Assembly (NCBI GenBank): GCA_965218785.1
Contig: OZ244650.1
Location: 1,536,001 to 1,600,000 of the forward strand
Direction of reading: 5' to 3'
DNA length: 64,000 bases
From: Nitrosopumilus sp.
Lineage (GTDB): Archaea > Thermoproteota > Nitrososphaeria > Nitrososphaerales > Nitrosopumilaceae
Numbering within the stretch: the stretch's first letter is position 1; the number at the start of each line of letters is the position of its first letter. Positions 1-64,000 of the stretch are shown in pieces. The position numbers were made by a program, and so were the translations under genes. The notes beneath the pieces were generated by a model. That model worked only from the letters and a program-made list of their open reading frames with translations. It was not told where the DNA came from and ran no database searches.

Positions 1-129
1 AGAAACTACGGAGTTGAAGGAACGCCCGGATTCTTCATAGGAAGTGATGAAATAGGATATGTGGAGATAAAAGGAGCCCAGCCATTTGAAAGCTTCAAAA
101 AAATCATTGATGCCCAACTAGACGCATGA
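1..129 (+). CDS. C-terminal fragment of DsbA/thioredoxin-fold protein (truncated by window edge)
   Basis: Frame 1 reads RNYGVEGTPGFFIG...IKGAQPFESFKKIID*, with the G-V-x-G-T-P cis-Pro loop and GAQP motif of DsbA family. Confidence 0.8.
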   Translation, partial: RNYGVEGTPGFFIGSDEIGYVEIKGAQPFESFKKIIDAQLDA

Positions 130-302
130 AAATAAGTGATACATCCTCACATCAGTTTGGATATCTGATCTTCGATTCTCAGCCCCATCTTCGGGCATGA
201 AAATAACAAGCGTTTATTAGACCTAAATCAAGACAGCGAATATCGGAATAATGACGAGTAGGCAATGAGCTTTTTCGTCATTGCTTAAGAGAAAAAAATA
301 AA

Positions 303-1631
303 ATGACAAAGTTTAATGAATTAGGACTAAGTGAGGAGATACTAAAAGGAATTCGTGATCTTGGATATGAAGATACATTTCCAATACAAGAGGCAGTTAT
401 TCCGGTACTACTAACAGGAAGAGACGTGGTCGGACAGGCACACACAGGTTCTGGCAAGACTGCGGCATTTGCATTATCAATGTTGGAAAAGATTCAGCCA
501 AAAAATGGAATTCAGGGGCTTATCATGGCCCCCACAAGAGAACTTGCAATGCAGATTACTGATGAGATAAAGAAATTTGGAAAATATACTAAAATCAGAG
601 TGGCAACCGTTTATGGAGGACAGGGAATGGGACTGCAGTTAGATGCCCTAGATAGAGGAGTGGAAATTGTTGTAGCAACGCCGGGCAGACTAATAGATCA
701 TCTCAAAAGAGGTTCGATAGAGCTTAGAGACATCACACACATTGTTCTAGATGAGGCAGACACAATGTTGGATATGGGATTTGTTGATGATATTTCATTT
801 ATTTTAGATCTGGCACCAGAAGAAAGAGTGATGTCATTGTTTTCAGCAACAATGCCGACTGAAATTCTTAGACTCTCTGAAGAATATCTGAATAATCCAA
901 AACAGTTCCTGCTAGATGCAGATGACCTCAGTGGAGAGGGGATTGATCAGGCATATTTAGTAATTAAAGACAGGGACAAATCCAAGTATCTAATTGATTT
1001 TGTCAAACCAATTAAAGGTCAATGTATTGTATTTTGTTCAACAAAATACAGAACCCGGGATGTGGCAAAATTCCTACATCAAGAGAAATTTAATGCAGTT
1101 GCAATCGAGGGGGACATGTCACAGCATAGAAGGGAACAATCAATGGGAAAATTCAGAAGTGGAAAAGCCGACATTCTTGTCGCAACAGACGTAGCCTCAA
1201 GAGGCATAGATGTTCCACGGGTAGAGTTGGTGATAAACTATGATGTTCCAAATCAGGAATTGGCATATTTCCATAGAATTGGAAGAACGGCCAGAGCAGG
1301 TGCAGAGGGCAAGGCAATTACATTTGTTTCATATTCATCTGTGGGAGACTGGAATATCATTAAACGTCAAATCAAGGTTCCTCTAAAAGACTTGAATCAG
1401 GAAATGGGAATTGAGATTTCAATTCCAGACCCCCTAAAAAGACAAGTCCCATCAAGAAGATACGGTGGGCAGTCAAGATCCAATTACTCCAGAGGAGGAT
1501 CTGGAAGAAACTACAGAGGTGGGGATTCTAGAGGCGGAGATTCCAGAGGTGGGGATTCCAGAGGCGGTGGTAGAAGAAGATTCAACGACAAAGGCGGCAG
1601 AAACAGCTACGGCGGCCGTAGTAAATGGTAA
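303..1631 (+). CDS. DEAD-box ATP-dependent RNA helicase (CshA/DeaD-like) with RGG tail
   Basis: Q motif, AHTGSGKT, PTRELA, TPGR, DEAD, SAT, HRIGRTAR; Arg/Gly-rich C-terminus. Confidence 0.97.
   Translation: MTKFNELGLSEEILKGIRDLGYEDTFPIQEAVIPVLLTGRDVVGQAHTGSGKTAAFALSMLEKIQPKNGIQGLIMAPTRELAMQITDEIKKFGKYTKIRVATVYGGQGMGLQLDALDRGVEIVVATPGRLIDHLKRGSIELRDITHIVLDEADTMLDMGFVDDISFILDLAPEERVMSLFSATMPTEILRLSEEYLNNPKQFLLDADDLSGEGIDQAYLVIKDRDKSKYLIDFVKPIKGQCIVFCSTKYRTRDVAKFLHQEKFNAVAIEGDMSQHRREQSMGKFRSGKADILVATDVASRGIDVPRVELVINYDVPNQELAYFHRIGRTARAGAEGKAITFVSYSSVGDWNIIKRQIKVPLKDLNQEMGIEISIPDPLKRQVPSRRYGGQSRSNYSRGGSGRNYRGGDSRGGDSRGGDSRGGGRRRFNDKGGRNSYGGRSKW
1515..1568 (+). repeat. 15-bp tandem repeat (about 3.6 copies) encoding RGGDS
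   Basis: AGAGGTGGGGATTCT AGAGGCGGAGATTCC AGAGGTGGGGATTCC AGAGGCGGT. Confidence 0.9.
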
Positions 1632-1676
1632 TGACTGTAAAACTTAAAGGCTTGAACGACATAATTAATACAAGTA

Positions 1677-1910
1677 ATGCACAGAGGCTTCATTTTATTA
1701 AATTGTGATCTTGGCGCGGAAGAATACATCGTAGATGAGCTAAAACAGTTAGAGAAAGTCAGTAACGCATATCTTACTTTTGGAGCATATGATGTGATTG
1801 GAGAAATTCAAACAAAGGATCAAGAGGAATTTGAAAAGACAGTCGCAGTGATAAGAAAACTCTCCAGAGTGGTCAGTACGATGACACTAAATGTGATTGG
1901 TCCCAAATAG
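1677..1910 (+). CDS. Stand-alone Lrp/AsnC ligand-binding (RAM) domain protein
   Basis: GFILLNC...FGAYDVIGEI...VVSTMTL pattern, 77 aa, no HTH. Confidence 0.88.
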   Translation: MHRGFILLNCDLGAEEYIVDELKQLEKVSNAYLTFGAYDVIGEIQTKDQEEFEKTVAVIRKLSRVVSTMTLNVIGPK

Positions 1911-2165
1911 TTGTTAGGGATGTTTTTATTATTTTGACCAGGAGGGGTGATTGTGACCCCCATGTGAGGAAATCTTCCCAGAACAGATAGATAGCATCAA
2001 AGCAGTGCACAGGAAAAAAGCAAACAAAAACACCGGATCTTTTCTGTGGCATGTTTGCAGGTTCTGACACACACACACAAGGAATCAATCAGTTTCTTCC
2101 TAATAGAAATAACCAAAATCGCCTCTCGAATAATTGTTATAGGAGTTAATTGGGATCATTTCAAA

Positions 2166-2456
2166 TTGCAGAAAATAGAGTACGAGGGAACAGTATGGGT
2201 GCTAAATTACAACAATCCCCAGCCATTACTAGATCATGCGCTTCACATGCTAGAAAGACACGGAGTCAAACGAGAAGATATGGAGGTAACAGAAATACCA
2301 AAGGTAAAAGTTGGTGCGATAGTAATAGAAATTTGGCCATACGAGCTAGTTGTAGCTAGAGTCAGAACGACTCGTAATGAATCATTTATCAGCGGTACTG
2401 AATTTACAATTGAATTAAAATTAGACGAAAACGGGGATTACATAGATTATCTTTGA
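2166..2456 (+). CDS. Hypothetical protein (start likely TTG 2166 rather than 2046)
   Basis: Protein-like composition from LQKIEYEG; TATA-like TTATA about 25 nt upstream; stop overlaps next start. Confidence 0.65.
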   Translation: MQKIEYEGTVWVLNYNNPQPLLDHALHMLERHGVKREDMEVTEIPKVKVGAIVIEIWPYELVVARVRTTRNESFISGTEFTIELKLDENGDYIDYL

Positions 2457-3142
2457 AAAAAAATAAGATTCAAAACATCGTAATTACCGCAGTTGCCATA
2501 AGTATTATTGGCGCAATTGCATCATACAATTATTCAGTCGAACAAACCAAGCAAAAAGGTCTTCAGTTTGGAATAGAATTAGAAAAGATTCAAGAAGAGA
2601 TCAAAGAATTGCAAACAAAATTCTATTCTGAGAAAACCAGTTGGGAGGAAGGGGATATTTCAAAAGAACAGCTCTTGGAATTTTATCAAGTACATTTGGA
2701 GGAATTTAATGAAACAATTTCCAGATATGACGAGTTAGAACCCCCAGAGTTATTTGAAAGTTCAGTAAGATTGTTAAAGTTTTCATCCCAGACACAGTTG
2801 GAAAGCGACTCAGAGTTCATTGAATGGATGAAGACAGGAGACGAGTCAGCAAAAATAAGATCAGACAGCCAACTTCAAGAGTCTCTGGAATATGAAATGC
2901 AGGGATTAGTTGATTTTTATTCAGCAAAAACAGGTGTAAAAAATTATGACGAGCGGGAAAAGTTTTCTGCCCCACAAAGTGATTTGACACAAAGGGTCAT
3001 CAAAGTATCAGAGGATATGAAAAGCAAGTGTGAGAAGGAATTCAGAAACGAATCAGGGGAGTTTGATTCGGACGAAACAGAAAGGGACTGGTTTAACTGC
3101 ATTAATGAGGCTCAAAAATGGAAGATGGATCATCTTCCATAA
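2453..3142 (+). CDS. Hypothetical membrane-anchored helical protein
   Basis: N-terminal hydrophobic anchor followed by acidic helical/coiled-coil region and a C-terminal Cys pair. Confidence 0.75.
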   Translation: MKKNKIQNIVITAVAISIIGAIASYNYSVEQTKQKGLQFGIELEKIQEEIKELQTKFYSEKTSWEEGDISKEQLLEFYQVHLEEFNETISRYDELEPPELFESSVRLLKFSSQTQLESDSEFIEWMKTGDESAKIRSDSQLQESLEYEMQGLVDFYSAKTGVKNYDEREKFSAPQSDLTQRVIKVSEDMKSKCEKEFRNESGEFDSDETERDWFNCINEAQKWKMDHLP

Positions 3143-3191
3143 TTGCAAATTTTGACATAAACTTCTTTAAAGAATATAACTCAACTCAATT

Positions 3192-3950
3192 ATGGAAAAA
3201 TTTTCTGCCATTGCAGTTATTCTCATTGGATTTGTGCCAATGGCATTTGGAGATGTATTGATACAAAATGATCGACAGTATGTAGGAGATGACGGGGTAT
3301 ACCATGTTGTTGGCGAAATTAAAAACAACTTAAAGGCCCCATTAAATCAAATCAGAATTCAGATAACCATGTTTGATGAAAATCAGAATCCGATTGTAAC
3401 TAAAGAGACCAACTCTCTAGTAAACACAGTCATGCCTGGAATGAAGACCCCGTTTGATCTTGTTTTGACAGATAACGTAGGAAATATTGAATCATATTCA
3501 TTGAAATTAGATTACAAGATCAGTCCTCCAAAAAATCAAGTCATAGACATCACAGAATCAGAATTATCCAGAGATAATCACAGTAATTTGATAATAACTG
3601 GAACTGTCACAAACAAAGGGGACATCACTGCCAACACCGTAGCGATAATTGCAACACTTTATGACAAGAAAGGAGACGTCGCAGCCGTATCCAGGGTTCA
3701 TCCGGAACCGGATTATCTAAGGGTTGGAGATTACGCGTTTTTTTTAGTGGTGATTTCGGACAAAATTCAGACAGCAGGCATTGATGACTATACATTAATT
3801 GCAGAATCAGAGGAATATGCGGCTGTTCCGGAATTTCCAATAGATACAACGCTTGTTTTGCTGGTAGGTACCCTGACTGTATATATCGGAATTACAAAAT
3901 ATTCAGGCAGAATCATAACAAACCTAATCTCTGCAACAAATCCAAAGTAG
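3192..3950 (+). CDS. Secreted FxLYD-type double Ig-like domain protein with VPEF-TM C-terminal sorting signal
   Basis: Signal peptide; VVGEIKN..TMFD and ITGTVTN..TLYD repeats; AVPEF + TM + basic residues. Confidence 0.75.
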   Translation: MEKFSAIAVILIGFVPMAFGDVLIQNDRQYVGDDGVYHVVGEIKNNLKAPLNQIRIQITMFDENQNPIVTKETNSLVNTVMPGMKTPFDLVLTDNVGNIESYSLKLDYKISPPKNQVIDITESELSRDNHSNLIITGTVTNKGDITANTVAIIATLYDKKGDVAAVSRVHPEPDYLRVGDYAFFLVVISDKIQTAGIDDYTLIAESEEYAAVPEFPIDTTLVLLVGTLTVYIGITKYSGRIITNLISATNPK

Positions 3951-4374
3951 GAAAAAGCTCTTCAATTAATTCTGTTTTTTCAAGGGGGGTGGGTTTTGAA
4001 AATTTTACCTGAAAAGTAATTGTCAGCATATCTTGATCAGTGTGAGATATTCTAACAGAGTGGGCGTGATGATCAGTCTGTAACAAGAATCTTTTCCATT
4101 TTTCAATATGTTCTGTTACACGGACGAGGTTTTTTTCTACTTCAGAAATACTGGTATTCAAATCAGTATCAAACAATCTAAATTTGACAAGGGGGATCAT
4201 GACTAGTCCGCCTGGAATTTTATCATGATTTTTCAGCATTAATGAGGTAATTTCTTCACAGTTTTCTTTGGAATGAATATCACCATAATCAGGATCAAAA
4301 TATCCTGCAATCATTTTTTTAGAGTCAAATATACGAAAAAAGTCTTCATCAGATTCTAATTTCCACAATACCAT
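3913..4374 (-). CDS. Hypothetical protein
   Basis: 153-aa ORF filling the gap, ATG start, plausible composition. Confidence 0.65.
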   Translation of the reverse strand: MVLWKLESDEDFFRIFDSKKMIAGYFDPDYGDIHSKENCEEITSLMLKNHDKIPGGLVMIPLVKFRLFDTDLNTSISEVEKNLVRVTEHIEKWKRFLLQTDHHAHSVRISHTDQDMLTITFQVKFSKPTPLEKTELIEELFPTLDLLQRLGLL

Positions 4375-4495
4375 GAAAACAGTTTATGGATAAATAAACT
4401 ATTAATCAGAGGCACACCCAATAAAATCGCCTCACATAGGTACCAGCTGTTTTTAATCAATGACAATTAAATAAACTAGGAAATAGAGAAAAGAT

Positions 4496-4807
4496 ATGGC
4501 AATTTCCAAAGAGAATAAAGACTTTATCGATAGCTTAATCGAGTATTATATTAGCGAATCAGAGTCATACAAACAAATCGCGGCAAACTTTGTGCCAGAA
4601 GTGGAATCTGTTCCAGACACGGCATTTGGGATTATTACCGGATGTGTCTACTCGGGATTTTTACAGGCATACCAGAATCAACAACAAACCCCAAGTTTGG
4701 AGGACGTGGGTGAATTTAACGAGATGATAAAAGAGAGTGCCGCCAGAATCAAAAAATCAATACTAGGGCCTGCCAATATGCAAAAAGAATCAGACAAGTC
4801 CGGATAA
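4496..4807 (+). CDS. Hypothetical protein (small helical, thaumarchaeal type)
   Basis: 103-aa ORF with TAAATAAA about 25 nt upstream. Confidence 0.75.
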   Translation: MAISKENKDFIDSLIEYYISESESYKQIAANFVPEVESVPDTAFGIITGCVYSGFLQAYQNQQQTPSLEDVGEFNEMIKESAARIKKSILGPANMQKESDKSG

Positions 4808-4892
4808 GGCGGTTGAATTTTCTATTAAAATACGCATAGAAATTGTATGAGTACGAGTGATAAATGGGGAATCAGTTACAGTTTAATGGCAT

Positions 4893-5003
4893 TTGCCAGA
4901 AATAACAGACATGGGTGTGGATGGCAGTAAAATCATATTTGTTTTAGGAGTAGCTTCTGCAGTAGTGACTGCCGTAGTTGCATTATATTTCTCAATCAAG
5001 TAA
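4893..5003 (+). CDS. Putative small single-TM membrane protein (36 aa; alternative ATG at 4911)
   Basis: MPEITDMGVDGSKIIFVLGVASAVVTAVVALYFSIK*; one clean hydrophobic helix; below ORF-track cutoff. Confidence 0.5.
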   Translation: MPEITDMGVDGSKIIFVLGVASAVVTAVVALYFSIK

Positions 5004-5036
5004 AAAGATAAATCATCAGGCAGATCTTACAAATCA

Positions 5037-5357
5037 TTGTCAGATGTAAATGAGTTTAAAATTACACAGATTGTAGATAACGGTAAAATAATCCAATTGA
5101 GCCTGATTGAAAATGTTTCAACTGAGCCTATTTCTCAAAAACAGATGATCATAGAAAATGTTGCAAAAAAATTAGATTCTGATACCAAGGAACAGGTAAT
5201 GCCGTTATTAGAGGCGATATTGCAGGCCCAGCCAACTGTAAATATCAAAACGTACCAGCAGACACAAATCACCATAGCAATGCCAAAATCAAGATATGAA
5301 GGCATGGGAAGACCCCTAGTCGGCAGTATAATCGAGATAGATTTGAAAAAAATCTAA
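5037..5357 (+). CDS. Hypothetical protein, possible arcadin-1-like
   Basis: [15 protein letters not shown]...QITIAM...[17 protein letters not shown] recalls arcadin-1 (from memory, unverified). Confidence 0.6.
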
Positions 5358-7381
5358 AGATGCGAGTTTATCTCATCGATGGTGTGTAGTGGTAACGAAC
5401 ACGAAAAGTTCTTGCAGACAAAAACCGTTGTCTTGTCTTCAAAAAGTTTTCCAGCAAAAAAAGGATACCTGGATAGATTTTTCAATTGATTGGAATTTTG
5501 AATTGTAGTCAAAAAGGAATTGGGAAGATAATCTGTCAAAAGGGATTTACAAATCTCAGAGTTTTCTGTGTTGATTACGGTGATTTCCACAGGTTTTTGC
5601 AAATAGATGGAAATGGTATTCAGCAAATAACCAAATCCGAAGGGGTTTTCCGCTGCCATTTGGGCCTGGGACTCTATTATTTTTGTAGTTACTGCAAGAA
5701 AGTTCTGTTCTTGTGACATGTGATATAATCTAAGCAGCACAGAGGCAGAAACAGAGTTTCCAGAAGGCAGGGACAGGTCATAGTTGTTTTTTGGACGGAT
5801 AATTAGTTTTTCATGATCATCGGATGTCATAAAAAAGCTGGCATTCTCAGGATCCCAAAAGTGATCTATCATATAATTTCCCAGTTTCAGGGAGAGTTCG
5901 AGATATTTTGACTCGGGCTCAATCTCAAATACGTCAAGCAACGCATTTACGAAATAAGAATAATCATCAAGATAGCCATCGATTTTCGCAGTTCCGTTTT
6001 TGTAGGTTCGCAATAACTTTCCATCCACAAAAAGATTGTTTTCTATAAAATCAATACAGTTTTTTGCAGCATCAAGATACTTTTTCTCATTTGTTACGCG
6101 ATAACCCTTTGCAAATGCTGTAATCATCAAGGAATTCCATGAGACTAAAATCTTGTCATCCAATCCGGGCGGGATTCTTGTTGAGCGAATCTTTAATAGT
6201 TTTTCAGAGCAGGATTGTAAAACCTCCCTGACCCTCTCTTCTGAAATTCCAAAATTAAAAGCGACTGCAGAGATATTTAGGTTGTTACACAAAATATTGT
6301 CTCCCTCCCAGTTCCCCCCATCAGTAACATCATAGTAAAGACAGAACAGATCAGCATCACTGCCTAGAATTTCCCTGATTTGACTTTTTTTCCAAACATA
6401 GAATTTTCCTTCCACCCCCTCAGAATCGGCATCATATGCAGAATAGAATCCTCCCTCAGGAGACGTCATTTCACGTAAGACAAAATCAAGCGTCTTTTGC
6501 AACACCTCAAGATAAAAGGGATCCTTTGTTATTTGATATGCCTCCACATAATTTACAGGAATCAGTGCGTTGTCATAGAGCATCTTTTCAAAATGTGGAA
6601 CCAGCCATTTTGCATCAGTGGAATATCTATGAAAGCCGCCTCCAATCTGATCAAATATTCCGCCCTTTGCCATCTTATTGAGGGTCTTGAGTGCAAATTC
6701 ATTGAATTTAGAGAGTCCCGAGAGTTTTGCATAACGGAACAAGAAAGAGACATTTGCAGCATTTGGAAATTTTGGTGCAGAGCCAAATCCGCCAAAAGTT
6801 GAATCGCCTAATTGAAACAAATTCATGGCGGCCTCATCAAGAATTGTTCCATCCAATTTTGATAGGGTTCTTGCAGATTCTGTCTTTTGTAAAGTGCTAA
6901 GAAAGTTCTCAGAGGATTTTATGACATCTTTTGGCTTTTCCTTCCATGCCTGTGATAGTTGCCTGCAAATGCTTCCAAAACCAGGACGTCCATAAGAATC
7001 CAGTACAGGAAAATAAGTTCCAACATAGAACGGTTTTTGATCCGGAGTAAGAAAGATACTCAGGGGCCAGCCACCCTGACCAGTTGCAATCTGGCAGACT
7101 TTTTGATAGATGTCATCAATGTCAGGTCTTTCCTCCCTGTCTACTTTGATATTTACAAAATTCTCATTCATAAATTTGGCAACTTCGTCATTCTCAAAGG
7201 ATTCGTGTGCCATAACATGACACCAGTGACAGGCACTGTATCCGATACTTAGGAAAATCGGTTTGTTCTCATCCCTGGCTTTTTTTAATGCCTCATCATT
7301 CCAGGCATACCACTTTACAGGATTATGTGCATGCTGGAGCAGATACGGACTTGTTTCATTAATGAGGTTGTTTTCTGCCAC
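5354..7381 (-). CDS. Thioredoxin-domain protein, YyaL/DUF255 (SSP411) family
   Basis: [41 protein letters not shown]. Confidence 0.95.
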
Positions 7382-7422
7382 GATTGATCAGATTCCTTAG
7401 AATATTTGTACTTTTGAACCGA

Positions 7423-7674
7423 TTAGCCCCAGATTCCCCTTCCTTCGGTTAATTCATAGATTCTAACATTGATTTTTCTAAGCAGTTTTACCTTTGATTT
7501 ATGGGCCTTTTTGTCATGATTATAGTCCTTTTTTTCAACTAATTCTTCTAATCTCTTTAGCTGCTCCAAAGATAGATTTTTGAATTCATTTTTGGAGCTT
7601 GAAACAAGTTGTAGTAGTTTTATCCTTTCACGATCCTCACCAGAAATCTTGTCCATGAAATACATGGAAAACAC
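7423..7674 (-). CDS. Hypothetical protein
   Basis: Small basic helical ORF directly upstream of the YyaL gene on the same strand. Confidence 0.65.
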   Translation of the reverse strand: MFSMYFMDKISGEDRERIKLLQLVSSSKNEFKNLSLEQLKRLEELVEKKDYNHDKKAHKSKVKLLRKINVRIYELTEGRGIWG

Positions 7675-7729
7675 TCCCTTATTTTTCTAATGAGCGAATC
7701 TTAAAATTCCGTGGTTAATTTGGGGTATT

Positions 7730-8764
7730 ATGGGAAAAATGCGTGCCATGGTACTTTCTGAATGTGCCGCAATTGAGACAAATCCACTCAGGCTCACAGA
7801 GGTGGACAGGCATGAAATTCAAAGAACTAATGAGATTTTGCTAAAAATTGAAGCATGTGGAGTCTGTCACTCACAGCTGCACGGAATAGAGGGGGACTGG
7901 AAGGATATAGGGATTCCACCTGTTCTCCCTACAATTCCAGGTCATGAAGTGGTCGGAAAGGTAGTTCAGATCGGAGATGATGTTACAAAATTCAAAGTTG
8001 GAGACAGGGCGGGGATTACGCCGCTTTTAGAGGCATGCAAGGATTGTCAGTATTGTAAAGAGGGAAAAGAGTATCTTTGTGAATCATCAATAATTTTAGG
8101 CGAATCCTTCAAAGGAGGATATGCAGAATACGTTACGGTAATAGAAGATTTTGCAACCAAAGTTCCAGAAAGCATGAAGGCCGAATATGCCGCACCGCTA
8201 TTTTGTGCCGGAATTACTGCATACAAGGCAGTCAAGGCCGCAGAGCCAGAACGACATAAAAAAATTGGAATTTTTGGAATCGGCGGGGTAGGTCACATGG
8301 CAGTACAGTTTGCCAAAGTGGAAAACTGTGATGTTATCGCATTTTCCAGAAGCCAGAATCATCTTGACGTAGCAAGAAGACTGGGTGCAATGGATGCAAT
8401 GACTTTTTCTCAAAACCAGGGGGAATTTCTAAACAAGTTAAAGGAAAGACACGGATTGTTAGATGCCGCTATTGTTTTTGCACCGGCAGACATTGTAACT
8501 GATACTGCAATAAAATCAGTAAAAAAAGGAGGTATGATCGTCGTTGCAACCGTTGGAGAAAAGCCGGCATTTATGGCATTTGAAGAGAAAACCATCAGGG
8601 GGACGCTGATTGGTTCAACAAAAGACATGGAACAGGTCATCAAGATTTGCGGTGAGAAAAACATCGAAGTGATTTCTGAGACGTTTCCGTTGGAAAGTGC
8701 AAACATAGTGCTCAAAAAATTAAAGGATTCTGAAATTCAGGCCAGAGGGGTTTTAATCCCGTAA
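7730..8764 (+). CDS. Zinc-dependent alcohol dehydrogenase (MDR, AdhP-like)
   Basis: GVCHS, GHE, structural CxxCxxC...C, GIGGVG Rossmann motif. Confidence 0.93.
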   Translation: MGKMRAMVLSECAAIETNPLRLTEVDRHEIQRTNEILLKIEACGVCHSQLHGIEGDWKDIGIPPVLPTIPGHEVVGKVVQIGDDVTKFKVGDRAGITPLLEACKDCQYCKEGKEYLCESSIILGESFKGGYAEYVTVIEDFATKVPESMKAEYAAPLFCAGITAYKAVKAAEPERHKKIGIFGIGGVGHMAVQFAKVENCDVIAFSRSQNHLDVARRLGAMDAMTFSQNQGEFLNKLKERHGLLDAAIVFAPADIVTDTAIKSVKKGGMIVVATVGEKPAFMAFEEKTIRGTLIGSTKDMEQVIKICGEKNIEVISETFPLESANIVLKKLKDSEIQARGVLIP

Positions 8765-8799
8765 CTTTTGGCCCAAATATCAGGAAGGATGATTTTGCC

Positions 8800-8952
8800 A
8801 TGAATTGTAAAAGATGTCACCATACAGACGAGGCACACGCCCCAAACGAAGACAGCAATTCATTAATCAAGGCGGGAAGGTGTCAGATTCCAACTTGCAC
8901 GTGTGCCCAGTATCTGGATCCAATCCAAGAGATTGATGAGGAATTATTGTAA
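8800..8952 (+). CDS. Small Cys/His-rich putative metal-binding protein (50 aa)
   Basis: MNCKRCHHTDEAH...GRCQIPTCTCAQYLDPIQEIDEELL*; fills the intergenic gap. Confidence 0.7.
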   Translation: MNCKRCHHTDEAHAPNEDSNSLIKAGRCQIPTCTCAQYLDPIQEIDEELL

Positions 8953-8985
8953 CGATTCATATATCAAAATCTTTTCAGAAAAGTC

Positions 8986-9225
8986 ATGGACAAGCACAAA
9001 CCATCAGATGAAATGATAAGGGATCTGGATAATTTGCTATCAAAACTCAATGCCATGGAGATTGTTGCATCAGATGATCAACAAAAAAATTCTGTTAAAG
9101 TTATGAGGGCGTTGGTAGAGGGTCAGATGCATTCCATAAACGAGTTTCAGCACTTGAAAAAAGCAATAGACCTGCTGACTTTGCAACTGTTTGATGTTCA
9201 AAAAGAAGTCAGGAATCAAGTCTAG
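8986..9225 (+). CDS. Hypothetical coiled-coil protein
   Basis: 79-aa ORF with heptad-like Leu/Ile spacing. Confidence 0.7.
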   Translation: MDKHKPSDEMIRDLDNLLSKLNAMEIVASDDQQKNSVKVMRALVEGQMHSINEFQHLKKAIDLLTLQLFDVQKEVRNQV

Positions 9226-9709
9226 TGTCGCTCATTCCGCAACCAGTGCAGCGAAAAAGAGTGGATTTTTCAAGGGTTTTTTCAGGCTTCATCTGGGCGC
9301 CACAGCACGGACAGGAGAGTTTTTTTGAATCCAGACCCGGTTCTTTTGTTTTTCGAACAGCATAATCAGGTTCTACTTTGGGCGTATCAACGGAATTGCA
9401 GGGCGGTCTGTAATGGGTCAGAATCTTATTGAGAGTATTTTTTCTGTGATCGTTACTTGATTCAAACATCGGCAATATTGCCAGATGCAGTGATTTTTCA
9501 GAGCCAGAGTGTTGAACCCAGCATTTGAAGAGACGATGCTGAGCAAAAAAAGACTCGTCGTCGGTTTTTTCACAGTCGCCGGCATAGACAATGTTGAACC
9601 GGTCCTCGTCTCTAGACATGATCAAATACACGAGTTTTTCCATCGGTGGACCCCACTCATCAAGAGGAACAGGTCCAAGAAACTCATATTGAAGAATCTG
9701 GATGCTCAT
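9209..9709 (-). CDS. Hypothetical protein: degenerate GIY-YIG-like domain plus C-terminal zinc ribbon
   Basis: LVYLI...IVYAG...YRPPCN; CPCC...CTGC. Confidence 0.65.
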   Translation of the reverse strand: MSIQILQYEFLGPVPLDEWGPPMEKLVYLIMSRDEDRFNIVYAGDCEKTDDESFFAQHRLFKCWVQHSGSEKSLHLAILPMFESSNDHRKNTLNKILTHYRPPCNSVDTPKVEPDYAVRKTKEPGLDSKKLSCPCCGAQMKPEKTLEKSTLFRCTGCGMSDTRLDS

Positions 9710-9828
9710 GATATTACTTTTTTATACTGACTTTTCTTTTTTTCCCAAAAAATTACCGAATATCACATATTTGATCGCAAAATCGAGTTTGAAAAGATTA
9801 AATTCAAGAGTTGTAGGTTTTTCGTTAA

Positions 9829-10077
9829 ATGAAAGACCCTCATAATTATGCAAAAGTCGGATATTCCATGATCCTAGTCTCTGCAAGTCTTGCAGCGGTG
9901 GGATTACTAGGATTGGCAATTGGCGAGGATGTGCTTTTTTCAGACAACCTACAAAGAGACAATACCATCCACTTTAATGAATGCAAGAAAAATGACTTCA
10001 TGTCAGACGGCTGTGAGAAATACTGGGACAGAATTAACAATAAAATCTCAGGAATCTATGTAGATCTGGACAGGTAG
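9829..10077 (+). CDS. Small membrane-anchored protein
   Basis: One TM helix then a soluble region with a Cys pair. Confidence 0.7.
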   Translation: MKDPHNYAKVGYSMILVSASLAAVGLLGLAIGEDVLFSDNLQRDNTIHFNECKKNDFMSDGCEKYWDRINNKISGIYVDLDR

Positions 10078-10079
10078 TT

Positions 10080-10766
10080 TTACAGTCCGTTGGCAAAATC
10101 TTCTATCATGTTCTGATTTTTAGTCAGTCTGTTCATTGCATAAAATGCACCACCGACGATTCCTGCCTGATAAAAGGTATACAGTAAGACGCCAGAAGAG
10201 GTGGGATCGGATTTTGTAAAACTTAGAACAAGCATGGTAAAAAATACAAACGTTCCAACAAATGTCACCAGTCTATTTAAAAATCCAAAATTCATTCCAA
10301 CGATTCTTTTAGTTGCAGCTGCCATCAGCGTGATACTGGTGATTATCAAAAAAGTAGCTCCGCCATTTGCAATGATGAAATAATTTAACCAGACCAATAG
10401 TCCGTCCTCGAGTACGGAGATATCAGGCATTATACTGCCTCCGTTTATGGCAAAGTTTACAGAGCTGAACATGCCGCCAATTACGAAAAAGAAAAGGAAT
10501 ATTTTTACAATTTTTCTTTTAAATGCGCTACGAATTTCTGTAGGCTTTACGGCCCGTTCTGTAATCTTGACACCATAAAGAAATCCTACGGCCATGGCCG
10601 GAATGAACATGATGTTGATTAGAATCGGGGATTCCCTGTTGACTGCGTCGATTTGGGGATGAAAAATTAGAAATAGAATGACTGCAAGTGTAGCTGCCAC
10701 GCCAAATAATATCAGGCCCAGATACCTGTATCCTACAGGCTCGTAGACATTACCCCAATTCTGCAT
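10080..10766 (-). CDS. Integral membrane protein (about 6 TM)
   Basis: Multiple long hydrophobic segments. Confidence 0.8.
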   Translation of the reverse strand: MQNWGNVYEPVGYRYLGLILFGVAATLAVILFLIFHPQIDAVNRESPILINIMFIPAMAVGFLYGVKITERAVKPTEIRSAFKRKIVKIFLFFFVIGGMFSSVNFAINGGSIMPDISVLEDGLLVWLNYFIIANGGATFLIITSITLMAAATKRIVGMNFGFLNRLVTFVGTFVFFTMLVLSFTKSDPTSSGVLLYTFYQAGIVGGAFYAMNRLTKNQNMIEDFANGL

Positions 10767-10869
10767 TTTATTGAGTCATAGAAAAATCATTAAAGAGCAA
10801 ATCGAAAAATCATTTGGTCAAATGGTATAGAGATTTTACCCTTTTTAATGGGAGCAGGGCAGGTCATTC

Positions 10870-11079
10870 ATGAAGATGGGTGCCTCATTAATCATCATAG
10901 GCAGCATCATCGTGGTTTCTGGCACGATATTTCAATTTCAAGGCCAGTCAGTAATAGGACCAGAGTCCTCTTTTATGTATGCAAATCCGGAATGGATCAC
11001 GTATGGAATTCAAATCGCAATAGCAGGAGCCGTGGTATGCGGTGCAGGCATAGTAATCAGCAAGCTCAGAAAAAATTAG
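10870..11079 (+). CDS. Small 2-TM membrane protein
   Basis: Two hydrophobic helices flanking QGQSVIGPESSFMY..W. Confidence 0.7.
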   Translation: MKMGASLIIIGSIIVVSGTIFQFQGQSVIGPESSFMYANPEWITYGIQIAIAGAVVCGAGIVISKLRKN

Positions 11080-11306
11080 TCAGATACGCGAAGGGTTATA
11101 GTACTTTTGATTTTTTGCATCTTTCGAATTTTTGAGGCGATTATTTCATTCATTTGTGAGGGGGTATCTGTAACAAATTCGGCAACAACGTCATAATTGC
11201 CAAAAGTTATCAGGCAATTTTTGACTTCGGGAATGTCTTTTAGTTGGGAATACAGGTACTGTTCTTCCCCCATTTCACAACTAATCAGCATGTATGCCTT
11301 GTCCAT
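11076..11306 (-). CDS. Stand-alone Lrp/AsnC ligand-binding domain protein
   Basis: AYMLISC...FGNYDVVAEF...IKSTITL. Confidence 0.88.
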   Translation of the reverse strand: MDKAYMLISCEMGEEQYLYSQLKDIPEVKNCLITFGNYDVVAEFVTDTPSQMNEIIASKIRKMQKIKSTITLRVSD

Positions 11307-11373
11307 CTTATTATATCATTTTGGGATACACCAACTTAAAGACATCTAAGGAATTGTTTTGGTGAAATACATC

Positions 11374-12570
11374 TCAAAATCCAGCAAATATTGGATCGGC
11401 GGGCTTTATTATTTCCCGTAACAGAATTGTCGCAAAAGAACCCCGTGATAATGAAAATTCCACAACGTCATCATATGAGGAATAATCAGAGCAGTGCACT
11501 GCGGCCTGTCTAAAACCGCCTTCACTGCTTACTTCCTGCATCTCTTTTATGAAAAAATCTTTTGGGGCAATCTCCTCGCGTTCTAATATTTTTGAGATTT
11601 GGTAGTCAAATCTTGTTTTTTTGTAGTAAGAATATCCGACAAAAGGCAGTGCCAAGCGTTGATCTAATCCCTGTACATACTTGCCAATTATAGATTTAGA
11701 GTCAAAACAGACATCGTCTGGACGTGCTTCAAAAAGATCCTCACCGTCAGAGAAGGCCAGACTCAGAGACTGATTAAAGATAAGGGACTGGTACGCCTGA
11801 ATGTAAAATCTTCGCAGCGATATTGGAATGCGGCGAATCGCACGAAGGGCATCCCCGTGTTCAATCATTTCTTTTAGGACGATTCTCTCAATATCCATTT
11901 GGGGTGGAACCTGATCAAGGTATTTCAGATAATTCTCTCTCTCAGCAAGCTTTTCACGGATCTCGGTATTTTCCTTTGAATCAAAGACAGATGTAAAGGA
12001 CAAAATCAATTCAACTGCCTTTGGAAAATCTCTCTGCAGGATTGCCTTTCCGACAAGATGAGTGACAGGCCTTTTTGAACCAAATCTCTGATATCCATAA
12101 AAATTTAGAATTTTGTCATGGTCGGTAAAAGAAGACAGACCGGCTGCAGACTCGGAAATTTTTATTTTAAAATGATTTGCCACCATGTCTTTTTTTGACA
12201 GCGGTTTTTTTACAAATCCGATTTTTTCAACAGAGTATCTGTCTGTTGAAAAATTTTTGATTGTTTTTCCCTTATTTCCAGAACAGACAAACTGCTCAGT
12301 TATTGCAGAGGCGTCCTTTAATCCAAGCGCCTTTAAGCGTATTCCTTTTCTTCGAAAAATATCAGACAATGCATGATTGGTATCAATCTTTTTCTTTTTC
12401 AGCTTGTAAACGACGTAACCACTCTGATCATTTATGGAATTTTCCGCTTTTTGGGAGATTACTTCAGATACCTGAAAGTCTTCAGGAACAACTCTGATTT
12501 TTCCGCCTATGCCATTAAATTTTGTGCTGTAAACGTTGATGCCAATCTGAGAATCTAAATCAGGTATCAC
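11374..12570 (-). CDS. truD: tRNA pseudouridine(13) synthase
   Basis: PEDFQV, GLKDASAITEQ, NFYGYQRFG, FSLSRGSFATILLRE. Confidence 0.95.
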   Translation of the reverse strand: MIPDLDSQIGINVYSTKFNGIGGKIRVVPEDFQVSEVISQKAENSINDQSGYVVYKLKKKKIDTNHALSDIFRRKGIRLKALGLKDASAITEQFVCSGNKGKTIKNFSTDRYSVEKIGFVKKPLSKKDMVANHFKIKISESAAGLSSFTDHDKILNFYGYQRFGSKRPVTHLVGKAILQRDFPKAVELILSFTSVFDSKENTEIREKLAERENYLKYLDQVPPQMDIERIVLKEMIEHGDALRAIRRIPISLRRFYIQAYQSLIFNQSLSLAFSDGEDLFEARPDDVCFDSKSIIGKYVQGLDQRLALPFVGYSYYKKTRFDYQISKILEREEIAPKDFFIKEMQEVSSEGGFRQAAVHCSDYSSYDDVVEFSLSRGSFATILLREIIKPADPIFAGF

Positions 12571-14177
12571 GTTATTGTCACTGTAATGAATTTACTAACT
12601 GCAATGTCAGAAGATTGTGCCCCAAGTAAGACTTTGTATGTGCCTGGGGTGGCGTCTTCTGAGGCAGAGATCGTTGCATGAACTGTTCTGGGAGCACCAG
12701 AATCTAATTGAAACTCGTGTGGGGTATCATGATCAAGTTCGATATTTAGAAAATCACGCGTGGTGGACAGGATTAATGAGACGTCCATCAAGTCTTTTTG
12801 GGATTGAGGATATATAATGAAGTTAAAATGCTTCGAGCCTCCAGGATCAAGGGGGACAGCATCAGACTCTAGCTGGATTTCCATCGGCAGTGGCACGGAA
12901 GTATCGACTACGCCGATATTGTTTTCAACCCATTCAGTAAACCAGATTTTTTCACCATGTATGGTAAAATCAAATGTCTGTGCCAAACCGCAGTTCTCCA
13001 ACACCGTATCAATTCCAGAACAGTCTCCCCAGTAGGGATTCTTTGAGGGGATCTGATATTCCACAAGAGACTGGGATTTTGGATCCATTACGGATATGTT
13101 GTTTGCAGCATGTGGATTAAAAATTAGACGTCCCTGTTCATCCACATCAATCCAATAGGGTCGGGATATCGGAGACTGGGAAATTCCCGTCTGATTTCCA
13201 TATGTATCAAGTATGGGGTCGGCAGTGACATACTGGGTGAATTGTTCAGTCATGGGATCAAAATTAAAAAAGAACGAAGATGCCGTATCAGACAACCAGA
13301 CAGTTCCATCATCAGTTGTTACTGCCCCGTTTGGAGCAATCATTTCAGCAGGCAGTGACCAGGTCTCAACAAAGTCAGATGAAGCAAGGAGTTGTTGTTG
13401 TTGTTCTTCATCGGCATTTACAATGGAATCAAAATACTTGCTCTGATCCAATTTGACCAGAAACCCCTCACTCTGGAATAGCCAGTTTGTATACCAGACA
13501 TTATCATCTGCATCAATTGCAAAATCAGAAGTTACAGAACCATTTACAGGCGATGGAATGTCAATATAATTTGCAACCGCAGAGGATTCAGTGGGATCCA
13601 GGAATGTGAGCTTGTTTCCAACAAAATCATTTACAATAATTTGAGAACCGTGGACTAGAAGCCTTTGAGGCAGTGGGTTTTTCACGCCAGTATACGCCAG
13701 TCGCTCGTATGTCTCATCAAGAGTTGAGAACTTCCAAACAGAATCAAATGCTTCATCAGTAAACCATACTGAACCATCCGGGGCATAATCCATTCCCCAC
13801 ATCATTGAACGGCCGCCAAGCGGCCAGAAGGGATTGTCATATTCTGTGAATGACTCAGAGATCGGATCAAACTTTGCCACTTTGCCGGTATTTGTTTGGG
13901 CAAACCAAACATTTCCATAATAATCAGTTGTGATCGCCAATGGATTTGTGCACTGCGTTGGAATCGAGAATTCCTGTATGTAATCAGTGGATCTGGCAAT
14001 GCCAGAACCGCAAAATTGTGCACGTTCTTCAGGTGGGTAATTATCCGCGGGAGTCCCAGTAAGTTCAAGTTCTGGATTAGTCGGGTCAATTCCAGGAATT
14101 GCGATTGCAATAGTCGAGGTAAGCATGATTCCGCCTAAAAACGCAAATGCCAGAATTCCTTTAAGCCTCTTTTTCAC
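12567..14177 (-). CDS. Secreted Vgb (virginiamycin B lyase)-like beta-propeller protein
   Basis: Signal peptide; repeated DG.VWFT propeller blades; C-terminal Ig-like domain. Confidence 0.8.
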   Translation of the reverse strand: MKKRLKGILAFAFLGGIMLTSTIAIAIPGIDPTNPELELTGTPADNYPPEERAQFCGSGIARSTDYIQEFSIPTQCTNPLAITTDYYGNVWFAQTNTGKVAKFDPISESFTEYDNPFWPLGGRSMMWGMDYAPDGSVWFTDEAFDSVWKFSTLDETYERLAYTGVKNPLPQRLLVHGSQIIVNDFVGNKLTFLDPTESSAVANYIDIPSPVNGSVTSDFAIDADDNVWYTNWLFQSEGFLVKLDQSKYFDSIVNADEEQQQQLLASSDFVETWSLPAEMIAPNGAVTTDDGTVWLSDTASSFFFNFDPMTEQFTQYVTADPILDTYGNQTGISQSPISRPYWIDVDEQGRLIFNPHAANNISVMDPKSQSLVEYQIPSKNPYWGDCSGIDTVLENCGLAQTFDFTIHGEKIWFTEWVENNIGVVDTSVPLPMEIQLESDAVPLDPGGSKHFNFIIYPQSQKDLMDVSLILSTTRDFLNIELDHDTPHEFQLDSGAPRTVHATISASEDATPGTYKVLLGAQSSDIAVSKFITVTIT

Positions 14178-14222
14178 AAATAAGGAATCATAATTGCCTT
14201 GTTATATCTTATTCCAAATAAC

Positions 14223-14597
14223 TTAGAGCAGTTTCAAATCGCCGGTCACCTTATCGATCAGATTTTCAGGGGCAGGGCCAATAGAGATGCAGGTAGTGGT
14301 TCCAGGAGCTATCTGGGTATGTCCGGCATCTGTGACTTTGGACCAAGGAAGATTCAAATCAATTGCATGTCTCTGAACTTGATCAAGACTCTTTAGATCA
14401 TCCACCCTGAGTACGATTTTTTCCTGACCAACCCACCATTGTTCATACCATTGAGGGTGGGATCTTCGTACATGTTCGGCACCAAGAACGCAGGCATGTC
14501 CCACCTGGGCGGCGATCTTTCCTTTTCCCATCTGTAGATCGGTTCTAACGACAATTACCTGCTTGATATCGCCCATACTGTTATCAGATACAGGCAT
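14223..14597 (-). CDS. pth2: Peptidyl-tRNA hydrolase, archaeal type
   Basis: KQVIVVRTDLQMGKGKIAAQVGHA, DAGHTQI, IDKVTGDLKLL. Confidence 0.96.
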   Translation of the reverse strand: MPVSDNSMGDIKQVIVVRTDLQMGKGKIAAQVGHACVLGAEHVRRSHPQWYEQWWVGQEKIVLRVDDLKSLDQVQRHAIDLNLPWSKVTDAGHTQIAPGTTTCISIGPAPENLIDKVTGDLKLL

Positions 14598-14642
14598 GAT
14601 GAAAAACTTTTAAAATAAATAATTGACAAATAAACAAAATCT

Positions 14643-15779
14643 ATGGACTTTGATGTAGTGGTTGCAGGAGGCAGTGTTGCAGGATTGTTATGTGCCAGAG
14701 AGATTGCTTCAAATGGGTTTTCAGTACTCGTCATTGAAGAAGATTATGAGATAGGAACCCCGGAACACTGTGGAGGACTAGTAAGCATGGCAGGACTGGA
14801 GGAACTGGGCATAATTCCATTTAGAAAAACCTTTGATCATATTATAAAGACTGCCAAAGTTACAGCGCCAAACGGAAACAGTTTCACAATTAATTCAGAG
14901 AATCAAAAGGTAGTTGAGATTAGCAGAAGGGAGTTAGACAAGCAGATAGCTTTTCAAGCCCAAAAAAACGGGGCGGTAATCAAGGTCAAAACAAGTCTTC
15001 AAGAAATCACAGATACAGGAGTTAGAACCAATGAGGAAAAAATTGATTGTAAAATTATTGTTGATGCAAGGGGGGCATCATCACTTGTACAAAAGGACAG
15101 GACGGGAATTTTGTCATCGGCACAGTATGAAATCTATGCTGACTGGATTAGCAAGGGCAGTGTGGAGGTAGTCTTTGATCAGGAAAAATATCCGGGGTTC
15201 TTTGCATGGATAATTCCATCAGGTGAGGGCAAGGGCAAGGTGGGAGTTGCCGGAAGAGGCATCAACGTAGCTGAAGCGTTGGAGTGCATTCTAAAAGAAA
15301 AAGGAACGTATTCAACGATTAGAAAAATCTTTGCCCCAATCTGGATAAAGGGGCCGATTGAAAAATTTGTGGAAGGAAGGACTGTAATCATCGGAGATGC
15401 CGCAGGACAGGCAAAGCCGACCACTGCAGGAGGGATTTTTACAAGCGGAATGGGCGGAGTTTACGCAGGAGGAGCAATATCCAAATTCCTGAAAACAGGC
15501 AACAGGGAAGAACTAGAACAGTATCAAAAAAAATGGATGCGGCGGTTTGGCAAGGAATTTGAAAAACAGGCATTTGCAAGAAAAATTTTGGAACGAATAA
15601 ACAATGAAACAATCAATAAACTGTTTGAATCAGTTACGCCGGAGATCATAGCGGAGATTTCAGAAAAAGATGATTTTGATTTTCACACCAGTTCAATTGT
15701 CAAACTACTGGGAATAAAGGGATCAATTAAAACGGCACAGGCTCTAATCGGCGGGGAATTTAAAAAATTACTTGACTAA
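14643..15779 (+). CDS. Geranylgeranyl reductase family FAD-dependent oxidoreductase
   Basis: GGSVAG, HCGG, PGFFAWIIP, IGDAAGQ..P.TAGGI. Confidence 0.88.
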   Translation: MDFDVVVAGGSVAGLLCAREIASNGFSVLVIEEDYEIGTPEHCGGLVSMAGLEELGIIPFRKTFDHIIKTAKVTAPNGNSFTINSENQKVVEISRRELDKQIAFQAQKNGAVIKVKTSLQEITDTGVRTNEEKIDCKIIVDARGASSLVQKDRTGILSSAQYEIYADWISKGSVEVVFDQEKYPGFFAWIIPSGEGKGKVGVAGRGINVAEALECILKEKGTYSTIRKIFAPIWIKGPIEKFVEGRTVIIGDAAGQAKPTTAGGIFTSGMGGVYAGGAISKFLKTGNREELEQYQKKWMRRFGKEFEKQAFARKILERINNETINKLFESVTPEIIAEISEKDDFDFHTSSIVKLLGIKGSIKTAQALIGGEFKKLLD

Positions 15780-15914
15780 AACCAGATGGTTGCATGACAT
15801 ACTAAATCCAGTCCACCGTCATAACTCGATTCCAACAAGACAAAAGAACAACAGTATAAACGACACGCCCAAACTCTAAGGAAGGTATAAATGATGTTGA
15901 CAGAAGATCGGGAT

Positions 15915-16094
15915 ATGTCATCTACTATTTCATTACCAACATGCAGCTGTTGTCACAAACATATTATGCCCAATGATAAATGCGTAAAATTCAACTGTCC
16001 CAACTGCGGCGAGGATTTGATTTGGAGATGTCAAAGTTGCAGGGAAGCGGCAAGAAACTATACTTGTTCATCATGCAGTTTTCAGGGACCTTAA
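15915..16094 (+). CDS. Small zinc-finger protein (HVO_2753/DUF1610-like)
   Basis: Four CxxC motifs, F.CP.CG, ends F.GP; sits upstream of EF-1beta as is typical in archaea. Confidence 0.88.
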
Positions 16095-16098
16095 GAAA

Positions 16099-16380
16099 AT
16101 GGCACAGTTATTATTTATCACAAAAATCCTCCCAAAAGGAATCGAAGTGGATTTGGAGAAAATGGCAGAAACCATAAAGTCTTCACTGCCAGAGGGGATT
16201 ACAATGAAGAGGCATGCAAAAGAACCATTGGCGTTTGGATTGGAGTGTCTCATGGCGGAGTTCATTTTAGAAGACAAGGAAGGCCAGAGTGACGCGTTGG
16301 AGAATGCCGTAAAATCAACAGAGGGTGTTAGCGAGTTAGAAGTCCTCAACATGAGCAGAATGTCTGTTGACATGAAATAG
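16099..16380 (+). CDS. ef1b: Translation elongation factor 1-beta
   Basis: KILP..EVDL, EPLAFGL motif, 93 aa. Confidence 0.93.
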
Positions 16381-16388
16381 GTGGTTTT

Positions 16389-18557
16389 TTGGTACGCACC
16401 GAAGGGCCTTTGCAGATGCGAATTGGAGAGGCAAAGCAGAGGGATGTCGGTAAAAAACGTGCAAGAATCGGGCCTGATGCCATGGATTTTCTCAAGGCCA
16501 CACCGGGGGACATTATCGAGGTGATTGGTTCTAGAACCAGTTGTGCAGTTGTATGGCCAGTCGATGAGGATGAAAAGTTTCCAGACATTATTAGAGTCGA
16601 TGGGCAGACCAGAAAAAATGTCGGAGCGTCTCTAAATGACATTGTAAAGATTAAAAAAGTAACATCAAAAATTGCAAAGACGATCTCTTTAACACCTGTA
16701 AATGATTCTGTTACAGTAGACAAGGAATTCACGGATTTTGTCAAAAACAGGCTAAAGGGGCTGCCAATCACGTATGGCGATGAGATTTCAGTGATGATTC
16801 TAGGAAATTCAATGGACTTTAAAATTACAAAGACCACCCCAAAGGGAGTAGTCAAGATAGATCGTTCCACAAATCTCAACATTTCAACTGAGGCCACAGT
16901 TGACAGAAAAGTCCGCGTGACATACGAAGAAGTAGGCGGGCTCAGACACGAAGTCAAGGCAATGAGGGAGATCGTCGAGTTGCCATTAAAACATCCGGAA
17001 TTATTCTCAAGATTGGGAATTGAGCCGCACAGTGGAATTTTACTTTATGGACCGCCAGGATGTGGAAAGACCCTGCTTGCAAAAGTTCTTGCAAGTGAAT
17101 CAGAGGCCAACATGTTCTTGATTAACGGTCCGGAAATAATGAACAAGTATTATGGTGAGACAGAAGCTAAGATCAGGGATATCTTCAAAGAGGCCAAAGA
17201 CAACTCACCGAGCATAATATTCATTGATGAGATTGACGCAATTGCACCAAAAAGAGAGGAGGCCTACGGGGATGTCGAGAAGAGAGTCGTGGCCCAGTTA
17301 TTGGCATTGATGGACGGTCTTAATGACAGGGGAAACGTGATCGTACTTGGTGCTACAAACAGACCAGAAAGTGTTGATCCTGCACTTAGAAGACCGGGCA
17401 GATTTGACAGGGAGTTTGAGATATCGGTACCCAATGAAGATGAAAGACTGGATATTCTTTTGATTCACACCCGCGGGATGCCGGTAAATGATGATGTGGA
17501 TCTAAAAGATCTGTCATCGGAACTGCACGGATATACCGGTGCGGACATCAAATCGCTTTGCAGAGAGGCGGCAATGAAATCAATTAGAAGATACTTGCCG
17601 GAAATTGATCTAGAGACGGAAAAAATTTCCTCCAAGGTACTACAATCAATGCAGATCAAACTAATTGATTTTTACGATGCAATGCACGAGGTGATTCCCA
17701 CGGCAATGAGGGAATTTTATGTTGAAAGACCAAAGATATGGTGGAAAGATGTAGGAGGATTAGATGCGATCAAGAAATCATTGACAGACAACCTCATTAC
17801 TGCAATGAGAGAACCAAGTAAGTTCACAAAGATGGGAATCAGGGCGCCAAGGGGAGCTTTGATATATGGACCGCCAGGATGTGGAAAGACCCTGCTTGGT
17901 CGGGCACTAGCTACTGAAACTGGTGCAAACATGATTTTAGTCAGGGGACCTGAGATTCTTTCAAAATGGATTGGAGAGTCTGAAAAGGCAGTCAGAGAGA
18001 TATTTAGAAAGGCAAAGGCATCCTCGCCATGCGTGGTTATTTTTGATGAATTAGACTCGTTGGCACGTTACAGGTCAGGAGAAGGCGGTGTAAGTGAGAC
18101 TGTCCTGAGTCAATTACTCACAGAGATTGAGGAGGGCGTCTCTTCACGGGTGGTGGTAATTGGAATAACAAACAGACCCGATGTCTTGGATAACTCCTTG
18201 TTGAGAACAGGAAGGCTGGACTTGGTTTTATATGTAGAGCCTCCAGATGAAAAGGGGAGATTGGAGATCATCAAAATTCTAACTAGAAAAATGCCGCTAA
18301 CAGGTGACATAAAACTACAAGAGATCGCAGTTGCTACACAAAATTATACGGGCGCGGATTTGGCGGCACTTTGCAGGGAGGCGGCAGTTCAAGCCATGAA
18401 AAACAATTCATCGAAAATATCGAGCCAGGATTTTGCAAATAGTTTGAAGCAAATCAGGCCGTCTATTACTAAGGAAGTGGATCAGTGGTACAACACCGTA
18501 AGAGAAAGTATATCTAACGTGGTACCAAAGTCAGGAGATAAAACATTCTACGGATAA
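16389..18557 (+). CDS. cdc48: CDC48/VCP family AAA+ ATPase
   Basis: N-domain plus two AAA modules (GPPGCGKT x2, IDEID/FDELD, RPGRFD/RTGRLD). Confidence 0.97.
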   Translation: MVRTEGPLQMRIGEAKQRDVGKKRARIGPDAMDFLKATPGDIIEVIGSRTSCAVVWPVDEDEKFPDIIRVDGQTRKNVGASLNDIVKIKKVTSKIAKTISLTPVNDSVTVDKEFTDFVKNRLKGLPITYGDEISVMILGNSMDFKITKTTPKGVVKIDRSTNLNISTEATVDRKVRVTYEEVGGLRHEVKAMREIVELPLKHPELFSRLGIEPHSGILLYGPPGCGKTLLAKVLASESEANMFLINGPEIMNKYYGETEAKIRDIFKEAKDNSPSIIFIDEIDAIAPKREEAYGDVEKRVVAQLLALMDGLNDRGNVIVLGATNRPESVDPALRRPGRFDREFEISVPNEDERLDILLIHTRGMPVNDDVDLKDLSSELHGYTGADIKSLCREAAMKSIRRYLPEIDLETEKISSKVLQSMQIKLIDFYDAMHEVIPTAMREFYVERPKIWWKDVGGLDAIKKSLTDNLITAMREPSKFTKMGIRAPRGALIYGPPGCGKTLLGRALATETGANMILVRGPEILSKWIGESEKAVREIFRKAKASSPCVVIFDELDSLARYRSGEGGVSETVLSQLLTEIEEGVSSRVVVIGITNRPDVLDNSLLRTGRLDLVLYVEPPDEKGRLEIIKILTRKMPLTGDIKLQEIAVATQNYTGADLAALCREAAVQAMKNNSSKISSQDFANSLKQIRPSITKEVDQWYNTVRESISNVVPKSGDKTFYG

Positions 18558-18559
18558 AA

Positions 18560-18856
18560 ATGGCCATTCCACTGCAAAATAAAATACATGACAAGATTAA
18601 GGAGGCAAGATCCCTAATTGATGCTGATCTCTACAAAGTCTTGCTAAAGGAAGGACATGTTCTTCCCGAAGACAAGTTCAATAAACTACTTTTAGACTTG
18701 GAGATACTTGGATTAATCAAGGTATCGTGGATTACAAAGGATGAACGTAGAATAGAGATCAACATTGTTGAAAAGGAGACAGACACAGTTGAAGAACAAA
18801 ACAAGGAAATGATGGAAAAGGATTACGAGGCCAGTTTTCCAGGCTTTGAAAAATAG
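18560..18856 (+). CDS. Hypothetical protein, probable winged-helix fold with acidic tail
   Basis: FNKLLLDLEILGLIKV wHTH-like signature; starts 2 nt after cdc48 stop. Confidence 0.75.
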   Translation: MAIPLQNKIHDKIKEARSLIDADLYKVLLKEGHVLPEDKFNKLLLDLEILGLIKVSWITKDERRIEINIVEKETDTVEEQNKEMMEKDYEASFPGFEK

Positions 18857-19750
18857 TCAGAATAAAGGAATATGAAACGCCGCATCCAGTGCAACGGCTA
18901 GAAAAATTATTGTAAGATACGGAGCCGTGACCTTGTATGCCTTCCAGGCAAATTCGGATGTAGGATTCTTTGTCAGTTGGTAGTGGTATGCAAGCATCAA
19001 TCCGCCAGAGGCAGCAGCAATTATTACATAAACAACACCCAGTCCGTCTGGAATAAATGAAAGCATCAAAGAGTACGGAAGCAGGATCATCGTGTTTCCC
19101 AAAATGTACTTTGATGTCTTTTGCATGCCGACTACTACAGGCAGCATTGGAACCTCGGCCTGTGCATACTCGTCTTTAATCTTCATTGCAAGGCACCAGA
19201 AATGGGAGGGAGTCCAGACAAATACCAGGAAGCCAACCAGGAATCCTAGCAAATCCATGCTGCCAGTAGCTGCAGACCATCCTGCCCAGGCAGCGGCACT
19301 GCCGGCAATTCCGCCAATGACAATGTTTGAGGTGTTCAGACGTTTTAGCCAGACGGTGTAAATGATCACATATGAAAATATGCCGACTGCGATAAAAAAG
19401 GCAGAAACGGCATTTAGTGCAAAGAATCCATATATCACAGACACGCAGCTTACAATCAATCCATAAATCAGAACATTGGATGCTGCCATTCGTCCGGATG
19501 GAATGGGTCTGGTACTAGTCCTCTTCATTTTGGGATCAATGTCCCTATCATAGTAGTGGTTCAATGCGCTAGACCCAGCAGATGCTAGTGCTCCTGCAAC
19601 AATTATGTGCAAATATGACCAATAATCAAGATCGGCTGCACCATCAACTAGTTTGCTTGCAGCATACATCGAGGTGACTGCGGTGACAACTAAAAGGACG
19701 ACTATCCGGGGCTTGGATATCTCCATTATTTCTTTAAATCCCAATCTCAC
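18857..19750 (-). CDS. cyoE: Protoheme IX farnesyltransferase (heme o synthase)
   Basis: KPRI, N..YDRDIDPKM.RT..RPIPSG, WTPSHFW. Confidence 0.95.
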   Translation of the reverse strand: MRLGFKEIMEISKPRIVVLLVVTAVTSMYAASKLVDGAADLDYWSYLHIIVAGALASAGSSALNHYYDRDIDPKMKRTSTRPIPSGRMAASNVLIYGLIVSCVSVIYGFFALNAVSAFFIAVGIFSYVIIYTVWLKRLNTSNIVIGGIAGSAAAWAGWSAATGSMDLLGFLVGFLVFVWTPSHFWCLAMKIKDEYAQAEVPMLPVVVGMQKTSKYILGNTMILLPYSLMLSFIPDGLGVVYVIIAAASGGLMLAYHYQLTKNPTSEFAWKAYKVTAPYLTIIFLAVALDAAFHIPLF

Positions 19751-19840
19751 TCTATCCTATTCCAAAGCCATTTAATTTCTTCGTCTATGATCATAATATT
19801 TCAAAAGGAATAAGTATCTAAGCCTTACCAGCTATCGTAA

Positions 19841-20944
19841 ATGAGTAATTGGGACCTCATGATGCCAGGAATGGGATTGACAGCCATAGGTTTGGCAGGT
19901 GTCGTAATATCCTATGCGGGTATTGCACATACGTTCATTGATGGCATGCACGCCCTGACTGGCCTTACCATGTTTATAGGACTGATTTTTCTCTCCGTAG
20001 GCATCCTAGACGGGGGCATCTCGACTAGCAACAGGGCAAAGGCGACTGTCCTGGTAATTATTTCAATAGCGCTGGGATTTGGAATGTACGGATTTACCAT
20101 GAACACCTCAAACTATGTGGTTACAATAGCGGGGATTTTGATGGGAATTACATTTCCGGCAATAATAATAGCATATCTGGCAATGAAGCATCCAACGATC
20201 GTAAAACCGATCGGATCCATTGTTGCAATGGCAGGAGCAACGGGAATTATCATGTGGCTGGCATTTGGATTTGTAAGTCCTGATACATACATCATTCCAC
20301 AACAAGTTATAGTCGAAGAAGAAGAAGAAGAGGAAATCAAAAAAGCCGCACTGACAGGACCTGTCTTTGCAGTTCAGATTTTAGAAGGTTCCCTCCAGCA
20401 GGGCAATCCTGATTATGGACCGGATGTGGCAGTTGTTCCGCACGGGCATGTAGTGGAATGGACAAACATGGATTCGGCCATACATACGGTAACTAGCACA
20501 GAAGGTTTTGGCGAATTATTCGAGTCAGGTTATATGGATCCAGGTGATGTATATGCATTAGATACGACCGGTTTGGAAGCTGGAGAATATGAATATCTAT
20601 GTACCGTACATGTTTGGATGACGTCAACACTAGTTGTTGAAGAGCCAAGAGAACCAGTCAAAGTTACAATTCCTGACGGGGCTGCATTTCCAGAAGAAGG
20701 CAAAACCTATTACGATCTCCAGACAATCGACGTAAAGACCGGCACGACAGTTGCATGGGACAATGCAGACAACGTGGCACATACTGTGACTTCAGGCAGA
20801 CCAGATGCAGGTGCAGATGAGACGTTTGACTCAGAATCAATGGAGGCAGGGGATATTTTTGAATTTACATTTACAGAGGCGGGAAATTACGATTATTACT
20901 GTGTATTCCACTTGTGGATGGTAGGAACTGTTAACGTAGAATAG
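19841..20944 (+). CDS. Membrane protein with N-terminal TM bundle and two plastocyanin-like type-1 copper domains
   Basis: TM helices then HTVT...CTVHVWM and HTVT...CVFHLWM. Confidence 0.9.
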   Translation: MSNWDLMMPGMGLTAIGLAGVVISYAGIAHTFIDGMHALTGLTMFIGLIFLSVGILDGGISTSNRAKATVLVIISIALGFGMYGFTMNTSNYVVTIAGILMGITFPAIIIAYLAMKHPTIVKPIGSIVAMAGATGIIMWLAFGFVSPDTYIIPQQVIVEEEEEEEIKKAALTGPVFAVQILEGSLQQGNPDYGPDVAVVPHGHVVEWTNMDSAIHTVTSTEGFGELFESGYMDPGDVYALDTTGLEAGEYEYLCTVHVWMTSTLVVEEPREPVKVTIPDGAAFPEEGKTYYDLQTIDVKTGTTVAWDNADNVAHTVTSGRPDAGADETFDSESMEAGDIFEFTFTEAGNYDYYCVFHLWMVGTVNVE

Positions 20945-20946
20945 AG

Positions 20947-21342
20947 TTGCAGAAGATCATACTATCACGATCAGACAGGAAAATCCTGACTGATCATGCA
21001 GAAAATGAAATACCTAATGAATCGTGTGCCATACTGTTTGGCAGGGACAACACAGTCTCAGAGGTGTTCCTGACAGAAAATATCGTAGAATCACCGGTAA
21101 ATTTTACCATCTCAAGCAAGCAGTTAATCGAGGGATACGACATTGCAGAGAAAAAGAAATTAAAAGTGATTGGCATATTTCATTCACATCCCAACTCAGA
21201 TGCATATCCGTCAAGCACGGATAAAAAATTCATGCATGTTAATCCGGTGGTATGGATGATTTATTCAGGAATCAATAAAAATTTCAGGGCATATGTTCTC
21301 GAGTCAGATATTATAGAAATTCCAATTGAAGAGAGATATTAG
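20947..21342 (+). CDS. JAMM/MPN+ (M67) metalloprotease
   Basis: NESCAIL and HSHP.....PS..D JAMM motif. Confidence 0.92.
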   Translation: MQKIILSRSDRKILTDHAENEIPNESCAILFGRDNTVSEVFLTENIVESPVNFTISSKQLIEGYDIAEKKKLKVIGIFHSHPNSDAYPSSTDKKFMHVNPVVWMIYSGINKNFRAYVLESDIIEIPIEERY

Positions 21343-21519
21343 ATCTTAATCTGTGGCAGCCTTTGCCATTCTTCATCCATTCATTAGAACCAGGTCGCAG
21401 TTAATAGACGAGGATCTCCCCTAGTTTAACGCAGAGTTCCTTGAGAGGCACGGAATCCTGATTTTCACGGCATATTTCAGATTTGGAGGGGGAGATCTTT
21501 GAATTAAATACCCCTTTTT

Positions 21520-21789
21520 TTGAGAAATATCATGGAAATTCACGTATACGATACCTATGTCAAGGCAGCAGACGGTCATACCATGCACTTTGACGTAATT
21601 ACCGGTGAGAAAGACCACGACAAGGCCATAACATATGGCAAGGAATGGTTACAATCAGTCGGTGAGGGTGAGGCAGAGATGACTACAAACGAATGCCAGT
21701 TCTGTCATTCACAAGGTGCAGCAGAGCCTGTTGAGCAGGCAATTAAGGAAAAAGGCTACTTTATCCAAAAGATGGAAGGCTGTCCTTAA
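21520..21789 (+). CDS. DUF2024 family protein
   Basis: IHVYDTYV....MHFDV...CQFCH...GYFI.KMEGCP. Confidence 0.85.
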   Translation: MRNIMEIHVYDTYVKAADGHTMHFDVITGEKDHDKAITYGKEWLQSVGEGEAEMTTNECQFCHSQGAAEPVEQAIKEKGYFIQKMEGCP

Positions 21790-21849
21790 TCATTTTTTTC
21801 TTTTTTCTATAAAGATCATATTTTTTAAATTAATCATCATAGTAATAGC

Positions 21850-22032
21850 ATGTCAGAACACAGGTATTCAAAGTGGACAGTTGAAGGGGAAAAGAAGACA
21901 AGGTGGATTTGTGGGTGTTTTCTAACGGCAGATAATTACTTTAAATTCTGTGACAAGCACAATGACACCCTGAAAAAGGCGATTCAGTCCCAGATTGACG
22001 AATTAGATATGACGTTAATCGTTGAAGATTAG
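21850..22032 (+). CDS. Small hypothetical protein with Cys/His motifs
   Basis: WICGC...FCDKH; TATA-like TTTAAAT upstream. Confidence 0.6.
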   Translation: MSEHRYSKWTVEGEKKTRWICGCFLTADNYFKFCDKHNDTLKKAIQSQIDELDMTLIVED

Positions 22033-24083
22033 ATGGCAAGCACTGCGACAAATGCAGATACAAAGACAATCGCGATTGTGTTGAGCAGTTTGATGACGGT
22101 GTTAAGTGCAGGTCCTGCGGTGTCTTTGTATGGGTCGCCGATAATATCGCCTACTACTGCAACCTTGTGTATTTCAGAACCCTTTTCACCGTTCATCTCG
22201 ATAAGCTTCTTTGCGTTATCCCATGCACCGCCGGTGTTTGCCAAATGATATGCAAGCAGGATTCCGGTAATAACTGAACCCATCAGCAGTCCTGCCACGG
22301 CAGTTGGGCCTAGCAAGACTCCCAAAATTATCGGGGCAGTAATGGCCACGATTGCAGGCTTCCAGAGTTCCCTGATTGATGCAACAGTTGCAATATCCAC
22401 GCATTTGGCATAGTCTGGTTTTGATTTTCCAGTAAGAATTCCAGGATCGGATTTGAATTGTCGTCTGACTTCGTCAACCATTTTTCCTGCGGCCCTAGAT
22501 ACGCCGTTGATGAGTTGACCCGTAATGATAAATGGTATCAGACCGCCAATCAACAGACCAACAATGATGGCAGGATTTGTCAAACTATAATCTAAATCCA
22601 CACTCTCGAAAACATGTGCTGCCTCAAATTGAAACGCCTGAATCATGGCTAATGCAGCTAACGCCGCACTGGCAATGGCAAATCCTTTTGTAACTGCCTT
22701 GGTTGTGTTTCCAACTGCGTCAATTTCGTCTGTAACTTTGCGGTTTTCCTCCCCCATTCCAGTCATCTCTACTATGCCACCTGCATTATCTGCAATTGGA
22801 CCAAATGCGTCAATACTTAGAACGATTCCTGCAAGACTCAGCATCGCCATTGCAGTTAAAGAGGTTCCAAAGATTCCATAAAGAACAGGGTTTGCACCTT
22901 CAGGAGCTGCAGATGATGCAATTGTATAAGACAGGATGATTGCAACGACAAGTGCAATCATGAACGGTCCAGTCGATTGCATGCCTTTGATGATTCCCAT
23001 CAGGATTAATGACGCATATCCCCATTTTGCCGAGTCTGCAATCTCCTTGACGGGGCCTTTTTTGTAACTCGTATAGTTATCGGTGATTTTCTGAATAACT
23101 GGAACCAGTATTACACCAATTACCGTAGAGCCAAACAAGGCGTATGCTACGGCAGACTCGTCGATGAGTTGTGTAATAAAGACATAGTTTAATCCGATTG
23201 CAATTGCAGCAGAGACGTAAAATGAACGGTTAAGCGGCTTCATCACATCTGTGATGTTCTTAGAACCGATAATTACAACACCTATGATTGATGCAATCAT
23301 GCCAGATGAGCCGATTAGAATTGGATAAAGAAAGAAGTTTGGAGCGCCAATTAATGCTGCAATTAGTAATGCCGCAAGTATTGTAACGATATAGGATTCG
23401 TAGATATCTGAGCCCATTCCTGCTGCGTCACCGACATTGTCACCTACGTTATCTGCAATTGTTGCAGGGTTTCGTGGGTCATCCTCAGGAATGTTTACCT
23501 CGACTTTTCCTACCAGGTCTGCGCCCATGTCTGCTGCTTTGGTAAAGATACCGCCGCCAATTCTGATAAATAGCGCGATAAGACTTGCCCCAATTCCAAC
23601 ACCTGCAATCATGATCGGATCTTGATAAACCATGTATAATGCCGTAATTGCCAGAAGAGCCATCGCCGGGACTGCCAGACCGACTGTAGCTCCTCCCCTA
23701 AAGGCCATGGCAAACGTCTGTCCCAGTCCCGTACCGCTTAGATTTGCGGCTCTGACTGCCGCTTTTACTGTAATTTTTAATGAGATAATTCCTGCAACTG
23801 CTGAAAGTGCCGCACCTACTGCAAATGCCAGTCCGTTTGAAGGGGCCAAGAATGCACCAATAATTACTGACAACGCTATTGCGACAGGAACGATAATTTT
23901 CATTTCTCTTTTTAGAAATGCTGCGGCGCCTTCCTTGACAGCATTGGAGATATCCATCATCTCTTTTGTTCCAGGTGGCTGTTTTGTAATCCAGACAATC
24001 AGACCTGCTGCAACCAAAAATGATGCAATACCTGCAACAATCGGCAGAAATCCACCAATTGACAGAATTTCAACAAATTCCAT
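22029..24083 (-). CDS. hppA: Membrane-bound H+-translocating pyrophosphatase (K+-independent type)
   Basis: GGGIFTKAADMGADLVGKVE, DNVGDNVGD, GNTTKA, GDPYKDTAGP. Confidence 0.96.
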   Translation of the reverse strand: MEFVEILSIGGFLPIVAGIASFLVAAGLIVWITKQPPGTKEMMDISNAVKEGAAAFLKREMKIIVPVAIALSVIIGAFLAPSNGLAFAVGAALSAVAGIISLKITVKAAVRAANLSGTGLGQTFAMAFRGGATVGLAVPAMALLAITALYMVYQDPIMIAGVGIGASLIALFIRIGGGIFTKAADMGADLVGKVEVNIPEDDPRNPATIADNVGDNVGDAAGMGSDIYESYIVTILAALLIAALIGAPNFFLYPILIGSSGMIASIIGVVIIGSKNITDVMKPLNRSFYVSAAIAIGLNYVFITQLIDESAVAYALFGSTVIGVILVPVIQKITDNYTSYKKGPVKEIADSAKWGYASLILMGIIKGMQSTGPFMIALVVAIILSYTIASSAAPEGANPVLYGIFGTSLTAMAMLSLAGIVLSIDAFGPIADNAGGIVEMTGMGEENRKVTDEIDAVGNTTKAVTKGFAIASAALAALAMIQAFQFEAAHVFESVDLDYSLTNPAIIVGLLIGGLIPFIITGQLINGVSRAAGKMVDEVRRQFKSDPGILTGKSKPDYAKCVDIATVASIRELWKPAIVAITAPIILGVLLGPTAVAGLLMGSVITGILLAYHLANTGGAWDNAKKLIEMNGEKGSEIHKVAVVGDIIGDPYKDTAGPALNTVIKLLNTIAIVFVSAFVAVLAI

Positions 24084-24119
24084 GTTATACTTTGCTTGCC
24101 TAAATCTTGGAAATATAAA

Positions 24120-24497
24120 TCAATGAGGGGGAGTTTGATTCCTCTTCTTGTATGGTGGAAATGTTTTTCCTCCGAGTCCACGCCTTACTAATTTGTTGAA
24201 TCTTTTACCATGGGCAAGATACGGAAATCGCATGTGGATCAATTCATGAACTATCGTGTTTTCAAGGGTCTTCTCATCAGGAATTTTTCGTATATTAAGA
24301 AAGACCAGATTATGCTGGAGATATGAGACGCCATAATACTTGTAGGCAGATGTTCTGCACCCTTCTGTCATTTCACGCGGCATGTCAAGGACTTCTTTTG
24401 TGACAAACAGGAGATTGGGTTCGGGAATAGAAAATCTGTTGGAATAAATTCCAACCTTCTCCAAAATCTGCAGTTTGAGGTCAGGATCAAGCTTCAC
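24120..24497 (-). CDS. Small zincin-like metal-dependent hydrolase (YgjP/SprT-like)
   Basis: TIVHELIH...HGKRF motif. Confidence 0.75.
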   Translation of the reverse strand: MKLDPDLKLQILEKVGIYSNRFSIPEPNLLFVTKEVLDMPREMTEGCRTSAYKYYGVSYLQHNLVFLNIRKIPDEKTLENTIVHELIHMRFPYLAHGKRFNKLVRRGLGGKTFPPYKKRNQTPPH

Positions 24498-24649
24498 ATG
24501 GGAGCATCATGCAGTCTGTCTTTATTTGGAGATGTCAAATGTTGTATGACATTTGGTTTATTTTGGTTCTTCAAAATTATGAATTAATAGGGTCAGAGGT
24601 TTAGTAGTGTAATCACTGATCATACAGCCACCGTCTCATCACACCCCAA

Positions 24650-25144
24650 TCATTCCATTAAATCAAGTAGTCTTTGTGCCTTACTTCTAATTTCCGGAGT
24701 GATTTTGACTATAACTAGTCCCTCGTTTGGCTGTCCGTACAAAACTGTGGCACCATCCGGGGCGTAGATGCAAGCAGGCAATACCAGAAGATCCTCCTCG
24801 CCATTGACGCCTAGTCGCACCGGAGGTTTCATGGAAATGGCTTTTTTGATGAGATCAATACTTTGAGGGGTGATTTCCGCTGCAGGATTATCTACAGTCA
24901 ACTCTGTGGCGTGTGCAGGTTTTGGAGGCTCTCTTCTCTGTCTTTTTTCCTGGCAGTCGATGATCTGCAAGGATGGGACCAGGTCAAACTCGATCATTTT
25001 TTCGGTTGTTCTGTCACCGACTGTAATGATATAGGAGTCTTCGGAGAGATGTTTTTTGATGTTTGTTTTATCAGCCTGGCTCTCAGGCAAGAGTATTCCT
25101 AAAGGGATTTTCAATTGATCTCTTAAAGAGTTGGGCAGTTTCAC
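24650..25144 (-). CDS. GTP-dependent dephospho-CoA kinase (DUF359)
   Basis: LK.PLG, ITVGD, VDNP..IT, GEEDLL, YGQP.EG; GTG start at 25144 avoids overlap with mrp. Confidence 0.9.
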   Translation of the reverse strand: MKLPNSLRDQLKIPLGILLPESQADKTNIKKHLSEDSYIITVGDRTTEKMIEFDLVPSLQIIDCQEKRQRREPPKPAHATELTVDNPAAEITPQSIDLIKKAISMKPPVRLGVNGEEDLLVLPACIYAPDGATVLYGQPNEGLVIVKITPEIRSKAQRLLDLME

Positions 25145-25160
25145 GTAAATCGGTATTTGA

Positions 25161-26276
25161 TCAGCTAGGAGTAATTTCCTCTGGTGTAGTTTCTTTACCA
25201 GATCTTTCAGATTCCATCTCTTGTTGTAATTTTGCTGCAAGGATACTGCATTGTGCTGCAATATTTTTTGCACTGGATCTAAAAGCTTCTGCGCTTGGGG
25301 AATCAGGATTTGTGATTATGATTGGCTTGCCTAAATCAGAACCGGACATAATTCCAGAGTTTAATGGAATTTCACCTAGGAAGGGCATCTTGAATTCCTC
25401 ACTGATCTTTTTTGCACCGCCGTCACCGAAGATATAGTGTTTCTCATCACAGTTTGGACAAATAAAATGACTCATGTTTTCAACAACGCCGATAAGTGGA
25501 ACGTTTAGTTTTTCAAACATTCCAATTGCCTTGACTGCAACATTGCTTGCAACGTCTTGCGGAGTTGTAACAACTAGAATGCCGGTAATTGGAATTGTTT
25601 GTGCAAGCGTCAGCGGAATGTCGCCGGTACCTGGAGGAAGATCTACAATAAGATAGTCCAAGTCAGACCAGTTAGTATCAACTAGAAATTGTTTTAGAAT
25701 TCCAGATATGATTGGACCACGATATATTGCTGCCTGATGTGATTGTTCTGCAAAGAAACCAAACGAGACGACCTTCAATCCGTTGGATTCTGCCGGCTGA
25801 AGCTTGTTCTCCTCTACTTGCATGTATCCATCCTTCATCCCAAGCATCAACGGAATGCTAGGACCGTAGATATCAGCATCCAGCAATCCAACCTTAGCTC
25901 CTGTCTGTTGCAATGCCAGAGCTAGATTCAATGAAACAGTAGATTTTCCCACTCCGCCTTTTCCACTTGCCACGCCAATAATGTTTTTGACAGTTGCCAT
26001 TCCAGTATCTGCATCAAGTGAACGCCCTTCCATGACTTTTGCAGTTACGTTCATATCAAAATTTTTCAAATCAGAAAGTTGAGCGATGGCCTTTCTGACA
26101 TCGTCTTCAATTTCGACGTTGAAAGGACATGCAGGAGTTGTTAGTTCCAAGGTAAATTTTAGATTGCCGTCATTTAGTTCAAGATCCTTTATCATGCCCA
26201 TTGATACTATGTCTTTTTTCAAATCAGGATCAATGACTGTACTGAGCTTTTCAAGAACTTGATCTATTCCAACCAT
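25161..26276 (-). CDS. mrp: Fe-S cluster carrier ATPase Mrp/ApbC/Nbp35
   Basis: N-terminal DUF59 (DPDL, TTPACP), GKGGVGKS, DLPPGTGD, CPNC. Confidence 0.96.
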   Translation of the reverse strand: MVGIDQVLEKLSTVIDPDLKKDIVSMGMIKDLELNDGNLKFTLELTTPACPFNVEIEDDVRKAIAQLSDLKNFDMNVTAKVMEGRSLDADTGMATVKNIIGVASGKGGVGKSTVSLNLALALQQTGAKVGLLDADIYGPSIPLMLGMKDGYMQVEENKLQPAESNGLKVVSFGFFAEQSHQAAIYRGPIISGILKQFLVDTNWSDLDYLIVDLPPGTGDIPLTLAQTIPITGILVVTTPQDVASNVAVKAIGMFEKLNVPLIGVVENMSHFICPNCDEKHYIFGDGGAKKISEEFKMPFLGEIPLNSGIMSGSDLGKPIIITNPDSPSAEAFRSSAKNIAAQCSILAAKLQQEMESERSGKETTPEEITPS

Positions 26277-26425
26277 TGCGTCAAAAAGTCAGTTTACATT
26301 ATTTAAACATAAGTCAGACGCCAAAAAAAAATTATCAATAATTAGCCAAATGAACAAAATCTTTGGAAATTCGAGCCTAAATCACCCAAAGATTCATAAA
26401 TTGAAATTCAAGAAAAACAGCACAG

Positions 26426-27262
26426 TTGTTTTCTATATCTACCCTAGTTGATGTTGTTAGGATTCCTCCAAGCTTGTTTGGAACCACGCTCAAAAAGGCA
26501 GCAGTGAACATTCTCAAAGAAAAATACGAGAGCATGATTAATGCAGATCTGGGATACATCATTATGATTTTGGATGCCAAAGTAGACGAAATGGGAAAAA
26601 TGATTGCAGGTGATGGCGGTACTTTCCACAAGGTTGAATTTGAGGCATTGACGTTTTATCCAAAATTACAGGAAATTGTCCAGGGGGAGATTGTAGACAT
26701 TACGGACTTTGGTGCGTTTGTAAGAATCGGTCCTACTGATGCATTGCTTCATCTGTCACAAGTTATGGATGATTATCTAAAAAGCGATGTAAAATCCGGA
26801 ATGATTATAGCTAATCAAAGCGGCCGGACACTCAGAGTCGGTTCCACGCTTCGTGCAAGAATTACCGCAGTATCATTAGGAAAGGCAGCAACGATGGGCA
26901 AGATAGGAATCACATGCAGACAGCCGTTCCTTGGTGCAGATGAATGGATTGCCGAAGAAATCAAAAAATCAGATGGTGAGGGAGACGGACCGGCAAAGGG
27001 TGACAAGCCGACAAAGGGTGCCGAGCAAAGGGTGACAAACCAGCAAAGGGTGACAAGGGGAAGGCAAGCTAAGATGGCACGGGAAATGGCATGTAGAAAG
27101 TGCAAATGTGTAAACACAGGCAAGGTATGTAGAATATGTAAATCATCAGACTTGACGCCGGATTGGAACGGTATTGTGCTCGTAGTGGATCCAACAAATT
27201 CAGAAATTTCCAAAACTCTGGGCATCACTCAAAAAGGCAAGTATGCCATCAAAGTGACATAA
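26426..27262 (+). CDS. rpoE1: RNA polymerase subunit Rpo7 (RpoE') read in frame into Spt4 (RpoE'')
   Basis: VRIPP..FG, S1 domain DFGAFVRIGP.DALLH; no stop before Spt4 ATG at 27074. Confidence 0.9.
   Translation: MFSISTLVDVVRIPPSLFGTTLKKAAVNILKEKYESMINADLGYIIMILDAKVDEMGKMIAGDGGTFHKVEFEALTFYPKLQEIVQGEIVDITDFGAFVRIGPTDALLHLSQVMDDYLKSDVKSGMIIANQSGRTLRVGSTLRARITAVSLGKAATMGKIGITCRQPFLGADEWIAEEIKKSDGEGDGPAKGDKPTKGAEQRVTNQQRVTRGRQAKMAREMACRKCKCVNTGKVCRICKSSDLTPDWNGIVLVVDPTNSEISKTLGITQKGKYAIKVT
26990..27057 (+). repeat. 18-bp tandem repeat (PAKGDK unit), third copy 4 nt short
   Basis: CCGGCAAAGGGTGACAAG / CCGACAAAGGGTGCCGAG / CAAAGGGTGACAAA / CCAGCAAAGGGTGACAAG. Confidence 0.9.
27074..27262 (+). CDS. 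spt4: Transcription elongation factor Spt4 (RpoE'') moiety
   Basis: MAREMACRKCK...CRIC....DW.G...DP..SEI...LGI...GKYAIKV. Confidence 0.93.
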   Translation: MAREMACRKCKCVNTGKVCRICKSSDLTPDWNGIVLVVDPTNSEISKTLGITQKGKYAIKVT

Positions 27263-27302
27263 AATTTCTAAATCTTTAAAATTGCATTAATATTTTATAA
27301 TT

Positions 27303-28124
27303 ATGTTGCCACGTTTTAATTCCAAAAAGCAATTATCAGAATTTCTTGCCGAAGACATAGGAAAGGGGGATGTAACTGGCGCCCTTTTACCCAAACAGAA
27401 AATTTCAGCTAGAATCATTTCAAGGGAGAACGGCGTTGTTGCAGGTGTAAAGCACGTAAGAGAAATTTTCAGACTAGAGAAATGCAATGCCAGAATCATG
27501 AAAAAAGACGGTTCTAAAATAAGACCAAACCAGGTCGTAATGATCATTACCGGAGACGCACGAAAAATTCTGGCATGTGAGAGAACCGCCCTGAATCTTC
27601 TCAGCAGAATGAGCGGAATTGCAACACAGACAAATCAACTTGCAGGAAAAATTCCAAGCCAGACAAAATTGTATGCCACAAGAAAAACGGCTCCAGGACT
27701 TCGATATTTTGACAAGGAGGCAGTGGAGATAGGAGGAGGTAAAAGGCACAGGCTGCGACTCGATGAGATGGTGATGATCAAGGATAATCATATTGCAGTG
27801 GAGGGTTCATTGTTATCATTAATTAAAAAGGCAAAAAAAAGACACAAAAAATTCGAAGTGGAGGTTGAAAACACTTCAGATGCGATTCTTGCCGCAGAGG
27901 AGGGGGCGGCAATAATCATGCTGGATAATTTTTCGCCATCTCAAATCAAGAGGACAATCAGAATGCTCAAGAATCACAAATTACGAGACAGGGTTATGCT
28001 TGAGGCATCAGGAGGAATAAATTCCAAGAATATCTCAAGGTATGGACAGACAGGCGTAGATATTATCTCAGTAGGCAGTATTACAAATTCAGTCAAAGGA
28101 ATTGATATGAGTCTGGAGACCTAG
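27303..28124 (+). CDS. nadC: Nicotinate-nucleotide diphosphorylase (quinolinate phosphoribosyltransferase)
   Basis: EDIGKGDVT, ERTALN, TRKTAPG, KDNH, LDNF, EASGGI. Confidence 0.97.
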   Translation: MLPRFNSKKQLSEFLAEDIGKGDVTGALLPKQKISARIISRENGVVAGVKHVREIFRLEKCNARIMKKDGSKIRPNQVVMIITGDARKILACERTALNLLSRMSGIATQTNQLAGKIPSQTKLYATRKTAPGLRYFDKEAVEIGGGKRHRLRLDEMVMIKDNHIAVEGSLLSLIKKAKKRHKKFEVEVENTSDAILAAEEGAAIIMLDNFSPSQIKRTIRMLKNHKLRDRVMLEASGGINSKNISRYGQTGVDIISVGSITNSVKGIDMSLET

Positions 28125-28513
28125 TCTAGCAGCTGTTCCAATAGTTCTGATACGGATTTATTTTTTGGATCAACTTCACGGATTATATCACAACATTTTA
28201 TCGCCGGCTTGTTTTCACCTAACTTCTGATGGGAGTATGCCTTCAAAAGTAGGATTTCAACGTCATGCGAACCAATTTCAAGCGCCCTATCAAAGTAGGC
28301 AATCGCAGTCCTGAATTTATTGTTTAGATAATAGATTCCACCTACAGTAAACAGGACATCATGATTATGCGGTACCTTTTCCAGATATTCCGTGCCTGAT
28401 TTTAGGGCTAGGGCATATTTTTTTTCTTTGACGAGTTTTTTGAATTTTTTGAGATTTTCAACATTCTTTTTTAGCTGAGGATCTTTTGGAGTCCTGCCAA
28501 ACAGTCCGACCAT
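28121..28513 (-). CDS. Tetratricopeptide repeat protein
   Basis: Repeated A..YFDRALEI / AIKCCD...DP.N helical motifs. Confidence 0.85.
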   Translation of the reverse strand: MVGLFGRTPKDPQLKKNVENLKKFKKLVKEKKYALALKSGTEYLEKVPHNHDVLFTVGGIYYLNNKFRTAIAYFDRALEIGSHDVEILLLKAYSHQKLGENKPAIKCCDIIREVDPKNKSVSELLEQLLD

Positions 28514-28524
28514 GACAGTACGGA

Positions 28525-29481
28525 TCAGTTGATTTGAAGCATCCTGTTAATTGCAAGCCGGGCCTTGTCGGCAATTTCTGCAGGAACGGTAATGACGTTT
28601 TTTTCATTTACAAGGGCATCGTATACTTTTTCAAGTGTAATCATCTTCATGTATTGGCATTCAGCCTTTTCTGATGCGGGAATGAATTTTTTGCCGGGAT
28701 TTTGTTGTCGCATCTTATATAAGATTCCGGTTTCAGTAGCAACGACAAAATTCTTCGAGTCGGACTCATTAACATGTTTTAGCATGCCCTCTGTGGAAAG
28801 TATCGATACTTTTTTATCATCAAAGCTTCCATCTGCAACGTCATACATCATCGGAGTGGTACAACCACATTCAGGATGAATGACAAGCTCGGCATCTTTC
28901 ATAGAATCCAATTTCTTCAGGACATCATCAGGGGTAATTCCTGCATGGACGTGACATTCGCCTGCCCAGATACGCATGTTTTTTCTTCCAGTCATTTTTG
29001 CAACATAAGAGCCAAGGAACATATCAGGTAGGAATAAAATTTCCTTCTCTTCAGGTATCGCCTTTACAACATTGACTGCGTTTGAGGACGTGCAGCAATA
29101 GTCAAGTTCTGCCTTGATTTCAGCAGTGGTATTAACATAGCCTACCGTAATGGCGCCGGGATGCTGTTTTTTCCAGTTGCGTAATTCATCTACGGTGATC
29201 GAATCAGACAACGAACATCCGGCTTCTAAATCAGGGAGTAATACTTTTTTTTGGGGGCTGATAATTGCAGCCGTTTCTGCCATAAAATTTACGCCACAAA
29301 ACAAAATCGTCTTTTGATCAACCTTGGCTGCCTGTCTTGAGAGTCCCAGAGAATCCCCGGTAAAATCAGCCACATCTTGTACGTCGGGAATTTGGTAGTT
29401 GTGTGCCAAAATCACCACGTCCTTTTCCTTCTTGAGTCTTTGAATCTCATCTTTTAGTTTTGAGGTTTGTTGTACCAGCAT
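28525..29481 (-). CDS. nadA: Quinolinate synthase
   Basis: ILAHNYQ, GDSL, CGV.FMAE, AGCSL, HPEC, CQYMK. Confidence 0.97.
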   Translation of the reverse strand: MLVQQTSKLKDEIQRLKKEKDVVILAHNYQIPDVQDVADFTGDSLGLSRQAAKVDQKTILFCGVNFMAETAAIISPQKKVLLPDLEAGCSLSDSITVDELRNWKKQHPGAITVGYVNTTAEIKAELDYCCTSSNAVNVVKAIPEEKEILFLPDMFLGSYVAKMTGRKNMRIWAGECHVHAGITPDDVLKKLDSMKDAELVIHPECGCTTPMMYDVADGSFDDKKVSILSTEGMLKHVNESDSKNFVVATETGILYKMRQQNPGKKFIPASEKAECQYMKMITLEKVYDALVNEKNVITVPAEIADKARLAINRMLQIN

Positions 29482-29552
29482 GACTGTAGAAATTTGGATT
29501 TGTAGGGATTTAAAGAATGGGAAATGGTCTATAATTTTCTAAAAAACTGTCA

Positions 29553-29575
29553 AATGTGGCAATTATTGCCACATT
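29553..29575. promoter_or_regulatory. Perfect 11-bp inverted repeat (operator or terminator hairpin) between nadX and nadA
   Basis: AATGTGGCAAT-T-ATTGCCACATT; T-tract follows on the minus strand. Confidence 0.5.
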
Positions 29576-30392
29576 AGGTGCCAATCTGAATACCGTCTGA
29601 GCAGTACTTTTTCAGAGTCTCAATGGCAGACAGGACTGCCAGCCTGCTTGTTTTTGGGTTGTTGGGATCGGGAAAATTCTCAATCGTGAAGACCATCTTG
29701 CCAAATTTTCCTGCAGCTTCAATATGATGGGTGTTTTTGTCCGTGTCCGGATCGGCGATAATTTTTACAGCTGTTTTTTCACTGCCTATTCCAGATAATG
29801 ATAAAAGTGCCGCAACGTTGATGTTGGCAGGAAATAAAGTAACTGCCTCTTTAGCATTACCTTCAAAGATTATTGTGGAGGAGGTAATTGAATCCAAATC
29901 AATTTCAGAATCTGCAAAAAACTTTGCACCCTTTAAAGAATCAGGATGTTTTGTAGTAGTAATTGAAATGGATTCTAATTCATCTTTTACGGATTTTAAA
30001 CCATCCAATCCGGCAATTGCGCCGGATGGAAGAAATATTGTTTTTTTAAAATCAGTACACGCCTCTGATAAAATGTCATAGACGGATTCATCAAGTAATG
30101 CGCCAACGCTCATAATCATCAAATCGCGCTTGTTTTGTAGGACACTTAACGCAATATCTTTTACCGCATCCTGAGAGGCAGCCTCTACTACAATATTTAC
30201 CGGATGTGAAGACAGAAGATGGGAGTTTTCGACAATTTCTGGCTTGTTGGTTAGTTTTTCAACTAGAGTCAGGGAAGCATCTTTGGAACCATCATACACG
30301 TGGGTAAGGACTGCGGGAATTTTCCCAGAATCAATCGCAAGAGCTATTTGAGTTCCAATAGCCCCACAACCCAACAAACCAATTTTTTTCAA
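29574..30392 (-). CDS. nadX: L-aspartate dehydrogenase
   Basis: GCGAIG, VEAAS, SGAI.GLD, FPANINVAA, NPKTS.LA. Confidence 0.95.
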   Translation of the reverse strand: MKKIGLLGCGAIGTQIALAIDSGKIPAVLTHVYDGSKDASLTLVEKLTNKPEIVENSHLLSSHPVNIVVEAASQDAVKDIALSVLQNKRDLMIMSVGALLDESVYDILSEACTDFKKTIFLPSGAIAGLDGLKSVKDELESISITTTKHPDSLKGAKFFADSEIDLDSITSSTIIFEGNAKEAVTLFPANINVAALLSLSGIGSEKTAVKIIADPDTDKNTHHIEAAGKFGKMVFTIENFPDPNNPKTSRLAVLSAIETLKKYCSDGIQIGT

Positions 30393-30853
30393 TTATTGGA
30401 GATGAGAATTATCTCTTAATTAATTCGTTTACAAAAATGAAAATGCTCAAAGGATTACAGAGTTTGTACTAACCTGTTTAAAATAAAAAACAGTTCAGGG
30501 CATGGTTGATTTTTAATGATAAAATTCTCATGAATGGTATTTGTTTTAGGATTAATAGCCATGCAAGTCAGAAAAAGACAGCAGGTTTGATTCCTCAAAT
30601 AATTCTCATGTATTCAAATTGCATTGTGAGAGAGAAAATCATCAATGATCCAAAAAAGACATGGTAGACCCAAAATATCCTACAGTGGGGTTGGGATATT
30701 GAGCCTAAATAGTATCTAAAATAGGCATACCATACTATTTTTTGATACTACCACAGTTGAACTGATCTAAAAAACGGGTTGAAATTATGATAACTAATAG
30801 TCAGATTATTACTCTAGGAAAATATCATACCATATGGAGAAAAGAAGAAACGC

Positions 30854-31951
30854 ATGATTGAAGATCCAGTAAAAAGTATGATTACAGAATTGGGCACCCA
30901 TTTATCACAAAAAAAGCATTCAGACATTGTATTAAATAATGGGAATGGAAAGCAGTTTCTCATTGCACCCTCAGAGTTTTCTGAAATAAGGCCGGCAGGT
31001 AATCCCCGCAAGATTGCATTTGTTGATGGCGGGGACGGATTGCTAGAGGAATCGCCAAATTTCCTAATCACCATCAACCGGGTGTATTTTTCACTGTTCC
31101 AGGGCAAAAAGAGAATAAAACCCAAAACCAATCCACGGGTACAATTTTTCTCCAATGTGACTTCAAATATTCAAACCGTTGACGGTAAGAAAACTGTCAG
31201 TTATGATACAAAATTATTCCCCCACACTACAGAAGATAAAAAATTCCTGCCTGCAGAATCTGATTTGGCATCAAGTACTGAGAGCACTACCGTACTACAG
31301 GGGGCACGGCTGAATTCCTTAGGTCGTAGATTTGCCGAATGGCAGTTGGCAATCCATGTGGTGGAATCAGAATTAGAAAAAGGAGACATGATCGTAATGG
31401 ATGGTTCTCTGCAAACCAATTTTAAAAATGAATTAAAATATGCAAACAGGTTATATGATTTGGCAAAAAGTAAGGGGGTAATTGTTTGTGGTTTGGCAAA
31501 GACTAGCAGATTAATCACAGAGTCAGGTCATCCATTACTTGCAAGAGTTGCAGAGATTTCCGAGGATGTCTCTTTTGGAAAATGGTATGTGAAAATTGCC
31601 GAAAAAGTATCTTCAGGTGACAGGGGATTCATGCTGGTAGTAAAATTTCACCCACAATCAAAATTTGTATTTAGATTTGAAATTCTGCGAGAACAGTTCT
31701 TGGAGATGGATGAGGAAGCTTTGAACTCGGTTCTTGACAGTTTGGCTGAAAATTCACAGGATGTAGCCATGATTGGATATCCATATGGTGCAATTGATGC
31801 AGACAGATTTGCCCAGGTTAGGCGTGATGAGTTGGGAATGTATCAGGGATTCATGCTGTCTGAGAAACTTCGGCATCCTGAATGGAGGAGACTGCAAAAG
31901 TATAGTGCGAGTTTGGAGGCACATAATGATCTTAATGGAGTGACCAGTTAA
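30854..31951 (+). CDS. nurA: DNA double-strand break repair nuclease NurA
   Basis: AFVDGG, E..LA, MDGSL, GLAKTS, GYPY...AD..A. Confidence 0.9.
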
Positions 31952-33534
31952 TGGATGAGTTATCTGTTGTAGGTCAAGTAGTTGGCGGAAGCTTTGGCGA
32001 TATCGTCATTCGGCAAAAGGCCGGAATGGATTTGGAGATCGGGGATTTGATGGTTTGTGAAGAGAACGGTTCATTTTTGATTTTACAGGTCTTTGCATTA
32101 CAGTATGGTTCGCAGATACAAGACAAGATGCAGCAGATGATGTCGGGGGTTAATTTAGAACAGGGAGTAGTTGATGCCCATTTTTATGAGCCTGATTTTG
32201 TAAATTATGTCCTGGCTCGAATAAAACCATTGGCTCGGGTGCATAAGGAAAGCAATGAGGTTAAAATTCCAAAATCATTACCGTCATTTTTTAATAAATT
32301 GCGATTAATTGACAAGGATGATTTGAAATTCCTGCAAAAGGAAAATGACTCGATATTTGTTGGACATATACGAAGTGGAAGTAAAGTAATTACGGAAGCT
32401 GAAGTTTGGCTGCCAGCAGAGGATGTATTTTCCCATCATGTGTTGATTCCTGCAACAACGGGTCGTGGAAAATCAAATTTAGTTAAAACAATTCTTTGGC
32501 ATATTTTAGATACAAACAAAGTTGGTGCGCTGGTGCTAGATGCACACGACGAATACTTTGGAAGAACAGGTGTTGGACTAAAAGATCATCCAAAATCAAA
32601 AGATAACATGGTGTATTACACACCATCAGATCCTCCGGTTGGTGCCAATAGATTGACAATTAACTTGCAAACAATCAGGCCTGAACACTTTGAAGGAATT
32701 GTAGATTTTTCAGATCCGCAATTCCAGGCAATTAGAATGGCTCACAGACAACATAGAAATAATTGGATTCAGGAATTGATGAGAGTCAACGTAACACCAA
32801 TTGAGATGGGGGCAGACAACAGAAGGCAGGGAGACTTTGCAGTAGGTACAATGATGGTAGTTCAAAGGAAATTACGCCTGATTTTGAGCCTGGAAGTGGA
32901 TGAGGAGCAGGTAATTGTCTCAAGACACGAAGTTTTTGAATCTACAACAAGAGGAATCACCACAGTAGATGACATTGTAAGGGATATCGAGCAGGGTAAA
33001 GTTGTGGTTTTGGATACTTCAAGATTAGGAGATGAGGCAGAATTACTAGTTGGAAATATCATTGCATCAAAATTATTACAAAAATACAAGGATGCAAAAG
33101 CTACAGGAGAACTAGAAAGAAAACCGGTGGCCACCATAGTCATTGAGGAAGCCCCTCGTGTCATTGGAGAGGATGTTTTAACATCAAGAAACGATAATAT
33201 CTATTCTACGATAGCTAAGGAAGGACGCAAATTCAAAGTAGGATTAACTGCAATTACACAGTTGAGCAGTGTCATTCCAAAAACCATTCTTGCCAACATG
33301 AATACAAAGATAATTTTAGGAAACGAGATGAAACAAGAGAGGGATGCAATCATTGCCTCAGCATCACAGGATTTATCTGAAGATGACAAAAACATTGCAA
33401 GTTTAGACAAGGGTGAGGCAATCATTACCAGCATCTTTGTGCCCTTTGCAATGCCAATCAAGATTCCATTGTTTGAAGATATAGTAAAAAACAGAGGCAC
33501 GGTAGCTGCCACAGGTAAAACAAGGGTGTTTTAA
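31951..33534 (+). CDS. herA: HerA DNA translocase/helicase
   Basis: HAS barrel, [30 protein letters not shown]. Confidence 0.92.
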
Positions 33535-34791
33535 TTGTTATTTGCGCATTTGTCGGATATTCATCTAGGTTTTCAAAAATATGAATCATTACAAAAGATA
33601 GAGCAGCAGGTATTTGAGAAAGCGATGGATGAATGTATTTTGAGAAAAGTTGATTTTATTTTAATTCCGGGGGATTTGTTTCATGTAAATATTCCAGAGA
33701 TGAGGGTTCAAAAATTTGCATTTGCAAAGTTTCGTCAAATTCATGATGCGGGAATTCCAATTTATGTGGTTTATGGGAGCCATGATTTTTCTCCAGTGTC
33801 CAATTCTGTAATTGATTTGCTAGCTGAAGTTGGATACATCACCAAGGTAACCAAGGCAACAAGTAATGATAACAATACAATCTCTTTGGATTTCCTAGTC
33901 GATGAGAAAACGGGTGCTAAAATTGCCGGGTTGTCTGGACTCAAAGTTGGAAAGGACAGGGAATGGTATGAGAAACTAGATAGAAGCAGTTTAGAGTCAG
34001 AATCCGGCTTTAAGATATTCCTATTTCATGGCGGAGTCTCTGAAATGAAGATAGATTCAGGCATGGATGGGGATCATATGCCGCTTTCCTTGCTACCTAA
34101 GGGATTCTCATACTATGCAGGAGGACACATGCACAAATTCAATCACCAGACATTTGATGGGTATTCCAATGTTGTATACTCTGGAACTCCATTTGCAGGG
34201 TATCACATAGATTTGGAGGATAATGCAAATGGACAAAAACGGGGATTTGTACTAGTAGAGTTTGATGACGTGGTAAAGTCAGTCGAATTTATAGAGATGG
34301 AAAACACATCATATGAAATCATTGAAGTTAATGCAGATAACAGAAAAGCTGATTCCATCAATCAGGAATTGATAGAGAAGATCAGGGATATTGATCCTGC
34401 AAACAAGGTCGTGATAGTCAAAGTCAAGGGAGAACTGACATCAGGTAAAACTGCGGATGTGAATATTTCTGCAGTCAGGGATAACCTAAATGAGCGCAAT
34501 GCAATGGCAGTCAATGTAAGTAAGAACGGATTAACATCAAAAGAATATTCAATTACAGAAGCAAAGGGTGCAAACAAAGAAGAGATTGAAACTAATGTGT
34601 TTTCTGAAAACATCGGACAGCTGCGTTTTGATCACTCGGAGTTATTGGGGGATGAGGGAATCAAACTGGCAAAAAAATTACTGCGGGAATTAGGTCAGCC
34701 CATTTTAGTTAATGAAAAGAAAAACGAATACATTCCAAGAATCAGAGATAACGCTTTGGCAATTTTAAGGTTAGATAAGGATGATTCTTGA
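33535..34791 (+). CDS. mre11: Mre11 nuclease
   Basis: SDIHLG, GDLFH, GSHD, FHG, GHMH phosphoesterase motifs. Confidence 0.93.
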   Translation: MLFAHLSDIHLGFQKYESLQKIEQQVFEKAMDECILRKVDFILIPGDLFHVNIPEMRVQKFAFAKFRQIHDAGIPIYVVYGSHDFSPVSNSVIDLLAEVGYITKVTKATSNDNNTISLDFLVDEKTGAKIAGLSGLKVGKDREWYEKLDRSSLESESGFKIFLFHGGVSEMKIDSGMDGDHMPLSLLPKGFSYYAGGHMHKFNHQTFDGYSNVVYSGTPFAGYHIDLEDNANGQKRGFVLVEFDDVVKSVEFIEMENTSYEIIEVNADNRKADSINQELIEKIRDIDPANKVVIVKVKGELTSGKTADVNISAVRDNLNERNAMAVNVSKNGLTSKEYSITEAKGANKEEIETNVFSENIGQLRFDHSELLGDEGIKLAKKLLRELGQPILVNEKKNEYIPRIRDNALAILRLDKDDS

Positions 34792-37201
34792 TAGCATCAT
34801 AGTTGAAAATATTCGAAGCTATGAGCATGAAGAAGTAATCTTTCCCATGGGAATCTCTTTGTTTGAAGGCGATATCGGTTCAGGCAAATCAAGCATACTC
34901 ATGGCAATCGAATTTGCACTGTTTGGACTGGGATCTCAAAAGGCAGAAAGTTTGTTGGCAAAAAAATCAGAGACAGGTTTTGTTATTTTAGAATTTTCAG
35001 TAGGTGATAAGAAATATGAAATCAAACGTACTTTGAAAAGAAGGAATTCAGGTGTCAGTCAGGATCCTAAAAATTCCTGGATAAAGATTGATGACGAGAC
35101 CTTGCTGCTATCACCCTCAGAACTAAAGCAGCAGGTTTTGCAGATTCTCAAATTTAACGAGCCAGCAGACCCAAAAGCTGAAAGCAGGATATTCAGATAT
35201 GCCATATTTACGCCTCAGGATGCCATGAAGGAGGTGCTTTTTGACCCTGTAAGGCGTCTTGAAACCATTCGTAAAGCATTTGGGATTGAGGATTACAGCA
35301 TTGCAAATTCAAACGCACATGAAGTACTCTCTGAAATCAGACAAAAAGTAAGAATCTTTCAGGAGAGATTCATCAACATTTCAGAATTAGAGTCTGAAAT
35401 CAAAGAATCAAAAGCGATGATTTCAGAAACGACCAAGGAAATATCTCAAACCAAGGGGCAGATCACAGCATTACAAAAAGAAGAAGGGCAAAAAAACAGG
35501 CAACTAAAAGATTTGCAGACAAGAAATAACGAGAGAGTCAGACTGGAATCAAATCAGGGAAATATTTCAGAGAAGATAAAAACATCAAATCAAGATATTG
35601 AAAAAATAAAGAAGGATGTCATTCAATTGGAAGAAGAATTGAGGGAAGATGATAAAAAAGTTGAAAAGATGTTAGAGATAAAAAACCCCGGAACAGCTAA
35701 AGGCATTCCAGATATAACATCGGAAATTAAAAAAATTCAGGAAATTAACAATAAAAAGATAGGAATCGATACGGAAAAAAGGACAGTCACCGATGAACTT
35801 GCCAGATTAAAGACGACGTTAGGTGAAAAGATAAATTCAGACAAGTCAAGTTTGGAGAAGGCTTTGCAGGATTTGCAAAAAGAGAAAGAGGCCTTGAAAC
35901 AATCTGCCGATGAGATAAAAAAACAGCAGGATAGGATTAAGACAGAGCAAATTGAAAAAACTACTCAAAAAAGATCACTAGAGCAAGAGATTGCAGAATT
36001 TTTGGCATTAGGAAATACTTGTCCTTCCTGCAAGCAGGAAATAACTAAAGATCATCATCATGCGCTAGTTGGTAAAAAACAAAAACTAGTAGATGATTTG
36101 GAGGTAAAAATAAAGTCAATTACTGACTCGTTTTTTGAATCTAGTTCTGCCTCAAAAGAGATTCAATCAAAATTAGATTCGTATGAGGAGGAAATCTCAA
36201 AGATTGAAAAGACTCTTCCAGAAATTGAAATGTACGCCCAAAAATCCTCAAAATTGGGTCAGATTGAGGCTAATTTTGAAGAAATTTTACTTCAATTCCC
36301 CAAAGAATATGGTAATAATCCAATTGAGCATCTGACTGAATTAAAAGACAGTATAACAGCATATGGGAATTCGCAGATGCAGATACGGCAAATAACTCAT
36401 AGCATGCAGAAAATTCAAGAAAAAATGAAATCAGAACAAACAAGAAAAGAGATCCTACAAGATCACATTAAAGAAAAAGAATCCCAATTGAGAGGAATTA
36501 AAACCGCATTAGGAGAGTTTGGTGCATTAGATGAAAAAACAGCGGCAATAGAAAATGAATTGATAGGAATCAGAAAACAAATCACAAAAATATTTGCAAT
36601 TACGGCAAGATCTGAAGAAAAATTAAACAATGAACAAAATAGAATTGCACAAAATGAACAAAAAATGTCTGAAGCAAAAAAATGGAAGGCAAAACACAAA
36701 AAGTTTGTCCAATTTCAAGAATGGTTGGAATTATTTTTCATTCCAACTGTATCTCAGATTGAAAAGCAGGTATTATTGTCAATTTTACAGAATTTCAATG
36801 AGACATACACAAAGTGGTATTCAATTCTTGTTGAGGATCCTACCAAAGAATCTCGAATTGACGAGGACTTTACACCGGTTGTCAATCAGGATGGATATGA
36901 GCAGGAGATTGGATTTTTGTCAGGAGGTGAAAAGACAAGTATTGCACTAGCCTACAGATTGACTTTAAATTCTCTAATGAAAAAAGAGACAAAAGATATG
37001 AAATCTAATTTATTAATTTTAGATGAACCAACTGACGGGTTTTCTAAAAATCAATTAGGTAAAATTCGAGAATTGTTAGATGAGTTAAAATCCGAGCAGG
37101 TCGTGCTTGTTTCACATGAGAAAGAGCTTGAAACGTATGTAGATAATATTTTCCAGATTTCAAAGGAAAACGGATTGTCTAAAATTTCTAAAATGAACTA
37201 G
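34781..37201 (+). CDS. rad50: Rad50 SMC-family ATPase
   Basis: GDIGSGKS, coiled coil with CPSC zinc hook, LSGGE, LDEPT. Confidence 0.95.
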   Translation: MILDSIIVENIRSYEHEEVIFPMGISLFEGDIGSGKSSILMAIEFALFGLGSQKAESLLAKKSETGFVILEFSVGDKKYEIKRTLKRRNSGVSQDPKNSWIKIDDETLLLSPSELKQQVLQILKFNEPADPKAESRIFRYAIFTPQDAMKEVLFDPVRRLETIRKAFGIEDYSIANSNAHEVLSEIRQKVRIFQERFINISELESEIKESKAMISETTKEISQTKGQITALQKEEGQKNRQLKDLQTRNNERVRLESNQGNISEKIKTSNQDIEKIKKDVIQLEEELREDDKKVEKMLEIKNPGTAKGIPDITSEIKKIQEINNKKIGIDTEKRTVTDELARLKTTLGEKINSDKSSLEKALQDLQKEKEALKQSADEIKKQQDRIKTEQIEKTTQKRSLEQEIAEFLALGNTCPSCKQEITKDHHHALVGKKQKLVDDLEVKIKSITDSFFESSSASKEIQSKLDSYEEEISKIEKTLPEIEMYAQKSSKLGQIEANFEEILLQFPKEYGNNPIEHLTELKDSITAYGNSQMQIRQITHSMQKIQEKMKSEQTRKEILQDHIKEKESQLRGIKTALGEFGALDEKTAAIENELIGIRKQITKIFAITARSEEKLNNEQNRIAQNEQKMSEAKKWKAKHKKFVQFQEWLELFFIPTVSQIEKQVLLSILQNFNETYTKWYSILVEDPTKESRIDEDFTPVVNQDGYEQEIGFLSGGEKTSIALAYRLTLNSLMKKETKDMKSNLLILDEPTDGFSKNQLGKIRELLDELKSEQVVLVSHEKELETYVDNIFQISKENGLSKISKMN

Positions 37202-37464
37202 TCAATCAGCCATTTGTTTTGAAATAAATCAAGTCGGTGCTGTTTTTGTTTCCATGATATCATTAGAATTTCTAATTTCCGTAACTAAAAAAAAATCCCA
37301 TAAAAGATTGTGTGTATTCGTGTGATGGCCATATCTGACATATTCTTGCCGAATCCCAGCAGGAGGGCATCTTTGGTGGATAATTGCAGAGGTTTTAGTA
37401 GTCATGCAACAAAACATCAGTATCAGTTTGAGACTTTTATAATGTGATGATATGAAAAAGGAAG

Positions 37465-38121
37465 ATGAAAGCCAGAAATGCAGTTTTACCGATAATTTTG
37501 GCAGTAGGTTTTGCATTTTTACCGCTGGCATATGCAGTGCCATCAGTTACCATCGTAATGGAAAAAACAACATACAGTTACTGTGAAAAACTATTCTATA
37601 CAATTAACGTCTCTGAGATCACGGGGGATTCTGCAATCATTCACATTATAGATGAAACAGGCAAAAAAAGCAGTGCGATTCCAATTCCAATTACAGACTT
37701 GCAAAATCCGGTTCCATCATTGCATGCATTTGAAAAGGAGGTATTTCCGATAGGAAAATATTTCATAGATGTCCAGTATTCGGGTGCTCAATTTACAGCA
37801 GAGTTTGATTTGATTGATTCAAATAATATTTGTGCTCCAGGACTGATCAAGCAGTTTTTGATAGAATGGCTTGAGGATAAAATCTCAGACGGATACCTGA
37901 TAGATGCATTTCAGAAATATGTTGATGCAGAATTAATCAACATACCTTTTGAAATTAATAATGAAAATATTCATGAAATAGACATGCCGGATTGGGTAAA
38001 AACCGTAGGATACTGGTGGGTTCAGGAGGTGATTTCAGATAAAGAATTTGCACAAATAATAAACCATCTTATCGATGAAAATATTATTTCAGAATCTACA
38101 GAGAATGGGAACGAAATATGA
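37465..38121 (+). CDS. Secreted protein with thaumarchaeal P.WVK..G.WW helical domain
   Basis: Signal peptide; MPDWVKTVGYWW...ISDKEFAQII..LID. Confidence 0.75.
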   Translation: MKARNAVLPIILAVGFAFLPLAYAVPSVTIVMEKTTYSYCEKLFYTINVSEITGDSAIIHIIDETGKKSSAIPIPITDLQNPVPSLHAFEKEVFPIGKYFIDVQYSGAQFTAEFDLIDSNNICAPGLIKQFLIEWLEDKISDGYLIDAFQKYVDAELINIPFEINNENIHEIDMPDWVKTVGYWWVQEVISDKEFAQIINHLIDENIISESTENGNEI

Positions 38122-38636
38122 ACAAATATTCAGTTATCACAATAGTGGCAGCGGTAATTATCATCATTCCATTTGCTCATTCAGGATTAAGCATTCTCGG
38201 AGCACAGCAATTAGAATACAGATGGCATCAACCTGGAGAATTCAGCTTTTTTACAATGTCAAATCATGGGGAGATCGAACTTTGTAACACAATGCCGTTT
38301 TGGACCAGTCTGCAAAAGTTTGAAATAGCAACATTCTATGATTCTAGGTATCTGGGTTCGTTTGTAGTAGATGAACCAGTAACAATCAATCCAGTCTCAT
38401 CAGCAGTACAAAAAGGAATTTTTTCAAGTAAAGATATTTCTGAGGTCCAGCATATCTTTATGACGTTGGATTTTGAGTTTAATGGAGGAAGCATTAGGCT
38501 TGATCCTAACAAGTTTATTGTTGTAATGGAGGCAAACACACCCATAATAGGAATAATTCCATACACCACTATTAATCAAATTTCAGGATTTGATTTTGAT
38601 AAAACAATGAATGCCGGGGACTTGACTTGTGATTAA
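38118..38636 (+). CDS. Membrane-anchored hypothetical protein (possible LEA_2-like fold)
   Basis: N-terminal TM then beta-rich domain; ATGA overlap with upstream gene. Confidence 0.7.
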   Translation: MNKYSVITIVAAVIIIIPFAHSGLSILGAQQLEYRWHQPGEFSFFTMSNHGEIELCNTMPFWTSLQKFEIATFYDSRYLGSFVVDEPVTINPVSSAVQKGIFSSKDISEVQHIFMTLDFEFNGGSIRLDPNKFIVVMEANTPIIGIIPYTTINQISGFDFDKTMNAGDLTCD

Positions 38637-38639
38637 GGT

Positions 38640-39446
38640 TTAGCTCTTACTGGCTTTTGCTACTAGTCCCAAAATAATTCCAACAATACCTGCAATTACA
38701 AATGCTGCAACAAATCCCATACCCAATCCTATGCCTACTCCTTTAGCAGAAGAACTTCCAGATGATTGTGATGTTGAATCAAGAACACATTTCCCGTCCT
38801 TGAGAATGGTTCCATCACCGCATCTTTTATCCAATACGCATTTCCCGTCCTCGAGAATGGTTCCATCACCGCATCTTTTATCCAATACGCATTTCCCGTC
38901 CTCGAGAATGGTTCCAGAATCACATATGATGTCTGGTTTCTTCTCAACAGGTACTTCTGAGGTTTTCTCTGGTGGTTCTGGGATCTCAACTGGTGGTTCT
39001 GGGATCTCAACTGGTGGTTCTGGGATCTCAACTGGTGGTTCTTCAACGGAAGATCCACCGAATGTGGAACCAAAAATTTCTATTTCTTCAGTACCTATAG
39101 GTAATTCAATACTCAAAGTTCGACTCTGGGAAGTGGTATCAGTCTCTGTAAAATTTGGTTCATCAGCATCTACTAGGACAATGAAATCATCATCTAATCC
39201 TCTATCGATTGAATCAAAGAAGGATCTCTCAAATGTAATATCTAACGTTCCAGTTGAATCAGGGACATCAACAGCAATTGTCAATGAGATAAAGTCCAAG
39301 TCAGATACAATACTAGATACTGTCAGTTCCGTTTCAGTGTATTCTACATCATACGAAGTCCCATCAACTTCTACTGACATGGTCTCAGCGTATACCAATG
39401 CAAAAGAGATTATTGTAAATAGTATCAATCCAAGTGAGATTTTCAA
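38640..39446 (-). CDS. Cell-surface protein: signal peptide, acidic beta domain, Pro-rich stalk, Cys repeats, C-terminal TM
   Basis: Probable TTG start at 39446 (LKISLGLILF); PPVEIPE and CGDGTILEDGKCVLD repeats; TM + KASKS. Confidence 0.8.
   Translation of the reverse strand: MKISLGLILFTIISFALVYAETMSVEVDGTSYDVEYTETELTVSSIVSDLDFISLTIAVDVPDSTGTLDITFERSFFDSIDRGLDDDFIVLVDADEPNFTETDTTSQSRTLSIELPIGTEEIEIFGSTFGGSSVEEPPVEIPEPPVEIPEPPVEIPEPPEKTSEVPVEKKPDIICDSGTILEDGKCVLDKRCGDGTILEDGKCVLDKRCGDGTILKDGKCVLDSTSQSSGSSSAKGVGIGLGMGFVAAFVIAGIVGIILGLVAKASKS
38788..38916 (-). repeat. 51-bp tandem repeat (about 2.5 copies) encoding CGDGTILEDGKCVLDKR
   Basis: Units begin at 38788, 38839 and 38890 on the plus strand, near identical. 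Confidence 0.92.
38970..39042 (-). repeat. 21-bp perfect tandem repeat (about 3.5 copies) encoding VEIPEPP
   Basis: TGGTGGTTCTGGGATCTCAAC x3 plus a partial copy. Confidence 0.95.
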
Positions 39447-39625
39447 TAGGGAATTAACATCAGGAGAATGTTTCAGTGTCTCAGACCGTAGTTTGCCCAC
39501 ATCGGTGTTAGTCATACAATATGAAATCATCTAAGGGGAGGTTAAAAATGAAGAGGCGATAATAAATCACGTACAAGTCAAGCTTTTTTACTTATTTTTA
39601 ATTTGTGCGTAAATTATGTGTGGGT

Positions 39626-40558
39626 TCAGATGACGCCTCTAAGTATCTGAATAATCTTCTCAGCAATTACGTTTGCAGCCAGTGATTGGGCCTCTTTGGT
39701 TTGAGCACCAATATGAGGCGTTAGGATTACATTATCTAGCTCGGCTAATTTATTTCCAATCGCAGGTTCTTTTTCAAACACATCCAAAGCCGCACCACCC
39801 AAAGTGCCATTTTTTAGGGCATCATATAATGCGTCTTCATCGACGACTCCTCCCCTAGAAGTGTTGATAATTTTTGCAGTGTTCTTCATAGTGGAGATTT
39901 TTTGGGCATCTAAAAGATGATACGTCGAATCCAGCAATGGAACGTGTATTGAAACGTAATCAGAACTTTGCAAAAGTGTGTTCAAGTCTGCTTTCATCAA
40001 GCCGACTTCTTTAGAAAATTCCTCATCAATAGGAACCACATCATATCCAATAATGTTCATGTTAAGTGCATGTGCAAGTCTCCCCAGTTTTTTTCCAATA
40101 TTTCCCAAGCCGATAATTCCAAGATATTTTCCCCTAAGCTCTGTTCCTTTCAGTTCTTTTTTGAGCCATTGTTGATTTCTCAGGGCCCTGTCGCCCCTAG
40201 CAGTCTGTCTTGCCAAAGACAACATCAGTCCTAAAACCAATTCGGCTACTGCATTCATTGCACCCTCTACGGCGTTAATGACACGAATATTTTTTGTCTT
40301 GGCTGCTTGTTGATCGATGTTATCAAGTCCGACTCCGACACGTGCAATTATCTTACAATTTTCTGCCTTGTCAATCATCTCCTTGGTAATACTAGTCCTG
40401 CTCCTTACAATCACGATGTTAAAACCGGGGATTTTTTCCAAGATTTGTTCTGGAGTGATCGCCGGTTCATAAGAAACTTTCAGGCCATTATCTTTTAAAA
40501 TTTTGTTTAGTATTGGATCTACTTCATCACAGATCAAGACTGATTCATCAAAACTCAT
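39626..40558 (-). CDS. serA: D-3-phosphoglycerate dehydrogenase / D-2-hydroxyacid dehydrogenase
   Basis: RVGVGLDNID, GLGNIG, NTSRG, LDVFEKEP, TPHIGAQT. Confidence 0.85.
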   Translation of the reverse strand: MSFDESVLICDEVDPILNKILKDNGLKVSYEPAITPEQILEKIPGFNIVIVRSRTSITKEMIDKAENCKIIARVGVGLDNIDQQAAKTKNIRVINAVEGAMNAVAELVLGLMLSLARQTARGDRALRNQQWLKKELKGTELRGKYLGIIGLGNIGKKLGRLAHALNMNIIGYDVVPIDEEFSKEVGLMKADLNTLLQSSDYVSIHVPLLDSTYHLLDAQKISTMKNTAKIINTSRGGVVDEDALYDALKNGTLGGAALDVFEKEPAIGNKLAELDNVILTPHIGAQTKEAQSLAANVIAEKIIQILRGVI

Positions 40559-40623
40559 AATACCTTAAAACAACATGCGGAATATAATTCATTAAGATAA
40601 TAAAAAGAAAAAAGATGTTAAGA

Positions 40624-42036
40624 TCAAGAAGTTAAGGCATCTGCAACAATAGGAATTATTTCCCATAATGCGAGATAATCGCCACTTGCTTGCATTTCAG
40701 AAGCTACTTCATCAGTGTACAAACCGTGAATGTTTATGGCAGGATGGGCAATACTGTTCAATCCCATTGGTGGGACAGCATCACTTGGATTGCCTAAAGC
40801 GTATGCATAAGATGCTACGGGTGCGGGGATAACTCCTTTCTCAACTAGAACTGGGTTCAAGCCGAATGGGTCACCTGCTACAAATACTGTAGCTGCACCA
40901 GTGTAAATTGCTGCATAATCATGGTTTACCGCTGCATATGCACCTGGTTCATCAAAGACCAAGTCAACAATCATGTTCTGTGAACCGCCAAGCAACCATG
41001 TTTCAGTTGCTGCGGATTGTACTCTGTTACCTTGTGTAACTCTATCCAAAATTTCCCCAACAATGTGGAAGAATACTGGTTCGTTACCCTGGTTTTCAAT
41101 AAAGAGTCTCACGTGTTGATCATTTTCAACAAACAGGAGTTGTGATTGGTATTGCTTGTGTTCAAGTCCATTCCATGGTTGTGCAACAAAGATGTTCTTG
41201 TTTACATCGCCATTGACAAGCAGGTTATGAGCCATGTTTGGAACATAACCAAATTGCATTCCGTTGACAACTGTTGCAGTGTTGTGATGTTTGAACATTG
41301 CTCCTGCATCATAGTTGCCTTCAGGTGTAAGATACAATTGATTGTACTGGAGTTGGAACTCTAGTGCGTCTGCATCATAGAACTTTCTGTCTAACTCACC
41401 GCTACCGCTTGTTTTTTCCACCATTAGTCTCTTGTATCCGTTTGCAGGATCAACGATTGCAATTCCGTACATGCCGGAAAATACGTGTTGATCCATTCCA
41501 ACCAAGTGGACACCAGAACAATGGTATTTGAAAACACCGGCTGCTTCAGCGATGTAACAATACTGACTTGTTTCGCCAGGATTGACAGACTCAAAAGCGC
41601 TTGAAGAGATTTGTGATGAGTGCATGTCGTTACCGTGACCGGTAACTTCATGAGCTGGAATTGAAAGCGTCATTTTTACGACATCGCCTTGTGTGACTCT
41701 AAGTGTTGGTCCTGGGACTTGTCCACTAAAGGTCATGGCATTGTATGTCTTTCCTCCCATGATTGGAAGTTCAACGCTTTCACCAGTTAGATCAAACTCG
41801 ACGACAGTGCGTCCGGATGATTCTAATGCACCGCAATCAGTATCTGCAAATGCTTGAGGCATTACAAGCTGTAAACCACCCATTTGATGGATTTGTTCAA
41901 GCACGTCAACATCCAATTTGGATGTATCAAGTGATTGTCCAGCAATCTGGGTTTGTGTGTATGTGCTTCCGAATAAGGTTGCGCCCATTACAGCTACGGC
42001 TGTAATTGTAAAGAGCATACTAATACGCTTATTCAT
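40624..42036 (-). CDS. nirK: Copper-containing nitrite reductase, AOA type
   Basis: Signal peptide; VPGPTLRV, HGNDMH, YHCSG....MDQHV.SGMYG, FHIVGE, VNHD. Confidence 0.92.
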   Translation of the reverse strand: MNKRISMLFTITAVAVMGATLFGSTYTQTQIAGQSLDTSKLDVDVLEQIHQMGGLQLVMPQAFADTDCGALESSGRTVVEFDLTGESVELPIMGGKTYNAMTFSGQVPGPTLRVTQGDVVKMTLSIPAHEVTGHGNDMHSSQISSSAFESVNPGETSQYCYIAEAAGVFKYHCSGVHLVGMDQHVFSGMYGIAIVDPANGYKRLMVEKTSGSGELDRKFYDADALEFQLQYNQLYLTPEGNYDAGAMFKHHNTATVVNGMQFGYVPNMAHNLLVNGDVNKNIFVAQPWNGLEHKQYQSQLLFVENDQHVRLFIENQGNEPVFFHIVGEILDRVTQGNRVQSAATETWLLGGSQNMIVDLVFDEPGAYAAVNHDYAAIYTGAATVFVAGDPFGLNPVLVEKGVIPAPVASYAYALGNPSDAVPPMGLNSIAHPAINIHGLYTDEVASEMQASGDYLALWEIIPIVADALTS

Positions 42037-42059
42037 TAAGCACCGTGATTTGTGAATCC

Positions 42060-42066
42060 TATATAA
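42060..42066 (-). promoter_or_regulatory. Putative TATA box of nirK
   Basis: TTATATA on the minus strand about 24 nt upstream of the ATG, consistent with a leaderless or short-leader archaeal promoter. Confidence 0.5.
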
Positions 42067-42146
42067 TAATTGCCCTTTGGCGTGTTGTAAAATTATGAAG
42101 AGGTCTGAAAAAGAATGAATAATAGAGGATATTGGATTAATTTAGA

Positions 42147-43508
42147 ATGAAATTTCGATTGGATCAAGACTCCCTTGGAAAAGTCAAAATCCCAGCTGAT
42201 GCGTATTATGGGGCATTTACCGGAAGAGCGATCAGGCAGTACAGGGTTACTGGAAACAAAAGCCATGGGAATTTGATCAGGTCGTTTGTAATGATAAAAC
42301 GCTCTGCCGCAGTTGCAAACATGAAGACAAAGGCCATTGATGTAAAACGTGGAAGGGCAATAGTTTCTGCATGTGATAAAATCCTGGCAGGTAAATTCAT
42401 GGAGCAGTTTGTTGTGGATATGATAAACTCGGGTGCGGGAACCGCCTTTAACATGAATACCAATGAAGTCATAGCAAATGTATCACTTGAAATATTGCAC
42501 AAAAAGAAAGGACAGTATCAGTTCCTTCATCCAAATGATCACGTCAACATGTCACAGTCAAGTAATGACACGTATCCAACTGCAATGCATGTTGCAATTT
42601 TGATGAACCTAAAAGAAACAATTCCTGCCATCGATATTTTGATAAAGTCACTATCTAAAAAGGCAAAACAATTTTCATCATTTAAGAAAATCGGCAGAAC
42701 CCATCTAATGGATGCACTGCCGGTAACACTAGGAAGCGAGTTTGCAGCATATGCAACATCAATTAGCATGGCAAGAGATGCACTAGATGCATCACAAAAA
42801 GAATTACAAAATGTTGCATTGGGTGGGACAGCTGTAGGTTCTGGTGCAAACACCCCGAGAGGTTATAGAAGGATTGCAGTTACGGAACTTGCAAAAATTT
42901 CCAAATTACCACTCAAACTTGAAAAAGATATGCAGTATGGTTTACAAAGCAGGTTTGCAGTTGTCAATACGTCAAGTGCTTTACGAAATCTGGCACTAGA
43001 GATTGGGAAGATAGCAAATGATATCAGGCTAATGGCATCAGGTCCAATTGCAGGTCTTGCAGAACTGGGAATTCCTGCAGTACATGCAGGTTCATCCATA
43101 ATGCCCGGGAAGGTAAATCCATCTTTGGCAGAATGCATGAACATGATCTGTTTTAATGTAATTGGAAACGACACAGCTGTTGCTTGTGCGGCGCAAAGTG
43201 GGCAGTTTGAACTCAATGTCATGTTGCCTGGAATGCTGAAATGTATGTTGGAATCAACAGACATGCTCAAAAATTTCTTGCCAGTGTTTTCTGCAAACCT
43301 AATTGACGGGCTTTCTGCAAACAGGGACAAGTTACGCAAAGACATTGAAAACAGTCCGGTAATCGTGACGTTATTGACTCCAAAGATCGGATATCTGAAA
43401 TCTGCCGAGCTCTTCAAAGAATCGTTAAAGACGGGAAAGACCATAAGGGAATTGGTCGTTTCAAAGAAATTATTGAGTAATAAGGAGATTAGTTCCCTAT
43501 TTGGATAA
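42147..43508 (+). CDS. Class II fumarate hydratase / aspartate ammonia-lyase
   Basis: DSLG, HPNDHVNMSQSSND, GRTHLMDA, GSSIMPGKVNP. Confidence 0.92.
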   Translation: MKFRLDQDSLGKVKIPADAYYGAFTGRAIRQYRVTGNKSHGNLIRSFVMIKRSAAVANMKTKAIDVKRGRAIVSACDKILAGKFMEQFVVDMINSGAGTAFNMNTNEVIANVSLEILHKKKGQYQFLHPNDHVNMSQSSNDTYPTAMHVAILMNLKETIPAIDILIKSLSKKAKQFSSFKKIGRTHLMDALPVTLGSEFAAYATSISMARDALDASQKELQNVALGGTAVGSGANTPRGYRRIAVTELAKISKLPLKLEKDMQYGLQSRFAVVNTSSALRNLALEIGKIANDIRLMASGPIAGLAELGIPAVHAGSSIMPGKVNPSLAECMNMICFNVIGNDTAVACAAQSGQFELNVMLPGMLKCMLESTDMLKNFLPVFSANLIDGLSANRDKLRKDIENSPVIVTLLTPKIGYLKSAELFKESLKTGKTIRELVVSKKLLSNKEISSLFG

Positions 43509-43511
43509 ATT

Positions 43512-44780
43512 ATGGCAAAGATTTTCGTAGAAGCATACGGATGTTCTGCAAGCTTCGCAGATTCAGAGATGATTTCAGGATTGCTTCTAAATGGAGGCCA
43601 TACTCTTGTTGATGATTCCTCGGATTCTGATCTAAATGTGGTCGTCACGTGTTCTGTCAAAGACGCAACTGCCAACAAAATGATTCATAGAATAAAATCA
43701 TTAAAGTCAAAACCGCTAGTTGTCGCAGGCTGCCTTCCAAAGGCAGAGAGGGATACTGTTGAAAAATTTTCAGAAAACGCCAGTTTGCTTGGACCAAACT
43801 CACTTGGGAAGACACTTCAGGTAATTGATTCAACACTAAATGGGCAAAAACAAATCGCGTTAGAAGACTCTGATTTGTCCAAAGTGGGATTGCCAAAAGT
43901 CAGGCTAAACCCGGCAGTCGGAATCATAGAGATTGCAAGTGGATGTATGAGTGAATGTACATTTTGCCAGACCAAGTTATCCAAAGGAGATCTTACAAGT
44001 TACAGGTTGGGGGATATTGTAAGGCAGGTTCAAACGGATCTCAAAGACGGATGTAAAGAAATCTGGTTAACATCTACAGATAACGGATGTTATGGATTTG
44101 ATATTGGAACTGATTTGCCATCACTGGTAAATGCCGTCACCTGTATTCCAGAAGATTTTATGGTCAGGGTTGGCATGATGAATCCAATGTACATGCCAAG
44201 AATCAAAGAAGAGTTGATAAAATCCTTTGATAACGACAAGGTCTTCAAATTTCTACATATCCCGGTACAGAGTGGAAGTGACAGAGTACTAAATGACATG
44301 AAGCGTGGCCATACTACCGGAACATATAGGGAGATCGTAAACAAGGTAAGGCAGAGATTTGGGAATTTCACCATTTCAACTGATGTAATAGTGGGATTTC
44401 CTTCAGAGACCATAAAGGACTTTGAAAAGACTGTAGATTTGCTCGATGAGACAAGGCCAGATGTGGTAAACCTGTCTAGATACAGTGCAAGACCTGGGAC
44501 TGATGCTGCAAAATGGAAACAGATCGATGTTTCAGAAGTAAAACGAAGAAGCAAGATAATTTTTGAACAGATCAACAAAATATCAATAAAAAACAACAAA
44601 AAGTGGATCGGATGGACAGGCAAAGTCCTGTTTGATGAAAAGACAGATGAGGGTATCAAGGGTAGAAACTTTGCCTACAAGCCTGTTTTTGTACGAGATG
44701 GTGTCGACATTGGTCAATATCATACAGTAGAGATTACAGATATTACTGTAAACAGCCTTCTTGGAAAGATCGCAAGCTAA
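43512..44780 (+). CDS. tRNA t6A methylthiotransferase (MiaB-like, archaeal/e-MtaB type)
   Basis: UPF0004 N-domain (YGC..S, TCSV), radical SAM CMSECTFC, HIPVQSGS, TRAM domain. Confidence 0.9.
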   Translation: MAKIFVEAYGCSASFADSEMISGLLLNGGHTLVDDSSDSDLNVVVTCSVKDATANKMIHRIKSLKSKPLVVAGCLPKAERDTVEKFSENASLLGPNSLGKTLQVIDSTLNGQKQIALEDSDLSKVGLPKVRLNPAVGIIEIASGCMSECTFCQTKLSKGDLTSYRLGDIVRQVQTDLKDGCKEIWLTSTDNGCYGFDIGTDLPSLVNAVTCIPEDFMVRVGMMNPMYMPRIKEELIKSFDNDKVFKFLHIPVQSGSDRVLNDMKRGHTTGTYREIVNKVRQRFGNFTISTDVIVGFPSETIKDFEKTVDLLDETRPDVVNLSRYSARPGTDAAKWKQIDVSEVKRRSKIIFEQINKISIKNNKKWIGWTGKVLFDEKTDEGIKGRNFAYKPVFVRDGVDIGQYHTVEITDITVNSLLGKIAS

Positions 44781-44853
44781 ATTTTTTAGATCTAAAATTT
44801 GATTAAAAAAACGTAAGAAGGTTTTTTATGTAAATCAGCGAACAAAATTTGAA

Positions 44854-45804
44854 ATGAGTTTTCAGGTAAAGGAGCCGATTCTAGTAATAGGTTTAGGCGG
44901 GATAGGCTCAAAATTGGCAGATGAGGCCAGATCTTCACTCAATTCGGACTGTCTACTAATCAGTAATGATGAAAGGGACTTTTCATCAGATACCACACAT
45001 ATTCATATTTCAACAAAATCAGTTGTAAATCCAACTGTTCAATTAATCAGAGGTTCAACTTACAGTGCCGCCGAACAAATAAAGACAAAGATTCGGGATT
45101 ACGCTACAATTGTCTTGATGAGTAATTTGGCCGGAAAAGCAGGCTCTGCCATGGCACCTGTGGTATCAGAGATGTGCAAAGAGGCAGGTAAAGGTTTGAT
45201 TTCATTTGCAATTATGCCTTTCAAATATGAAAAAGACAGGATTTTTAATTCCGGCGTATCACTAAAACGGGTTAGGGAGAATTCTGAATGCACCGTTGTT
45301 CTTGATAATGATTCATTACTTGAGAGCAATCCGGATTTGAGTCCCAAGGCATGCTATGAAATTGCAAACTCTGCAATCATGCATATAGTAAAATCACTTG
45401 ATTCAACAGAGACATCTTCAGATACAAACATCCTCACTACGAGTAAAACGGGACAAAATATTGAAGAATCGCTCAGAGATTCACTGAAAATGCTCTATGG
45501 AAATGCTCCTCCAAACACGGTAAAACGTTCAATGTTGTATGTAGTTGGAGGAAACAATATCCCGGCAGGAGTGCTAAACTCAATTTCAAATCTTACTAAT
45601 GGCATCCTCAATGAAAGCAATTCACAAATAGATGTGACATCGACTTCTAAGGAATCCAAGGTAATAATGCTGTCTTCTGTTCAAGGAATGACAAAATTCG
45701 ACAACTATGATCCACTTGGAATGATTCCACGGGAAGACATGCTTGATTGGTCTACACCAGATTGCAGTATTGATTGCAAACTAGATCTTTATCAATTGGA
45801 ATAA
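44854..45804 (+). CDS. ftsZ: Divergent thaumarchaeal FtsZ/tubulin-family protein
   Basis: VIGLGGIG, LAGKAGSA, MPFKYE, LDNDSL. Confidence 0.85.
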   Translation: MSFQVKEPILVIGLGGIGSKLADEARSSLNSDCLLISNDERDFSSDTTHIHISTKSVVNPTVQLIRGSTYSAAEQIKTKIRDYATIVLMSNLAGKAGSAMAPVVSEMCKEAGKGLISFAIMPFKYEKDRIFNSGVSLKRVRENSECTVVLDNDSLLESNPDLSPKACYEIANSAIMHIVKSLDSTETSSDTNILTTSKTGQNIEESLRDSLKMLYGNAPPNTVKRSMLYVVGGNNIPAGVLNSISNLTNGILNESNSQIDVTSTSKESKVIMLSSVQGMTKFDNYDPLGMIPREDMLDWSTPDCSIDCKLDLYQLE

Positions 45805-45837
45805 AGTAATTTTTTAAAATCATAATTTTTTGAAAGA

Positions 45838-46482
45838 TTATTCTTTCTTTGGTTCTTTTTTAGCTGGTTTGTCCTTGTTTGGAGCTTCCTTTTTTGGAGC
45901 TGGTTTGTCCTTGTTTGGAGCTTCCTTTTTTGGAGCTGGTTTGTCCTTGTTTGGAGCTTCCTTTTTTGGAGCTGGTTTGTCCTTGTTTGGAGCTTCCTTT
46001 TTTGGAGCTGGTTTGTCCTTGTTTGGAGCTTCCTTTTTTGGAGCTGGTTTGTCCTTGTTTGGAGCTTCCTTTTTTGGAGATTCTGCCTTTTCCTCAATCT
46101 TGGATTCTTTTACAGATGGTTCTTCTACCTTGTCCTCAACCTTGGATTCTTTTACAGATGGTTCTTCTACCTTGTCCTCAACCTTGGATTCTTGTTTTTC
46201 AGGAATTGCTTTAGATTCTGCCTCTTCATCATATGGAGAAACAAGAACATAACCTTCATCAGTTTTGCTCATTCTAACTCTAATTTTTCTTGGAGGGCGG
46301 CGAATTCCTTTTGCCCAGATTTGATGGGATAGTTCTTCCTCAATTTTAACGGATTCCACCTTCATGTGATGTCTGGCAAATTCTTTAATCATGTTAATTG
46401 CCCTAACAGATCTGTGTTGTGATTGTGAAAGCAAAGCCTTACCTAGATTAATTGTATAAACTCGTTCTAATTCTTGAGACAA
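45838..46482 (-). CDS. rpl31e: 50S ribosomal protein eL31 with long repetitive C-terminal tail
   Basis: ERVYTINL, RAI..IKEFA.HHMK, IWAKGIRRPPRKIRVR; adjacent to rpl39e. Confidence 0.95.
   Translation of the reverse strand: MSQELERVYTINLGKALLSQSQHRSVRAINMIKEFARHHMKVESVKIEEELSHQIWAKGIRRPPRKIRVRMSKTDEGYVLVSPYDEEAESKAIPEKQESKVEDKVEEPSVKESKVEDKVEEPSVKESKIEEKAESPKKEAPNKDKPAPKKEAPNKDKPAPKKEAPNKDKPAPKKEAPNKDKPAPKKEAPNKDKPAPKKEAPNKDKPAKKEPKKE
45862..46077 (-). repeat. 36-bp perfect tandem repeat x6 encoding PKKEAPNKDKPA
   Basis: AGCTGGTTTGTCCTTGTTTGGAGCTTCCTTTTTTGG repeated six times with no spacers. Confidence 0.98.
46099..46192 (-). repeat. 42-bp tandem repeat (about 2.2 copies) encoding ESKVEDKVEEPSVK
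   Basis: CTTGGATTCTTTTACAGATGGTTCTTCTACCTTGTCCTCAAC x2 plus a partial copy. Confidence 0.95.
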
Positions 46483-46641
46483 CTATCCTACCTCCACATC
46501 AGTTGATCTCCAAGCCCTGCGTTTTGGATTTGTTCTAACAGATCTTTTTGTTTTTAGAATTATCCAAGCTGGCACCGGTGAAGTCTGCCTTGTCTTTTTT
46601 AGCAGACGTATTTTTCTTGGAGAAGACTTGCGTGCAGCCAT
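46483..46641 (-). CDS. rpl39e: 50S ribosomal protein eL39
   Basis: MAARKSSPRKIRLLKKTRQTSPVPAWIILKTKRSVRTNPKRRAWRSTDVEVG*; absent from ORF track (52 aa). Confidence 0.95.
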   Translation of the reverse strand: MAARKSSPRKIRLLKKTRQTSPVPAWIILKTKRSVRTNPKRRAWRSTDVEVG

Positions 46642-46952
46642 AGATTTTCAGGCACAGAGAGCTCTTTTTAAATGAATCTCATGATTACGCTGGAAAATTC
46701 GAGGGTGTTTTGCAAAATTTAATCCCAAAAACATCTGATTGTAATATATGATTCCACGTTTGTAAGTTTTTGTTCCTCGATTATTTGCAATGTATCTGCC
46801 AACTGGTATCTTTTTTCTTGTCCTTTGCAACAAATTTGGCAATTTCATATCGTAAAATCCTGACTTCCAAATCGGGTAATTATCAGTTGATGTCGAATTA
46901 TATTTAGATCCGGCCGATCCAAAATATTTAATCTTTGACTAGTGGTATTCTC

Positions 46953-47501
46953 CTACGATTTGACGAGATTTTGAATCTGTCTTAGGATTCGGGCCGAAGC
47001 CCCCCACACCATCTGGTTTTGATACTCGAATGCATACATTTCTTGAATTGTGTTATGAGATGGATCCGGATCATCAGTCATAGTTTCCAGAAACGGTTCT
47101 AATGGAATATGGAAAATTTTTTCAACTTCAGAATTTGTAGTAAGTGCGGGAATCTGATCAATGATTGAGACGAAAGGTAAAATCAAAAAACCAGAATTCA
47201 AAGTAATGACTGGATCTAACTGGCCAATTACCTGCTCTTTGGTAATTGTCAGTCCAATCTCTTCACGAGTTTCACGTAATGCCGTTTGTAGAAGATCTGA
47301 ATCATCAGCATCCAACTTTCCACCGGGAAAAGAGATTTCGCCGGCATGAAATTTCATATGTTTGGGTTTTTCAGTCATCAAAATAATGGGATTTTTTCCA
47401 TAAATTACTACAAGAACTGATGCCAGTCTGCGGCTTTCAGTATTTTCTATCTGGGTATTGATCGTACTTGAAAGAATTGGTTTTAAATCATCTAAGAACA
47501 T
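46953..47501 (-). CDS. Nudix hydrolase, CoA pyrophosphatase (NUDT7/8-like)
   Basis: HAGEISFPGG, TALRETREEIG, VWGASA. Confidence 0.92.
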   Translation of the reverse strand: MFLDDLKPILSSTINTQIENTESRRLASVLVVIYGKNPIILMTEKPKHMKFHAGEISFPGGKLDADDSDLLQTALRETREEIGLTITKEQVIGQLDPVITLNSGFLILPFVSIIDQIPALTTNSEVEKIFHIPLEPFLETMTDDPDPSHNTIQEMYAFEYQNQMVWGASARILRQIQNLVKS

Positions 47502-47574
47502 CCTGTTTCATTCCTACTATTCCATATGGGTTTTGGTATTCAAAGGTTTTAACCAAGAATAAAAAAAAGACAGC

Positions 47575-48309
47575 ATGACAATCAGATACGAAGCTAATCC
47601 TCCCAAAATATTACCCGATACAAATACAGATGAGTTACTTGTAAAATTCATTGAAAAAATAAAAATCATCTCAAAAAAATGTGACGCAATACATCTGACT
47701 GAAAACGTATTAGGACAACAAAGAATGTCCCCCATCAAAGTGGGAAGGATTATCAAAGAGGAGATTCCAAACATGCCAATCACAGTTAGTCTAAGAGTCA
47801 GAGACAAGACTAGAGATGAGATTTCAGAGTTTGTAGATAGCTGCATTTCCACGGGTTTTTCTGGAATTTTGATATTGATGGGGGATGTATCACAAACCGG
47901 AATACAGGATTCAGGTCAGATTCCAAGTACAACTGTAAAGAGATTAAGAGAGCAGGGTATTGATGCAAAAATTGACTTGTATCTTTCAATTTCAAACAAA
48001 CCTGATTTTTCAAAAATTGGAAGAAAATTAAAAGCAAAACCCAGAGGATTCATGACGCAGGTAGTTCAAAATCCCGAACAGGTTCAAAATATTGTTGAGA
48101 ATCTGAAAGGATTTTCGATAATCCCAATCATCCTGTTTCCTTCCAAAAAAAATGAAAAATCGGCAAAATTTTTGAATTTGGATCTGACAGCATACAATCA
48201 GAAATTTGAGGAATTTGTAAAAAAAGTGCATGAAATTACCGGAGACGTGTTAATTACATCACCAAATGATTTTTCCGGTCTGAATGAATTTTTAGAAAAA
48301 TCCGGTTAA
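47575..48309 (+). CDS. metF: Methylenetetrahydrofolate reductase-like protein
   Basis: YE.NPPK, RVRD, ILMGD, FMTQ; convergent with metH. Confidence 0.7.
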   Translation: MTIRYEANPPKILPDTNTDELLVKFIEKIKIISKKCDAIHLTENVLGQQRMSPIKVGRIIKEEIPNMPITVSLRVRDKTRDEISEFVDSCISTGFSGILILMGDVSQTGIQDSGQIPSTTVKRLREQGIDAKIDLYLSISNKPDFSKIGRKLKAKPRGFMTQVVQNPEQVQNIVENLKGFSIIPIILFPSKKNEKSAKFLNLDLTAYNQKFEEFVKKVHEITGDVLITSPNDFSGLNEFLEKSG

Positions 48310-50804
48310 AGCTCAAAGTAATGTGCTTTTGGGTGATGAATAACAATAGCGGCAGTTGACTGCTCAGGAATAATCTGCCCTGATTCAGTCAGTGTCATTC
48401 CTGATTTCTCAGGTTGTAACAGTTTCCAAACCAGATGATGTTGTGACACGTCAGGACAGCTAGGAAATCCCCAGCTGTATCTTAATCCACCCTGTTCCAA
48501 GTTCAATTCGGATTTTATTTTACGGTTTACCCACTCTGCTAGGGCTTCGGCGACTTCGACTGCCAGTCCATGCAGATAGTATGCATCAGTGTATTTGTCC
48601 TCTTTGTTCCATCGTTCAATTATTTCTGTAGTCTTATTTCCCACAGTTACTGATTGGAATGCAACGATATCACCATCGCCAAAATAATCAGTCAGACACA
48701 GATGTTCAGGTTTTGTAGAGCGTGGAAAATCAAATTCAACATCCTCACCGTCAGGATTTTCAACAGATAGTTTACCGTCTTTATTGTGACACCTAAAATA
48801 TCCATAAACAATCTCAGGTTCGAAGAGTTTTTCACGTATAATCCGGATCTTCCATTGATTTAACAGATCCTCGTGTTGATCTATTGATTCTGAACCTGCT
48901 TTTCCCCTCAGACCCCATGACAGTTTGAACAAAGATTTTTTATCAATCAACTTCCAAACTTCGTCCATCTTAATTTGTTCGGATTTGAGACGGATTTGCT
49001 TACCAACATTTGTTAGAAGGGGGGCTTGCACTGGTTTGATGTCACTTTTTGGAAGGGTTGCAGAATCTACTGGAGCAGTGGATCTGTCTTTCCAGTTCTC
49101 CAATTTTTCCCTCCATTCAGATAAGAATTTCTGTTTGCCATCTGAAATCAAGACATCCATTGTTTTGAGTCCTTCAAACATGGTATTGCAGTAAAACACG
49201 CCGGATTCATAGATTCCATCGGATTTTGCTATTCGGTTAATGTAGTTGCTGTTAATTGCCGCACCGCCGCAAAGAATCGGAATGTTCATTTTGTTTTTTC
49301 TGGCATGCTCTACGAAAAACTGCATCTGCTTTGATGTAGCGACCAACAATGCTGACAAGCCAATGGCGTCAGGATTAACTTCATCTATTTTTTCGAGGAA
49401 TTTCTGTAAAGGGACCTGTTTTCCCAAGTCATAAACAGAATAGCCGTTGTTTTGAAATATTGTCTTTACAAGATTCTTTCCAATGTCATGAACATCGCCA
49501 TATACGGTTCCCAAAACAAGCTTTCCCTTGCTAGAACCCTCTTCCTGAAGCAGGTATTTTTCAAGTTCGCCTACTGCTGCCTTCATGCACTCTGCGGATT
49601 TGAGGACAAACGGCAGGATCAGTTCCCCCGTGCCGAATTTATCGCCGACTTCCTTCATTGCAGGAAGCAGATCTTCGTTAAGGGTTCTAATTGCCCCATC
49701 ATGGGTAACTTTCTGTGAGGCATCCAGGGACAAAATTCCATGATCCTCTTTTATCATATCTGTCCTTCCGAGTTTTTCTGCAATTGCAGATACGACATCA
49801 TTTTGAATTCCGTCTTTGAGTCTGTTTACAATTCTAAAATTAGCGCGTTTTCCAGGCGGCCAGGAAGGATCAACATCTGCTTTTCTAGGGACAGTACCGC
49901 TTTGCGAGCCTGTTTTTTCAAAGTACAAAATTAATTCAGATAGTGCGTTTGGATGAGTGTTAAAGACTAGATCTTCGGCAAGTTTTCTTTCCTTCTCATT
50001 AATTTCACCATAAGGAACAATCTCTTTGGCATTTACTATTGCAGTGTCAAGCCCCGCCTTTACTGCATGATACAAAAAGACTGAATTGAGAACTTTTCTT
50101 GCATACGGAGATAGGCCAAAACTGATGTTGCTCAGACCTAGGGCGGTAAATGAATCAGGGAATCTTTCTTTAACAAGGCGTATTCCTTCCAGTGTGTTTT
50201 TTCCTGCATCAAGGAACTCTTCCTCTCCTGTTGCCAAAGTAAATGTAAGAACATCAAATATGAATTGTTCAATCTTTAATCCGTATTTTTTTCCAGTCTC
50301 ATAAAGCAGTTCGGCCGTTTTAAGTTTTTGTTGTGGGGTTTTAGCCATTCCATCCGGACCAATACATAATGCAATTGAGGGCAGACCATACTTTGCCATT
50401 ATCGGAGCCAGTTTTTCAAACCTGCTGCCATCCCCTTCAAGATTGATTGAGTTGATAATTGGCCTGCCAGGAATTTGTTTTACCGACGCTTCAATGACTT
50501 TGGGATCAGTTGAATCTATTACAAGCGGTGCGTCAATTTCTAAGCTCAGTCTTTTGACCAGGTTTAACATAAACTCCAGCTCATCAGAACGTTCCGTAGT
50601 TGCCACACAGACATCAAGACAGTGCGCACCGTCTTCAACCTGAATCTTGCCCAGATTAACTAGGCCTTCATAGTCATCATTTAGAACCAGCTGCTTTGCT
50701 TTTCGAGAACCCTGTGTGTTAATTCTCTCTCCGATTATCAGCGGGGCTGGAATCTGCCTGAGATCTACTGCCTTTAGCGCTGAACTTACCCTAGGAACAG
50801 TCAT
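48306..50804 (-). CDS. metH: B12-dependent methionine synthase: pterin-binding, cobalamin-binding and activation domains
   Basis: IGERIN..GS, DVHDIGKN B12 motif, LSALL, RYSWGFPSCPD. Confidence 0.93.
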   Translation of the reverse strand: MTVPRVSSALKAVDLRQIPAPLIIGERINTQGSRKAKQLVLNDDYEGLVNLGKIQVEDGAHCLDVCVATTERSDELEFMLNLVKRLSLEIDAPLVIDSTDPKVIEASVKQIPGRPIINSINLEGDGSRFEKLAPIMAKYGLPSIALCIGPDGMAKTPQQKLKTAELLYETGKKYGLKIEQFIFDVLTFTLATGEEEFLDAGKNTLEGIRLVKERFPDSFTALGLSNISFGLSPYARKVLNSVFLYHAVKAGLDTAIVNAKEIVPYGEINEKERKLAEDLVFNTHPNALSELILYFEKTGSQSGTVPRKADVDPSWPPGKRANFRIVNRLKDGIQNDVVSAIAEKLGRTDMIKEDHGILSLDASQKVTHDGAIRTLNEDLLPAMKEVGDKFGTGELILPFVLKSAECMKAAVGELEKYLLQEEGSSKGKLVLGTVYGDVHDIGKNLVKTIFQNNGYSVYDLGKQVPLQKFLEKIDEVNPDAIGLSALLVATSKQMQFFVEHARKNKMNIPILCGGAAINSNYINRIAKSDGIYESGVFYCNTMFEGLKTMDVLISDGKQKFLSEWREKLENWKDRSTAPVDSATLPKSDIKPVQAPLLTNVGKQIRLKSEQIKMDEVWKLIDKKSLFKLSWGLRGKAGSESIDQHEDLLNQWKIRIIREKLFEPEIVYGYFRCHNKDGKLSVENPDGEDVEFDFPRSTKPEHLCLTDYFGDGDIVAFQSVTVGNKTTEIIERWNKEDKYTDAYYLHGLAVEVAEALAEWVNRKIKSELNLEQGGLRYSWGFPSCPDVSQHHLVWKLLQPEKSGMTLTESGQIIPEQSTAAIVIHHPKAHYFEL

Positions 50805-50835
50805 TATTGTAAATTATCCCCATTTTTCTAAAAAC

Positions 50836-51798
50836 TTAACCCTTGAGAGAGTTAGCTTTTTCGTCAATTACTTTCCTTAGGGCTTTGATATGTTCCGGAC
50901 TTGTTCCACAACAGCCGCCAATAATTCGAACTTTTTGATATTTATTAAGAAAATCGCCCAATATCTCGCTCAATTTTTCAGGAGTCATTTTGTAGACTGC
51001 CTGACCGCCCTGATTTTCAGGCATTCCTGCGTTTGGAACCACCAGGAGATTGTGTTCATTTTGTTCATCAAGCCACCTAACACTGGGGATCATCTCCATC
51101 GGACCAGTGGAGCAGTTTAATCCAAATACGTCAATTCCCATATCAGATACAGTTGTATATGCAGCTTGGATATCGGTTCCAAGTAGCATCTTTCCGTATT
51201 GATCCAGAGTGGCATTTGCAATAATGGGAATTTTCTTTCCAGTCTTTTCTTTGGCATTTTGACACGCTTCAATTACCAGTTTTACCTCCAGAATATCCTG
51301 ACTTGTTTCAACAAGTAATGCATCTACGCCGCCAAGAATCAGGCCTTCTGCCTGTAGCTCGAATGCTTCTTGTATTTCATCAAGGGGTTTTTGTCCCAAG
51401 TCAGGATCATTTGAACTTGGAAGTAATCCAGACGGTCCCATGGAACCAATCACATATCGTGGTTTGTCAGAATACTCTGCGCAGACATGGGATGCTAGTT
51501 GCGCAATTTTTTTATTAAAATCAACTGTTTGATCGCCAAAACCATATTCATCTAGTTTAATTTTGTTTGAACCAAAGGAATTTGTTTCAATACAGTCAGA
51601 TCCTGCATCTAAATAATTTCTATGAATTTGTTTAATCCATTCAGGATGTGTGATTATTAGACCATCATTAAAACCGTCCTGACTGTTTGGAAAGTCTTCT
51701 GATTTTGGATCAAGTTTTTGAATCTCGGTTCCCATTGCACCATCAAAGAGTAAAATTCTGTTCTGTAATGCATCCAAGAACGGTTCCTTTTCTGTCAA
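50836..51798 (-). CDS. Methionine synthase homocysteine-binding (Hcy S-methyltransferase) subunit
   Basis: DGAMGT, GLNCSTGP, PNAG.P, GGCCGT. Confidence 0.93.
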   Translation of the reverse strand: MTEKEPFLDALQNRILLFDGAMGTEIQKLDPKSEDFPNSQDGFNDGLIITHPEWIKQIHRNYLDAGSDCIETNSFGSNKIKLDEYGFGDQTVDFNKKIAQLASHVCAEYSDKPRYVIGSMGPSGLLPSSNDPDLGQKPLDEIQEAFELQAEGLILGGVDALLVETSQDILEVKLVIEACQNAKEKTGKKIPIIANATLDQYGKMLLGTDIQAAYTTVSDMGIDVFGLNCSTGPMEMIPSVRWLDEQNEHNLLVVPNAGMPENQGGQAVYKMTPEKLSEILGDFLNKYQKVRIIGGCCGTSPEHIKALRKVIDEKANSLKG

Positions 51799-51908
51799 TC
51801 TAATCTCAAAATACCAGGGCAGGGTTTAACTCTTTTCAAAAAAACCAACCAGTATTGGTAGGACATATACGTATGTTGAAATTGGGCAAGGAGTAATCGT
51901 GTACATTT

Positions 51909-53009
51909 ATGCAAAAGATTCAAGTAAATAATCTAGTTCGCAGTGCAACTTTTTTTCAACACGCTGGAATCTCAATTGTCTTTGTATTTATGCCCATTAT
52001 TGCAAGCGGGGTCACAGATTCTATATTTGAAATCGGATTCATCGTAGCCTCGTTTAGCTTTGCCCAGATCTTATCTGAAATCTATTTTGGAAGACATTCA
52101 GATAAGAAGGGAACCAGGCTCAAATTCATTAGAATTGGCTTTATCGGATGTGCGGCGGCGTTTGGACTGCACTATTTTGCAGACGGGATCACCCTGCTGT
52201 TTCTTGCCAGAATAGGGGCAGGAATTGCAAGCGGCATCATGATTCCTGCAATGATCGCATACACGTATGAGGCAAATATTGACAAAAAGAAGGCGGCAAC
52301 TGTAATTTCATTTCATGCATTAGGATGGCTTGCAGGAATTGCAGCAGCCGGATTTGCAAATGATCTTAAACTAATTTTCATTATTAGTGCGATTTCATTT
52401 ATCATTGGATTGGTGTTTACCCTGAAACTACCAAATCCGCCACAAGAAAAAGAGGTGGAACCTGGAACTACGAGAAAAATTATTTCAAAAAACAGATTTC
52501 TCTTTTTGTCACTGCTGCTACGTCATATTGGTGCCACAGCTGTGTGGACCATACTTCCAATAATGTTGATTGAAAAACTAGGAGCGGAACTATACCAGAT
52601 ATCAATCATCTACGTTGCAAACACGGTGACTGCGTTTGTTCTGATGAATCTAATGGCAAGTAAAATCAACATCTCAAATGTTACAAAATTCAAGATGGGA
52701 ATCGGATGTACCACGTTTGTTTTTGTCGGGTTGGCAGTAATCACTGATTGGTGGATGGCAATGCCGTTTATGGCGCTTGTTGGCGGAACTTGGGCATTTT
52801 TGTTTATTGGTGGAAATTTCCATTTAATGGAGAACAATCCACGTTCAACATCAACTGGAATCTTTAGCTCGACACTGTCAATTGCAACAGTGGTAGGTCC
52901 GATAATTGCCGGAGGTATTGCATTTGCACTGGATTATGTCGCAGTCATGTATTTTGCAGTAGCAATTATTGTATGTGCATTTGCAGTATCACTGAAGATT
53001 AAAAAATGA
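51909..53009 (+). CDS. MFS transporter
   Basis: About 12 hydrophobic segments, FGRHSDKKG motif A. Confidence 0.9.
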   Translation: MQKIQVNNLVRSATFFQHAGISIVFVFMPIIASGVTDSIFEIGFIVASFSFAQILSEIYFGRHSDKKGTRLKFIRIGFIGCAAAFGLHYFADGITLLFLARIGAGIASGIMIPAMIAYTYEANIDKKKAATVISFHALGWLAGIAAAGFANDLKLIFIISAISFIIGLVFTLKLPNPPQEKEVEPGTTRKIISKNRFLFLSLLLRHIGATAVWTILPIMLIEKLGAELYQISIIYVANTVTAFVLMNLMASKINISNVTKFKMGIGCTTFVFVGLAVITDWWMAMPFMALVGGTWAFLFIGGNFHLMENNPRSTSTGIFSSTLSIATVVGPIIAGGIAFALDYVAVMYFAVAIIVCAFAVSLKIKK

Positions 53010-53221
53010 AAAAAACACGTTGAAATTGGCGCACAAGGTCAAGTAAACCATGAATTTGGTCATCTTGCAGGGTATGGTCATCATAGTTCATGGCTTTGAT
53101 AACCCACACATCATCTCAGAGATCTTCGTTTGGCTACATTAGAAAAAGATGGAATGATTATCGCAAAATGCACAGAAATCAATGTTATTACAAAGGCAAG
53201 TCATTTGAAGAGGATTGGAAG

Positions 53222-53989
53222 CTATCTCAACCCCCACCTAGACATTACCTTGTTTTCTAGTCTTTTGAATACAACGCCGTCAACTACAAGACCAATCATC
53301 ATAATTACAAGCATTATTGCAATTACCTGTGAGACGTCATTTAATGAGCGCCCGACATTTAGGAAATATCCAAGTCCCAGAAAAGAAAACAGCAATTCAG
53401 CGCCAATTACGCCCCTCCAGGCAAATGCCCATCCCTGTTTAAAGCCTGAAATCATGTATGGAAATGCTGCAGGAATCAGGACGGCAGTAACAAGTTGACT
53501 GCCTTTTGCACCCATATTTCTTGCAGCCTCTATAAAATGCGGATCGATGTTTTTGACTCCGGTGTAGGTGTTTATTGTAACTGCAAAAACGGCTCCAATA
53601 GCAGTAACAAAAATTATTCCGCCATCTGTCAGTCCAAACCACAAAATTGCAAGCGGAACCCATGCAATTGACGGGATTGATTGCAACCCCAGTACCAGGG
53701 AACCGACTGTCTGGTTGACAACCTCGACTCTTGCCATGAAAATTCCCAATACAATGCCGCCAGATATGGCAATTGTCAGTCCGATAGATAGTCTCCACAT
53801 GCTAGTTGCAATCCCGTAAAACAGACTGCCATCGGCAGCACCGTATCCCAGGTCTTCTGCAACTTCATATGGGGAGGGAAAAATATTATCAGGCCAAACT
53901 CCAGACATGGAAACGATTTGCCAGAGTACGACGATTCCGACGTAAAATGCTATTCTATGTAGCGTGAAATTTTTTGCCATGATAATCAC
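53222..53989 (-). CDS. NitT/TauT-family ABC transporter permease
   Basis: PSP..V, IPSIAWVPL..LWFG, EAARNMGA. Confidence 0.93.
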   Translation of the reverse strand: MIIMAKNFTLHRIAFYVGIVVLWQIVSMSGVWPDNIFPSPYEVAEDLGYGAADGSLFYGIATSMWRLSIGLTIAISGGIVLGIFMARVEVVNQTVGSLVLGLQSIPSIAWVPLAILWFGLTDGGIIFVTAIGAVFAVTINTYTGVKNIDPHFIEAARNMGAKGSQLVTAVLIPAAFPYMISGFKQGWAFAWRGVIGAELLFSFLGLGYFLNVGRSLNDVSQVIAIMLVIMMIGLVVDGVVFKRLENKVMSRWGLR

Positions 53990-54753
53990 TCCTTACTTTT
54001 CCTTACCTCAGGTCTGAGTTCGGTCATAATGTCTTTTTGGAACCTTAGTAATGATTCATCATCTTCAGATACTCTGGGTCGTGGAAGGTTATTGACCATT
54101 TCCTTTTTGATAACGGAGGGGCGGTTGCTAAAAATAGCTACCTTGGTTCCAAGTACCGCCGCTTCGGCGACATTGTGAGTCACAAACAGTATGGTCTTCT
54201 TTGTTTTTTCCCAAATCAGCTGCATCTCAACTAAAAGTAAGTTACGTGTTGGCGTATCAAGTGCCGCAAACGGCTCATCCATTAGCAATACATCAGGATC
54301 CATTACAAGTGCGCGAGCTATGGCTACACGCTGCTTCATTCCCGTTGAAAGCTGGAAAATATACGAATCTGCAAATTTTGTCATCTGCATCATATCCAGA
54401 TATCTATTTGATATCTCGGTTCGTTCCTCTTGTGGAATACCTGCCATCTTTAATCCAAATTCAACATTGTCCTGAACCTTGAGCCATGGAAACAGTGCGC
54501 CTTCCTGAAATACCATGATTCTCTCAGGGCTGGTTTCAGAAACCGGATGCCCATCAAAGAGAATCTGGCCTTCATCAGGTGTTTCCAAGCCTGCAACTAT
54601 GCGTAAAAAGGTGGATTTTCCACATCCCGAAGGACCCACTAGACATACAAAGTCGCCGGCCTCAACTTTGAGGTTGACGCCGCCAAGCGCCTTGAGTTTG
54701 TGTGAATCATGAACAAAATATTTTACAATGTTTTTGGCCTCCAGTTTGGTCAT
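53986..54753 (-). CDS. NitT/TauT-family ABC transporter ATPase
   Basis: GPSGCGKST, LSTGMKQR, MDEPFAALD, VTHN. Confidence 0.95.
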   Translation of the reverse strand: MTKLEAKNIVKYFVHDSHKLKALGGVNLKVEAGDFVCLVGPSGCGKSTFLRIVAGLETPDEGQILFDGHPVSETSPERIMVFQEGALFPWLKVQDNVEFGLKMAGIPQEERTEISNRYLDMMQMTKFADSYIFQLSTGMKQRVAIARALVMDPDVLLMDEPFAALDTPTRNLLLVEMQLIWEKTKKTILFVTHNVAEAAVLGTKVAIFSNRPSVIKKEMVNNLPRPRVSEDDESLLRFQKDIMTELRPEVRKSKE

Positions 54754-55776
54754 CTAGATTCCAGCCTCCTCCAAAGAATTTGTATCATGGTAAAAGATGC
54801 CAGACAGATCATATCCATTTCGTCCAAGATATCCAAGTGCGTCTGCTTTTTCAGCAAAGGAGAAGATAGAATCAGGCAGGGGATCTGCAGTAATTACCAA
54901 ATTAGACAGTGCAGTATCTACAACATCATCAGGCAGGGGTTCTCCCAGGTATGAGTCAAGAAAATCATTGAAAACATTTCTAGTTTCTACAGGATGCTCA
55001 TTAATCCAAACACCGGTTTCTTGATGTGCAGTTAAGAAATTGGCAATGACTGTAGGATTCTCCCTAACGTAATCTACATTTCCAATTAACAAAACAGATG
55101 CAAATTCTTTGTCAGGCCAGAGTTCTTCTTCATGGAACAGTCTTGTTCCATCAAGCTCAGTTTCCAAAATTGTAGCCCAAGGTTCTGCAACCCATGCACC
55201 ATCAATATCTCCCTTTACGAATAAGGTGTAGATGTCAGGATTTGGAATGTTGTAAACAACCACAGAGCCTCCCTTTTCAGCAGGTACTAGTCCGTTTTCA
55301 GAAAGGTAGTGGCGCAGGGACACGTCTTGTGTGTTACCAATCTGCGGGGCAGCTATTTTCTTTCCTGCAAAGTCAGAAACAGTGTTTATCTCGGAGCTTG
55401 GATGAACAATAAAACTTGCGCCGCCGCTTGCAGCACCGGCAAGAATCTTTACGTTGTTATTTTCTGAATTCAGGAATCCGTTTATTGCAGGTCCGGGGCC
55501 TACATATCCAACATCAACAGAGTTTGCAAACAGGGATTCTATCACTTGCGGTCCGCTGTCAAAAACCCTGGTTTCAATTTTAGTTTGCTCTCCGGTTTTC
55601 TCTGCAAAGAATCCCTTCTCCATTCCGACAATTGGAATGGCATGTCCAATATTGGGGAAATAGGCAATACGGATTTCGTTTTCGTATATAGTATCACTAG
55701 AATTCAGGGCGATTCCCAGTAAGGAGAACAGGGCAATTCCGATAATTCCTGCGGAGACTACCTTCATGACACTCAT
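54754..55776 (-). CDS. NitT/TauT (SsuA-like) ABC substrate-binding protein
   Basis: N-terminal anchor; YFPNIGH, GPGPA, PQIGNTQD, WVAEPW. Confidence 0.9.
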   Translation of the reverse strand: MSVMKVVSAGIIGIALFSLLGIALNSSDTIYENEIRIAYFPNIGHAIPIVGMEKGFFAEKTGEQTKIETRVFDSGPQVIESLFANSVDVGYVGPGPAINGFLNSENNNVKILAGAASGGASFIVHPSSEINTVSDFAGKKIAAPQIGNTQDVSLRHYLSENGLVPAEKGGSVVVYNIPNPDIYTLFVKGDIDGAWVAEPWATILETELDGTRLFHEEELWPDKEFASVLLIGNVDYVRENPTVIANFLTAHQETGVWINEHPVETRNVFNDFLDSYLGEPLPDDVVDTALSNLVITADPLPDSIFSFAEKADALGYLGRNGYDLSGIFYHDTNSLEEAGI

Positions 55777-55908
55777 AAAACAGCGTTATATCTGACGGTT
55801 AAATAATCATCGAATTTTAGCTCAAGCTAGTAGGAAATTTTTATGAAAAATATGTGTTTTGGCCTATCACAAAAGATAAATTCCAAAATGTAGTAAAAAA
55901 ATTGTTTT

Positions 55909-57108
55909 ATGACTCAAAAGGGAATTCTCGCATTTTCTGGAGGACTGGATACTTCAGTTGTTGTAAAGTATCTCCAGGAAGAACACGACATGGACGTCAT
56001 TACAGTCACAGTAGATGTTGGGCAGGGCGATGATGCTAAAAAAATCGCAGCAAAGGCAAAAAAACTCGGAGTAAAGAGGCACTACAACATTGATGCACGA
56101 AAAGAATTTGTCAGTGATTATGTTTTTCCATCAATTAAGGCAAATGCACTTTATCAGAAAAAATATTGTCTTGCAACAGCACTTGCAAGGCCATTGATTG
56201 CAGAAAAAATGCTGGATATTGCAAGAAAAGAAAAGGCAACATCGCTGGCACATGGGTGTTCTGGCAAGGGAAATGATCAGGTACGATTTGATATAACGTT
56301 ACGCTCCGGTTCTGAGCTTCCAATCATAGCCCCAATTCGAGACAAAAATCTGGACAGGGTCACCGAACTAAAGTTTGCAAAGAAACACGGAATTCAGATT
56401 GATTCTGTTGCAAAAAAATTCAGCATTGATCAAAACTTGTGGGGACGTGCAATTGAAGGAGGAGTATTAGAGGATCCATACAATGAACCGCCAGATGATG
56501 CATTCATTTGGGTTAAGACAAAAAATTTGCCAGACAAACCAACGTACATGGAGATTGAGTTTGAAAAAGGGATTCCGGTGGGAGTGGATGGAAAAAAAAC
56601 AGAGTCTCAAAAATTAATCCAATACATTAACAAAAAAGCAGGGGACGCAGGTGTCGGAATAATTGATCATATCGAAGACAGAGTCGTTGGAATCAAATCT
56701 CGTGAGGTTTATGAGACACCGGCGGCAACCTGTCTAATTGAGGCACATGCCGATCTAGAAAAAATGGTTCAAACCAAACATGAAAACAGATTCAAGTCCA
56801 TAATAGATGACGAATGGACGTATTTGGTGTATTCAGGACTCTGGCAGGATCCCCTTAAAACAGACCTGGATGGATTCATCGAAAGATCACAAAAACCGGT
56901 GTCGGGAACTGTGAGGCTAAAGCTGTACAAAGGAGGCCTGAGGGTGGTTGGAAGAAAATCCAAGAACTCGCTGTATAGTCACGATATTGCCACTTATGGC
57001 GCAGAATCAACATTTGATCAGAGATTGGCCAAGGGATTTGTAGAATTGTGGGGAATGCAATCAACAGAAGCTAATAAATTACAAAAGAAAAGGTCAACAA
57101 AAACATGA
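55909..57108 (+). CDS. argG: Argininosuccinate synthase
   Basis: AFSGGLDTS, GKGNDQVRF, DQNLWG, KSREVYE. Confidence 0.97.
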   Translation: MTQKGILAFSGGLDTSVVVKYLQEEHDMDVITVTVDVGQGDDAKKIAAKAKKLGVKRHYNIDARKEFVSDYVFPSIKANALYQKKYCLATALARPLIAEKMLDIARKEKATSLAHGCSGKGNDQVRFDITLRSGSELPIIAPIRDKNLDRVTELKFAKKHGIQIDSVAKKFSIDQNLWGRAIEGGVLEDPYNEPPDDAFIWVKTKNLPDKPTYMEIEFEKGIPVGVDGKKTESQKLIQYINKKAGDAGVGIIDHIEDRVVGIKSREVYETPAATCLIEAHADLEKMVQTKHENRFKSIIDDEWTYLVYSGLWQDPLKTDLDGFIERSQKPVSGTVRLKLYKGGLRVVGRKSKNSLYSHDIATYGAESTFDQRLAKGFVELWGMQSTEANKLQKKRSTKT

Positions 57109-57272
57109 ACTGCCCAGAATGTGACGCAGTATTAGACATCCCAGTAGATGCCTCAGTTGGAGAAATAATCTCCTGTCCTGATTGTGGCGCTGACTTTGAA
57201 ATCGCAAAAAAAGACGGATCAAATGTAGAGCTCAAACAGGCAGAAAGCGTAGGCGAAGACTGGGGAGAGTAA
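57105..57272 (+). CDS. lysW: Amino-group carrier protein LysW (copy 1, canonical EDWGE)
   Basis: MNCPECDA...CPDCGA...AESVGEDWGE*; 55 aa, absent from ORF track. Confidence 0.96.
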   Translation: MNCPECDAVLDIPVDASVGEIISCPDCGADFEIAKKDGSNVELKQAESVGEDWGE

Positions 57273-58129
57273 TGTCCAAAGTCTGTATTGTGTTTGATCG
57301 TCTAAGATCTGAGGAAAAGATGCTTCAGAAAGAGGCCTTGGAACTAGGACATGATGCAGTGATGCTCGATGCAAAAATCACTCAGATCAACACAGATAGT
57401 AAAAAAGAAGACTATGACTTTGGAGATGTCGTTTTGGAGAGATGTGTCAGTTACATCAGGGGGCTACATTTTACTGCCAGTCTGGAATTTTTGGATGTTC
57501 CAGTTTTGAACAAGTTCCAAGTTGCAAGTGTCTGTGGAAACAAAATGTTCATGAGCCTGCTTTTGAAGAAAAACAACATTCCAACGCCCAAGACATACTT
57601 TTCATTTTCAAGCCAAAGTGCGGCTGAAAATTTGGAGAAGGTCGGATATCCGCTTGTGATCAAACCAGTAATAGGAAGTTGGGGAAGGGGAATAGTTCCA
57701 ATTAAAGACAAGGATACCATGGATGCGATCACCGAGGTAAGGGACATTACAGACAATCTGCACGATCGAATCTACTATCTACAAGAATTAGTCAAGAGAC
57801 CTCCAAGAGATATCCGGGTGGTCACAGTAGGAGACGAGCCTGTCGCAGCAATGTACAGAAAATCATCAGGGGGGTTTAAGACAAACATAGCACTTGGTGC
57901 GGATCCAGAACTCTGTGAGATCACAAAAGAGATGGAGGAGATGGCATCAAAAGCATCAAAGGCCATGGGTGGCGGAATTTTAGGAGTAGATATGATGGAA
58001 GACGAGGAGAGGGGCCTAGTTGTTCATGAAGTAAATAATACGGTGGAATTCAAAGGACTGGCAAGAGTTGCAAAACGGAATATTCCAAAAGAAATGATGG
58101 AATTTGCCCTAAACTACGTTAGGAAATAA
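57272..58129 (+). CDS. argX: LysW-amino acid ligase (ATP-grasp), probably glutamate-specific ArgX
   Basis: KPVIGSWGR, RDIRV, EVNNTVEFKGL; located between argG/lysW and argC. Confidence 0.8.
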   Translation: MSKVCIVFDRLRSEEKMLQKEALELGHDAVMLDAKITQINTDSKKEDYDFGDVVLERCVSYIRGLHFTASLEFLDVPVLNKFQVASVCGNKMFMSLLLKKNNIPTPKTYFSFSSQSAAENLEKVGYPLVIKPVIGSWGRGIVPIKDKDTMDAITEVRDITDNLHDRIYYLQELVKRPPRDIRVVTVGDEPVAAMYRKSSGGFKTNIALGADPELCEITKEMEEMASKASKAMGGGILGVDMMEDEERGLVVHEVNNTVEFKGLARVAKRNIPKEMMEFALNYVRK

Positions 58130-58157
58130 ATTATACTCCCTGACGAGGAGGTTTATC

Positions 58158-59204
58158 ATGAAAGTAGGCATAGTAGGAGCGTCAGGTTATGTTGGAGGGG
58201 AAACACTCCGTCTTCTTGTCAATCATCCGGATGTCGAAATTAGCATGGTAACATCAAGACAGCATGTTGGGGAATACCTCCACAGAGTACAGCCTAGTTT
58301 GAAGGGATTCACCGATCTTACTTTCTCAGAACTAGACTATGATAAACTGACTGACAATTGTGATCTGGTTTTCACGGCGGTTCCACACGGTACTGCGACT
58401 GAAATCGTAAAGGCGCTCTATGACAGGGGTATCAAAATAATTGACTTGAGTGCAGATTACAGACTTCATAATCAGGAGGCTTACGACAAATGGTATGGAT
58501 GGAAACATCCACATCCTGATTACCTGTCAAAATCGGTTTTCGGCATTCCAGAGCTGCACAGGGAGAAAATCAAAAAGGCACAGCTTGTCTCTTGCCCGGG
58601 ATGCATGGCAGTTACATCAATACTGGCACTTGCACCATTAATTCGAAATAACATTATTGATACAGAACACATCATAGTTGATTCAAAGATCGGTTCTTCT
58701 GGCGCAGGTTCCGGTTCAGGAACCGCACACGCAATGAGGGCAGGAGTAATCAGACCATACAAACCAGCAAAGCACAGGCACACAGGCGAAATTGAACAGG
58801 AGCTTGGTGAAATTGCAGGAAAGAAGATACGTGTTTCAATGAGTCCACATGCAGTGGATGTAGTTCGTGGAATTTTATGTACGAATCATACCTTCATGAA
58901 CAAGGATGTAGAAGAGAAGGAATTATGGAAATTATATCGACAGGCATACGGTGAAGAGAAATTTATAAGACTGATTAGGGACAAAAAGGGATTGTACAAA
59001 TTCCCGGATCCAAAGTTCTTGGTAGGTTCAAACTTTTGCGATATTGGATTTGACTTGGACGAAGATAATCACAGATTAATTGCATTGTCTGCATCAGATA
59101 ACTTGATGAAGGGTGCAGCAGGCTCTGCCATTCAAAACATGAATGTCATGTGTGGTTTTGATGAAATGGACGGGCTGAGATACACGCCGTTGACTCCTGT
59201 TTAG
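58158..59204 (+). CDS. argC: LysW-aminoadipyl/glutamyl-phosphate reductase (ArgC/LysY)
   Basis: GASGYVG, DLSADYR, PGC, DNLMKGAAG.AIQN. Confidence 0.93.
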   Translation: MKVGIVGASGYVGGETLRLLVNHPDVEISMVTSRQHVGEYLHRVQPSLKGFTDLTFSELDYDKLTDNCDLVFTAVPHGTATEIVKALYDRGIKIIDLSADYRLHNQEAYDKWYGWKHPHPDYLSKSVFGIPELHREKIKKAQLVSCPGCMAVTSILALAPLIRNNIIDTEHIIVDSKIGSSGAGSGSGTAHAMRAGVIRPYKPAKHRHTGEIEQELGEIAGKKIRVSMSPHAVDVVRGILCTNHTFMNKDVEEKELWKLYRQAYGEEKFIRLIRDKKGLYKFPDPKFLVGSNFCDIGFDLDEDNHRLIALSASDNLMKGAAGSAIQNMNVMCGFDEMDGLRYTPLTPV

Positions 59205-59206
59205 AA

Positions 59207-60010
59207 ATGATCACAATCAAAATTGGCGGAAGTGTTGTAGACGACTTGCATCCATCCATAATTACAGACATTAAAAAAATAATAGAGTCAGAAGGGCTGA
59301 TTCTGGTTCACGGAGGCGGAAAGGAAGTTACAAAAGTTTGTAAGCAGCTTGGAAAGGAACCAAGATTTGTGAAATCACCAAGTGGAATTAAAAGCAGGTA
59401 TACTGACAAGGAGACTGTGGAAATTTTTACGATGGTAATGTCTGGTAGAATAAACAAAACAATTGTTCAGATGCTTCAGAAAAACGGCATTAATGCAGTC
59501 GGTCTGTCAGGCGTTGATGCCAGAGTTATAGAGGCCGACAGAAAGAAGAAACTCATCATAGTTAACGAAAAAGGCAGAAAACAGGCAATTGACGGCGGAT
59601 ATACTGGAAAGATTACCAATGTGAATGCCGGGTTTATCAAATCACTCCTAGAGCAGGGACTTACGCCTGTTATTTCACCCATAGCAATCAGCGAAGAGTC
59701 CGAATTTCTTAATGTGGACGGGGATCGGGCCGCGGCATATGTTGCCGGAAAGACAGGCAGCGACAAGGTATTATTCATCACAAATGTTGATGGATTATTA
59801 ATGGATGACAAACTTGTTCCCAAACTGACATTGGCAGAAGCAAGGGAGATTAGACCAAAGATAGGACCCGGTATGGAAAAGAAAATTTTGGCATCAACAG
59901 AGGCCCTGGATATGGGTGTAAGGCAGGCATTAATTGCAAATGGTCAGAAAGAGAATCCAATATCTTCTGCAATCGCACATGACAACTGTACGGTGATTGA
60001 ACATGAGTGA
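59207..60010 (+). CDS. lysZ: LysW-aminoadipate/glutamate kinase (ArgB/LysZ)
   Basis: IKIGGS, VHGGG, SRYTD, NVDGD, GMEKK. Confidence 0.92.
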   Translation: MITIKIGGSVVDDLHPSIITDIKKIIESEGLILVHGGGKEVTKVCKQLGKEPRFVKSPSGIKSRYTDKETVEIFTMVMSGRINKTIVQMLQKNGINAVGLSGVDARVIEADRKKKLIIVNEKGRKQAIDGGYTGKITNVNAGFIKSLLEQGLTPVISPIAISEESEFLNVDGDRAAAYVAGKTGSDKVLFITNVDGLLMDDKLVPKLTLAEAREIRPKIGPGMEKKILASTEALDMGVRQALIANGQKENPISSAIAHDNCTVIEHE

Positions 60011-61184
60011 GGATCAATTTATGGGAAACCTCTATCAGAGATTTCCAGTCACAATTGAGAGAGGGGCGGGATCCCACGTATGGGATGTCGATGGGAAAGA
60101 ATACATTGATTGCATGGGAGGATACGGTGTTGCACTAGTCGGTCATCAAAATCATAGAGTCAACAACGCAATAAGAGAGCAGATTGATAAAATAATCACT
60201 GTTCACAGTTCATTATACAACAAAACAAGGGAGGAATTTTTAAAGACACTCATTGGGCTGGCTCCCAAGGGACTCACACAAGTTCATCTAAACAATAGTG
60301 GTGCAGAGGCAGTAGAGGCCGCAATAAAGTTTGCAAGAAAGTTTACAGGTAAAAAGGGAATGGTTGCAATGAAAGGCTCTTACCACGGAAAATCTTTTGG
60401 AGCCCTGTCATTAACGTTTAGCCCAAAATACAAAAAAGCATTTGCCCCGCTTGTGGAGAAGGTCTCCTTTGCATCCTACGGGGATATTGAATCGCTTCGT
60501 GCAACAATAGATGATGATACGGCATTTGTAATCCTGGAGCCGATTCAGGGGGAAAGCGGCATCATTGTTGCACCAGAAGGGTTTTTGCAGGATGTAAGAA
60601 AGCTTTGTGATGAGAGGGGAATCCTGTTGATTTTTGACGAGATACAGTCAGGTTTGGGCAGAACCGGACGATTATGGGCCTGCGATCACTGGAATACAGC
60701 ACCTGATATTATGTGTCTTGCAAAAGGAATAGCAGGAGGGGTGCCGATGGGGGCAACCCTTGTCAGACCGGACATTTTATCTTCAATGAGCAAGGGGGAG
60801 CATTCCTCCACATTTGGAGGAAATCCCATGTCTTGCGCAGCGGGAACCGCGGCCCTTAAAGCATTAACAGAGGACGGATTGATTGAAAATTCTGAAAAAA
60901 TGGGAAAAATTTTCAGGGAAGGATTGGAAAAACTAAAAGAGAAACACACCATGATTAGAGAAGTTCGCGGAAAGGGACTCATGATAGGAATAGAGATAAA
61001 GTTTGAGATCAGGGATATTCTGATGGGGCTGATAAGTAAAGGCGTTCTAATGTTATACTCTGGAAGAAACATCCTAAGAATACTGCCACCCCTTGTAATA
61101 TCTGAAGAGGACATAACAAAAGTTTTACATGCACTTGATTCTGTATTAACTGAAGAGGAGCAAAAACGTAATGTACAAGGATAA
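60003..61184 (+). CDS. lysJ: LysW-semialdehyde aminotransferase (ArgD/LysJ), class III PLP
   Basis: NSGAEA, EPIQGE.G, DEIQSGLGRTG, AKG, STFGGNP. Confidence 0.92.
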   Translation: MSEDQFMGNLYQRFPVTIERGAGSHVWDVDGKEYIDCMGGYGVALVGHQNHRVNNAIREQIDKIITVHSSLYNKTREEFLKTLIGLAPKGLTQVHLNNSGAEAVEAAIKFARKFTGKKGMVAMKGSYHGKSFGALSLTFSPKYKKAFAPLVEKVSFASYGDIESLRATIDDDTAFVILEPIQGESGIIVAPEGFLQDVRKLCDERGILLIFDEIQSGLGRTGRLWACDHWNTAPDIMCLAKGIAGGVPMGATLVRPDILSSMSKGEHSSTFGGNPMSCAAGTAALKALTEDGLIENSEKMGKIFREGLEKLKEKHTMIREVRGKGLMIGIEIKFEIRDILMGLISKGVLMLYSGRNILRILPPLVISEEDITKVLHALDSVLTEEEQKRNVQG

Positions 61185-61590
61185 TATCGATCAAAAAATC
61201 ATAGGATATCTAAAGGAAAATTCCAGAGAATCCTTTGTAGATATTGGGAAAAAACTGAAACTTTCTGAATCAGCAGTGAGAAGACGTGTTAAAAATTTGA
61301 TAGGTGGCGGGATAATCAAAAAATTTACTTTGGAGTTAGGGGAAGAAAATGCGACTAGCGCCATTGTTTTAGTTTCCGTGGATTCTGCAACAGACACATC
61401 CAAAGTCTCCCAAAAACTTGTCAAATTAGAGGGAGTAAAAACAGTTTATGAGATTACAGGTCAATACGACATTACGACGATTATTAGTGCGGCGACAATT
61501 ACCGAAATCAACAACAGCATTGATGCGTTAAGAAAAATTCTCGGTGTTGTTGACACAAATACCGTAATTATTTTGAAAAAAGTAGTCTAA
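61171..61590 (+). CDS. lysM: Lrp/AsnC transcriptional regulator (LysM-like)
   Basis: HTH LSESAVRRRV, ITGQYD; inside Lys/Arg cluster. Confidence 0.82.
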   Translation: MYKDNIDQKIIGYLKENSRESFVDIGKKLKLSESAVRRRVKNLIGGGIIKKFTLELGEENATSAIVLVSVDSATDTSKVSQKLVKLEGVKTVYEITGQYDITTIISAATITEINNSIDALRKILGVVDTNTVIILKKVV

Positions 61591-61655
61591 AACGATATTC
61601 GCATCATAATTTTAAATCAAAACTAAATTAGGATCATAGTTAGTTAATATCAACG

Positions 61656-61680
61656 AACATAGTACGAATATGTTTATATT
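61656..61680 (+). promoter_or_regulatory. Putative TATA box with abutting inverted repeat upstream of homocitrate synthase gene
   Basis: AACATA-GTACGAA-TATGTT overlapping TTTATATT, about 27 nt before ATG 61707. Confidence 0.45.
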
Positions 61681-61706
61681 CCTAATTTCAAGCAACGATT
61701 TTAGCA

Positions 61707-62873
61707 ATGAAAGATCCGAATTACTATGCAGACATTTACAACGCATACGACAAAAATCCAAAGAAGATCAAGGTATTGGACAGTACTTTAAGGGAAGGCG
61801 AACAGCATCCCGGTGTTTCATTTACAAACAAACAAAGAATTCAGATTGCATGGATGTTGGATTATTTCGGGGTGGATCAAATTGAAATATCCCCGATTGT
61901 CTCCAGTGATCATAAAGAGGCAACCAAGACGATCATCAAACAAGGATTGACGGCAGACATTGTTTCACACGGACGTGCACTCAAAAAAGACATTGATGTA
62001 TCACTAGATTGTGATGCAAAATGGTGTGCCGTATATTTGGGAATCTCAGATATTCATCTAAAAGACAAGCTACGTATCTCAAAAGAGGAGGCACTTCACA
62101 GGGCAGTTGAGACTGTAGAGTATGCAAAATCTCACGGTCTTAAAGTTAGGTTTACAGTAGAAGACGGAAGCAGGGCAGAGCCCCAATTTTTACTCAGAGT
62201 GTGCAGTGCAATAGAGAAAGCAGGAGTTGACAGGATTAGTCTTCCAGATACGGTCGGGATTTTGCGTCCGATTGGAATGTATAATTTTGTCAAGAAGGTC
62301 AGAGAGGTAGTCGATGTTCCATTGGATGCACATGTTCACAACGACATGGGATTTGCAGTGGCAAATGCGTTTTCGGCCTGTGATGCAGGAGTCGACCAGA
62401 TTCATACTACTATTGACGGGATTGGGGAAAGAACCGGAATACCGCCACTAGCCGAAGTCGCAGTAGCACTGACTTTTCTATACAAGTCATCAAATGACTT
62501 TAGACTAGATATGCTGCTGGATCTGTCTAGATTAATCGAACAGTACACGTCAATCAAACCATATGACTCAAAACCCATCGTAGGATCATCGGCGTACAAA
62601 CACAAGGCAGGAACGCACCTGGCTGCAATTCTCAGAAATCCCGCAGCTTATGAGCCCATTCCACCACGCGTGGTTGGAAATAGAAGAAGAATTGTGTTCG
62701 GGGAACTGGCAGGAAAAACAGGAGCTGCATATCTGATGTCATTATTGGGTTTGAGCAAGGATGACGAGGGGGCAAAGGCAGTCGCTGCAGGACTAAAGGC
62801 TCTTAGAATGGGAGATCTTATCGAGATTCCCCTTGAGGACAGGCTTGAAAAAAAGATAATTAGTGATAAATAG
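61707..62873 (+). CDS. Homocitrate synthase (LeuA/DRE-TIM family)
   Basis: DSTLREGEQ, DTVG, HVHNDMG, GIGER.G, HKAG.H; no LeuA regulatory domain; lysine-cluster context. Confidence 0.85.
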   Translation: MKDPNYYADIYNAYDKNPKKIKVLDSTLREGEQHPGVSFTNKQRIQIAWMLDYFGVDQIEISPIVSSDHKEATKTIIKQGLTADIVSHGRALKKDIDVSLDCDAKWCAVYLGISDIHLKDKLRISKEEALHRAVETVEYAKSHGLKVRFTVEDGSRAEPQFLLRVCSAIEKAGVDRISLPDTVGILRPIGMYNFVKKVREVVDVPLDAHVHNDMGFAVANAFSACDAGVDQIHTTIDGIGERTGIPPLAEVAVALTFLYKSSNDFRLDMLLDLSRLIEQYTSIKPYDSKPIVGSSAYKHKAGTHLAAILRNPAAYEPIPPRVVGNRRRIVFGELAGKTGAAYLMSLLGLSKDDEGAKAVAAGLKALRMGDLIEIPLEDRLEKKIISDK

Positions 62874-62895
62874 AGAGGATAGATGAGGAGAAACT

Positions 62896-63063
62896 ATGTC
62901 AAAATGTGAAGAATGCGATGCAGATATTCCCATACCAGCTGATGCGCTTGAAGGGGAGATTGTGACATGTCCGGAATGTGGTGCAAGTTTCGAGTTGGCT
63001 AAAAGTTCGGATGGTTTCAATCTAAAGCCTGCCCAAACAGTCGGCGAGGACTGGGGGCAGTGA
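62896..63063 (+). CDS. lysW: LysW paralogue (copy 2) ending in EDWGQ
   Basis: MSKCEECDA...CPECGA...AQTVGEDWGQ*; last codons GAG GAC TGG GGG CAG TGA. Confidence 0.93.
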   Translation: MSKCEECDADIPIPADALEGEIVTCPECGASFELAKSSDGFNLKPAQTVGEDWGQ

Positions 63064-63902
63064 GTCCTGACGTTACTATTCTTTATGATACCATCCGTTG
63101 GGAAGAAAAAGCTCTGCTAAAAGCTGGTAAAAAAAAGAATATCGATATTCAAATGATAGATTGTAAAAAGTTGGCAGTGGATTTGGAAAAAAAACCCGAA
63201 GAGTATGGCACTGTTATCCAGAGATGCGTGAGTTACTATAGAAATCTGCATTCAACTGCAGCCCTTGAGGGATTGGGGGTCAGGGTAATCAATTGTCTTA
63301 ACACGGGTATTTTTGCAGGAAATAAATTATTCACACACATGTTGTTGAAAAAATTTGGAGTGCCAACTCCAGATGCGACAGTTGCCTTTTCAAAAGATGC
63401 CGCAGTTGACGCATTAGAGAAACATGGATTTCCCAGAGTAATCAAGCCAACAGTTGGTAGTTGGGGCAGACTAGTCTCAAAATTAAATGACAAAGAGTCT
63501 GCTGAGGGAATTATTGAAAGCAGGGAAAACTTGTATCCAATTTATCACATTCACTATCTAGAAGAGTTTGTAAAAAGGCCTCCAAGGGATATCAGGGCCA
63601 TAGTGGTAGGAGATAGAATAGTTGCGGCAATTTACAGAAACTCCAAGAATTGGAAGACAAACATGGCACTTGGAGGAGTGGCAGAGCCATGCAAGGTCAC
63701 GCCGGAAATGGAAGAAATGTGTATAAAGGCAAAAAAGGCAGTTCAGGGGGATATCGTGGGTGTAGATTTGATGGAAAGCAATGAGAAAGGACTAGTGGTT
63801 CACGAAGTTAACAATACAACAGAATACAAGAATACTGTAAGGGTGTGCGAAATAGATATTCCCTCATTAATGCTCGATTATGCACTCAAAACAGGCAGGT
63901 AG
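63060..63902 (+). CDS. lysX: Alpha-aminoadipate-LysW ligase (ATP-grasp)
   Basis: RWEEKAL, RCVSYYR, KPTVGSWGR, EVNNTTEYKNT; follows homocitrate synthase and lysW. Confidence 0.88.
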   Translation: MSPDVTILYDTIRWEEKALLKAGKKKNIDIQMIDCKKLAVDLEKKPEEYGTVIQRCVSYYRNLHSTAALEGLGVRVINCLNTGIFAGNKLFTHMLLKKFGVPTPDATVAFSKDAAVDALEKHGFPRVIKPTVGSWGRLVSKLNDKESAEGIIESRENLYPIYHIHYLEEFVKRPPRDIRAIVVGDRIVAAIYRNSKNWKTNMALGGVAEPCKVTPEMEEMCIKAKKAVQGDIVGVDLMESNEKGLVVHEVNNTTEYKNTVRVCEIDIPSLMLDYALKTGR

Positions 63903-63905
63903 GAA

Positions 63906-64000
63906 TTGACGAATCATTTTACAATAACACCGAGTTTTGCAGTAAAGACACTTGAAAAGGCGCTCAGGCTGTACACGCCATCCCTCAGTGAAAAACCAAT
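63906..64000 (+). CDS. N-terminal fragment, probably LysW-lysine/ornithine hydrolase (LysK, M20 family)
   Basis: TTG start; LEKALRLYTPSLSE matches the M20 N-terminal L....PS..E pattern; expected position in cluster. Confidence 0.65.
   Translation, partial: MTNHFTITPSFAVKTLEKALRLYTPSLSEKP

Follow-up and report, generated by a model that had tools for sequence, protein, structure and literature searches.

The open reading frame at 26426..27262 (plus strand, 278 aa, TTG start), in which the RNA polymerase stalk subunit Rpo7 appears to be fused to Spt4, is judged to be an assembly or consensus artefact in a short tandem repeat (with a probability of roughly 0.8), because contigs built from reads of the same organism carry a version that is 14 bases shorter and keeps the two genes separate. 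All positions refer to the window, that is, the whole stretch of 64,000 nucleotides from Nitrosopumilus sp. that was analysed. In the organism, the locus would consist of two ordinary genes, namely an rpo7 ending at the TAA at 27070-72 and a separate spt4 beginning one base later, and the tail of rpo7 would be built from whole, lineage-specific 18-nt units of six residues each. In the consensus, 14 wrong letters (27012-27025) would shift the frame by one and thereby create the 278-aa frame; the likeliest source would be a consensus or polishing error in a long-read assembly, left within a short tandem repeat. The arrangement of stop codon, G, and ATG would suggest that the two genes are translationally coupled.

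The assembled frame and its tandem array

A first-pass annotation of this DNA had proposed that rpo7 is fused in frame to spt4 through a slipped repeat. Each of the features that it described for 26426..27262 is present in the window as assembled sequence, and its description is correct for the assembly; its weak point is the assumption that the letters at 27012-27025 exist in the organism's DNA. Pfam searches with the 278-aa frame return SHS2_Rpb7-N at residues 9-64 (E 2e-15), S1 at residues 79-151 (E 9e-13), and Spt4 at residues 221-278 (E 5e-11), and the organism's own genome matches residues 1-278 without a stop. The Rpo7 (RpoE') core, which bears the SHS2 and S1 domains, occupies 26426..26989 on the plus strand and ends where the repeat tail begins; it scores 57 bits against PF03876 (cut-off 24.8) and 48.9 bits against PF00575 (cut-off 22), and is 92-97% identical to the orthologues of 21 same-genus genomes. 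On the same strand, spt4 (rpoE2; 27074..27262) has its own ATG one base past the rpo7 stop and encodes a 62-aa protein, the product of 27074-27259 matching PF06093 with 47.7 bits (cut-off 25; E 1.6e-12). Archaeal Spt4 is a zinc-finger domain of about 60 aa with four cysteines, and the translation found here shows CRKC...CRIC (the CxxC...CxxC zinc-finger pattern) behind a start, MAREMACRKC, that is kept in congeners. Both rpo7 and spt4 are single-copy in this genome. The 137-aa minus-strand frame lying beneath the locus matches no family and was set aside as a shadow frame.

Between the Rpo7 core and spt4 lies an 18-nt tandem array (26990..27057, plus strand) that encodes the P-[AT]-K-G-D-K tail of Rpo7 and measures 68 nt in the window, with three full units and one unit of 14 nt. 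Tandem Repeats Finder (TRF) reports a period of 18 nt over 26990-27057, with 4.0 copies, 74% matches, and a score of 73. Divided by eye, the array comprises unit 1 at 26990-27007, unit 2 at 27008-27025 (the last six letters of which are deviant), unit 3 at 27026-27039 (14 nt, the short third unit remarked upon at first pass), and unit 4 at 27040-27057 (18 nt); an equally good parse exists, as TRF also reports a 13/14-nt near-duplication at 27007-27034. Set against an array of four whole units, which was the view taken at first pass, the window is 4 nt short. Read in its own frame, unit 4 gives PAKGDKGKAS followed by the stop TAA at 27070-72, a G at 27073, and the spt4 ATG at 27074, so that the out-of-frame stop described earlier is indeed there. 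The tail of the assembled frame reads ...PAKGDKPTKGAEQRVTNQQRVTRGRQAK and then continues into Spt4, the frame-shifted linker of the fused frame being …EQRVTNQQRVTRGRQAK. This linker is simply what the repeat encodes when read out of frame, and no selection is visible in it. The core of the repeat is found at no other place in the genome.

Read-derived contigs across the array

Read data were available as contigs built from reads with 31-letter words (Logan contigs), which were placed on 26600-27500. X1 and X2 derive from one sample, X4 from a second sample of the same study, and X3 from another study. Three runs (X1, X2, and X3) hold the stretch and X4 holds a small part of it, while X5 and X6 contain next to none of the sampled words; between 7 and 12% of the sampled window words are missing from the three holders. 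No RNA run was listed as containing the stretch.

The 14 nt at 27012..27025 (plus strand), which break the rpo7 frame, are missing from the contigs of X1, X2, and X4. In X1, one contig spans 26600-27055 and differs from the window solely in the 14 nt missing at 27012 (depth 151), and a second contig, 27027-27500, is identical to the window; X2 repeats this two-contig pattern at a depth of 129, again with 14 nt missing at 27012. X4 contributes a record of 151 nt at depth 5 (26895-27043) with the same 14-nt gap, although this record has an adapter-like loose end and is essentially the size of a read. All of the depth crossing 27012 lacks the 14 nt, namely 150.8 of 150.8 in X1, 129 of 129 in X2, and 5 of 5 in X4, and a script confirmed that every start position in 27012-27021 is an equivalent placement of the deletion. 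When the 14 nt are removed from the window, the array resolves into three exact 18-nt units and Rpo7 becomes a protein of 210 aa with its stop at TAA 27070-72, after which come the G and the ATG.

Several counts of 31-letter words speak to how these contigs should be read. As 21 words of the 14-nt-shorter version are missing from the window, the shorter contig cannot have arisen by collapsing words of the window, and the reads must truly contain the shorter version. Another 35 words (starts 26991-27025) occur in the window and are missing from the shorter version, and these roughly account for the share of sampled words (7-12%) missing from the three holders. The window-only letters at 27012-27025 occur in no listed contig; the letters that would join the two genes were thus not found in the organism's reads, insofar as these are represented by contigs, which drop rare variants. 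We infer that the letters in the window are erroneous and do not represent a rare allele. The first-pass annotation had itself named reads that restore the frame, with rpo7 ending at TAA 27070-72, as the observation that would overturn a covalent Rpo7-Spt4 fusion, and the contigs of X1, X2, and X4 provide exactly this; its headline claim is therefore not supported, and the mis-assembly of a repeat, which it had ranked as an equally serious explanation, gains their support.

Compared with the window and with the three-unit contig alike, the reads probably contain a greater number of whole repeat units. The 31-mer at 27026-27056 forms a record of its own in three runs and exceeds its flanks in depth by a factor of 2.5 to 4.6: its depth is 700 in X1 (flanks 151 and 112), about 320 in X2 by arithmetic from the contig table (flank 129), and 43 in X3 (flanks 14-17), where a depth of 31 is found for the word that starts one base earlier (27025-27055). 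A depth this high implies additional routes through the array that the three-unit contig does not display. The simplest interpretation is that reads traverse this word repeatedly, in which case extra whole units resembling unit 4 but ending in A would be present in the true array. The number of units (three, four, or more) may differ between cells and strains; since each whole unit amounts to six codons, the frame is kept whatever that number. The contigs of X3, a run with mismatches to the window at 27365 and 27368, break off at 27006 and resume at 27027, and none bridges 27007-27024 cleanly; a single 46-nt record (26977-27020, three mismatches, depth 8) stops short of the deciding letters. 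X1-X3 also contain contigs of related Nitrosopumilus populations that diverge inside rpo7 (loose ends at 26883 and 26968), one of them with a different start to the Rpo7 tail, and the samples are therefore mixed.

Relatives, protein collections, and the quality of the assembly

All 21 same-genus loci that were read have a short Rpo7 tail of the ...EPAKEAKVEAS type (end ...AS) and an spt4 in a separate frame, the stop and the ATG being 1 nt apart in 19, 2 nt apart in another, and immediately adjacent (0 nt) in the remaining one. As stated at first pass, the normal arrangement of rpo7 and spt4 is that of two separate genes side by side. The sequence TAA-G-ATG at 27070-27076 is the junction typical of the genus, which identifies TAA 27070-72 as the ancestral rpo7 stop, as had been proposed: congeners end ...VEAS, stop, 1 nt, ATG, and the TAA at 27070..27072 (plus strand), which is the true rpo7 stop once the 14 nt are omitted, lies at a position homologous to theirs. 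In genes, order, and the stop-1 nt-ATG junction shared with 19 of the 21 congeners, the locus is an archaeal rpoE1 (rpo7)-rpoE2 (spt4) pair. It differs from the ordinary pair in the tail of Rpo7, which is built from repeated 18-nt units, whereas the tail of congeners is one ...PAKEAKVEAS-type end (at the loci inspected, one ...PAKE.K... stretch with no array), and, in the assembly only, in the 14 extra letters that merge the frames.

Comparison of the locus with related genomes, which had been suggested as a check, speaks against the fusion: when 150 genomes of other Nitrosopumilus species were searched, not one of the 143 with a match gave a stop-free match over residues 1-278. In the wider order, none of eight loci from other families is fused (the spt4 pattern being unmatched in L029). 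A search of a 5.8-billion-protein collection with the fused protein returned 5683 matches, the best 120 of which are all Rpo7 alone, with no PF06093 in any; a search of the same collection with the Spt4 part, among proteins of 152-487 aa, gave one match from 13 candidates, which is not an Rpo7 fusion. In these relatives and among the proteins listed, the fusion does not recur. The names attached to the nearest proteins assign this genome to Nitrosopumilus. The exact 35-nt junction (window 27046-27080) had 0 matches in metagenome_contigs and 0 in genome_contigs, and neither yielded a second assembly of the species by means of that junction.

A handful of candidates were examined and rejected along the way. 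P0002 (297 aa), the top match to the fused protein and one with a fusion-like score, is an internal duplication of Rpo7 and has no Spt4; P0122 (282 aa), the match to the Spt4 part, begins with the first ~44 residues of Spt4, continues into unrelated sequence, and has no Rpo7; and a 273-aa open frame in G030 reflects an upstream extension together with a long Ser/Gly/Lys tail. Single matches over residues 1-278 in G140, G015, and G135 each contain a stop between the genes. At these three loci (L171, L172, and L173, respectively), rpo7 and spt4 share a frame with one stop between them (TAA, TAG, and TGA), and the ATG directly follows the stop in L171 and L172 and is separated from it by one codon (GAT) in L173; read-through of the stop would yield a fusion, although nothing suggests that it occurs. 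In the complete congener G018, the rpo7 match (G018:C1:458994-459546) consists of two pieces that overlap, the second of which contains a TGA; this is possibly a frameshift or a pseudogene.

The repeat tail of Rpo7 is the one minor real feature that is left at the locus, a lineage-specific, length-variable repeat of six residues. It resembles the tails of other Nitrosopumilus Rpo7 proteins, which are variable, low-complexity, K/E/A/G-rich C-terminal stretches that in some cases carry internal repeats of their own (P0046, P0113, and P0003; the tail of P0046 has a 13-residue tandem unit), and in the genus, the C-terminus of Rpo7 seems particularly prone to repeat expansion. It differs from them in the sequence of its unit, P-[AT]-K-G-D-K, which was not found in the 12 proteins fetched or at 29 other loci.

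The assembly comprises 2 contigs (1.99 Mb, 97% complete), and its frames were tested by tblastn of the open reading frames of at least 120 aa from the complete congener G012 (1384 frames) against this genome. Matches were obtained for 1163, of which 1042 were covered over more than 90% of their length by a best match in one frame, and 13 rows (11 loci) were flagged because their match is divided between two frames. Two of the flags (r163 and r949) are false alarms in which the congener frame is over-extended into conserved non-coding or tRNA-like DNA, three (r58, r306, and r1268) are less clear, and seven are clear breaks in six conserved genes (r376; r607, with two; r609; r1035; r1147; and r1178, a threonine-synthase-like gene). 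Six of the seven clear breaks fall at single-base runs (G5, C3 twice, T, A3, and T2), where the congener protein implies one or two letters more or fewer. For the control congener G010 (1.2 of its 1.36 Mb), 1031 frames had matches and three were flagged (a tRNA-like over-extension, an apparent shadow frame, and an acidic tandem repeat), of which none or one is real. With at least 7 clear breaks per 1163 against 0-1 per 1031 in the control, indel-type frame breaks are in excess in this assembly and are of the type left by long-read consensus; a long-read origin may be presumed for it. This excess makes it more likely a priori that a consensus error also underlies the odd 14-nt unit, even though the class of error is different.

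The frame breaks other than the present locus lie on G000:C1 near 249.2 kb, 1062.9 kb, 1063.5 kb, 1067.2 kb, 1079.6 kb, 1711.8 kb, and 1966.4 kb. Among them, that in the threonine-synthase-like gene (G000:C1 near 249,215-249,275, outside the window) falls at a stretch of five G, six being implied by the congener, and reflects either an error of the consensus or pseudogenization of a gene that should be needed. Four of the breaks lie within 17 kb at G000:C1 1,062,890-1,079,600, likewise outside the window, namely r607 (two; a gene of the 417-aa class), r609, and r1035, and the less clear r1268 falls in the same cluster, which could be a poorly polished or low-coverage stretch. In the reverse comparison (this genome's own frames against G012), nine rows were flagged, two of which are the present locus (the frame and its opposite-strand shadow); the other seven (o820, o879, o559, o1552, o407, o1444, and o1202) each correspond to two adjacent frames in G012, may represent indel-induced false fusions, genuine differences, or breaks that lie in G012, and are left out of the evidence.

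The probable artefact shares with the indel and repeat-length errors of long-read assemblies, which produce false frameshifts and false fusions, a frame that depends on letters missing from read contigs; it differs from a one-base homopolymer error in being an error of 14 nt in the length of an 18-nt tandem array, the sequencing technology itself being deduced. Several observations weigh against an artefact. The 14-nt difference is unlike the typical single-base long-read error seen elsewhere in the genome, the read graph is complex at the array, and about 99% of the conserved genes are intact, so the overall consensus is not poor.

Alternatives and meaning

That the 68-nt array is a real allele, whether in a minority of the population or fixed in the culture that was assembled, is an unlikely alternative. 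Such an allele would represent a recent, probably neutral-to-harmful frameshift rather than a selected design, and its bearers would produce Rpo7 whose tail is scrambled and joined to Spt4, with free Spt4 arising only via internal initiation at the ATG at 27074. The letters do sit in a near-complete, two-contig assembly (97% complete), and the array evidently varies, given that branching of the read graph is seen at this place in X1, X2, and X3 and that X3 breaks at 27006 and 27027; Rpo7 tails likewise differ widely in length and repeats across the genus (e.g., P0046 and P0113). The fusion need not be lethal, as its linker would comprise ~40 presumably disordered residues, and a minority with the window letters could escape contigs that drop rare variants. 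Were the assembly to come from another culture or time point than X1 and X2, the window allele could be real there. Set against this, both samples with contigs across the site show only the form without the 14 nt, and no contig shown has the window-only letters. Moreover, rpo7 and spt4 are single-copy, so two core transcription genes would be changed at once; none of the 143 matching congeners is fused; and the other indel-type breaks of the assembly look like errors. That part of the population, or the assembled clone, should actually contain a stalk Rpo7 covalently joined to Spt4 by a linker of ~40 residues is held to be slightly less probable still.

The notion of a functional fusion, in which Spt4 (and, via Spt4, Spt5) would be tethered to the RNA polymerase stalk and slippage would switch between fused and unfused states, has the open frame itself and the published proximity of the Spt4/5 and TFE clamp sites to the stalk in its favour (PMC3223566) but is highly improbable, as it faces every objection to a real allele, occurs in no relative, and depends on a linker whose residues simply result from reading the repeat out of frame and bear no mark of selection. 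The toggling proposed at first pass is weak for a further reason: a unit of 18 nt equals six codons, not a length indivisible by three as a phase-variable repeat would require, so whole-unit slippage cannot change the frame and only changes of partial units shift it. The same annotation had stated that Spt4/5 competes with TFE for the RNA polymerase clamp, which is in print: PMC3223566 describes TFE and Spt4/5 as competing for the clamp and places the zinc-ribbon domain of TFE near the stalk. This published competition does not bear on whether the fusion exists.

If true, the fusion would be the first case of an elongation factor covalently tethered to archaeal RNA polymerase and would bear on the exchange of TFE and Spt4/5 at the clamp; if the 68-nt allele were real, it would offer a natural experiment in tethering Spt4/5 to the polymerase. 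The evidence indicates that the Rpo7-Spt4 fusion is a property of the assembly and not a real feature, and the locus is best annotated as two genes, encoding an Rpo7 of the 210-aa class with a repeat tail and a 62-aa Spt4. More generally, the few indel-type frame errors in this assembly can mimic fusions and pseudogenes.

The surroundings of the locus are those of ordinary housekeeping genes, with an Mrp/NUBPL-type Fe-S ATPase upstream (minus strand), nadC downstream, and a TPR protein and nadA (minus strand) also among the neighbours.

What the first reader, a model, noticed from the sequence alone, without database searches (positions are those of the whole stretch)
62896..63063. LysW carrier paralogue ends in Gln (EDWGQ), losing the substrate-accepting gamma-carboxyl
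Seen: the second lysW ends GAG GAC TGG GGG CAG TGA (EDWGQ). It keeps both CxxC zinc knuckles and is coupled (GTGA overlap) to lysX, downstream of homocitrate synthase. The overlap does not force Gln, since GAG-TGA gives the same GTGA. Established: in Thermus and Sulfolobus, LysX/ArgX ligate aminoadipate or glutamate to the gamma-carboxyl of the C-terminal Glu of EDWGE. Inference: as encoded, this carrier cannot be charged the normal way. It could be a pro-carrier needing deamidation (Gln equals LysW-gamma-NH2, which a LysK-type amide hydrolase might cleave, releasing ammonia in an ammonia oxidiser). It could instead be charged at the alpha-carboxyl or by transamidation, or act as a decoy that partitions flux between Lys and Arg. 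Each option would be an unusual variant of amino-group-carrier chemistry. I cannot confirm whether it has been described.
Basis: partly seen in the sequence, partly recalled or inferred. Interest (0 to 1): 0.8.

Follow-up and report, generated by a model that had tools for sequence, protein, structure and literature searches.

The report
Lysine carrier protein ending in glutamine
The small carrier protein on which ammonia-oxidising archaea build lysine ends in glutamine instead of the glutamate that normally holds the growing amino acid, a conserved change that implies an undescribed activation step.

Summary
Confirmed. Window 62896-63063 (+) encodes a 55-aa LysW with two CxxC knuckles and the tail EDWGQ (CAG TGA). 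It overlaps lysX by GTGA and lies between a homocitrate-synthase-like gene and lysX-lysK. It is not an error. Contigs of four runs agree. The Gln end is kept in 24 of 24 congeners, in 111 of 112 genomes of the family, and in 111 of 111 genomes of a second family of ammonia oxidisers, with synonymous CAG/CAA change. The genome shows no DAP route and no ArgJ, and both carriers share single LysZ, LysY and LysK. Some complete genomes hold only Gln-ended LysW, so it is a working carrier, not a decoy. In the second family Gln and Glu swap between the arg-linked and lys-linked copies. One congener has Glu with an unchanged LysX. Among LysW relatives the tail ends only in Glu (91) or Gln (21). Best reading (0.55): a masked carrier whose Gln is deamidated to Glu, most simply by LysK or the ligase, as Dop does for PupQ; the normal gamma-carboxyl cycle follows. 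Alpha-carboxyl loading and direct amide exchange remain possible. I found no paper describing it. Why nearly every ammonia oxidiser keeps one Gln-ended copy is unexplained.

The parts
62896..63063 (+). lysW2: a 55-aa amino-group carrier protein with a Zn ribbon (CEEC, CPEC) and the tail GEDWGQ
   Evidence: PF21344 47.5 bits. NF041070 89.5 bits against cut-off 75.
63058..63060 (+). Terminal CAG (Gln) codon, where canonical LysW has Glu. Its G is the first base of the lysX GTG start.
   Evidence: No other letter here in the contigs of 4 runs. CAG in 25 of 26 genus loci and GAG in 1.
63060..63902 (+). lysX2: ATP-grasp ligase of the LysX type. Its signature residues are I-I-M-NT at T. thermophilus positions 182/192/203/258-259.
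   Evidence: TIGR02144 329.3 bits against 275.6. Alignment to 1uc8_A, read against the motif table of PMC12998189 section 6.
63906..64000 (+). Start of lysK ([LysW]-lysine/ornithine hydrolase, M20). It runs off the window to G000:C1:1601033.
   Evidence: ORF of 375 aa. TIGR01902 287.7 bits against 163.1. It is the only copy over the cut-off.
61707..62873 (+). Homocitrate-synthase-like gene (HMGL-like + HCS_D2)
   Evidence: NCBIfam scores are below the subfamily cut-offs.
61171..61590 (+). Lrp/AsnC-type regulator between the two clusters
   Evidence: PF13404, PF01037.
57105..57272 (+). lysW1 (argW): the carrier paralogue that ends GEDWGE
   Evidence: NF041070 83.8 bits.
57272..58129 (+). ArgX-type ATP-grasp ligase (signature V-M-I-GL)
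   Evidence: TIGR02144 288.1 bits. Alignment to 1uc8_A and 3vpb_A, read against the motif of PMC12998189.
58158..59204 (+). lysY/argC reductase, the only copy over the cut-off in the genome
   Evidence: TIGR01850 418.5 bits..
59207..60010 (+). lysZ kinase, the only copy over the cut-off in the genome
   Evidence: NF010662 298.4 bits..
59997..61184 (+). lysJ/argD aminotransferase
   Evidence: TIGR00707 437.8 bits against 410.05.
55909..57108 (+). Probable argG. It stands where relatives have the same 399-411-aa ORF before lysW1.
   Evidence: ORF. The same order of genes is seen in L036, L039, L184 and L185. The name is by recall of the N-terminal motif; it was not scanned against a family library.

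Best explanation
LysW2 is a working amino-group carrier that is encoded in a masked form. Shown: the gene is real, it is conserved, and in several genomes it is the only kind of LysW. Inferred: before its first use, the gamma-carboxamide of the terminal Gln is hydrolysed to a carboxylate, turning Gln into Glu with release of NH3. The most economical candidate is an enzyme already in the pathway. LysK normally cuts this same gamma-glutamyl amide bond to release lysine or ornithine, and it is encoded two genes downstream. The ATP-grasp ligase is the other candidate. After that step LysX2 loads alpha-aminoadipate on the gamma-carboxyl, the shared LysZ, LysY and LysJ process it, and LysK regenerates LysW-Glu, so the amide matters only for a new carrier molecule. 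The logic matches PupQ, Dop and PafA in actinobacteria. My odds for the deamidase, within the 0.55: LysK about 0.3, the ligase about 0.15, another amidase about 0.1.
For: 1. The form is functional, not broken.
- G000 has no lysA or dapA and no ArgJ.
- It has two LysW only.
- It has one LysK, one LysY and one LysZ over cut-off.

2. Some genomes hold only Gln-ended carriers.
- G118 (one contig, 99% complete) has HCS-LysW(Q)-LysX-LysK and argG-LysW(Q)-ArgX-LysY, and no other LysW at E <= 0.001.
- G075 has the same layout.
- G038 (one contig) has a single LysW(Q) with two LysX-family ligases.
- ArgJ was found in 0 of 5 genomes.
- 74 of 111 f15 genomes have no DWGE-stop, and all 111 have EDWGQ-stop.

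3. Only Glu or Gln ends the tail.
- Of the 150 best representatives, 91 end in E, 21 in Q and 0 in another residue; 38 rows lack a WGx end.
- Of the 120 best close hits, 113 end in Q and 1 in E. Six are read-through or chimeric calls: 4 with Q, 1 with E, 1 with P at that place.

4. Glu and Gln are interchangeable in the same context.
- G286, of the same genus, has HCS-LysW(E)-LysX-LysK.
- Its LysX has no private substitution against 25 Q-partnered congeners. The one exception is the overlap codon itself.
- In f15, G136 and G256 have LysW1 = Q and LysW2 = E, G065 has the reverse, and G149 and G208 have both Q.

5. No dedicated amidase sits beside Q-type LysW in the loci of other lineages. The neighbours are an ATP-grasp ligase, argH, a thiolase and a CobW-like GTPase.

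6. There is a precedent. Passages of the Introduction of PMC8599861 state that PupQ is deamidated by Dop, which is also the depupylase, before PafA activates the gamma-carboxylate, and that other species encode PupE.
Against: No deamidation was observed; the step is inferred.
- If the amide mattered only for the first turnover, one would expect the residue to drift. Instead the state is strongly conserved within lineages: f1 has LysW2 Q in 111 of 112 genomes and a DWGE-stop (taken to be LysW1) in 109 of 112. Meanwhile the neighbouring Gly codon varies (GGA 20, GGG 5, GGC 1 in 26 loci).
- 222 of 223 genomes of f1 and f15 keep at least one Gln end. This points to a use for the amide form that the model does not explain.
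- M20 hydrolases usually bind the leaving amino acid, so NH3 as leaving group may be a poor substrate (my own knowledge, not tested).
- No RNA holder was listed, and I saw no proteomic data.
Confidence: 0.55

Rival explanations
1. Direct use of the amide. The ATP-grasp ligase (LysX2 or ArgX) itself takes LysW-Gln and exchanges the amide nitrogen for the amino group of aminoadipate or glutamate. One route would be phosphorolysis of the amide to the acyl-phosphate, as Dop does with bound ADP and phosphate. No separate deamidase would be needed, and possibly no net ATP in that turnover.
For: - Q-type LysW is always followed by, or paired with, a LysX-family ligase, in distant lineages too.
- Both ligase types work with Q-ended partners somewhere.
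- The ligase needs no change when Q and E swap.
- Dop, a homologue of the ligase PafA, handles the Gln amide through a phosphate in its active site (PMC8599861, passages).
Against: LysX is an ATP-grasp enzyme, not a GS-like one. No ATP-grasp enzyme is known to me to activate an amide (recall). After LysK hydrolysis the carrier is Glu in any case, so the saving would apply once per molecule. Nothing in the sequence sets the Q-partnered ligases apart.
Confidence: 0.15
2. Alpha-carboxyl loading. LysX2 attaches aminoadipate to the alpha-carboxyl of the terminal Gln, as its relative RimK does with Glu on protein S6. The Gln stays for good and blocks the gamma position.
For: - LysX2 also scores over the cut-off of the RimK alpha-L-glutamate ligase subfamily (TIGR00768, 287.3 bits against 143.4).
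- A permanent role for Gln would explain its strong conservation within lineages.
Against: - The tail ends only in Glu or Gln, although Asp, Lys, Ala, Gly and Val are also one base away from a Glu codon.
- One set of LysZ, LysY and LysK must serve the E-ended and the Q-ended carrier in the same cell, so it would face two linkages of different length.
- E and Q swap between both paralogues and both ligase types within one family, and without any change in LysX. Each swap would need a switch of regiochemistry.
Confidence: 0.12
3. Non-chargeable paralogue. LysW2-Gln is never loaded and acts as a decoy, a regulator or a structural partner of LysX2, while LysW1-Glu carries both pathways, as the single LysW of Sulfolobus does.
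For: In the window's genome an E-ended LysW1 exists. A single LysW serving two ligases is established for Sulfolobus (cited in PMC6038301, passage).
Against: - G118, G075, G149 and G208 have two LysW, both Q. G038 has one LysW, and it is Q. G166 and G345 have two, both Q.
- ArgJ is absent in G038, G118 and G345.
- 74 of 111 f15 genomes have no DWGE-stop.
Confidence: 0.04

Closest known systems
LysW/ArgW amino-group carrier proteins of Thermus thermophilus, Sulfurisphaera tokodaii/Sulfolobus and Thermococcus kodakarensis (PDB 3wwl, 3vpb, 5k2m)
   Same: Size (53-56 aa), Zn-ribbon globular domain, acidic tail ...EDWG-, pairing with a LysX/ArgX ATP-grasp ligase, and the LysZ/Y/J/K set.
   Different: All three solved carriers end in Glu, and its gamma-carboxyl is the attachment site. 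This one ends in Gln as encoded.
Pup with C-terminal Gln (PupQ), deamidase/depupylase Dop and ligase PafA of actinobacteria
   Same: A small carrier or tag is attached through the gamma-carboxylate of its last Glu. Some species encode Gln there, which must be deamidated first, and the enzyme that deamidates also cuts the isopeptide. Other species encode Glu (PMC8599861, Introduction passages). The mix of Q and E among related lineages is seen here too.
   Different: There is no homology. Pup is disordered and LysW is a Zn ribbon. PafA and Dop are glutamine-synthetase-like, LysX is ATP-grasp, and LysK is an M20 metallohydrolase. The acceptor here is a free amino acid, not a protein lysine. Deamidation of LysW has not been shown.
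RimK and ribosomal protein S6 (alpha-L-glutamate ligation at a C-terminus)
   Same: LysX2 belongs to the RimK family (TIGR00768, 287.3 bits; PF08443). The substrate is a protein C-terminus.
   Different: RimK extends the alpha-carboxyl with Glu residues. LysX-type enzymes are established to use the gamma-carboxyl of the last Glu. Which carboxyl is used here is untested.

Membership tests
LysW/ArgW amino-group carrier protein | Zn-ribbon globular domain with two CxxC knuckles, scoring over the family cut-offs | tested here: met
   CEEC and CPEC in the sequence. PF21344 47.5 bits against 27. NF041070 89.5 bits against 75. The older equivalog TIGR01206 stays below its cut-off (31.7 against 53.2), as it does for LysW1 (34.6).
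LysW/ArgW amino-group carrier protein | Acidic flexible tail ...EDWG- at the very C-terminus | tested here: met
   GEDWG- is aligned to the tails of 3vpb_E, 3wwl_A and 5k2m_E.
LysW/ArgW amino-group carrier protein | C-terminal Glu whose gamma-carboxyl accepts the amino acid | tested here: not met
   The encoded residue is Gln (CAG). Whether it becomes Glu in the cell cannot be told from sequence.
LysW/ArgW amino-group carrier protein | Encoded beside a LysX/ArgX ligase and with the LysZ/Y/J/K set in the genome | tested here: met
   lysX2 overlaps by 4 bases and lysK follows it. lysY, lysZ and lysJ lie upstream.
LysW/ArgW amino-group carrier protein | Is covalently loaded with aminoadipate or glutamate and unloaded by LysK | not testable with these tools
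   This needs mass spectrometry or enzyme assays.
LysX (aminoadipate-specific) versus ArgX (glutamate-specific) ligase, for the partner of LysW2 | Five-residue signature at T. thermophilus LysX positions 182/192/203/258-259: LysX F-I-T-NS, ArgX I-Y-V-GF, bifunctional Y-I-T-NA | tested here: inconclusive
   LysX2 reads I-I-M-NT, which is LysX-like or bifunctional-like at 192 and 258-259. The other ligase reads V-M-I-GL, which is ArgX-like at 258-259. I read these by eye from the HMMER alignments against PMC12998189 section 6. Neither ligase is an exact match.
Pup / Dop / PafA system (considered as a working analogy only) | Homology of carrier, ligase and deamidase to Pup, PafA and Dop | tested here: not met
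   The Pfam and NCBIfam scans of LysW2, LysX2 and the neighbours give Zn_ribbon_LysW, RimK ATP-grasp and M20 families only. The resemblance is in logic, not descent.

The most novel reading that the evidence does not exclude
Ammonia-oxidising archaea keep at least one Gln-ended carrier because the amide form has a job of its own. Two forms of this idea are open. In one, the ATP-grasp ligase works like Dop and swaps the amide nitrogen for aminoadipate or glutamate without spending ATP. In the other, the deamidation step is a gate that ties entry of new carrier into the lysine and arginine pathways to LysK activity or to nitrogen status. Either would be a new layer of chemistry or control in carrier-protein-mediated amino acid synthesis, convergent with Pup.
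Probability: 0.15. Interest if true: 0.85.

Novelty: new variant of a known kind. Interest (0 to 1): 0.72.

Why it matters
LysW-mediated synthesis is the only visible route to lysine, and with ArgX to arginine, in ammonia-oxidising archaea, which are among the most abundant microbes in oceans and soils. The textbook mechanism depends on the gamma-carboxyl of the last Glu of LysW. This scan shows that the carrier of this whole group, and of some Caldarchaeum-like and other archaeal lineages, is encoded without that carboxyl, and in many genomes no Glu-ended copy exists. Either a maturation step is missing from the pathway as drawn, or the loading chemistry differs.

Both possibilities can be tested directly with a 55-residue protein and three enzymes. 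The parallel with PupQ and Dop suggests that masking a gamma-glutamyl attachment site as Gln is a recurrent solution, and its purpose is still debated for Pup as well. The finding also matters for annotation and metabolic models, which now treat these proteins as ordinary LysW.

Tried and rejected
- Sequencing or assembly error: rejected (contigs of 4 runs).
- Private mutation: rejected (24 of 24 congeners).
- Gln forced by the overlap: rejected. GAG TGA gives the same GTGA. Relatives with CAG TAA, CAA TAA or CAG TAG and no overlap also end in Gln. In many congeners a TTG 13 bases upstream could start lysX, and the Q/E base would then change one residue of that extension (T against R). G000 lacks that TTG, so I take the GTG as the start.
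- Decoy: see the rival explanations.
- A dedicated amidase next to Q-type lysW: none found in the loci I looked at.
- Ligase co-variation with Q/E: none. The Glu-ended G286 LysX has no private residue, so no column can separate the two states. I did not run a wider independent-pairs test.
- Tree of 103 LysW representatives, with the terminal residue removed: 14 changes of state for 18 Q tips, and the 5 shuffles I printed gave 14-17. Either Q arose many times or a 50-residue tree is unresolved, so I draw no count of origins from it.
71 of the 80 loci are LysW. 9 are chance matches in bacteria or TGG read-ons (L041, L045, L070, L080, L082, L092, L103, L109, L119). It therefore says little about bacteria.
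- L159 (G450, f27) is a chance match in a 16-aa frame.
- RNA: no RNA holder was listed, so nothing can be said about expression.
- lysA-like hits under the cut-off in G038 and G118 (236 and 248 bits against 297.9): I did not resolve them, so a DAP route in family f15 is not excluded. dapA was searched only in G000.
- Complex prediction, structure prediction and fold search were not used. LysW with LysX or LysK would pass or fail regardless of Q or E.
- Mistranslation of the Gln codon as Glu through Glu-tRNA(Gln), which archaea make as an intermediate (recall): considered and not testable here; I put it under 0.03.
- Literature searches: 'EDWGQ' anywhere gave 0 papers. LysW+Nitrosopumilus gave 4 papers, none on the terminus in the passages of two that I read. 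LysW+EDWGE gave 2 (listing only). LysW+deamidation gave 1, unrelated. LysW with C-terminal Gln/glutamine terms gave no paper holding LysW among the 15 listed of 241. The FEBS J 2025 paper PMC12998189 has 0 occurrences of Gln, glutamine, Nitroso or Thaumarchaeo. One search was badly framed and told nothing.
- The original papers on Thermus and Sulfolobus LysW are not in the searchable library, so I saw nothing of them and what I say of them is recalled.
- No supplementary files were asked for. Proteome tables of cultured ammonia oxidisers could bear on whether the C-terminal peptide is seen as Q or E.

Full report
**What is there**

The window carries two adjacent clusters on the + strand.
- Cluster 1: a probable argG (55909-57108), lysW1 ending GEDWGE (57105-57272), an ATP-grasp ligase (57272-58129), lysY/argC, lysZ and lysJ.
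- An Lrp/AsnC regulator follows (61171-61590).
- Cluster 2: a homocitrate-synthase-like gene (61707-62873), lysW2 (62896-63063), lysX2 (63060-63902), and lysK from 63906, which runs off the window.

LysW2 has 55 residues, the two knuckles CEEC and CPEC, and the tail GEDWGQ with codons CAG TGA. It passes the Pfam and NCBIfam LysW models (47.5 bits against 27; 89.5 against 75).

I read the HMMER alignments to T. thermophilus LysX against the five-residue specificity motif published for this family (PMC12998189, section 6).
- The lysW2-linked ligase reads I-I-M-NT, closest to the LysX and bifunctional types at positions 192 and 258-259.
- The lysW1-linked ligase reads V-M-I-GL, closest to ArgX at 258-259.
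- Neither is an exact match, so the names LysX and ArgX rest on motif plus context.

**It is not an error or a private change**

Contigs of four public runs from three studies cover position 63058 without another letter. One run may be the source sample, and contigs hide rare variants.

In 41 genomes of relatives, the best LysW2 match ends in Gln in all 24 other genomes of the genus and in three genomes of other families. It ends in Glu in two.

Of the 120 best hits among 302 in the large protein collection, 113 end in Gln. One ends in Glu (P0001, a cluster seen on 24 contigs). Six are read-through or chimeric gene calls: four with Gln, one with Glu and one with Pro at that place. Names given by sources place these proteins in Nitrosopumilus, Nitrosarchaeum and Nitrosotenuis.

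**Distribution**

I scanned 401 genomes of the order for EDWGQ followed by a stop-like codon.

| Family | Genomes with a match |
|---|---|
| f1 (the window's family) | 111 of 112 |
| f15 | 111 of 111 |
| f9 | 7 of 11 (all 7 of genus g9) |
| f4 | 2 of 9 |
| f10 | 1 of 97 (that match reads on through TGG) |
| 15 further families (50 genomes) | 0 |

The reversed control pattern gave 0.

The matching scan for DWGE-stop found it in 109 of 112 f1 genomes but in only 37 of 111 f15 genomes. It was common in the families without Gln, for example f10 (76 of 97) and f7 (13 of 13). This shorter pattern has some chance matches, as its control shows.

One further record is titled Jordarchaeia. In all, 71 of 80 loci were LysW and 9 were chance matches. 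From this I infer that f1, f15 and g9 are the ammonia-oxidising families.

Outside the order, a sample of 401 genomes of the phylum found the pattern in f28 (13 of 16), f34 (9 of 27) and single genomes of f49 and f55.
- The loci I fetched from these four families are true LysW followed by a LysX-family ligase: G423, G581, G430, G576, G564 and G555.
- One match in f27 was chance.
- A Gln-ended cluster is named Candidatus Caldarchaeum by its source.

**Only Glu or Gln**

Among the 150 best representatives of LysW2 relatives at 50% identity, 91 end in WG-E, 21 in WG-Q and none in another residue. The other 38 rows are fragments or other Zn ribbons without such an end. All three solved LysW end in Glu.

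A Glu codon is one base away from Asp, Lys, Ala, Gly and Val as well. The exclusive use of Gln says that the gamma-carbonyl and the chain length matter.

**The Gln form works as a carrier**

The window's genome (97% complete) shows no lysA, no dapA and no ArgJ. It has two LysW, two LysX-family ligases, and single LysK, LysY and LysZ over cut-off. Lysine and ornithine must therefore pass through this set.

More telling are genomes in which every LysW ends in Gln.
- G118 (one contig, 99% complete) has HCS-LysW(Q)-LysX-LysK and argG-LysW(Q)-ArgX-LysY, with no further LysW at E <= 0.001. G075 has the same layout.
- In G149 and G208 both LysW copies also end in Gln.
- G038 (one contig) has a single LysW, Gln-ended, with two ligases. 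ArgX follows argG directly.
- G166 and G345 of the window's family have two Gln-ended copies.
- ArgJ was found in none of G000, G286, G345, G038 and G118.

This excludes a decoy role for the family as a whole. A caveat: G038 and G118 have a lysA-like hit below the cut-off, and I searched dapA only in G000, so for f15 the argument rests mainly on arginine.

**Gln and Glu are interchangeable in place**

G286, of the window's genus, has the same HCS-LysW-LysX-LysK context with a Glu end. Its LysX differs from 25 Gln-partnered congeners at no position in a private way. The only exception is the residue encoded by the overlapping codon itself, in a possible N-terminal extension.

In f15 the states swap between the paralogues.
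- G136 and G256 have Gln on the argG-linked copy and Glu on the HCS-linked copy.
- G065 has the reverse.
- G149 and G208 have Gln on both.

**Mechanism**

Established chemistry (recalled for the original work; consistent with the structures and the FEBS J text seen here) puts the adduct on the gamma-carboxyl of the last Glu. An ATP-grasp ligase needs a carboxylate.

Four facts bear on the mechanism:
- Only Glu or Gln ends the tail.
- The two states swap freely without any change in the ligase.
- One downstream enzyme set serves both carriers in one cell.
- The form is obligately functional.

The simplest account is that Gln is a masked Glu: it is deamidated once, and from then on the carrier cycles as LysW-Glu, because LysK regenerates the carboxylate.

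LysK is the obvious candidate. LysW-Gln is the smallest amide of the bond LysK normally cuts, and lysK lies in the same operon-like string. The ligase is the second candidate.

The parallel is the Pup system. PupQ is deamidated by Dop, which is also the depupylase, before PafA activates the gamma-carboxylate, and other actinobacteria encode PupE (PMC8599861, Introduction passages). There is no homology between the two systems. The likeness is one of logic.

**What this does not explain**

If the amide counted only for the first turnover, the site should drift. It does not.
- In the genus the terminal codon is CAG in 25 of 26 loci, while the neighbouring Gly codon is GGA 20, GGG 5, GGC 1.
- In named records the Gln codon itself varies (CAG 58, CAA 14).
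- States are uniform within genera.
- 222 of 223 genomes of f1 and f15 keep at least one Gln-ended copy, although which copy differs. Two Glu ends were seen once (G286).
- These genomes are kin and the number of independent flips is small, perhaps five or more, so this is a pattern and not a test.

The pattern leaves room for a function of the amide form itself: a gate on entry into the pathway, or direct amide exchange by the ligase. It also keeps the alpha-carboxyl reading alive at low odds.

**Novelty**

I found no paper that mentions a Gln-ended LysW. The searches are listed under Tried and rejected. The founding papers of the field are outside the searchable library, and no supplements were seen. 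A metabolic model of N. maritimus treats its LysW as ordinary (PMC6038301, passages).

I rate this a new variant of a known kind. It is a well-supported, widespread deviation at the one residue that defines the carrier's chemistry, and its mechanism is open and directly testable.

Noticed in passing
window 61171-61590: An Lrp/AsnC-type regulator sits between the arg-type and lys-type clusters, overlapping the end of lysJ. A LysM-type Lrp regulator controls lysW operons in Sulfolobus (title and abstract of PMC3597687 in the listing).
   Followed up: no
L185 (G038:C1:2639000-2652000), 2267-4328: In this single-LysW genome the argG-like gene runs straight into ArgX with a 14-base overlap. The lysW1 gene that stands there in relatives is gone, so one Gln-ended LysW must serve both ligases.
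   Followed up: partly
L037 and L038 (G166, G345): In genus g28 of the window's family the second LysW, also Gln-ended, stands alone next to an iron-type alcohol dehydrogenase gene instead of before ArgX. ArgX lies elsewhere.
   Followed up: no
L179 896-2110 and L182 6004-7236 (family f28): A conserved protein of about 405 aa with a weak CobW/HypB/UreG GTPase match lies between lysJ and lysK in both f28 loci. It could be a metal chaperone for the Zn proteins of the pathway.
   Followed up: no
L180, L182, L183 and 3vpb_E: Several LysW, both Gln-ended and Glu-ended, have E-H-x-x-C in place of the second CxxC knuckle. The Zn site is therefore not uniform in the family.
   Followed up: no
window 63038-63121: In read laying, short contigs of very high word depth (up to about 5500 in run X2) cover only the lysW2 tail and the lysX start, with T>C at 63077 and 63086. 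They probably come from abundant relatives that share this conserved stretch.
   Followed up: no
L003-L029, 13 bases before the lysW2 stop: Most relatives have a TTG in the lysX frame inside the codons for D-W of LysW (GAT TGG), giving a possible longer LysX (LGTV...). G000 has GAC there and lacks it, which favours the GTG in the GTGA overlap as the real start.
   Followed up: partly
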